29,319 nucleotides of DNA, taken from positions 1 through 29,319 of IMG/VR virus record IMGVR_UViG_3300020045_005072. The stretch is one strand, 5' to 3'. The notes beneath the pieces are model-generated. The model saw nothing but the letters and a program-made list of their open reading frames with translations. It was not told the origin of the DNA and did no database searches. The translations under genes were made by a program, and so were the position numbers. How positions within the stretch are numbered: the stretch's first letter is position 1; every line of letters begins with the position of its first letter. Below are positions 1-29,319 of this stretch, in pieces. This DNA is from a virus. Taxonomy: Duplodnaviria > Caudoviricetes.

Positions 1-2
1 CT

Positions 3-1571
3 AAACTCGGTTTCAACTTTAAACTCATTCGGTTTTGCTGGTGGCGTATTTGGGAAATATGTTTGACCGTATTCAATACCGTAGATAGTTTTAAAATCTA
101 CATTGCTTCGGTAATTGCTTGCTTTATGCTTAAAATTATAATAATTATAAGGATTGTTAACGCTTTTAGGAACTTCTTTTTTATCTGCATAAAGAGTGTA
201 ATCGCTTTCTAATTTAGTATAAATCTGATTTGGCATTTCAATATCGTCAGGTGTCAAAAATAATAGGTTTTCATCGCTTGGGCTACTGTCATAAATAGAA
301 ATATTAAACGTTTTAAATAAAGATTTTAAAAAATCAATGACTTTCATATTCGGTAAAGACTTTATTAAGTCAATTTTATATGAATTTGTAGCGTCTGAGT
401 TTAAATTTGTTGAATAACTACTAATTTTATCGCTTAAAACTGTACGATAAAGCACACGTGAACTGCTACTTTTCCAAAAAATAGGCTTTGAAACTCGAAT
501 ATTAGTGTAAAATTCAAACTCATTACTCACAAATAAGTAAATAGGTAGTGACATCGGCATTACATTATCGCCATTCTTAACTTCAAAGTCTTGCGTAAGC
601 ACTACATTATTATCAGATTTACGTACTATTTCAATGGTTGCTGTCGCTGTTTCTAATAAATCGCCTACAATAGTATCTATTAAGCTAATGCGATACTGAA
701 CAAAGAACACCCCGGAGTTTTTAGTTATCTTAATTGAATTATCACTTAAGTTTACAACTGCTTTACCGTGTGAACTTGGCTCTTCATTTGAATATTGCTT
801 ATTTAAAATAAATCTATTATTTAAACCACCAAAATTTTGACCGTTGCACCACATAAACAATTCTTTCAATTCGTCTTTAGCGGCTAATGGAATTTCAATA
901 TTTAGATTATATTTTGATTTGATTAGATTGATAATTGAAACTACATCAACACTCGGTCGTAATTCTCCAATATTAATAACTTTATCCTCTGTTGGGTCGT
1001 TACCTATTTCGTAGGCTATATTGTCAATATTTGGCTCGTTACTATCATAATTCCAAACTCTGTTGTTGGACCATAAAGGAATATAATAACGAATATTATT
1101 AATAATAGCCGTGCTTTTTAATCGATTATAAACATTATCTGCTTTCCAACTGATTTGGTTGTTATCGTTTGATAAATCGCTTATTAAATCCTCTCCTATA
1201 CGTTCCTTTAAAGATAAAAATTCAGTACTAAAAGAAACGGTAAAAGAATCCGATTTATCATTTTTATATTTGTTACCCTCGAGTTTTAAAATTCCCTGTT
1301 GATTTAAAATTCCATTAGTATAGATTTTACAAAACAATTTATTTTCAGTAATGGTTTTTTGAACTTCGGTATTTCCAAAAAAATCTAATGCAGCTTTATT
1401 TTTGTCAGTAGCTGGAATGGTAAAATTTTGACTAAAAGGCGCAAACACTTTTGTAATATCTTGTAAATCCTTTTTACTTAATTTCAAAGATATACTTTCG
1501 TCTTTGTATAAATCCAACTTAGTAAAAGTTAGATTGTCAATTGATACGTAAATTTCTGTGATTATAGTCAT
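3..1571 (-). CDS. Virion tail-tip/baseplate hub-like structural protein, 3'-truncated by the window edge (missing from ORF track)
   Basis: ATG at 1569-1571 overlaps the upstream stop (TAATG). Translates MTIITEIYVSIDNLTFTKLDLYKDESISLKLSKKDLQDITKVFAPFSQNFTIPATDKN...; the LDLY..ESI...QDI....FSQ.F.IPA...N pattern is typical of Bacteroidota siphovirus tail proteins. N-terminal ~130 codons translated by hand; the rest is assumed open to the edge. Confidence 0.7.
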   Translation of the reverse strand, partial: MTIITEIYVSIDNLTFTKLDLYKDESISLKLSKKDLQDITKVFAPFSQNFTIPATDKNKAALDFFGNTEVQKTITENKLFCKIYTNGILNQQGILKLEGNKYKNDKSDSFTVSFSTEFLSLKERIGEDLISDLSNDNNQISWKADNVYNRLKSTAIINNIRYYIPLWSNNRVWNYDSNEPNIDNIAYEIGNDPTEDKVINIGELRPSVDVVSIINLIKSKYNLNIEIPLAAKDELKELFMWCNGQNFGGLNNRFILNKQYSNEEPSSHGKAVVNLSDNSIKITKNSGVFFVQYRISLIDTIVGDLLETATATIEIVRKSDNNVVLTQDFEVKNGDNVMPMSLPIYLFVSNEFEFYTNIRVSKPIFWKSSSSRVLYRTVLSDKISSYSTNLNSDATNSYKIDLIKSLPNMKVIDFLKSLFKTFNISIYDSSPSDENLLFLTPDDIEMPNQIYTKLESDYTLYADKKEVPKSVNNPYNYYNFKHKASNYRSNVDFKTIYGIEYGQTYFPNTPPAKPNEFKVETEF

Positions 1572-2896
1572 TACCTTATATCGAGAATTGTGTTGTTTGT
1601 TACTTCAAATACTAATTTGTAATCAATTTTGTTTTTGTCGTTTACTCGGTTCTTTTTTTCAAAATCAGTATCTTTTAAAATAACTGGTATTTGTTCATGG
1701 CTTTTAAAAAATCCTAAATACTCACTCTCGATTGTTTCGGAGTCGATTGTAATAGTAGTATCGTCGATTGTAACGAAAGTATTATCGATTGTAATACCAA
1801 TTGTTGAAGTTTCTTGAAAGTCTCCTTTAAATCGTATTAAATAAACTTTTGGCGAATAAACTATTTGTCTTACTACTTCTACCATTTCTTCTGTCAATAC
1901 CCCAGTTTCGATTGTGTAAGTAGCCGTACTATCAATATCCGCTACATTTTTCGAATGAACATAACTTGTGTTTACTCTACTTGGATCACGGTGCGAAATA
2001 TTATTGTTTACTCTTTTAACATTTTCAACTACCATAACCTTTGAGTTAGGCGTAAACATTTGGTATAATCCGTCTTTGTCTAAGTAAACAATCAAATAAG
2101 GGTTTAAACTTTCTCTTAATAAAGTTGATGTTAAAGGTATTTTTAAAATAATATTGCTACTAGTTGCATCTTCTAACGCTTGGCTAAAATCAAACGATTG
2201 TTTAAAGTAGTCGTGTATTCTTTCGTCTTGCCACAAACTCGGTAATGTAAATGTTTCTTCGTTATTATAGCGATAACCTAAAGTAGCAAATGAGGTTCTG
2301 AAATTACGTTGCTCTATTGTGGTTGTAGTTTCTACATCCGCTTGAACTTGCCAAAATACACCCTGACCACTAACGGCTGCTAATCCTAATTCATTATAAG
2401 CAAAGTTAGGCTCGTTGTCTTTACCGATTATAAACGCTTTGATTTGCTCCGATATTTCAATATTAATATAATTGTCTTCGGCGCTTACTCTATCTTTTTT
2501 AAATACGTAGTTCGGACTTCCTAAAGGTTGGTCTAATGCACCACGCCACAACCATAAACGCAAAGTAACGTTTGTAATTCCTAATTCTTCTAATCGAATG
2601 TGAATAGGACTATTAACAAAAGAAACATCCTCTATACTTTCAATAGGTGTTATAATAACCGAATTGTCAATTACATTGCTTGTTTCTTGTCCTGGAAACA
2701 ATCTTAATCTAAATTTAGTATTTGGAGCAAAGAACTTCCCACAAGCTGGCGACGTTAAACTTAAAGTTAAATCACTTGTGTAAGTTAAAAAATCGTTTGT
2801 GCTTTGGTCCAGTATAACCAACGTAGGCGAACCAGTTATTGTAAATGCTATACATCCAGTTATTGAGTTGTAATTGTCTATTGTAACGGTTGCCAT
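1571..2896 (-). CDS. Tail structural protein (distal-tail/Dit-like), 441 aa
   Basis: Lies between gp10-like genes and a hub-like gene. C-terminal YLDKDG.Y..F...IVYSPKVY pattern resembles Bacteroidota phage tail proteins. Contains a TID heptad repeat. Confidence 0.55.
   Translation of the reverse strand: MATVTIDNYNSITGCIAFTITGSPTLVILDQSTNDFLTYTSDLTLSLTSPACGKFFAPNTKFRLRLFPGQETSNVIDNSVIITPIESIEDVSFVNSPIHIRLEELGITNVTLRLWLWRGALDQPLGSPNYVFKKDRVSAEDNYINIEISEQIKAFIIGKDNEPNFAYNELGLAAVSGQGVFWQVQADVETTTTIEQRNFRTSFATLGYRYNNEETFTLPSLWQDERIHDYFKQSFDFSQALEDATSSNIILKIPLTSTLLRESLNPYLIVYLDKDGLYQMFTPNSKVMVVENVKRVNNNISHRDPSRVNTSYVHSKNVADIDSTATYTIETGVLTEEMVEVVRQIVYSPKVYLIRFKGDFQETSTIGITIDNTFVTIDDTTITIDSETIESEYLGFFKSHEQIPVILKDTDFEKKNRVNDKNKIDYKLVFEVTNNTILDIR
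1728..1792 (-). repeat. In-frame TCGATTGT repeat x4 encoding TID/TIE heptads (ITIDNTFVTIDDTTITIDSETIE)
   Basis: tcgattgt at 1728, 1743, 1764 and 1785 (spacings 15, 21, 21). Confidence 0.8.
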
Positions 2897-3216
2897 TATT
2901 TTTTAAGTATTTGGTCGTTTATATTCTTTATGATATTTTTCGTTGCGTCTGGAATTAACTCTTTTGTTTTAATCCACAATGCATTTTTTTCTCCTGAGTT
3001 TACGCCACGTGGGTAATTGAAAGCTCCATAATACATTTGATATAAATTAAGTTCGGTATCGCTTTTCAATCTAAAGTTAACCTCGTCTTGTAACCTACCA
3101 GTATCACGTCGAAGTGTTGGACGTGCCTCATCAATAATTAGTTCGCCTACTTTTAAAAGTTCTTCTCTAATTATTTTATCAGCTTTTAATTGTCCTTTAC
3201 TCCTCCTTTTCGCCAT
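2896..3216 (-). CDS. HK97 gp10-like tail completion/neck protein
   Basis: EARPTLRRDTGRLQDEV matches the A....DTG.L..S motif of the gp10 family; basic N-terminus; tail gene context. Confidence 0.55.
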   Translation of the reverse strand: MAKRRSKGQLKADKIIREELLKVGELIIDEARPTLRRDTGRLQDEVNFRLKSDTELNLYQMYYGAFNYPRGVNSGEKNALWIKTKELIPDATKNIIKNINDQILKK

Positions 3217-3580
3217 CTTCTTTTTTACGTTTCTTTAATATTGCAGCAATGTATTTTTGTGTCATTGTTTTAGTAGTTGATGCCAATGCTTTTTTTTGAG
3301 TTGCTCTGCCTTGTTTAGTGCGTCCCTTTTCAAATGTTCCACCACCTAATTCGGTAAGTATGATTTTATAAGGAATACCACGAGGCATAAATTGCGAGGC
3401 TAATTTTTCTAACTGCGAGTTGTCGCCGTATTGTCCCCAGTATATCTGCCTAAAAATTACCTCGCCTTTAATGTAAGTAAAAGCAATTGAACGTTTCAAT
3501 GTACCTTGGTCAACTCTTGCAGTTGCTTTTGCTTTTGTAACTATTGATTGCGCAATTGCTCTTACTTCTTGTTCTTCCAT
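3197..3580 (-). CDS. HK97 gp10-like tail completion/neck protein (second paralog)
   Basis: KAKATARVDQGTLKRSI matches the gp10 motif (A.VD.G.L.RSI). Confidence 0.6.
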   Translation of the reverse strand: MEEQEVRAIAQSIVTKAKATARVDQGTLKRSIAFTYIKGEVIFRQIYWGQYGDNSQLEKLASQFMPRGIPYKIILTELGGGTFEKGRTKQGRATQKKALASTTKTMTQKYIAAILKKRKKEDGEKEE

Positions 3581-3732
3581 TAGTCAATCTTTTTAATCGA
3601 TTCTAAAAAGTTTTCAACGTCTGCGTGAGTTACATTTTCTTGGTTTAACTCACTTACTTTTTCTTTTCTCTCTTTTGATAATAAATAATTACCAAACTTT
3701 ACTAAGTCTTTTTTATTAAAATATGTTACCAT
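3580..3732 (-). CDS. Small conserved-looking phage protein, 50 aa (not in ORF track)
   Basis: MVTYFNKKDLVKFGNYLLSKERKEKVSELNQENVTHADVENFLESIKKID; stop overlaps the next ATG (TAATG); A-rich initiation region. Confidence 0.7.
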   Translation of the reverse strand: MVTYFNKKDLVKFGNYLLSKERKEKVSELNQENVTHADVENFLESIKKID

Positions 3733-3777
3733 TTTTCTATGTTTCAATGGTTATCCCTACTCTATAAGCTTTTCGGG

Positions 3778-3969
3778 TTACGCTATAATATAATTTTTTT
3801 CTAATGTAAATTCAATATCGTAATGTGTTGTTTCTTCGCTTCCACAAGTAAGGTAATAAATAATTCCGCTTGGTCTTATAATTATTCCAGTTACTATTCT
3901 TGCTCTTTGTTCTGAATCAGTTGCAAGAAATACTATTTGCCCTATATCAAATTTTGTTTTAATATCCAT
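3778..3969 (-). CDS. Small hypothetical protein (SH3-like beta fold possible)
   Basis: KFDIGQIVFL start; translationally coupled to the upstream gene (TAATG). Confidence 0.6.
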   Translation of the reverse strand: MDIKTKFDIGQIVFLATDSEQRARIVTGIIIRPSGIIYYLTCGSEETTHYDIEFTLEKNYIIA

Positions 3970-4418
3970 TACGCTTTTTGTTTATTGTGAATCGACAAAT
4001 CAAATTCAAATTGAAATCCATCACAACCACTTGCACCCCAATTCTTTAAAGGTTTCAATGTGGTTAGATTTTCAATCATTATGTTTTCATCATTATGCAA
4101 CCTTACAATATTATTTACAAATTTAACACAAATTGCGTGAGTTTCGTTTATATTGTCTAAATAATTTGTATCGGTCAATAACTTATTATTTGTTTTCTTT
4201 GGTTGAATATCTCGTTGAGTGATAACCGTTATTTTGTAGCTTCCGAAAATAGCATCAGGCAATATGTCCGACTCTGTCAAATCAATATTAACCAATGGAT
4301 AAATATTTTCTTTATTAGCATCGATATTTATTGTCGGAACTATCGAAATAGTATTAACTAAATTCTCACTCTCAAAGTGATTAATTATAAAATCGTTAAG
4401 TAGTTGTAGTTCATTCAT
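3969..4418 (-). CDS. Putative tail terminator protein
   Basis: 149 aa, acidic, YPLVNID motif, located between tail chaperone and gp10-like genes. Confidence 0.5.
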   Translation of the reverse strand: MNELQLLNDFIINHFESENLVNTISIVPTINIDANKENIYPLVNIDLTESDILPDAIFGSYKITVITQRDIQPKKTNNKLLTDTNYLDNINETHAICVKFVNNIVRLHNDENIMIENLTTLKPLKNWGASGCDGFQFEFDLSIHNKQKA

Positions 4419-4672
4419 AAGTTTTCAATATTTTTTTTCTTTAATAAGTATTGCCCTAAGTAAAGGAATTTTTCAGTATCCCACTTGTCTATTGCTTCCA
4501 TTTTAAAGAAATCCCCTTTGCAAAGTAAATACATTAATTCCATAAATCCGCCGTATTCTTGCGCAAATTCTTGTCGAGCCAACGAACCCTCAGTTACTTT
4601 GCCAACTGAAGACGTAGGTGGCGGATTATAGAGATACTCGTAAGGTTTCTTAATCTCGTTGACTCGTTGATA
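4415..4672 (-). CDS. -1 frame extension of tail chaperone (gpGT-like C-terminal part; not in ORF track)
   Basis: -1 frame open from 4711 to TGA 4415-4417: YQRVNEIKKPYEYLYNPPPTSSVGKVTEGSLARQEFAQEYGGFMELMYLLCKGDFFKMEAIDKWDTEKFLYLGQYLLRKKNIENL. Ends in an ATGA overlap with the next gene. Confidence 0.7.
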   Translation of the reverse strand, partial: YQRVNEIKKPYEYLYNPPPTSSVGKVTEGSLARQEFAQEYGGFMELMYLLCKGDFFKMEAIDKWDTEKFLYLGQYLLKKKNIENL

Positions 4673-5055
4673 AAAGACTGCATTATTTTTGTACCCTCGT
4701 ATAATGTGACTTTATTTACATCTACTTTACCAAACCAATACCAAGGGCGTAATATAGTTTCAAATAATTCTGTGTAAAGTTTATTATCAGCATAAGTAAC
4801 CGCATCAATAAAACCACCCGCCTTATTTAGTTTTGATAATCGAATATGATACGGAATGTACTTTGGCTTTTCAACATTTAAAGCTAAACTAAACTCTTGC
4901 ATATAGTCTTGAAAGTTATCTTTAACCTCAGGATAAAAGTATTCCATTGTTTTGTCTAAAATAAACTGAGCATCCTTAGGTCTGTCTGCAATTTCTTGCG
5001 AGAACTCCATAAACTTCAAATAAGGGATATCGTTAGTTGAATTATATTTTGGCAT
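4594..5055 (-). CDS. Tail assembly chaperone (gpG-like), zero-frame product
   Basis: 153 aa; overlaps a long -1 frame that exactly fills the gap to the next gene. Confidence 0.55.
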   Translation of the reverse strand: MPKYNSTNDIPYLKFMEFSQEIADRPKDAQFILDKTMEYFYPEVKDNFQDYMQEFSLALNVEKPKYIPYHIRLSKLNKAGGFIDAVTYADNKLYTELFETILRPWYWFGKVDVNKVTLYEGTKIMQSFINESTRLRNLTSISIIRHLRLQLAK

Positions 5056-5284
5056 TTTTAATAATTTTTCGGTCTAACTTTTGTGTTGATTGTTTTTCTG
5101 AACTTGTTACAAATACCTTTAATTCAGGTTGCTGATAAACATAAATAGTTCTAAGTTTCCATAATTCAACCACATCATTCGGGAACAACTCTTTGAATGT
5201 TTCTTCGCTCTGTAACTCGCTTTCTTCTAACTTTCTAAACTCCGTTTTAAGAAACGGAAAAAAATGTAATAAATGTTCTTTCAT
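5042..5284 (-). CDS. Hypothetical protein, 80 aa
   Basis: Fills the gap between terL and the tail chaperone with tight spacing. Confidence 0.6.
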   Translation of the reverse strand: MKEHLLHFFPFLKTEFRKLEESELQSEETFKELFPNDVVELWKLRTIYVYQQPELKVFVTSSEKQSTQKLDRKIIKNAKI

Positions 5285-5286
5285 AA

Positions 5287-6483
5287 CTATACTTGTTTAT
5301 ATTTTGAACTGAATAAATTTATAAATACAGAATAACCAGCTGCTTCTGTTATGTGGTCATAACCACTTTGTTTATCAGGAACTCCATCTTTGTAGCTTTG
5401 CTTTTCCAATGCTTCTGCAAACGTAGGACAAGCATCGTCATCAACAAATAATTGGTTTCTTTCAAATGCTAAATTAACCGCATTTACTCTTTCGCTTACC
5501 TTTGGATTTTTCTTTGGCGCATCGACTTGAAACAATGCTTTTTTAAGTATTCCAAAGTCAGACGAACCGCTTGTGCTTCGAGCGTTCCCACTTGCATCGG
5601 GGTTGATTCTTAATTTATGATTTGGATAACGTGCTTTCAATTGCTCAACTAAAGATTGGGTATTGTAAGCACTTGGTAATTCTGCAACGGCATACATTTT
5701 TCTATCTCGTTTGATAAAAATAACCGCATTCATATTGGTAATATTAAAATCCATACCGACATAAAGTATCTCGCCAGCTATTATCTTTTCATTATGTCTA
5801 TGTACTTCACGATTGTAAGAGCTATAAACGCTTTCGCTTGTGATGTTTACAAACTCCCCGTAAAGATATGCTTTTAATTGATTTGTTGTATACGTGTTCT
5901 TTAAATTTTCAATATATTCTTTTGGCAGCGTGGTGTTTGCTTCGGTGTTTGCGTGAATTATTTTCTTACTATCGTTTGCTTCTTTTTTAAAAAACTTATA
6001 CATAAACTTAAAACCCTCGGGAGTGCTCACGAAATCGAGTTTATTCTTTCCATTTGGTATAACCGCTCTATTTCTTGCAACAATCATATCAAAAGCCGTT
6101 TGCATTTTACGAATAGGTAATACATCCGCTTCGTCTATTATTGCATAACCAGTTTCATAACCTACAATCAAACTTGGATTATCCATTGACCGCAAAATTA
6201 TACGCCCAAATGGTGTTGTAAATTCTTTATTTGTTTCGTGCAGCTTATACGGAATGTTTCTTAAAGTCAAATACTCGGAAAAGTTCTTAAATGCAATATC
6301 ACGAATAAGCGGATATGTAGGTAAATAATAAGCAACATCGATATTCGGCATTGATAGTTTCATTTCAACGGTCTTTGCTATACCTATGAACGTTTTACCA
6401 CTACCATAACCACCAACAATAGCCGTATAGGTTTTATCACTTTGGATAAATTCCATTTGGTGGCTAAATAGTTCTACTTGCAT
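5287..6483 (-). CDS. terL: Terminase large subunit
   Basis: Walker A GGYGSGKT, Walker B AIIDEA, coupling motif STPEG, RNase H-like nuclease YVGMDFN...DH..EA.GY. Confidence 0.95.
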   Translation of the reverse strand: MQVELFSHQMEFIQSDKTYTAIVGGYGSGKTFIGIAKTVEMKLSMPNIDVAYYLPTYPLIRDIAFKNFSEYLTLRNIPYKLHETNKEFTTPFGRIILRSMDNPSLIVGYETGYAIIDEADVLPIRKMQTAFDMIVARNRAVIPNGKNKLDFVSTPEGFKFMYKFFKKEANDSKKIIHANTEANTTLPKEYIENLKNTYTTNQLKAYLYGEFVNITSESVYSSYNREVHRHNEKIIAGEILYVGMDFNITNMNAVIFIKRDRKMYAVAELPSAYNTQSLVEQLKARYPNHKLRINPDASGNARSTSGSSDFGILKKALFQVDAPKKNPKVSERVNAVNLAFERNQLFVDDDACPTFAEALEKQSYKDGVPDKQSGYDHITEAAGYSVFINLFSSKYKQV

Positions 6484-6986
6484 ATAAAAGTAACTGGTTC
6501 GACTATAACGCTCTTTTGCTTGTTGTCCTTTTCATAACCCCCTAAATGTTTCATTAACTTTTCAACTGCATCAAGTTTGGCAATTGTTTTTACTTTCTTT
6601 ACTTCGCCAATTGATTGACCAGCCATCTTAATTTCATCACTTGAAATCTCGGAAATCATTTGTCTTGCAATTAAAGGCATATCTTTTATATTAAGTAAAT
6701 TACCATTATCGTCGTAAAGGTCTGCAATATCAAAACGAACCATTCCCGAAAGAGTATTAACCAACTCATCAATAGTAGCTTTGTTTCGTTCGTAATGTTC
6801 TGCTTGTAGTTCTTTTATTCTTAGAGTTATATTAGGGTCGTTATGAACTCTACACGCTTCCACCGCAACCGTATTTGAGTTCATTGCATCAGCATCATAA
6901 CTCATTCGGTAAGCAGTAGATTGATTTAAACAAACTACATAGTTTTGACAATATAATTCTTGTTTATCTGTTAGTGCCATAGCCAC
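6474..6986 (-). CDS. terS: Terminase small subunit (likely start ATG at 6978-6980)
   Basis: LTDKQELYCQNY...N.STAYR.SY HTH-like N-terminus; KLDAVEKLMKHLG C-terminal motif; directly upstream of terL. Confidence 0.9.
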   Translation of the reverse strand: MAMALTDKQELYCQNYVVCLNQSTAYRMSYDADAMNSNTVAVEACRVHNDPNITLRIKELQAEHYERNKATIDELVNTLSGMVRFDIADLYDDNGNLLNIKDMPLIARQMISEISSDEIKMAGQSIGEVKKVKTIAKLDAVEKLMKHLGGYEKDNKQKSVIVEPVTFICK

Positions 6987-7001
6987 AAAACTACAAAATT
7001 A
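6986..7001 (-). promoter_or_regulatory. Tandem Bacteroidota sigma-A -7 elements (TAATTTTG-TAGTTTTG); terS transcript would be nearly leaderless
   Basis: Both octamers match TAnnTTTG; the ATG lies 5 nt downstream of the second. Confidence 0.55.
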
Positions 7002-7130
7002 TTCAATACCATACTCAAAAAATAATAACTTTTTCTCCATCTCCTTAGCTTTTTCGTAATTCCTATCAATATACGCTTGTCTTATATCTTTTTTTAGTTG
7101 TTCGAGTTTGTTTAGTTTAGTTGTTCGCAT
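6999..7130 (-). CDS. Small hypothetical protein, 43 aa (not in ORF track)
   Basis: MRTTKLNKLEQLKKDIRQAYIDRNYEKAKEMEKKLLFFEYGIE; fills the gap between VRR-NUC and terS. Confidence 0.5.
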   Translation of the reverse strand: MRTTKLNKLEQLKKDIRQAYIDRNYEKAKEMEKKLLFFEYGIE

Positions 7131-7453
7131 ATTAATTTTTGAAATTCTTTTAAACTTCTAATTAAATAATATTTAAAACCTAATAATTCAATTCTATTTT
7201 GAAAATTTTTTTGATTATCAGATTGAATGCCTTTTTCTGTCTTTACTTCAATGAATAATATCTTATTTGGTAAAAGTACAATTAAATCACTTGCACCTCT
7301 TAAAAGTCCAGTATTAATTTTTCTTTTAGTTTCAATTGGATTTATAGAATCGTTTGGTACTGAAAATATCATACACCTGTTTTCGTTATCTTTTAGGCAG
7401 TAATTATTGTTAAACCAAATAAAAATTTGTTGTTGAATATTATTTTCATTCAT
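7112..7453 (-). CDS. VRR-NUC (PD-(D/E)XK) nuclease / Holliday-junction resolvase-like
   Basis: E..IQ, VPN, G..RGASDLI, FIEVKTEKG.QS..QK.F motifs. Confidence 0.9.
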   Translation of the reverse strand: MNENNIQQQIFIWFNNNYCLKDNENRCMIFSVPNDSINPIETKRKINTGLLRGASDLIVLLPNKILFIEVKTEKGIQSDNQKNFQNRIELLGFKYYLIRSLKEFQKLICEQLN

Positions 7454-7454
7454 A

Positions 7455-7697
7455 ATGTAATTTTTAAATTATTGTTTTTCAGTTAGTTAAGTATAAAATT
7501 ACAAATGACAAAATATTTTTCACAGACTTTAAATATAAATTGTATTTTTCATTTATCCATATAAAAGTAAATAATGAAAGTGTATATATAGATTATAGTA
7601 ATATTTATGTAATTATGTAATTTTAGGGTTTAAGTATTGATTTTATTAGGGTTAAGCAATGACATTTGTTTTGTCACTTTTTGTCATTTTTGTCATT
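7455..7697. other. Putative replication origin (AT-rich, short direct and inverted iteron-like repeats)
   Basis: 240-bp non-coding gap right after the primase-helicase, with ATGTAATT x3, TTGTCA x3, and inverted AATGACA x2 and AATTACA. Confidence 0.5.
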
Positions 7698-9855
7698 CTT
7701 GTTTTTGTGTATAAAGGCAAAAACCTCGCATACTATTACCAAATTTAGTATAAGTTTTATTTTCTAATTTGTTTTTAGTGATTATATCTTTTACATCGTA
7801 TTTAGTAACTACAAAGTTTGCAATACCATTAAGAAAATTTAATATCTGACCTTGATTTAAAATTACTTCGATATCAAAGAATTTATTTCTTTCAAGTGAA
7901 AAGTTTTCAAAAAATAAATCTTCAACTGGCATATTCTCTATATTTTTAATTGTGTTGTTTTGCAAGAAATCAATATCTTCATTTGAAAATATTTTCCAAT
8001 CAAATCCATTTTTGTAAAGTTGATACGCTTCTAACCATAAATTAGCGGTGTTTAATGAAATTAAACGATTGTAATCAATTTTTTCAACGTTTATAGGTAA
8101 TATACGTCTATTACCAGTTACGTCTTTTAAAACGTCTTTTTCGTTACTTGTTCCACATAAAGAAGCGCGCCTTTTTAACTTAGCGTAATAGCTCGAATAA
8201 GGTAAACGAATATCAACCATATTTGTATCAGCTACTTTTTTAAAATCTTTTACGTCACGTGTTGCAAGTCCACCAAACTCATCATCTAAAACTAATAAAC
8301 CTTTAACAAGATTGTAAATACTATCTTTATCCTTTGCGTCTATTTTATGTTCAATCAAATACTTTTGTAAATCGGCTGGTAATAAGTTTCTAAAGAATGA
8401 TGTTTTTCCAGTGCCTTGTTTTTGACCGCAAAGAACTAATGTTAAAGGCGAAACTTTAGGTTCATTTATTGGAGCTAACCAATTGTGAACACAACCAACA
8501 ATCCATTTTTTAAAAGCCCAATTATTATATTCTGAGTTTGGTTCTATGCAATTAATATAATCATCAATAACGCTTTCTGAGTTTTCGTGTAGGTTACTTT
8601 TAAAGAACTCAGTTAACGGATTAAATAAAGCGGTATGTTCTGAATTAATCATATCGCGAACGTCTGACTTAGTTGGTGCGAAATCTAAATAATTTTTACA
8701 CGCAAAGTAAATAGTATTAAGTTTTACATCATCGAGTAATTGACCATTAATAAATATTTCATTAGTGATACTATCTTTTACTGGATTATAATTTTCGTAA
8801 ATAAAACTTTGTAGTTTTTTTGAATCAGTTAATGTTTCGTCTAATTGCTTAAAATCTTTTTTGCTATCAATTAAAAATTTAATTAAATCATCATCTGCAT
8901 CAGTAATGTTATTTATTTTTTCAAGTGATTTTTTTACACTTTCAATAGTTGGTGTTCCTTGACTTTTAGCAACCGAAACCCGATTTATAATAGTTTCCGT
9001 TTTTTCGGAATAAAGTTTTAACCCTAATTCTTTAGCGTAAAAATAAATAGTAGATATTGAAACTTGACCAGAACCTTTACAAAAGTTTTTATAGTGCCTT
9101 TCAATTTTGTTAGCATCGTATTTTGAACCATATTTACAAATAGCATCAAAATAAGTAAATCCACTTTCTCCAAATTTAGAAGCTATTCCAAAACCTATTC
9201 TAACATACCTATCATAATCATCTTGACATAAATCTATTTGTTTATCTTGTATTTGTGAAAGTATATTTTGAAAATCATCATTAACAAAAACAAAATTATG
9301 TACTTTTTCTTTTTTTACAACTTGTTTAGCTATGAACTTTTTTGAGTTTTCATTTAAAAACAAATAAGGATCATAAGATATAAAGCGCAAACGATTTTTG
9401 TTTTTACAACTTGGGTCAATAGCTACGTTAAAATTATCCCAATAGTACTGAGCTAATTCATTAAAACTTTCTAAAAACTTGTTAGGGTTTATTTTAACAA
9501 ACACACAAAGTCCATCGCCACCAAAAGAACGGTGTGACAACATTGTATATTTATCATTGTTGATTTGATTAAGTAAAGTTAAGTCAACATCATCATCAAT
9601 ATCAATAACAATAAGTCCGTTTAACTCTTCAATATTATCAGCGGTTTTACTTCCGTTTTTCATTACTGCCGAACCAGTTATAACTGGAGCTTTTAATTTG
9701 CATTGAGAATAAGCGTCTTTATCTGACTTTACGGAACGTGCTTTAATTACCAAATCTTGATAAGTCCCTTTTTGAACCATATCAATATAATCTTGAATAT
9801 CAATATCGATTTTATCAATACTTTTTGCTGTTGGATATTTACTAAATTTTATCAT
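7693..9855 (-). CDS. Primase-helicase: BT4734/VirE N-terminal AEP-like domain, PriCT-2, VirE/VapE-type P-loop helicase
   Basis: N-terminal GLIVIDID, S.GG.G, D.SCKN..RLRF.SYDP; middle Y.R..RIGF.IA (PriCT-2-like); Walker A GQKQGTGKT, Walker B LDDE, R.PY, SLCGTSN, D.TGNRR. Confidence 0.88.
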   Translation of the reverse strand: MIKFSKYPTAKSIDKIDIDIQDYIDMVQKGTYQDLVIKARSVKSDKDAYSQCKLKAPVITGSAVMKNGSKTADNIEELNGLIVIDIDDDVDLTLLNQINNDKYTMLSHRSFGGDGLCVFVKINPNKFLESFNELAQYYWDNFNVAIDPSCKNKNRLRFISYDPYLFLNENSKKFIAKQVVKKEKVHNFVFVNDDFQNILSQIQDKQIDLCQDDYDRYVRIGFGIASKFGESGFTYFDAICKYGSKYDANKIERHYKNFCKGSGQVSISTIYFYAKELGLKLYSEKTETIINRVSVAKSQGTPTIESVKKSLEKINNITDADDDLIKFLIDSKKDFKQLDETLTDSKKLQSFIYENYNPVKDSITNEIFINGQLLDDVKLNTIYFACKNYLDFAPTKSDVRDMINSEHTALFNPLTEFFKSNLHENSESVIDDYINCIEPNSEYNNWAFKKWIVGCVHNWLAPINEPKVSPLTLVLCGQKQGTGKTSFFRNLLPADLQKYLIEHKIDAKDKDSIYNLVKGLLVLDDEFGGLATRDVKDFKKVADTNMVDIRLPYSSYYAKLKRRASLCGTSNEKDVLKDVTGNRRILPINVEKIDYNRLISLNTANLWLEAYQLYKNGFDWKIFSNEDIDFLQNNTIKNIENMPVEDLFFENFSLERNKFFDIEVILNQGQILNFLNGIANFVVTKYDVKDIITKNKLENKTYTKFGNSMRGFCLYTQKQE

Positions 9856-11503
9856 AATATTGTTGTAATTTTTCTTTTAATTTTGATTTTAAATAATTTA
9901 ATGTTCGGTTTGTTTTACTTGGTAGTGAGTTGAAAATTTTAATAAAAGGTTCTCCTAAGATACGATTAATTCTTTTATCAAAAGTTCCATTTAGTAATGA
10001 TTTTTGATAGCTTCCAAAAGTAACACTATTTTTTACAAATAAGTCAAACGTTTGATTAATAAGTATTTTAAAAGCGAAATTTATATCTTCATTAATTGAT
10101 TTAACGTACTTTATAATTTTTTCGCCACTCGGATATATTTGTTTTACTTTAACTGCCGTTATTTTATTTGTAACTATTTCAACTTCTTTTTCTTCGACTT
10201 CAATTATAGGCTCTTCATAATTACAATTAGGACAAACTTTTTCTGACTTCATTTTTAAGAATCCGCAATTGTTACACTCATTAATATCATCTAAACTTTC
10301 TTTTAATTGCTTGGGCGGTTTCAATCCCTTAAAAAATATCTTTTCCCAATTCCTTGTTTTATCTGACCACATTCCTAATCTATCAGAGTTGCCACCGCCA
10401 TCAATGAATATAAATTTATCTTTGTAAACTTTTTTAGTAGGTCTTGCACCACGTCCAGCAATTTGAATAAATAATGATAGTGAAGCGGTAGGACGTGCCA
10501 TAATAATTGCTTCAACATCATCAACATCAAATCCTTTAGTAAAGCAAGAAACATTTAAAAGTATTGCATCACGTTCATTTTCAAACCATCGTATTAAAGG
10601 CTTTCTTTCGCCTTTTTGGTTATTTACGGAATCATACATTTTTACATTATATCCTTTTTCTTTAAACATTTCGTAAATCAAAAGATTAACTTTAGTTGAA
10701 GCGGTAAATATCATTGTCTTTTTCCCAAAACAAAGTTTTTCGTAGTTGTGCATAATGTCAATTTGTACCTCTTCTTTTTCGTAAGTTTGAGCAATTGATT
10801 CAGCGGTAAATTCTCCATCGCTACCAGTCTTTAAACTTGAAGTATTAACCGAAATTGAATAAAGTTCCTCATCTACTAAAAAGTCATTGTCTATTAAATA
10901 ATCAATTCCAACACCCACAACAATATCATCATAAACGTCAGACATAGTTTCTTCTTTTGTCCAAACTTTCATTTCATAACCGCAATGAGTTACGTTTTCA
11001 AGTTCTTTTAAAAATGGTAATTCTGTATTACATTCGTTGCATTTATAAAATTTAGTTCTTCTAAGTCTTACTGGTGTTGCAGTAAATCCAATAATTTTAC
11101 AATCTTTTACATAGTCGAATATTTTATTAAATATCCATACGTGAGCCTCATCAATTATAAGATAATTAAATCTTTCAATTAAATTGGGCTTCTTTTGTAA
11201 ACGATTAAATAAAGTTTGCGCCATAGAAACGACAACTTTATTATTAGGAAATATTTTATTTTTACTTTCAAAAGTAGCTACATCAACACCTTGTTTTAAA
11301 AATGTTTTATATGTTTGAGTAACCAAATCTTCACTATCAACTAAAATTAAAGTATCGCTATTTAGTTGTTTTGTTAGTTCGGTAAAAATAACCGTTTTTC
11401 CAGAACCTGTTGCTGCTTGAACACAAAGTTTGTCAAATAGTTTTATTTTATATATAATTTTATCTAATAAATCTTGTTGATATGGTCTTAAAATCTTTTC
11501 CAT
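9842..11503 (-). CDS. SF2 DEAD/DEAH-box helicase with C-terminal Zn finger
   Basis: LRPYQ, ATGSGKT, IIDEAH, GFTATP, KGFD, QIAGRGAR, C-terminal CNNC...CPNC. Confidence 0.93.
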   Translation of the reverse strand: MEKILRPYQQDLLDKIIYKIKLFDKLCVQAATGSGKTVIFTELTKQLNSDTLILVDSEDLVTQTYKTFLKQGVDVATFESKNKIFPNNKVVVSMAQTLFNRLQKKPNLIERFNYLIIDEAHVWIFNKIFDYVKDCKIIGFTATPVRLRRTKFYKCNECNTELPFLKELENVTHCGYEMKVWTKEETMSDVYDDIVVGVGIDYLIDNDFLVDEELYSISVNTSSLKTGSDGEFTAESIAQTYEKEEVQIDIMHNYEKLCFGKKTMIFTASTKVNLLIYEMFKEKGYNVKMYDSVNNQKGERKPLIRWFENERDAILLNVSCFTKGFDVDDVEAIIMARPTASLSLFIQIAGRGARPTKKVYKDKFIFIDGGGNSDRLGMWSDKTRNWEKIFFKGLKPPKQLKESLDDINECNNCGFLKMKSEKVCPNCNYEEPIIEVEEKEVEIVTNKITAVKVKQIYPSGEKIIKYVKSINEDINFAFKILINQTFDLFVKNSVTFGSYQKSLLNGTFDKRINRILGEPFIKIFNSLPSKTNRTLNYLKSKLKEKLQQYYDKI

Positions 11504-12102
11504 TATAAAAATTTAAAAGTTAAACCATAAGCGTAAGGATAAATATTTCTGCAACTTAAACTTATGCTTTTTCTATCATATCCAAGCACTCTACTACATT
11601 CTCTTATAGATTCAAATTCATAAAGTTTTTTTTGCGAGTTATAGTCAAAAACTCCTATTTTTTTCTTTTTACTTTCATTTAATAACCTTAATTTATTATT
11701 ATTAAACTCATTTTTTTTAAGAGATTGTGAATGCTTTAAACGTGTTTCTAAACTTTTTTTTGGTACTTTTAATCTTGCTAAAGACATTTTTTGTTTAGTT
11801 TCATTACAAAGTTTTCCACTTCTATCGTTTGTTTTAACTAAAACACAATTCAAACCATTTTTAGTAATGACAGAATATAAATCTTGATAAAATCTTTCTT
11901 TATCATTTAATTCACTTTCTAAACACTCGCAAACAATTTCAAAATTATGATTATCAACACCATACTTTAAAAAAGATGCATATAGTATTTTTTGACCTTT
12001 GCAATTCAATCTATTATAATCGTAAAATCTTTTTTCAATATTAATACTTTGACCTATATAAATTCTTTTATTAGGACTTGTAATTTTGTATATTCCTATC
12101 AT
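11503..12102 (-). CDS. Free-standing GIY-YIG homing endonuclease with NUMOD-type DNA-binding domains
   Basis: MIGIYKITSP...IYIGQS...R, ETKQKMS (NUMOD3-like), FESIRECSRVLG (NUMOD1-like). ATG at 12100-12102 is preferred because the ORF-track start lies inside a hairpin. Confidence 0.9.
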   Translation of the reverse strand: MIGIYKITSPNKRIYIGQSINIEKRFYDYNRLNCKGQKILYASFLKYGVDNHNFEIVCECLESELNDKERFYQDLYSVITKNGLNCVLVKTNDRSGKLCNETKQKMSLARLKVPKKSLETRLKHSQSLKKNEFNNNKLRLLNESKKKKIGVFDYNSQKKLYEFESIRECSRVLGYDRKSISLSCRNIYPYAYGLTFKFL

Positions 12103-12109
12103 AATATTT

Positions 12110-12213
12110 AAAAAAGAGAAAACCCTCAACACGATGCACTACTATCGGTCGAGGGTTTCTCGGTTACATTGTTTTCACAACGTTATACTTTATGTCGGTA
12201 GTGCAACGACATT
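12110..12213 (-). ncRNA. Structured 5' leader RNA A (three hairpins, loop-loop complementarity, terminator-like end)
   Basis: ATGTCG-TTGCACTAC-CGACAT; ACGTTGT-GAAA-ACAATGT; GAGAAACCCTCGAC...AGTAGTGC...GTTGAGGGTTTTCTC followed by T6. Confidence 0.65.
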
Positions 12214-12214
12214 A

Positions 12215-12222
12215 CAAACCTA
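12215..12222 (-). promoter_or_regulatory. Bacteroidota -7 promoter element TAGGTTTG
   Basis: Matches TAnnTTTG; intergenic; immediately precedes leader A. Confidence 0.65.
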
Positions 12223-12229
12223 CAAAAAA

Positions 12230-12260
12230 TAATCCGAACTTAAAAATTAAATTCGGATTA
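12230..12260. promoter_or_regulatory. Inverted repeat TAATCCGAA-N13-TTCGGATTA (terminator for SSB or operator over the -33 region)
   Basis: Perfect 9-bp arms; followed by a T-rich run on the minus strand. Confidence 0.45.
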
Positions 12261-12300
12261 AATAAAAAGTTTTTATTAGTAAATCTAAATTAGGGTTGTT

Positions 12301-12585
12301 TCAGAAACCACCACCAACTTTCTCAACTTTCCATCCTTTAATCGAATTAAAGTATTTAGTTTCTCCTTGTGGATTAACCCACTCACGCCCTCCTAAATTA
12401 ATCGAAACTTTTACTTTATCCCCAACGTTTAAACCGTTTAATAAATCGCATTTATCTTGAGGAAACTCAATCATAATCGATTGTGGGTATTGTTCCTCTG
12501 TACTTACTACTAATTCACGTTTTTTAAATGATGCAGATACTTGTTGTTCCGCTCCTACTACTTTGATAATTCCTTCTACTTCCAT
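12301..12585 (-). CDS. DUF3127-family single-stranded DNA-binding protein
   Basis: F.KRELVV.TEEQYPQ.I.IEF.QDK...NLGGREW.NPQGETKYFNSI.GW; follows the exonuclease and annealase-like genes. Confidence 0.85.
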   Translation of the reverse strand: MEVEGIIKVVGAEQQVSASFKKRELVVSTEEQYPQSIMIEFPQDKCDLLNGLNVGDKVKVSINLGGREWVNPQGETKYFNSIKGWKVEKVGGGF

Positions 12586-12589
12586 TATG

Positions 12590-13237
12590 TTAAAATTTTA
12601 ATTTGTTAATTGATTCGTTTATTTTTTGTTGTAATGCTTCTGTATGTCTATAAATTTCAGTTACAACTTCTGAAATAGTTTTAAATACTGGTTTTGCCTC
12701 AGTTCCTATATTAACTAAACTTTCACGTGTTAACTTTGAAACGAATAATTGTTTTACGCTTTCTGGTCTGTATGAACAGAAATAAAATTTTTCTAACTTC
12801 GGATTAACCGCAAAATTATGAACGCATTGATTAATATGTTTCAATGGTATTTCGTTACTTAAGCACGTTCTAATATGCTCTTTAGCCTCAGGACATTTAA
12901 TTTCACAGCCTATAGTTGCGCACTTTGAAATTCCATCAGGAGAAACACCAAGCAGTTCATTATCTGATTGAATCCACCCAACTTCTAAAAATTCAACACC
13001 GCAATATTTTGTAAGTTCAATTCGTGCTTGTGGTTCTAAAAGTTGTCCATTTTCCATTGCATCTGATTTATAACTTTCTTCGTCCTCATCGTATGGTTCG
13101 GTTAACTCTGCTAGTAATTCAATTAGCAGAGTATCTGATTTTACAAATAATTGTTTTGAACGTGTACCTCCGATTTTCCCGTGACGTAATTCGTGCCACT
13201 CTAAACTCCCTTGTTCTAAATTATGATAGATTTTCAT
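12590..13237 (-). CDS. YqaJ/lambda-exonuclease family recombination nuclease
   Basis: EQGS.EW...R.G.I, AM..G..LEP.AR, SPDG, EIKCP motifs. Confidence 0.9.
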   Translation of the reverse strand: MKIYHNLEQGSLEWHELRHGKIGGTRSKQLFVKSDTLLIELLAELTEPYDEDEESYKSDAMENGQLLEPQARIELTKYCGVEFLEVGWIQSDNELLGVSPDGISKCATIGCEIKCPEAKEHIRTCLSNEIPLKHINQCVHNFAVNPKLEKFYFCSYRPESVKQLFVSKLTRESLVNIGTEAKPVFKTISEVVTEIYRHTEALQQKINESINKLKF

Positions 13238-13752
13238 TACTTAAGAATTAATTTTAATCTATCTTTTTCAGCTAATATTTCAGTTGTGTTTTGTTCCGAT
13301 TGTGTTAAAGAGGTCCAAGCACTTTGCAGTTCAGATAAAGTTTTTGCTTGGTTTAATCTGTACTTGCAATCAATAAGATCAATAGGCTTTGCAATTATAT
13401 CACTTGGTTTTGAAGTTGCGATACGTATTGCATCGTGAAACTCCCCAAACGCTTTAATACGTTTTGTAGTTAGTTGAATTTTTTTACCAATCATTTCCTC
13501 GATGTATTCCGTGCCGGTAACTTTTTTTAAAGTTTTACGATTGGTAGCATTAAGAATAATTGGTTTGCACTCTTCGAAAATCAAAGTAATTACTTGTTCT
13601 TCAATTTGTGATTTCTGATTAAAAACTGATTCGTTTTTAATTTCTTTAATTGTAACTATTTTATCAATAGTTTTGCCCTCTGCATCCATTAAATCCCAAC
13701 CTCCTAAATAATTAGGGTTGCGCAGTTTGTCAATGTGAGTTCTTGTTTCCAT
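13237..13752 (-). CDS. Putative single-strand annealing/recombination partner protein
   Basis: Coupled directly upstream of the exonuclease; NPNYLGGWDL and KPIILNATN.K motifs. Confidence 0.45.
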   Translation of the reverse strand: METRTHIDKLRNPNYLGGWDLMDAEGKTIDKIVTIKEIKNESVFNQKSQIEEQVITLIFEECKPIILNATNRKTLKKVTGTEYIEEMIGKKIQLTTKRIKAFGEFHDAIRIATSKPSDIIAKPIDLIDCKYRLNQAKTLSELQSAWTSLTQSEQNTTEILAEKDRLKLILK

Positions 13753-13768
13753 AATTTCTAATTTTAAT

Positions 13769-13912
13769 TTATTTATCTAATTTTTTAATTATACACGCAC
13801 ACACTATAAGTCCTAAAAATACCAATGCGAAAAATCGGTAATCATAAAACGCTCCTAAAATAACACCTATTGCGGATGTTACGCAACCTAGTAGAAATGT
13901 TGTTTGTTTCAT
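13769..13912 (-). CDS. Small two-TM membrane protein, 47 aa (not in ORF track)
   Basis: MKQTTFLLGCVTSAIGVILGAFYDYRFFALVFLGLIVCACIIKKLDK. Confidence 0.6.
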   Translation of the reverse strand: MKQTTFLLGCVTSAIGVILGAFYDYRFFALVFLGLIVCACIIKKLDK

Positions 13913-13914
13913 AT

Positions 13915-14196
13915 TTATTGTTTTTTAGTATAATATCCTTTACCAGTATGTTTTCTTGGATATTCGAATATTTCATTTAACATACTTTCATTTACATTTT
14001 TTCTAAACAATTGTGTTTTGCCTTTTTTAGGATGATTTAAACAAGTAGAAACAGTCATTTTTGATAAATAAATGTTAATTCTTGTTGAGCCGTCAGAATA
14101 AGATATTAATCCTATATTTTCTTGAAAATCAATTTTATTAAAACTATTTTTATTTGCAATAGTCTCAATTTTCTCTAAAGGTATTAAGTAATTCAT
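13915..14196 (-). CDS. Conserved-looking hypothetical protein, 93 aa
   Basis: RINIY...TVSTCLNHPKKGKTQLFR...PRKHTGKGY motif; has its own promoter and leader RNA. Confidence 0.75.
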   Translation of the reverse strand: MNYLIPLEKIETIANKNSFNKIDFQENIGLISYSDGSTRINIYLSKMTVSTCLNHPKKGKTQLFRKNVNESMLNEIFEYPRKHTGKGYYTKKQ

Positions 14197-14210
14197 AATC
14201 TCTATTAATT

Positions 14211-14305
14211 AAAAATGCCTTACTTTTACTCACGAAACTGGAACTTTCGTTTTCAAAATAAGGCTAAATGATTTTTTTCGAGGTAGTTCCAGTACCTTTA
14301 ATCGA
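14211..14305 (-). ncRNA. Structured 5' leader RNA B (two hairpins with complementary loops, terminator-like end)
   Basis: AGGTA-CTGGAAC-TACCT and GCCTTATTTT-GAAA-ACGAAA-GTTCCAG-TTTCGT-GAGT-AAAAGTAAGGC followed by ATTTTT. Confidence 0.65.
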
Positions 14306-14309
14306 TATG

Positions 14310-14317
14310 CAAATGTA
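14310..14317 (-). promoter_or_regulatory. Bacteroidota -7 promoter element TACATTTG
   Basis: Matches TAnnTTTG; precedes leader B. Confidence 0.65.
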
Positions 14318-14343
14318 GTGAATAAAACTTATTTTGCAAGTGT

Positions 14344-14457
14344 TTACTTCCTTTTTTTCTTTTTAGGCTTAATATTCGTAGCCTTATTTCTTTCTTTACC
14401 TTTTGGTTTTGCTTCATCGTGGAAATGTTTGTTTCCGAAATATTTAGGTGTTGGCAT
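14344..14457 (-). CDS. Small basic protein, 37 aa (not in ORF track)
   Basis: MPTPKYFGNKHFHDEAKPKGKERNKATNIKPKKKKRK; typical AATAATTATG initiation region. Confidence 0.5.
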   Translation of the reverse strand: MPTPKYFGNKHFHDEAKPKGKERNKATNIKPKKKKRK

Positions 14458-14467
14458 AATTATTTAT

Positions 14468-14722
14468 TTAATTGTTAAAGTTAATTTTACTTTTGTAAAG
14501 TACAAATCCATCGTTTTTAGAATAGTTTCTAAAATCATTTTCTTTTATCAATTCTACTTGTTCAGATGAATAATATAATTCATTTCGCTTACCTCTATAA
14601 ATAGGCAATATACCCATATTTTTAATTACGTATTTTATTTTAGACTTTGAAAAAAATAATTCATCTTCTATATCTACAATTAAATAACCAATTTCTTTTC
14701 GTGTGAATGTTCCGCTTAACAT
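14468..14722 (-). CDS. Hypothetical protein (possible MerR/excisionase-like DNA-binding fold)
   Basis: 84 aa; G.LP.YRG.RN..YYS.EQVE.I resembles a MerR-type wing. Confidence 0.5.
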   Translation of the reverse strand: MLSGTFTRKEIGYLIVDIEDELFFSKSKIKYVIKNMGILPIYRGKRNELYYSSEQVELIKENDFRNYSKNDGFVLYKSKINFNN

Positions 14723-14844
14723 AACCCCAATATATTTTTAATAGTTTCAACGAGTTTTGGCGATATATTTTCAAATTTGCAATACTGAACATCGCTTTCA
14801 CGTGATTTGTTGTAAAAACGCTCTATTTTCTTTTCTGTGGTCAT
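14716..14844 (-). CDS. Small hypothetical protein, 42 aa (not in ORF track)
   Basis: MTTEKKIERFYNKSRESDVQYCKFENISPKLVETIKNILGLC; ATGA overlap with the upstream gene. Confidence 0.5.
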   Translation of the reverse strand: MTTEKKIERFYNKSRESDVQYCKFENISPKLVETIKNILGLC

Positions 14845-15143
14845 AGGTTTTCAATTAATAATCTTGCAAACTTTATATCAAAAGAATCTATTTCTGCGCT
14901 ATTTCTACCGCTTAAATCTTTAATACATTCTTTGAATTTTACTAAATAACATTTAGGACTACATACTTCGTGATGTTCTATTGAATCAACACTATCATTA
15001 CCCCATTCGTTGTGACTATGACTAAATGTATGCCACTCATCAGGAGTATATTTACCTTTATGTATTTTACCGCAAACATCACATTTTCTTGCTATTGTTA
15101 CCATTTTAACTTCGGTAACTTCTTTTCTTTCTTTTACTTCCAT
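14841..15143 (-). CDS. Zn-finger protein (CDVC...CSPKC)
   Basis: CxxC plus CSxxC, a treble-clef-like pattern. Confidence 0.65.
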   Translation of the reverse strand: MEVKERKEVTEVKMVTIARKCDVCGKIHKGKYTPDEWHTFSHSHNEWGNDSVDSIEHHEVCSPKCYLVKFKECIKDLSGRNSAEIDSFDIKFARLLIENL

Positions 15144-15146
15144 AAC

Positions 15147-15923
15147 TTACTCTTTAATTAATATTTTATATCCAAGTATTTTTTCTATTTCAGATATTGT
15201 GATTTCTTTTGGTTTTTCTTTACAAATTTCTGCCCAAGTTCCGTTGTCGAATACACACATATTATGAAAATAAAATTTATTTGATTCAACTCTAAATTCG
15301 TGTGAAAAATTATCTGTTATAATTCCAGTAGTTCCTTTTGGTGCTTTTACATTAATACCCTCTTTAAACCCTCTCTTAACCGCCTCGTTCGTAAGCGCTT
15401 CAAATACTTCTTGTTCTTCTGATAGATTTAGGTTTTTTTCAATATCTTCACTTGCAAAGTAATCTGTTTTAAAATCTCCATTTACAATACCATAATAAAA
15501 AACTTTTCTATATCCTTGACATTGTTTAATTTCAGTTATAAAAATTATACTTTTAAAATATTTTTTATTTGATTTATACCACTTCCCAACTTCCAACTCA
15601 CTCTCAAACAACTGCGGAAACTCTTTTTTAATAATAGATTCGCTGAAAGAATTGTTTTCGGCTAATTGTAATAATACTGATTTTTTTATTGGTAGGGTTT
15701 CTTCTTTGTAAGATATGATTTCGGCGTATTCTTTTTTATCATTATATCCATAACCGTATAAAAGAATGTCTTTATTATCTTTATCAATCCAAAAACTATT
15801 TAAAAATTGATATATATCTTTAGTAATATTTTTAGTTATATCGTATACTTTTTTATCCGATACACACCTAACCTCTTTTGCATTTTTAAAATACTGTTTT
15901 ACTTCTTCAATTGTTGGTTTCAT
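15147..15923 (-). CDS. Hypothetical modular early protein, 258 aa
   Basis: Long ORF in the operon; LEVGKWY, GTWAEI and EITISEIEKILGYKILI modules. Confidence 0.7.
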   Translation of the reverse strand: MKPTIEEVKQYFKNAKEVRCVSDKKVYDITKNITKDIYQFLNSFWIDKDNKDILLYGYGYNDKKEYAEIISYKEETLPIKKSVLLQLAENNSFSESIIKKEFPQLFESELEVGKWYKSNKKYFKSIIFITEIKQCQGYRKVFYYGIVNGDFKTDYFASEDIEKNLNLSEEQEVFEALTNEAVKRGFKEGINVKAPKGTTGIITDNFSHEFRVESNKFYFHNMCVFDNGTWAEICKEKPKEITISEIEKILGYKILIKE

Positions 15924-15925
15924 AA

Positions 15926-16102
15926 TTATAATTTTATTGGTTCTACTACTTCGATTTTATTTGCTTGGTTTTTTAGTTTTATGCTTGTAATTGAAAAGCA
16001 CCAATATAATAATGCTATCATTAAACTTTTTGTTTCAATGTCAAATCCAATCCCAAAATTTATTTGAGTAACGTCTTTTTGTAATCTAAAATTTAGTGTC
16101 AT
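15926..16102 (-). CDS. Small hypothetical protein, 58 aa (not in ORF track)
   Basis: MTLNFRLQKDVTQINFGIGFDIETKSLMIALLYWCFSITSIK...; fills the gap exactly. Confidence 0.55.
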   Translation of the reverse strand: MTLNFRLQKDVTQINFGIGFDIETKSLMIALLYWCFSITSIKLKNQANKIEVVEPIKL

Positions 16103-16107
16103 AGTTT

Positions 16108-16419
16108 CTAATTTAATTGTGGTTCATTTACTTTTAAACTCTCGATAATTTCTGCACATATTCTTTCAGTGTGTGCGTAGTCAAGTTTGCGGAATTTTTC
16201 ATAATTAAATGAACACTCACTAACTTTTTGACCATCTAAGTAACCTAATATTGGATTAATTATTTCTTCAAACATTAAATAACCATCACTACATATAAAT
16301 CTTATTGTATAGATTTCATTTTTTATTGGAGCTTTAACCCCTAATTCAATTTCGGCTTCTGAAACACTTGTAAAAGTATGTACACAAACCACCTTTTCGC
16401 CTATTTTAAAATTACTCAT
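16108..16419 (-). CDS. Hypothetical protein (SH3-like, FKIGEKVVCV)
   Basis: ORF track; ATGA coupling to the upstream gene. Confidence 0.7.
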   Translation of the reverse strand: MSNFKIGEKVVCVHTFTSVSEAEIELGVKAPIKNEIYTIRFICSDGYLMFEEIINPILGYLDGQKVSECSFNYEKFRKLDYAHTERICAEIIESLKVNEPQLN

Positions 16420-16619
16420 AATTTCTCAGTTATTAAATTAGTTAATGAATCTAAAACCCATTCTTGTAAATGGTTTATAATTGTATGTCCGTTAATTGAT
16501 ACGTTTAAGATTGTAATTGTACCTTTATAACCAGTACTTTCATCTGCTTCTGTAATTTCGCAGTAACATTCGTATTTTATACCCTCGTAATTTATATCGT
16601 AAGTTTCGTTTTTAAACAT
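16416..16619 (-). CDS. Hypothetical protein, 67 aa
   Basis: ORF track; overlaps both neighbours. Confidence 0.6.
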   Translation of the reverse strand: MFKNETYDINYEGIKYECYCEITEADESTGYKGTITILNVSINGHTIINHLQEWVLDSLTNLITEKL

Positions 16620-16878
16620 CTTTATATTCTTTTAAAAGTTGTAAAAATTCGGCTTCGGTTGCTTGTATATGATTTCTTGAAGCATCTAATCCTATAAAAA
16701 AATCTTCTTTATCCCAAAAACCAAAATGATGCTCTCCTTTGTATGTTCCATCAAAACTCCAACCACATACAAAATCCCAAATAGGCAACCCATTCTCAAC
16801 ACAAACTTGTTTCATTCTGTCGCATTGTTCTTGTGATTCCATAACCACGTAAACGTTAAATATATTTTTATCTTCCAT
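16612..16878 (-). CDS. Hypothetical protein (likely start MEDKNIF)
   Basis: ORF track 16612..16917; the second ATG minimises overlap with the upstream gene. Confidence 0.6.
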   Translation of the reverse strand: MEDKNIFNVYVVMESQEQCDRMKQVCVENGLPIWDFVCGWSFDGTYKGEHHFGFWDKEDFFIGLDASRNHIQATEAEFLQLLKEYKDV

Positions 16879-17101
16879 TGTCTTTTCCTTGTAAAATTCG
16901 TAGATACTCTGAGCCATCTTTCTTTAAATTTTCTTCAACACATTTGTCGAGTGCTTGTGTTTGCAATTGGTTGATAAATTCGTTTACTTGTTCTTTTGTA
17001 AATTCAAATTCTGTTTCTAAAATTACTCTTTCAATTCTGAGTTTCTTAGTTGGTAGTGTTCCAAATTTTGGTTTTGCTCCAGCGTTACGTTCGTTTGCCA
17101 T
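16868..17101 (-). CDS. Small putative DNA-binding protein
   Basis: N-terminal NERNAGAKPK resembles the R.GAGRKP motif of small phage regulators. Confidence 0.55.
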   Translation of the reverse strand: MANERNAGAKPKFGTLPTKKLRIERVILETEFEFTKEQVNEFINQLQTQALDKCVEENLKKDGSEYLRILQGKDNGR

Positions 17102-17103
17102 AG

Positions 17104-17346
17104 TTACTTATTTAATCGTTTTTTTTGTTGTTCTATTAAATCATAAATATCTGAATGTTTTTCAGTATGATAAAGTTTTGTTTCTAACATTAATATATTT
17201 AATATTGGGTCATCTAACTCAGAAGCTCTTTTAGCTATTAATCCAAGTTTGTTTTGAGTTATTTGCAAAGGCTTAATTAATGCCCACATACCTTTATTAG
17301 AACTAATTTCAACTAACATTTGCGGTATATCTATATTAAAATGCAT
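17104..17346 (-). CDS. Hypothetical protein (likely start MHFNID)
   Basis: The ORF-track start overlaps the promoter; ATG at 17344-17346 has the recurrent ATAGAAATTATG context. Confidence 0.65.
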   Translation of the reverse strand: MHFNIDIPQMLVEISSNKGMWALIKPLQITQNKLGLIAKRASELDDPILNILMLETKLYHTEKHSDIYDLIEQQKKRLNK

Positions 17347-17380
17347 AATTTCTATTTTTTTATTTGTTGTTATCTGAGTA

Positions 17381-17388
17381 CAAATATA
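17381..17388 (-). promoter_or_regulatory. Bacteroidota -7 promoter element TATATTTG
   Basis: Consensus match, downstream of a terminator. Confidence 0.65.
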
Positions 17389-17443
17389 CAACCATTTTTT
17401 AATTACACAACGTTTTAATTAATTATTTTGTGTTTTAATTGTT

Positions 17444-17462
17444 ATTTATATTAATTATAAAT
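17444..17462. promoter_or_regulatory. 19-bp palindrome ATTTATA-N5-TATAAAT (Fur-box-like, copy 1)
   Basis: Similar 19-mers occur at 20367 and 22727 in the same terminator-box-promoter context. Confidence 0.45.
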
Positions 17463-17488
17463 AAAAAAACCACCCTATTAGAGTGGTT
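17463..17488 (-). terminator. Intrinsic terminator
   Basis: AACCACTC-TAAT(A)-GGGTGGTT followed by a T-run. Confidence 0.8.
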
Positions 17489-17529
17489 ATATTTTAAAAC
17501 TTCCAAGTTGCCTTTATTCCGCCGTTAAA

Positions 17530-18072
17530 TTAAAAATAAACAAATAAAGTGATTGTAACTTCTTTTCGAAACTTTTTATATTCTCGAAGCTCATCTTCTG
17601 ATTGGTAAATTGAAAACTGCGAACCAATACCGAATTTATCATTTAAAAACTTATATTGTAATTCTAAATTAGAACCAAAAATAATTGGGTTTATAGTTAT
17701 TTTTCTATAGTTGTCAGGTTGGTTATAAGATGCATCAGGATGCGTTTTTATTATTTGACTAACTTCTAATCCACCATACACGTAAACGTTCTTAAAAACG
17801 GTTCTTTTTAAATCATATTGCATATATGTTATTTTTTCAAAATTGACCTCTTTATGATTTTTGTATTGTATCATTAATCGACTTTTTTCCCATTCAAAAC
17901 CAAAAGAAATTTCATAGTCTAAACTTGGTTTATTATTTTCTTGTTTCGGATGCGCTCCAATTGTAGCCATCTTTGGGTCAAAACCTAAACTAAAAAGAAG
18001 TTTAAAATTTCTACTTGTTTCTTGCGCACTTGCTAAATTCGTTAGCAATAATGCTAATAGTAGTTTTTTCAT
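17530..18072 (-). CDS. Predicted outer-membrane beta-barrel protein with Sec signal peptide
   Basis: MKKLLLALLLTNLASA|Q signal; alternating hydrophobic strands (YEISFGFEW, VYVYGGLEV, NLELQYKF); ends VTITLFVYF, a BAM beta-signal-like terminal Phe. Confidence 0.65.
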   Translation of the reverse strand: MKKLLLALLLTNLASAQETSRNFKLLFSLGFDPKMATIGAHPKQENNKPSLDYEISFGFEWEKSRLMIQYKNHKEVNFEKITYMQYDLKRTVFKNVYVYGGLEVSQIIKTHPDASYNQPDNYRKITINPIIFGSNLELQYKFLNDKFGIGSQFSIYQSEDELREYKKFRKEVTITLFVYF

Positions 18073-18075
18073 TAT

Positions 18076-18513
18076 TTAATAATTACAAGGGTGGTAAAAT
18101 CTATCTTTTAATTGTTTTAATACATCTTTTTTAATGTATTGTTTTAGTTTAGGAAACTTATTTAATAATTGTCCTAAATTTTCCGCTTCTATAAATTTAA
18201 TATTTCTACTGTCATTTATGTTTAAAACAGTTATGGTTATTTCTAATTTGTCATTTCTCAATAATGAAACAATACCTATTTGATTGTCTAAATAGAAGTC
18301 AGGAAAAACAACTGATTTTTTTCGCTTTTCATAATAATCAATTGCATCGTCTATATCAGGGTCGTAATCAGGATAAAAACAACTATCTTCTTGTTTAGGT
18401 CTTTTTAGTAAAACTCCATCCTCTGTAAAAACTCCGAACCAATTTAAAAATAATTGAGTTTCTAAAATTTCTTGTCTTGTTCTTTTTGTATTTTTTATTT
18501 GTGTAGCGTTCAT
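18076..18513 (-). CDS. Hypothetical protein, 145 aa
   Basis: ORF track; operon context. Confidence 0.65.
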   Translation of the reverse strand: MNATQIKNTKRTRQEILETQLFLNWFGVFTEDGVLLKRPKQEDSCFYPDYDPDIDDAIDYYEKRKKSVVFPDFYLDNQIGIVSLLRNDKLEITITVLNINDSRNIKFIEAENLGQLLNKFPKLKQYIKKDVLKQLKDRFYHPCNY

Positions 18514-18524
18514 TATTTTATTGA

Positions 18525-18686
18525 TTAGTTATTAATTTCAAATTCTAAATCGGCTATTTTATAACCTAATTCATTGCGTATTTCGTCTATTTCATCCAAA
18601 CTTCCTTGAATAGTTTTCAATAAATCTATTGCATCTTGAATTTTTAAAATAGATTGTTTTATTACATTTTTTGTTTCGTTGTCCAT
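18525..18686 (-). CDS. Small coiled-coil protein, 53 aa (not in ORF track)
   Basis: MDNETKNVIKQSILKIQDAIDLLKTIQGSLDEIDEIRNELGYKIADLEFEINN. Confidence 0.55.
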   Translation of the reverse strand: MDNETKNVIKQSILKIQDAIDLLKTIQGSLDEIDEIRNELGYKIADLEFEINN

Positions 18687-18725
18687 CTTCCTTTAATTTT
18701 TAGTTAATAATTAGTTATTGGGGGG

Positions 18726-18998
18726 TTAGGTATTTAAATAGTAATTATCTTTAAATATTTGCAATAGTTCTTCCATATTATCCGCTTTAGCATCTACACC
18801 AGTATTTAAACTTGTTAAAAACTCAACTAAACACCATTCAGCAAATTTAATAGTTAGGTCATCTTCTTTTTTACACTCTTCCGTATTAGCAAAATTTTTA
18901 ACCGCTAAATAACTATCAACCATTCTTTCGGCTTGTTCATCGGTACAACAACGCATTTTAATCTCGTAGTCAATAAGCCTTTCTCTTAAATCTTCCAT
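18726..18998 (-). CDS. Hypothetical protein (DD..IKFAEWC...ELLQ.FK module)
   Basis: ORF track; shares a module with 19465..19713. Confidence 0.65.
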   Translation of the reverse strand: MEDLRERLIDYEIKMRCCTDEQAERMVDSYLAVKNFANTEECKKEDDLTIKFAEWCLVEFLTSLNTGVDAKADNMEELLQIFKDNYYLNT

Positions 18999-19138
18999 TA
19001 GTAATTATTATTTAAAATTGTTTTGTTACTTATTTTTTGCTCAACTAATTTTTCATTTCTGCAATAATCTTTAAAAGATAATTTCATTAATGCCTTTGTA
19101 CATATTTTAGTCGCTTTAATCATTTGGTCTATACTCAT
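18998..19138 (-). CDS. Small hypothetical protein, 46 aa (not in ORF track)
   Basis: MSIDQMIKATKICTKALMKLSFKDYCRNEK...; TAATG coupling to the next gene. Confidence 0.45.
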   Translation of the reverse strand: MSIDQMIKATKICTKALMKLSFKDYCRNEKLVEQKISNKTILNNNY

Positions 19139-19199
19139 TTCTCTATTATTTTAAATTAACCCTAATTCTTGTGCAACGCTTTCTTTGATGTCGAGGTTG

Positions 19200-19478
19200 T
19201 TAAATTTCATAATTTTTGTATTTAGTGTTGTAGTAGGTTTCGAATGATTCGTCAAAATTTGATAATAATGATTCATTCCAAGCATCCTCAATAACTTGTT
19301 TTTCTTTTGGTAGGAGTGATTTAGCTTTCATTTTAACTAAAGTTGTAGCCGTCAATATAGCGTCAACTTCTTTCCTTTTAGTTTTATCGTTTTTCGCTAA
19401 TTGAATGTAATTTTTTTGTTGTAATTCAATAAGTTCTATCAACTCCATCATCGGTGTAAGTTCTTTATTCTTTTCCAT
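19200..19478 (-). CDS. Hypothetical protein (likely start MEKNKELTPM)
   Basis: ORF track 19200..19529; KEKQVIEDAW...YYNTKY module. Confidence 0.6.
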   Translation of the reverse strand: MEKNKELTPMMELIELIELQQKNYIQLAKNDKTKRKEVDAILTATTLVKMKAKSLLPKEKQVIEDAWNESLLSNFDESFETYYNTKYKNYEI

Positions 19479-19713
19479 AAATATTTTCTTTAAAGTACTG
19501 TTGTAGTTCTTGTGCGATTTCTTCATCACTTTTAGTAAAATCTATTTTATCGCCTAATTGACCATTTTTTAATTTTACACACCAAATCAATAGCTTAACC
19601 GAAAAATCATCTGTTATTTGTTCGCAAATAATTGCGTTTGCTTCTCCACTTCTAGATACGTCTAAAGGATTTTCTAACGTATAAGGTATAAACTTCTCTC
19701 TTAACTTACTCAT
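19465..19713 (-). CDS. Hypothetical protein, 82 aa
   Basis: ORF track; overlaps neighbours. Confidence 0.65.
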   Translation of the reverse strand: MSKLREKFIPYTLENPLDVSRSGEANAIICEQITDDFSVKLLIWCVKLKNGQLGDKIDFTKSDEEIAQELQQYFKENIYGKE

Positions 19714-20005
19714 TGTCTTTTACTTTTTTGATTAGTTGTTTAGCTTTGATTAATTGTCTACCTCCAATATTTTCGTCTGTATCAAATTCGCCTCTTTTGA
19801 ATAGATTAACTATATCTTCCAACATCGCCAACATTTCATTTCTCTGTTCCAACAACTCCAACAACTCGCAATTTATTTGTTGTTGTTGCCATTTATGACA
19901 TTGTATAAATCCGTTTATAAATGGTAAAACTTCGTGTGCATCTAACTTGAAATTTTCTGCAAAAGTTTCAGCAATTTCTTCAATAGTTCCTTCAAATTCG
20001 CTCAT
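19706..20005 (-). CDS. Hypothetical protein, 99 aa
   Basis: ORF track; F..GF....KWQQ and EMLAMLE...AKQLIKK modules. Confidence 0.65.
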   Translation of the reverse strand: MSEFEGTIEEIAETFAENFKLDAHEVLPFINGFIQCHKWQQQQINCELLELLEQRNEMLAMLEDIVNLFKRGEFDTDENIGGRQLIKAKQLIKKVKDNE

Positions 20006-20009
20006 AATT

Positions 20010-20159
20010 CTATTTTTTATCTATTTGGTTAATTATTTCTTTTAAACCCTCAGTAATTGAAACTCCATCTTTTAAGCGGATGGAGTAGTTTTGGGATTTT
20101 TGATTGAATGGTTGTATCTGAACAACTATTTTTGTCTTTGTGTCTTTAGGTCTTGGCAT
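20010..20159 (-). CDS. Small basic protein, 49 aa (not in ORF track)
   Basis: MPRPKDTKTKIVVQIQPFNQKSQNYSIRLKDGVSITEGLKEIINQIDKK; TAATG coupled. Confidence 0.55.
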   Translation of the reverse strand: MPRPKDTKTKIVVQIQPFNQKSQNYSIRLKDGVSITEGLKEIINQIDKK

Positions 20160-20296
20160 TACTTTAGATAATTTAAAATTACACTTCTTACGTAAGATAC
20201 TTCACAATTACATTTGTGAGCAATTAAATCATAGCTTATGTTTTCATCTTCATATAAGTCTATAATTTGTTGTTTTTTAGTTTTTTTAGTTTCCAT
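20159..20296 (-). CDS. Small helix-turn-helix protein, 45 aa; first gene of the early operon (not in ORF track)
   Basis: KKQQIIDLYEDENISYDLIAHKCNCEVSYVRSVI fits an HTH pattern (S...IA......SYV..V). Confidence 0.65.
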   Translation of the reverse strand: METKKTKKQQIIDLYEDENISYDLIAHKCNCEVSYVRSVILNYLK

Positions 20297-20324
20297 AATT
20301 TCTATGTTTTAAATTAATAATAAG

Positions 20325-20332
20325 CAAATATA
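20325..20332 (-). promoter_or_regulatory. Bacteroidota -7 promoter element TATATTTG
   Basis: Consensus match upstream of the early operon. Confidence 0.65.
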
Positions 20333-20366
20333 CAATTAAATCCGTATCTAAATACATTAACACTTA

Positions 20367-20385
20367 ATTTATATTCATTCCAAAT
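20367..20385. promoter_or_regulatory. Fur-box-like 19-mer, copy 2 (ATTTATATTCATTCCAAAT)
   Basis: Between terminator and promoter, as for copies 1 and 3. Confidence 0.4.
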
Positions 20386-20414
20386 AAAAAAAGCGATACA
20401 TTTCTGCACCGCTT
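20386..20414 (-). terminator. Intrinsic terminator
   Basis: AAGCGGTGCA-GAAA-TGTATCGCTT followed by a T-run. Confidence 0.8.
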
Positions 20415-20445
20415 AACTTAACCAAACCAATAAATTATGAAAAAC
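20386..20445 (-). ncRNA. Candidate ~55-60 nt small RNA
   Basis: Tandem TAATTTTG-TAAGTTTG at 20446-20461, then a 30-nt unstructured U/G-rich body and a terminator; no ORF on this strand. Confidence 0.4.
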
Positions 20446-20458
20446 CAAACTTACAAAA

Positions 20459-20911
20459 TTAAAACCTACCTACCAAATATTTTCTATAAAAATAATAAAT
20501 AGGTATAATTAGTAAAAACCATAATAGCCACCAATAAGAACTTTTACGCTCCGTTTCTTTTACCTTTTTATCAATCTTTGTTTCTGACTTTGTGTTAGCT
20601 TTTTTAACTACGTTATTTGCGATAACTTCCTTTTGCTCTAATACTATATTATTTTTCTTTTTTAACGTCTTAAATCGAACGTTTTTATATTTTTTACCGT
20701 CTATAACAATTTCTTTAGTATTGTCTATTGGTTCGATTATTTGCTCTGACGTATCGGTGCAATCAATTACTTTTACATTCGTTTCAATAATTGATTTATC
20801 CGTTATTGTTTCGCTCGTTTCTATTTTAACTTCTTCTTTGACTTTCTCGGTGTTTGTTTTACGCGAACCGCAAGAAGTTAGAATTAATAATAGGAATAGG
20901 TATTTTTTCAT
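20459..20911 (-). CDS. Lipoprotein with C-terminal TM helix; unimolecular-spanin-like
   Basis: Lipobox LTS|C at residue 14, polar beta-prone middle, C-terminal YWWLLWFLLIIPIYYFY followed by RK; downstream of the lysis genes. Confidence 0.65.
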   Translation of the reverse strand: MKKYLFLLLILTSCGSRKTNTEKVKEEVKIETSETITDKSIIETNVKVIDCTDTSEQIIEPIDNTKEIVIDGKKYKNVRFKTLKKKNNIVLEQKEVIANNVVKKANTKSETKIDKKVKETERKSSYWWLLWFLLIIPIYYFYRKYLVGRF

Positions 20912-21255
20912 AGTGTTTTATTTATATATTTAATTGCGTTTTCTCTATTTAAAGCCATAAAATAAATACAATTTTCTTTTTTAATAACTTTCTCTTTGGT
21001 TATAGTATCGGCATTATTCAAATCAATTTTTTTTGATATTTTATGTTGATGCATTTGAACGGCTTCAAACCAATATAAATCTGTCCTATGTGGCTCATAT
21101 TTTGCCAACTCTAAAGTTTTATCTTTAAAATTATATTCCCACATTAAATGATTTCTTTTAGGTCTTATTTTATTTTGTAATACTAAAGTTTGTTTCTTTT
21201 GTTGTTGTTTAACGATTTCTATTTTATCATTAATTTTTGGTTGTAGTTCTTTCAT
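20908..21255 (-). CDS. Hypothetical protein, 115 aa
   Basis: ORF track; 4-nt overlap with the downstream start. Confidence 0.65.
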   Translation of the reverse strand: MKELQPKINDKIEIVKQQQKKQTLVLQNKIRPKRNHLMWEYNFKDKTLELAKYEPHRTDLYWFEAVQMHQHKISKKIDLNNADTITKEKVIKKENCIYFMALNRENAIKYINKTL

Positions 21256-21409
21256 AACTTTTAGGTTTAAATTGATTTTCGTAATAATTATTATTTTTAA
21301 ATTTCGGTGCTATTATTTTTCTATAAACCTCGTTTACTCTTTCGGAATTTATACCTCTATTGTAATTCCAGTTCATAACTTTTTTTATTCTTTGGTAGGG
21401 TGTTTGCAT
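21230..21409 (-). CDS. Small hypothetical protein, 59 aa (not in ORF track)
   Basis: MQTPYQRIKKVMNWNYNRGINSERVNEVYRKII... Confidence 0.55.
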   Translation of the reverse strand: MQTPYQRIKKVMNWNYNRGINSERVNEVYRKIIAPKFKNNNYYENQFKPKSYERTTTKN

Positions 21410-21455
21410 AATATAGCGTTTTTAGTGTATAAATGTAGTTTATAGCTTTTTTAGG

Positions 21456-22661
21456 CTAAAAAATATAATTGTTAATAGTCTTTTGCTTTTCGTAATAGTT
21501 CATCGTTGTAAAGCTACTTTTTGTATTTTTAAAGTTAACCTTAACCCAATCGCTTGGAGGACTAAATGCACCAAAGTTTTGATATTCAAAAGATGTTGAG
21601 CTTGTAAAATCAAACATCAATTGATGACTATCCCCTTTGCCAAATTCAATTTGATATCCGTGCAATTTATATTCATCAATATAGTTCTTTATCTTTTCAA
21701 TTTGAACCGCGTCTAATTGTGGTTTAAAGCCAAATTTAAGACTTTTATCATCTTTTCCGTGTGTTAGTATAAAGCATCTATTTTCAATAATATAATGGTC
21801 AATAAATTTCCTTTGGTTAACTACTGAAACATTCTTATATTTTAATTCGATATAAGTTTTAAAAGCCGAATTTACAATATAACCAAAACTTCCAGCGTGA
21901 TTATCGTTACAAATATTTACAATGTGTATTTCTTTATAATACCGTAATAATGCGTCGATTAATGTAATTTTAAACTGCAAACCAACATCAAAAGCTTTTT
22001 GGTTATCCATATTTTGTGGTAATTCGTGACCGCCTCTTGTAGTCATTCCATTATACCCATCCATAAAATCTCCTAATTCATGCAGTAAAAGTGTATTCGA
22101 TTTTTGATTTTTTATGATTTCATTTACAAATATATCACGCCTTTTAAATAGTTCTTGTTCATTCCAAATGCCATCATATAAAGAATATCCATCACTAACT
22201 TTCATTCCTACGTGTACATCGGTTAAAATAGCTCTGTCAAATAATGCTTGTTCTATTACTTCTTTAGGATTAATTTCAATAGGCTTTATTTTACCCTCGA
22301 AATATTTTGAGAAGTCAATTTGTTCTAAATCTACTTTTGTTTCTTTTATAGGTTCTGTAATTACCCATTGTTGCTGGGTAGAAACATTTGTAGAAACTCT
22401 TTTGATTTCGTGATTTAAAGGAATATCGATTAACTCTTTAGGGCTTAGTTTTTCGATTGTAGATATTACTTTGCCTTTTTCGTTTAAAGTTCGTCTAACT
22501 TCTTTGAATTGAGTTTTGTGCAGTTCCCTTATTTTATCGAGTTGAACAACTTGTTCATCTGACAAATTATATTTAGGATTTCCTTTTTCTCTTTTATCTT
22601 TTGCGTCGAAACCTAATGCGACCGCTTCAAGATAAGTTAATCTAAATGTACGTTTTGTCAT
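21456..22661 (-). CDS. Calcineurin-like metallophosphoesterase with ~135-aa N-terminal extension
   Basis: Five motifs: TDVHVG, LGDFMDG, NDNH, THG, GDSH. Confidence 0.8.
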   Translation of the reverse strand: MTKRTFRLTYLEAVALGFDAKDKREKGNPKYNLSDEQVVQLDKIRELHKTQFKEVRRTLNEKGKVISTIEKLSPKELIDIPLNHEIKRVSTNVSTQQQWVITEPIKETKVDLEQIDFSKYFEGKIKPIEINPKEVIEQALFDRAILTDVHVGMKVSDGYSLYDGIWNEQELFKRRDIFVNEIIKNQKSNTLLLHELGDFMDGYNGMTTRGGHELPQNMDNQKAFDVGLQFKITLIDALLRYYKEIHIVNICNDNHAGSFGYIVNSAFKTYIELKYKNVSVVNQRKFIDHYIIENRCFILTHGKDDKSLKFGFKPQLDAVQIEKIKNYIDEYKLHGYQIEFGKGDSHQLMFDFTSSTSFEYQNFGAFSPPSDWVKVNFKNTKSSFTTMNYYEKQKTINNYIF

Positions 22662-22682
22662 AATTTATTTGTTTAAGTTCAT

Positions 22683-22690
22683 CAAACTTA
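22683..22690 (-). promoter_or_regulatory. Bacteroidota -7 promoter element TAAGTTTG
   Basis: Consensus match 21 nt upstream of the phosphoesterase ATG. Confidence 0.6.
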
Positions 22691-22726
22691 ATAAATTATA
22701 AATTATAAATTGCAATTTTGTAAGTA

Positions 22727-22745
22727 ATTTATAATGGTTTTAAAT
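22727..22745. promoter_or_regulatory. Fur-box-like 19-mer, copy 3 (ATTTATAATGGTTTTAAAT)
   Basis: Between terminator and promoter. Confidence 0.4.
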
Positions 22746-22771
22746 AAAAAACCACCTCGTTAGAAGTGGTT
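22746..22771 (-). terminator. Intrinsic terminator after endolysin
   Basis: AACCACTTC-TAAC-GAGGTGGTT followed by a T-run. Confidence 0.8.
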
Positions 22772-22856
22772 GGTGTTTTGGAAACTTAAATAATTTAGCT
22801 TGCCGACCATTTAAATATAAGTTTAACACATTTGCTCTACAAAGTAACAACAATTT

Positions 22857-23309
22857 TTATTTAGAAACAAAATAAATTGCACTTTCTTTTTCTCTACGAT
22901 TAACTAAACCTTGAATTACTTTTTTATTTGCTTTTACCCATTTTAAGAACTCGTTTTTAATCGTTACATCGTTTGGGTTGTTATTTAATTTTTTAAGTAA
23001 TGTAGACGTTGCAAATGCTCCAGTTCCTACGTTGTAAGCAAATGAAACTAAAGCGTTAAATTGATTTTGGTTTAATTCACTTGTTACCATTTCATCAACA
23101 CGTTTAGCAAACTTATCTGCTATCGCTTTGAATATTTCAAAGGCATACTCTTTCGTTATTGGTTCGTCTAATAAAGTCACTCTTTTACCATTTGGGTAAT
23201 AAGTATTTCCGTAACCTATTGTTGGAATTTTTGCACTGCATAAGTAAGGTTTTAATTTCAATCCCTCGAACTCACATATTAATTTATAACCGTTTTCGTT
23301 TAGTTTCAT
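22857..23309 (-). CDS. Endolysin, GH24 (phage lysozyme)
   Basis: FEG....Y.C....TIGYG (E-x8-C-x5-T), QNQFNALVSFAYNVG, GLVNRR..E. Confidence 0.93.
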   Translation of the reverse strand: MKLNENGYKLICEFEGLKLKPYLCSAKIPTIGYGNTYYPNGKRVTLLDEPITKEYAFEIFKAIADKFAKRVDEMVTSELNQNQFNALVSFAYNVGTGAFATSTLLKKLNNNPNDVTIKNEFLKWVKANKKVIQGLVNRREKESAIYFVSK

Positions 23310-23310
23310 C

Positions 23311-23628
23311 TTACTCTGTTTTAGTTCTTATTTTATTTAAAATACCTTTAGTTATTGCCTCAATTAAATCTTTACCGATAAAGTTTATAATTCGTGAATT
23401 TAAAAAAGATACCAAAGTTAAAACTGCATAAATGAACTCATCGCTCCAATCTAAAAATTGCTTTAACATAAAGTAGCAAAAAGCACTAATCCATAAAGCA
23501 CCAAACAACTCACGTATTAAACGCAAACGTGTTATTTTATCATTAGTAGTTCCAAATAATAATGATGCCGTTATCCCGATAAAACAAGCACCTAAAAAGT
23601 AAGGCAGTATTTCAATGTATTTTTCCAT
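23311..23628 (-). CDS. Putative holin
   Basis: Three hydrophobic segments, basic C-terminus, immediately upstream of the endolysin. Confidence 0.65.
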   Translation of the reverse strand: MEKYIEILPYFLGACFIGITASLLFGTTNDKITRLRLIRELFGALWISAFCYFMLKQFLDWSDEFIYAVLTLVSFLNSRIINFIGKDLIEAITKGILNKIRTKTE

Positions 23629-23972
23629 TATTTCATTCGTTTTTTAGATTGTTCAAATTCCTCATCATCTATCATTGCTCTATGATAAATAAAGTTTTGC
23701 GTTTCTGAGTTTTTATTTTTTAATTCAAGTTCAATTGTTTCTTGGTCTATTTTCTTTAATTCTCGATTGCTTTTCATAACATAGAAATAAATTCTAAATC
23801 CAAAGTAAATAAATGCCAAAGCACTTGATGCTACCTTTATTGAATTGTCAATGTTTGAAAGTATGTTTGTTATCTGAAACGCAATAGCAATTTTTGCGTA
23901 TTCAGCAAATATAAAGGTGCTAATAGCACCGAACAAACCATCAAAAAGTAAAAGGTATTGCTTTAAATTCAT
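23628..23972 (-). CDS. Membrane protein with coiled-coil tail (holin/antiholin candidate)
   Basis: Two hydrophobic segments followed by a charged coiled coil; lysis cassette context. Confidence 0.55.
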   Translation of the reverse strand: MNLKQYLLLFDGLFGAISTFIFAEYAKIAIAFQITNILSNIDNSIKVASSALAFIYFGFRIYFYVMKSNRELKKIDQETIELELKNKNSETQNFIYHRAMIDDEEFEQSKKRMK

Positions 23973-23973
23973 A

Positions 23974-24315
23974 TTATTTTCTCTGTATATAAAAATGTGC
24001 GCTTAATAAAAATACTACTGCAAATACAATATAGGCTAATATTCTTTCGTATTGTGCATATAACTCATTTTGAACCATCAATGATGTAAAGGTATTAAAA
24101 AAAGCAATTACACAAAGTCCTATTACGGAAATTTTTGTGTAATCGCTAAATTTCCCATAAAAAAAATAAAAATAAACGTAAACTAAGCACGTTAATAATG
24201 AGTGCCCAAATAGGTTTCCTATCGTTATCCACAAATGATTATCTACATCAATTGAGTAAACAAAAAATGTAAGTATCAAATGTAAATGCGGAATAAAACC
24301 TATTACGTTTTTCAT
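23974..24315 (-). CDS. Multi-pass membrane protein (about 4 TM)
   Basis: Four hydrophobic stretches in 113 aa. Confidence 0.6.
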   Translation of the reverse strand: MKNVIGFIPHLHLILTFFVYSIDVDNHLWITIGNLFGHSLLTCLVYVYFYFFYGKFSDYTKISVIGLCVIAFFNTFTSLMVQNELYAQYERILAYIVFAVVFLLSAHFYIQRK

Positions 24316-24446
24316 TATTTTGGGTTTTTAGTACCGCCTCCGATTTTTTCTCCCGTTTCAATATTGACTAACGTTTCAATCTCCCAACCTAACAATCTCA
24401 ATTTGCTATTGCACTCGTCAATCAATGCTTCTAATTCTGGTGTCAT
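24315..24446 (-). CDS. Small protein, 43 aa, ending IGGGTKNPK (not in ORF track)
   Basis: MTPELEALIDECNSKLRLLGWEIETLVNIETGEKIGGGTKNPK; TAATG coupling to the membrane protein gene. Confidence 0.6.
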   Translation of the reverse strand: MTPELEALIDECNSKLRLLGWEIETLVNIETGEKIGGGTKNPK

Positions 24447-24456
24447 AATATTTAAT

Positions 24457-25239
24457 TTAAAATGTGTTATAAAATTTTCCCGCTCCTGCGTTGTATAATT
24501 CTGTAGCTTGTGTTGCTCCGAAACTTACGCCTTTCCAAAACGCCACCTCGTCTAAACTTCCTTTATGCTTTAAGTCAATAAGTGCGCTTGTGTTATTCCA
24601 ACTTCCGTAACCTAACCTTGTTAAATTAGTTCCGTTATTCATTCTTGTATAAGTACCACCACTATTTACATCACTTGCTACATTTAGCGAACCATTTACA
24701 TAAATTTTAGTGCTACCTAACGAACTTGTTCCGTCCAATGTAATTAAAATATGATACCAAGTGCCAGTTGAAAATAAACCCGTTGCAGTTGTCGTGCTTT
24801 GTACTATTGAATTATTGTTATATTCGAACTTTGCAAAGTTTAAACCACCACCGCTTATAAATGCTAACTGCCATTCATCGCTTCCGTTTGTTGCTCCTCT
24901 TTTATTCGCTAACCAATTCCCGATTGGAGAAAAAGCACTAAAATTAACCCACATAGATATTGCGCCAGAAACATCATTTGTACCATTAGTAAAACTAAAG
25001 TCTGTACTATCTGCGATATTAACCCAATTTAGGTTAGTGTTATTTCCAAAATCAATACAATTACTATTTTTACCACTTGGAAATGTTGGCGAACCAACAA
25101 CCGTTCCGTTGTGCGTTCCCGTATGAATGTCTGTTGCGTTGCTTGCATCAAATGAATAGTAAGCTACTAAGTTTGTTAAGAAGTTAGTGCTTGGTAAACC
25201 GCCTCTACTCATCGAATTTATTAAACTATAATATCTCAT
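24457..25239 (-). CDS. LamG/concanavalin-A-like lectin domain protein (receptor-binding, fibre-associated)
   Basis: LVAYYSFD, ISMWVN, GTWYHI, KIYVNG, GSLDEVAFW, ELYN.G motifs. Confidence 0.85.
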   Translation of the reverse strand: MRYYSLINSMSRGGLPSTNFLTNLVAYYSFDASNATDIHTGTHNGTVVGSPTFPSGKNSNCIDFGNNTNLNWVNIADSTDFSFTNGTNDVSGAISMWVNFSAFSPIGNWLANKRGATNGSDEWQLAFISGGGLNFAKFEYNNNSIVQSTTTATGLFSTGTWYHILITLDGTSSLGSTKIYVNGSLNVASDVNSGGTYTRMNNGTNLTRLGYGSWNNTSALIDLKHKGSLDEVAFWKGVSFGATQATELYNAGAGKFYNTF

Positions 25240-26885
25240 TATGCCTCTTGATTAATTCCTAATACATCCCACTTTGCATCTGTAGAGTTATAAATAATAC
25301 CTAAATATAAAGTCTTACTTATTACGGTTGTTGTTGGTAAAGTAACTCCTATTGCTCTGTAATTACTTCCAAATGTAATGCTTCTTGCCGTTCCGTTGTC
25401 TTTAATTCTAATCATTAATGCTTGACCTTCTTTGAATGTTCCAGTTGGGTTAGATAATGTTAAACCAGTTGCTTGTGCAGTTATTGTTACGATGTCGTTT
25501 GTTGAAACTGGTGTTACCGTTGCGCTACTTGTTACAGTTTGCAATTTAGGTGTATCTACATAAATCTTTTGTGTTAAACTTAAATCTGTTAAGTTAGGTG
25601 TAAAATCAACTTCGCCCTCTAAACCTTTAAAAGAAGTGTTATCACTTGCTTTTAAAATTAATTGGCCATCAACGGATATTTGAATTGCTCCTTGCTCTAA
25701 ATCTCCTAAATAATAACCACCACCACCCGTAATAGGCTTAATAGATACTGCATCTTCTAAAATTAAATCCCCAGTAATAGGCGAACCAACTTCTGTTCCT
25801 GATAGTGGGATAAAATCCCCACCAGTACCACCATCATTATAACCTACTAATTGAAAATGAGTTCCATCGTACATTAAAAAATGAACTCCTAATAAGTCAT
25901 CAGCAACCAATTGATTAGCTATTTCTTTTCGAATTTCTTTAACCCCTAATCCATTAACATTTATAGTTGATGCACCAGTATTTGAATTTTCAAAAGAACA
26001 AAGAATTTTATAACCCTCTATCAATTCTGTAACTTCGGGTACTGTAGCCGTATAATTGTCTGTTCCTAATGCAATAACCCCCGATGCTTTATCTTCTTTA
26101 ATTGGAAAACTTACAATGTTAATTGACTTTCTAATTATTGCAGCGTACCATCCGTTTACCTTAACACTTCCATCGTCATCTGATAAAATATATAAAGTAG
26201 CTGGATTGTCAATGTGTTCTTGATAGTCAATAGAAAATGGCTCATTACCTATAATTCTATTGTTTGAAGAAATGTTTTTAATTTGACCGCTAAAAATAGG
26301 TAAATCATATTGCGCTACCGAACCCTCGCCAACTCTTAAAAATACTAAATACTTTTGGTTTGCCGAAGTAGTTGTTAATGATAAATCTACACGTAAATCT
26401 AAAGTATCCCCTATTGATAATTGACTAAAATCAAATTCATTTGTAGTGGTATTAAATAATGTAGAAACTCCGTAAGGTGCTTGTGTTAAATTCGTTTGAG
26501 CACCTAATCCGTCATTCGTTAATTTCTTATTCGTATCTGCAACAATCGTTAAAGGTGTTGTTTGCGTTGCTGTATCGGTATAATGAAAATAACCAACACT
26601 TGAAAATAATTCCTCTGGTTTATTTTTTATAAAATCTTTTTGAGTGTCGTCAGATTGTTCCCAATCCGCTTGAACGTTTACCTCTGCACCAGCTTCAATT
26701 CCATCAAGTTTAGTAACTTCGTCATCAGTATAATTATTATCCGACAATTCTTTACCAACTACTTTATCAACTTTCGTTGTATAAAGTTCGGTGTTCATAT
26801 CTTCTTGCTTTTGGAATGCAACCCTTAACGCATCGCCAGTTCCATCGTTTGCAATTGTTCCAACGTCAAAATTTTCTTGTGCCAT
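25239..26885 (-). CDS. Tail fibre protein, mosaic
   Basis: N-terminal ANDGTGDALR.AF motif, KELSDNNYTDDE..KLDGIEAGAEVNVQADW, NTGASTINVNGLG.K.I, and a C-terminal RIKDNGTARSITF...LPTTTV module. Confidence 0.85.
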   Translation of the reverse strand: MAQENFDVGTIANDGTGDALRVAFQKQEDMNTELYTTKVDKVVGKELSDNNYTDDEVTKLDGIEAGAEVNVQADWEQSDDTQKDFIKNKPEELFSSVGYFHYTDTATQTTPLTIVADTNKKLTNDGLGAQTNLTQAPYGVSTLFNTTTNEFDFSQLSIGDTLDLRVDLSLTTTSANQKYLVFLRVGEGSVAQYDLPIFSGQIKNISSNNRIIGNEPFSIDYQEHIDNPATLYILSDDDGSVKVNGWYAAIIRKSINIVSFPIKEDKASGVIALGTDNYTATVPEVTELIEGYKILCSFENSNTGASTINVNGLGVKEIRKEIANQLVADDLLGVHFLMYDGTHFQLVGYNDGGTGGDFIPLSGTEVGSPITGDLILEDAVSIKPITGGGGYYLGDLEQGAIQISVDGQLILKASDNTSFKGLEGEVDFTPNLTDLSLTQKIYVDTPKLQTVTSSATVTPVSTNDIVTITAQATGLTLSNPTGTFKEGQALMIRIKDNGTARSITFGSNYRAIGVTLPTTTVISKTLYLGIIYNSTDAKWDVLGINQEA

Positions 26886-27344
26886 TTAGTACCAAGTGTT
26901 AAAAGGTTTCTTTTTTACAATATTCGCTTGTGTATATTCGGGAATGTCAATTGTTTTTAAATATTCCAACAATTGACCCTCAAAATTAATTGCTAATTTA
27001 CGATATTTTTCCGCAAGTATTTGAGTTTGTTTTAAATCAATATTTTCAGCGTTTTCAATTGTCATTTTAACCATTCCGTTATTGACAACTTTCACGCCAG
27101 CAAATTCAATAAAATAAGCCGTTGCATAATATGACAAAATAAATATTAAATAGTCGTCATAAATGGTCAAATATTCATCAACTAAAACGTCATCCAACAT
27201 TTTATCGTACAATTCTTTACCTAATATTCGTTTAATATCGGTTACCTGAGCCGTAAAAATATGTGGCTTTAAACTATCAATATCAATGTTCCCCGATAAA
27301 GAAGTAATTCGTGGTATGTCGTTAGGCTTGAGTAGTAGTTTCAT
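26886..27344 (-). CDS. Putative head-tail adaptor (head completion) protein
   Basis: Directly after the portal; GNIDID.L.P.I..AQ...I..ILG..LY pattern; helical. Confidence 0.55.
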   Translation of the reverse strand: MKLLLKPNDIPRITSLSGNIDIDSLKPHIFTAQVTDIKRILGKELYDKMLDDVLVDEYLTIYDDYLIFILSYYATAYFIEFAGVKVVNNGMVKMTIENAENIDLKQTQILAEKYRKLAINFEGQLLEYLKTIDIPEYTQANIVKKKPFNTWY

Positions 27345-28416
27345 CGCTTTTTATTTCTTCGTTAGTTTCAAAATCTTTAAATTCTAATTCTTCAATTCCA
27401 ATAGCTTTGAAAAATGGCGCAATACCGCTTATAAAAGTTCTACGGTAAGGGTTTATTTTCATTCTGTATAAATCCTTTAAAGCTACTTCCCTTTCATCTG
27501 CATTACTTGAAAATCCGTTCCCAGTATTCGAACCAGCAAAAATAACTTTAGGTGCGGAATGTGCAACGATTAACTTACGTTCGGCTTCTTCACTATAAAA
27601 TACGTTGTGTTGTGCGAACTCAGGCGGCGCAACTCTATCAACGGTAAGCGCATTTTCCATACTTTCGTTTTGTGAAACTACAACTTTACCAGCGTTATTA
27701 GTTCCGACAACTTTTTCACGAATAGCATCAGCATCTTTTTTAGCTTCGTCAGGGTCTGCAATCATACCATTATTTGAATTGATAATAGTAATATCTTCCA
27801 TTCCGTTACGATACTTATTAACTCCAGTATTCGCAATTTCGCCCTCAATTTGCGCCCAAGGTATTCCACTTAAATAGTCGGGTATTGGAAAAAATGGTTC
27901 TTCGGTAGGTCTGCGTATGTAAATTATCTCTAAAGGGTTTTCATTCCATTTGCCAGTGAATATTGGATATAATTGTGGTTTGTATCTGTATCGATTTTCC
28001 CAGTCGTAAGAGTACCAATAACCATTTACTTTTACACTTTGATTGTCGTAGTTTGGTGCAAGTTTATAAATAGGGATATACTCTAATTTCAAAGGCTCGT
28101 TTTGAATATTCCAAATTACTTGAAGTGCGCAACCACCATATTTATATAAATCCTTAACGGCTAATTCTTGGTCGTCTATTGAAAGATATTTATCAATTCC
28201 AACAATACCCTCGCCAAAGATATAAGAGGCGTAAGAGTTAATTATTGATGCATTTGTTGGGCTGTCATCGTAAGCATCTCGGTAAATCTTGAAGTTAATA
28301 TTATTAACGCCATTAGTTACCCAATTTCTGCCGAAAACTGGTTTAATATCAATAGGTTGGTACTTTGAAAATGCTTCAAAAGTATAAACATTATTCTTTG
28401 AATTGGAAGTACTCAT
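27322..28416 (-). CDS. Portal protein (compact, 364 aa)
   Basis: SPTNASII...I.GEG, DL..YGG.ALQVIW, P.PDY..G, G..NAGK.VV, I.VAH..P...G...G.GFSSNADE pattern of Bacteroidota siphovirus portals. Confidence 0.75.
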   Translation of the reverse strand: MSTSNSKNNVYTFEAFSKYQPIDIKPVFGRNWVTNGVNNINFKIYRDAYDDSPTNASIINSYASYIFGEGIVGIDKYLSIDDQELAVKDLYKYGGCALQVIWNIQNEPLKLEYIPIYKLAPNYDNQSVKVNGYWYSYDWENRYRYKPQLYPIFTGKWNENPLEIIYIRRPTEEPFFPIPDYLSGIPWAQIEGEIANTGVNKYRNGMEDITIINSNNGMIADPDEAKKDADAIREKVVGTNNAGKVVVSQNESMENALTVDRVAPPEFAQHNVFYSEEAERKLIVAHSAPKVIFAGSNTGNGFSSNADEREVALKDLYRMKINPYRRTFISGIAPFFKAIGIEELEFKDFETNEEIKSDETTTQA

Positions 28417-28717
28417 CTTTTTGTGTGTTATATTCGTAATTCTGTACGTCAGTATCTTGTTTTAATACGATTAATTTACCCGAATATAGCAAATAATCGC
28501 CATCTTTAAGAGTAAATTCGTATTTATTTTGTATTGCGAAATCTGTTGGTTGTGTTGTGATTGTAATATTTAGTTTATTATCAATCGTATGTGTAAGGCT
28601 TGGTGTGATAATAACGTCCGTAAGCTCATTTCTTAATGATAATGAAAGGTTTTCAATCGTATAATTTCGCGGAATACACGAAAAAGTCAATGGTTGGTTA
28701 AAAAATAATACTTTCAT
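28391..28717 (-). CDS. Structural/hypothetical beta-rich protein, 108 aa
   Basis: Between tail tube and portal genes; IPR and LLYSGKL motifs. Confidence 0.6.
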   Translation of the reverse strand: MKVLFFNQPLTFSCIPRNYTIENLSLSLRNELTDVIITPSLTHTIDNKLNITITTQPTDFAIQNKYEFTLKDGDYLLYSGKLIVLKQDTDVQNYEYNTQKDEYFQFKE

Positions 28718-28730
28718 TTTGTTTTGGTAT

Positions 28731-28759
28731 AAAAAAAGCCTACCATAAGATAGGCTTTT
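28731..28759 (-). terminator. Intrinsic terminator after tail tube gene
   Basis: AAAAGCCTA-TCTTATGG-TAGGCTTTT followed by TTT. Confidence 0.8.
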
Positions 28760-28774
28760 ATTAATTAATTAAGT

Positions 28775-29317
28775 CTATACGTAAGTTTTTAACGCTGCTG
28801 CATAGTCAGTAAGTCCATCCCCAGTTAAAATATACAAAGAAGATAAATCCGCTTCCATAGTATTAAGTGTGATTTGACCGCCTTTAAAGTCTCCAATTGT
28901 ACCACCACCATTATAGATAGGTGCACTTGCTAAAACTCCGTTTTGACTTCCTATTGCTTTTACCGTTCCATCGTAGTACTCTAAGAAAACCACGTTTTCG
29001 TATTTCGTAAGCTCAGTTAGTAAATTAGCAATTTCTAACTCTGCGCCTTTAGGCTCTGAAAAGAAAACCGTAATCGCTCCGTTGTAACCTACGTTACGAT
29101 TGTCGCCACCACTAATTCCAGTTTCTACGTAATTAGTAGTTGTATTTTTAACCTCTAAACGAGCGATTGTATTTGCACCGAAATACGTCGCTAAGTCAAC
29201 AACTCCAGTTGAAGTTGTTACTATTCGGTTTGTTGAATTAAAAGCACCTACACCGATGGCACGAACTCCAGCTTGTACAGATTGGTCTTTTAATTTTACC
29301 GATTTTGTTAATGTCGT
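28775..29317 (-). CDS. Major tail (tube) protein-like, 5'-truncated by the window edge (longer than the ORF-track call)
   Basis: Frame open to the edge: TTLTKSVKLKDQSVQAGVRAIG...GSQNG...GGTIGDFKGGQITLNTME; followed by a strong terminator. Confidence 0.55.
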   Translation of the reverse strand, partial: TTLTKSVKLKDQSVQAGVRAIGVGAFNSTNRIVTTSTGVVDLATYFGANTIARLEVKNTTTNYVETGISGGDNRNVGYNGAITVFFSEPKGAELEIANLLTELTKYENVVFLEYYDGTVKAIGSQNGVLASAPIYNGGGTIGDFKGGQITLNTMEADLSSLYILTGDGLTDYAAALKTYV

Positions 29318-29319
29318 TG

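Follow-up and report, generated by a model that had tools for sequence, protein, structure and literature searches.

Phage leaders that match a 5' hairpin loop to the loop of a predicted terminator: a recurrent candidate attenuator cassette in Flavobacteriaceae phages

Two promoter-led leaders and the genes behind them

The window analyzed here, a 29,319-nucleotide stretch of a Caudoviricetes genome (IMG/VR record IMGVR_UViG_3300020045_005072), contains two leaders, A and B, all elements of which lie on the minus strand, where an earlier sequence-only reading had placed them; the genes described below are on the same strand. The promoter of leader A has a −7 element, TAGGTTTG (12222-12215), that matches TAnnTTTG, with a predicted start at about 12210. 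The 5' hairpin, P1 (12192..12212), has a loop (12206-12198) in which TGCACTAC (12205-12198) is complementary to GTAGTGCA (12142-12135) in the apical loop (12143-12136) of P3, a long terminator-like hairpin (12110..12161; stem-loop 12161-12116) followed by a U6 tract (12115-12110) and, at 12102, an ATG. The eighth of these pairs takes loop-closing bases, and the kiss is one of 7 bp if the stems stay intact (GCACUAC, 12204-12198, with GUAGUGC). An optional linker hairpin with a GAAA tetraloop, P2 (12166..12183), lies 4 nt upstream of the P3 stem; the sequence-only reading missed it, while correctly describing each leader as a short 5' hairpin and a long one with a U-tract before an ATG. Leader A has a folding z-score of −5.75, and both sides are altered among homologues at all 5 counted stem pairs of P1. 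An ATG at its 5' end is absent, by eye, in close homologues.

The first gene after leader A encodes a GIY-YIG/NUMOD1 homing-type endonuclease (11503..12102), likely an insertion between leader and helicase, since in two relatives (L064 and L068) the leader directly precedes the helicase. The block that follows (7112..11503) encodes an SF2 helicase (9842-11503), a primase/VapE-type protein (7693-9855) and a VRR-NUC nuclease (7112-7453). Upstream, the recombination operon ends in a terminator-like hairpin with a U-tract (12223..12260; 14-pair stem 12260-12230, tail TTTTTTG) that continues into promoter A and would be expected to shield operon A from transcription arriving from upstream.

Promoter B (14310..14339) combines a −7 element, TACATTTG (14317-14310), with a TTG (14339-14337) 19 nt further upstream, and its predicted start is at about 14305. 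The 7-nt loop of its P1 (14281..14297), CUGGAAC (14292-14286), is complementary to the 7-nt loop of its P3, GUUCCAG (14244-14238); the earlier reading extended this pairing to 9 bp, but pairs 8-9 use loop-closing bases, again leaving 7 bp with intact stems. P3 (14211..14264; stem-loop 14264-14217) is followed by A-U5, and its internal loop contains GAA/AGUA, which we take to be loop E-like. The z-score of leader B is −3.15 and its ATG is at 14196. A 93-aa ORF of no known family (13915..14196) comes first, likely as an insertion, since in one relative (L161) a near-identical leader is followed directly by an ORF resembling the next one here, which has 47 aa. The block behind it (12301..13912) comprises this 47-aa hydrophobic ORF, a 171-aa protein (phrog_21613, unknown; no match as a query in the genome contig search), a YqaJ exonuclease and a DUF3127 single-strand binding protein. 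Besides the leader-gated promoters, the window has plain promoters 21-34 nt before small genes.

A family of leaders that keeps its shape and not its letters

A scan of the window for two hairpins with at least 6 complementary loop bases returned leaders A and B only, and none was found in 30 block-shuffled windows scanned at at least 7 complementary bases, which confirms the two promoter-led leaders with complementary loops. As had been claimed, A and B share no sequence likeness (223/500 shuffles score as high). "Complete covariation" between them does not apply, since A and B cannot be aligned; true covariation is found within the homologues of each, where none of 500 shuffles matched the real alignment on 4 of 5 measures for A and on all 5 for B. 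Single-base changes of the loop sequence (hereafter, the code) in otherwise identical terminators are compensated.

The two leaders belong to a family of 90 curated copies from 55 genome groups, with 45 distinct codes and several copies per genome. Six cultured Flavobacteriaceae phages carry it: snusmum6-1, mumin9-1 and lillamy9-1 (Flavobacterium LMO6/LMO9), 11b, Freya_1 and phi18:3, the last with leaders at 3165 (-) and 23595 (+). All follow one design of a TAnnTTTG promoter, a hairpin at or near +1, an A-rich linker and a long terminator-like hairpin; the promoter consensus and its 4-5 nt spacing to the start are those given in PMC6847099. P1 starts at most a few bases from the predicted start of transcription, and 8-34 nt separate the end of P3 from a co-directional ATG, which was in part a selection criterion. 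U-tracts are of moderate strength, with 4-8 U (mostly 6) in 8 nt; a U-rich tract after the stem was also a selection criterion, and the P3 stem ends in G-C pairs, as do the phage's other terminators. P1 and the terminator stem are 11-38 nt apart, with an unpaired linker of 11-28 nt, and the excess of longer linkers folds into P2 (present in 13/62 measured members). Loop geometry is in most cases 6/6, 7/7, or 7 pairs with one or two 5' bases left free. The subfamilies have no conserved sequence in common.

When promoter-hairpin-terminator units were selected blind to their loops, 56 of 294 had at least 6 complementary loop bases, as compared to 927 of 86,142 cross pairs, and among units with a strong terminator followed by an ATG the count was 47 of 74. 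Four prophage copies came from a pseudoknot-free model, equally blind to loop pairing; every one of them kisses, and antirepressor-type genes (KilA-N or P22_AR_N) follow three. By script, a leader lies within 800 nt at 44/55 helicase loci and at 1/153 in shuffles, with detectors that are threshold-sensitive (32/55 in one scan, 44/55 in the final one). The genes behind leaders encode replication, recombination, methylase, nuclease and antirepressor functions. Both the helicase loci and the gene content behind A and B bear out the proposal that leaders head replication and recombination operons.

The chance that the complementarity is accidental, or reflects a DNA-level structure, is negligible. 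Hairpins and complementary loops can indeed be read on both strands, but the elements keep a fixed orientation to promoter, U-tract and ATG, and the sense strand folds better in 83/90 (selection was on the sense strand). Accident in particular is refuted by the shuffles, the loop-blind excess, the covariation among homologues and the blind prophage finds, next to the enrichment at helicase loci.

Other searches delimited the family. Among 151 genomes of the family, model R1 had 7 weak matches (E 0.002-0.05), none of which was a full leader by eye; in 151 genomes of the genus, the 8 partial matches of model R2 were all plain terminators without a kiss. FpV9, phi12:1, Leef_1 and 26 kb of P12024S showed no leader, the few matches without leader layout being judged chance. 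With the Rfam 15 covariance models, the best overlap with a leader in the window, 9 phage loci and 14 further loci had E 0.14-0.33, far below gathering, in keeping with the earlier failure to recognize the fold as a named family. The literature searched contained no description of the element, and a listing among the supplementary candidates of Weinberg 2017 or Fremin 2023 is possible. Overall, the sequence-only reading is partly supported: a family of promoter-proximal, terminator-ended leaders with a covarying loop contact stands, and the role it gave to the codes, considered next, is not supported.

No sign that the loop codes behave as addresses

The sequence-only reading proposed that each loop works as an orthogonal address, and codes could be selected to separate operons or to tell self from non-self between phages (RNA immunity groups). 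There are 45 distinct codes, at the same site the codes differ between phages whose helicases are 85-91% identical, and three prophage copies stand before antirepressor-type genes. However, cross-compatible codes are as frequent within genomes (3/42 pairs) as between them (189/3407, 5.5%), in a test of low power, chance orthogonality already being about 95%, and one genome bears the identical code twice. Orthogonal addressing was rejected on these counts, and diversifying selection because codes diverge no faster than their flanks (10/147 vs 46/800). Nor is a code linked to a gene: in 15 other contigs, the genes that follow the leader B code have 8 different N-termini. In 12 mirror pairs the codes are swapped between the two hairpins. 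The muminvirus carriers are, moreover, described as lytic only in the available part of PMC7077304. Selected addresses are thus very improbable; in the reading favored below, the letters of the code are arbitrary and only their match matters.

A possible lever on termination

Conventional partners for the loops and stems were sought. In 78 elements, pairing of P1 plus linker with the basal arms of the terminator was near the shuffled level (−6.4 vs −6.1 kcal/mol; median p 0.475, with 14% reaching p<=0.05), and a classical antiterminator was rejected. An antisense TAnnTTTG within 80 nt downstream was found in 5/90 elements (background 8.4%), and the one at +12081 falls within GIY-YIG codons. 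No conserved ligand-binding nucleotides or leader peptide were found among the 45 codes and the unalignable A and B. No outside target for the loops was seen in the window, where their 8-9-nt sequences occur once each; a c4-2-like RNA near the leader in two prophages is not complementary to the leader loops and was rejected as a trans partner.

We favor, at slightly better than even confidence, the reading that the leaders are portable cis-acting attenuator cassettes, each a promoter plus an RNA whose kiss would serve as a lever on termination before the downstream genes. The contact likely arises within the nascent RNA and likely sets how often polymerase stops there. Of the four steps involved, we are most confident that the contact would be a true kissing complex with both stems closed; P3 would then terminate transcription to yield RNAs of ~102 nt (A) and ~97 nt (B), and the kiss would be the lever, there being no other conserved pairing between domains. 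Only 1/90 copies has a second promoter motif ahead of the ATG, and in 45/88 a terminator-like hairpin lies upstream of the promoter, so that essential genes would depend on readthrough. Precedents exist: according to the available parts of the sources, IsrK and P4 CI act on their own transcript (PMC4825925), and terminators can be suppressed by RNA structure upstream that does not overlap them in sequence (bioRxiv 10.64898/2026.06.17.733018). Apart from replication and recombination proteins, the window and the cultured and prophage carriers examined, most of them partial loci, have one unrelated late-region ORF in common, which fits an RNA-only device. The muminvirus carriers, lytic only as described in that part of PMC7077304, count against this explanation, as do the moderate U-tracts.

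The fourth step, the direction of the effect, is the one of which we are least confident. In cis, the kiss would precede closure of the basal stem; tethered by the short A-rich linker, it would slow that closure and favor readthrough. Leader RNAs that accumulate later would bind the nascent P1 loop in trans, releasing the terminator and turning the operon off. Such a protein-free, sequence-free timer, with early readthrough and late shut-off, is doubtful. The strain step is weak because linker length shows no correlation with helix height (rho −0.12, p 0.37; the scaling was rejected) and because, by a rough geometric estimate, 53/62 linkers could bridge a collinear kiss even when the terminator has fully formed; stabilization of the terminator by the kiss is equally conceivable. 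The tug-of-war effect is known, in the part of bioRxiv 10.64898/2026.06.17.733018 available to us, for 0-4 nt spacers, far shorter than the P1 linker. A self-kissed RNA, furthermore, has no free loop for trans action, and with neither code orthogonality nor fast code change there is no sign of trans specificity.

Alternatively, it is the shape of the kissing fold that could be read, by a protein or by RNA polymerase, in a put-like, Q-like or Rop-like manner; the terminator would then be on by default until a phage or host factor opens it, which would delay the operon. The shape is kept while the letters vary, one strand of the kiss helix begins with GU in 68/90, the GAA/AGUA internal loop recurs in 14/62, and the window has both leader-gated and plain promoters; lambdoid early genes similarly lie behind terminators opened by N or put (PMC9378689, available part). 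We nevertheless consider this unlikely: no common candidate protein emerged among the carriers examined (most loci partial), no small basic ORF that could be an antiterminator had a homologue in the loci, such ORFs are not clearly enriched upstream of leaders (6/86 vs 3.3%), and the cassette travels between unrelated phages and antirepressor cassettes.

Control could also be translational, given that P3 ends 8-34 nt before the ATG, or act on mRNA stability without stopping transcription, the kiss locking a compact fold beside the region where ribosomes enter and protecting the 5' end, near which P1 begins. In F. johnsoniae, structure ahead of the start codon tunes initiation (PMC6847099). Against this, neither loop pairs (at least 7 nt) with the start region, within 25 nt of the start codon, in any element, a U-rich tract follows the stem (also a selection criterion), and the G-C end of the stem resembles that of the phage's other terminators; we hold it to be quite unlikely. 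Still less probable is a stable small RNA with a trans job of its own (decoy, sponge or scaffold), its downstream genes served by fixed leakage. A 5' hairpin near +1 with a 3' terminator predicts such a stable RNA, and several copies occur per genome, but the curated copies stand 8-34 nt before a same-direction ATG (which the selection partly required), the subfamilies have no conserved sequence in common, and the loop sequences have no second occurrence in the window.

Comparison with known systems

In lambda PR'-6S-tR', regulated by Q, a host-type promoter and a nearby terminator precede needed genes; the leaders share this layout, with no Q-like protein identified here. The cobalamin riboswitch L5-L13 kissing loop, the pT181-type antisense attenuators and the ColE1 RNA I/RNA II kiss, which Rop binds and reads by shape, likewise rest a regulatory fold on a 6-8 bp loop-loop helix; the leaders differ in having no aptamer, no conserved ligand pocket and no antisense promoter (5/90 vs 8.4%). 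C4 of P1, an antisense RNA tied to antirepressor control, and its relatives (C4 of P1/P7 and c4-2; Rfam clan CL00128) share with the leaders short covarying complementary boxes and a link to antirepressors. Unlike them, the leaders have no Rfam match and fold as two or three separate hairpins instead of a closed multi-stem junction, and no separate target boxes were found in the window loop-sequence search, among complements of at least 7 nt near start codons, or in the neighboring c4-2-like RNAs.

The likeness to P1 C4 and P4 CI noted at the outset is strengthened by the three prophage copies before KilA-N or P22_AR_N genes. In the available part of PMC4825925, IsrK (Gifsy-1) and P4 CI combine a promoter, a short terminated RNA that belongs to its own target, and partial readthrough into the downstream gene, and IsrK precedes an antirepressor; the same order of promoter, short RNA, terminator and regulated gene is predicted from sequence for the 90 copies. 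Their partner sites, however, lie outside the short RNA (orf45; seqA and seqC) with long pairings, and IsrK works mainly on translation via an upstream ORF (PMC4825925), whereas in the leaders both partners are loops within one leader, one of them the terminator tip, joined by 6-8 bp of free sequence. HK022 put consists of two hairpins in the nascent RNA and works without a phage protein; the available part of PMC9378689 mentions no kissing or pseudoknot for it, and put, unlike the leaders, is not itself a terminator. Tug-of-war riboswitches resemble the leaders in that upstream structure controls a terminator without stem overlap, but there a ligand-bound aptamer sits 0-4 nt from the terminator, with no loop-loop contact, and the available part of that work gives no phage examples, with "kissing" and "phage" occurring 0 times (bioRxiv 10.64898/2026.06.17.733018). 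In the leaders P1 is 11-38 nt away; only the P2 of A-type leaders comes that close (4 nt in leader A), and a P2 exists in only 13/62.

Gene control in Bacteroidota phages is poorly described, and in most of the related phages examined (44/55 helicase loci by script) this leader stands at the head of the replication module; its lack of conserved letters would explain why sequence-based catalogues miss the family. If the attenuator reading is true, a 5' hairpin that tunes a terminator through the terminator's own loop would be a further mechanism of attenuation and would supply a family of programmable parts. Should the timer hold as well, it would represent a self-limiting transcription switch of a new class, and Bacteroidota genetics would gain a programmable part ready for use; as any matching 6-8 letter code would work, phages could place the cassette before any dose-sensitive gene. 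These predictions are directly testable in all six cultured carriers named above. In two of these, annotators have placed false ORFs over the leader (gp042 of snusmum6-1 and gp058 of phi18:3).

Structure of the leaders

Both leaders lie on the minus strand and, as the sequence-only reading had stated, each combines a 5' hairpin (P1) with a long terminator-like hairpin (P3), a U-tract and complementary P1 and P3 loops. In leader A (12110-12213), folding places P1 at 12212-12192 and P3 at 12161-12116, followed by U6, with an extra linker hairpin (P2) at 12183-12166; in leader B (14211-14305), P1 spans 14297-14281 and P3 14264-14217, followed by A-U5. Folding z-scores were -5.75 and -3.15, respectively, and with the stems intact the loop-loop helix (the "kiss") comprises 7 bp in A and 7 bp in B. 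No other loop-loop pair of ≥6 nt exists in the window, and 30 shuffles of it yielded none of ≥7 nt. A and B were confirmed to share no sequence, and neither corresponds to an Rfam family.

Measured over 62 copies, the distance from the promoter motif to P1 is 2-13 nt (mostly 2-6), and that from the end of the P3 stem to the ATG is 8-34 nt. Linkers are 57% A and 11-28 nt long, or, where P2 is present, 26-38 nt in total with an effective 12-23 nt. Loops are mostly 6/6, 7/7, or 7 pairs with 1-2 free 5' bases, an alternative being 8 kissing pairs extended by 5-6 nt on the 3' side; this is the geometry known from kissing complexes. AGUA/GAA strands of the loop E (sarcin-ricin) type occur in either orientation in P3 internal loops of 14 of the 62, B included. 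In one subfamily (L068:6576; L-numbers denote collected relative loci), the terminator loop is reverse-complementary over 12 nt to the 3' basal arm of leader B (14214-14225), possibly by chance, since no genome was seen with both.

A family of putative kissing leaders

Loci were gathered around relatives of the helicase and of the 171-aa protein, with four GenBank loci added, giving 120 sequences in 84 genome groups (L123 dropped). The detector returned 106 hits. Manual curation discarded 16 of these, which lacked a promoter or ORF, were images on the reverse strand or, in one case, duplicated another hit, and kept 90 copies in 55 groups. Once later additions are included, the number of distinct kiss strings is 45, and there are 12 mirror pairs, with each loop sequence occupying the opposite hairpin.

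Loop complementarity is kept in homologues, with changes on both sides. In MAFFT alignments of 14 A-type and 7 B-type leaders, whose rows had been picked by a detector requiring complementarity, 90.7% and 93.2% of cells were paired (equalled in 0/500 shuffles), and 87.8% and 89.8% in the kiss helix, misaligned rows (three A, one B) being scored as breaks. Three of seven kiss pairs were altered on both sides in each type. L067/L065 and L122/L072 differ by a single loop base with the partner changed, their terminators being otherwise identical.

Units were also selected without regard to the kiss, with promoter motif, 5' hairpin and terminator as the sole criteria. At least 6 complementary loop bases were found in 56/294 such units versus 927/86,142 cross pairs, and in 47/74 when the terminator was ≤ -14 kcal/mol and an ATG followed. 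A model without the loop-loop pair (R1) matched 4/151 genomes of the genus (E ≤ 0.001); all four matches have complementary loops, which is independent support for the kiss. All four sit among prophage genes, followed by KilA-N or P22_AR_N genes in three and by a small ORF, HNH and a replication initiator in one. Less than 1 kb from the leader-antirepressor cassette, two Flavobacterium prophages carry c4-2-like RNAs (L125:638-718, 40.8 bits; L128:2365-2445, 38.8 bits; gathering 41), with no complementarity to the leader loops.

A script found a leader upstream of the helicase at 44 of 55 loci, some of them near-duplicates, versus 1/153 shuffles; 36 were directly upstream and 8 separated by one or two small genes. 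A different detector picked up the leader of L080, whose sequence recurs at L114, and in the variant L091:9680-9806 the counterpart of the P1 loop is not the tip of the terminator stem but a 6-nt bulge within it. The remaining 8 helicase loci had no promoter motif within 160 nt. Cultured carriers are snusmum6-1, Freya_1 and phi18:3 (2 copies each), mumin9-1, lillamy9-1 and 11b; shuffled sequence totalling 267 kb gave no hit. The hypothetical genes annotated over leaders in snusmum6-1 (gp042, L028:14631-14726) and phi18:3 (gp058, L170:23539-23640) are probably false ORFs. At L042:14070, two other hairpins have loops complementary over 10 nt; they lie in an AT-rich gap and lack the promoter-terminator layout.

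Downstream genes and loop codes

Genes behind leaders encode helicases, primase-helicases, SNF2-type helicases, methyltransferases, the phrog_21613 protein, initiator-like proteins, HNH and GIY-YIG nucleases and small unknowns. Within the window, both the GIY-YIG gene and the 93-aa ORF seem to have been inserted downstream of the leaders, hence the leader has no specific tie to nucleases. From L121:225 onward runs a helicase ORF of at least 907 aa in which the match to the query begins ~1.1 kb inside, suggesting a large in-frame insertion, e.g. an intein.

The earlier proposal that loop codes serve as orthogonal addresses failed on three counts. Codes clashed in 3/42 comparisons within genomes versus 189/3407 between, a low-power test, and L065 holds one code twice; the kiss diverged no faster than its flanks (10/147 vs 46/800, 20 disjoint pairs); and no link between code and downstream gene was found, the B code preceding 8 different N-termini in 15 contigs.

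Possible mode of action

No conserved antiterminator helix was found; an antisense promoter occurred in 5/90 copies versus a background of 8.4%, a second promoter in 1 of 90, and pairing of loops with the start region in none. This leaves the kiss as the sole conserved inter-domain contact found. A terminator-like hairpin also lies upstream of the promoter in 45/88 copies, and in leader A, so that helicase/primase expression would need passage through P3. By rough estimate, 53/62 linkers could span a collinear kiss (median 1.3x the span), a taut but not prohibitive arrangement; linker length showed no relation to helix height.

On balance, we read the leaders as cis attenuators with the kiss as lever. 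For direction and trigger we offer a tentative and rather doubtful scheme, in which the cis kiss would promote readthrough and accumulated leader RNA would shut the operon off. We prefer this direction because a single logic would suit replication genes of lytic phages, nucleases and the antirepressors of prophages alike, and because no protein is needed. No candidate protein factor was common to the carriers examined. IsrK and P4 CI are precedents for action of a leader RNA on the transcript to which it belongs (PMC4825925); tug-of-war riboswitches are a precedent for controlling a terminator by a structure that does not overlap its stem (bioRxiv 10.64898/2026.06.17.733018). Since Muminviruses are described as lytic only (PMC7077304), immunity cannot be the leader's general purpose.

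The leaders would work in similar fashion to attenuators and resemble IsrK/CI in layout, but lack the defining features of C4 RNAs, classical attenuators, riboswitches and antisense attenuators. No description of the family was found in Rfam or in the literature searched, which comprised papers outside subscription, or in passages of Weinberg 2017 and Fremin 2023, whose large supplements were covered at most partly. Were such a timer (readthrough, then self shut-off) true, the family would be categorically new.

Genome setting and promoters

The 29.3-kb virus record carries its genes on the minus strand: portal, endolysin, many small genes, YqaJ exonuclease, DUF3127 SSB, GIY-YIG endonuclease, SF2 helicase, primase/VapE protein, VRR-NUC and terminases. 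The best cultured relatives of its helicase are Flavobacterium Muminviruses (43% identity). TAnnTTTG is described as the -7 element of the main Bacteroidota sigma factor, with the start site usually 4-5 nt downstream (PMC6847099, PMC7366714). Three plain promoter modules (17388, 20332 and 22690, minus strand), each 21-34 nt before an ATG and preceded by a terminator and a common AT-rich 27-mer, form a second, leaderless class of promoter. Immediately upstream of promoter B lies a lysine-rich 37-codon ORF (14344-14457, minus strand), with no homologue among the collected loci. At 7660-7700 (minus strand), in an AT-rich gap at the primase gene end, TGACAAAA is repeated three times, with a further partial copy inverted; this is a probable replication origin. 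A DUF805b Rfam motif at 3754-3786 (minus strand) scores 41.8 bits, exceeding gathering, and a weaker copy is present in a relative (L079:1679-1711).
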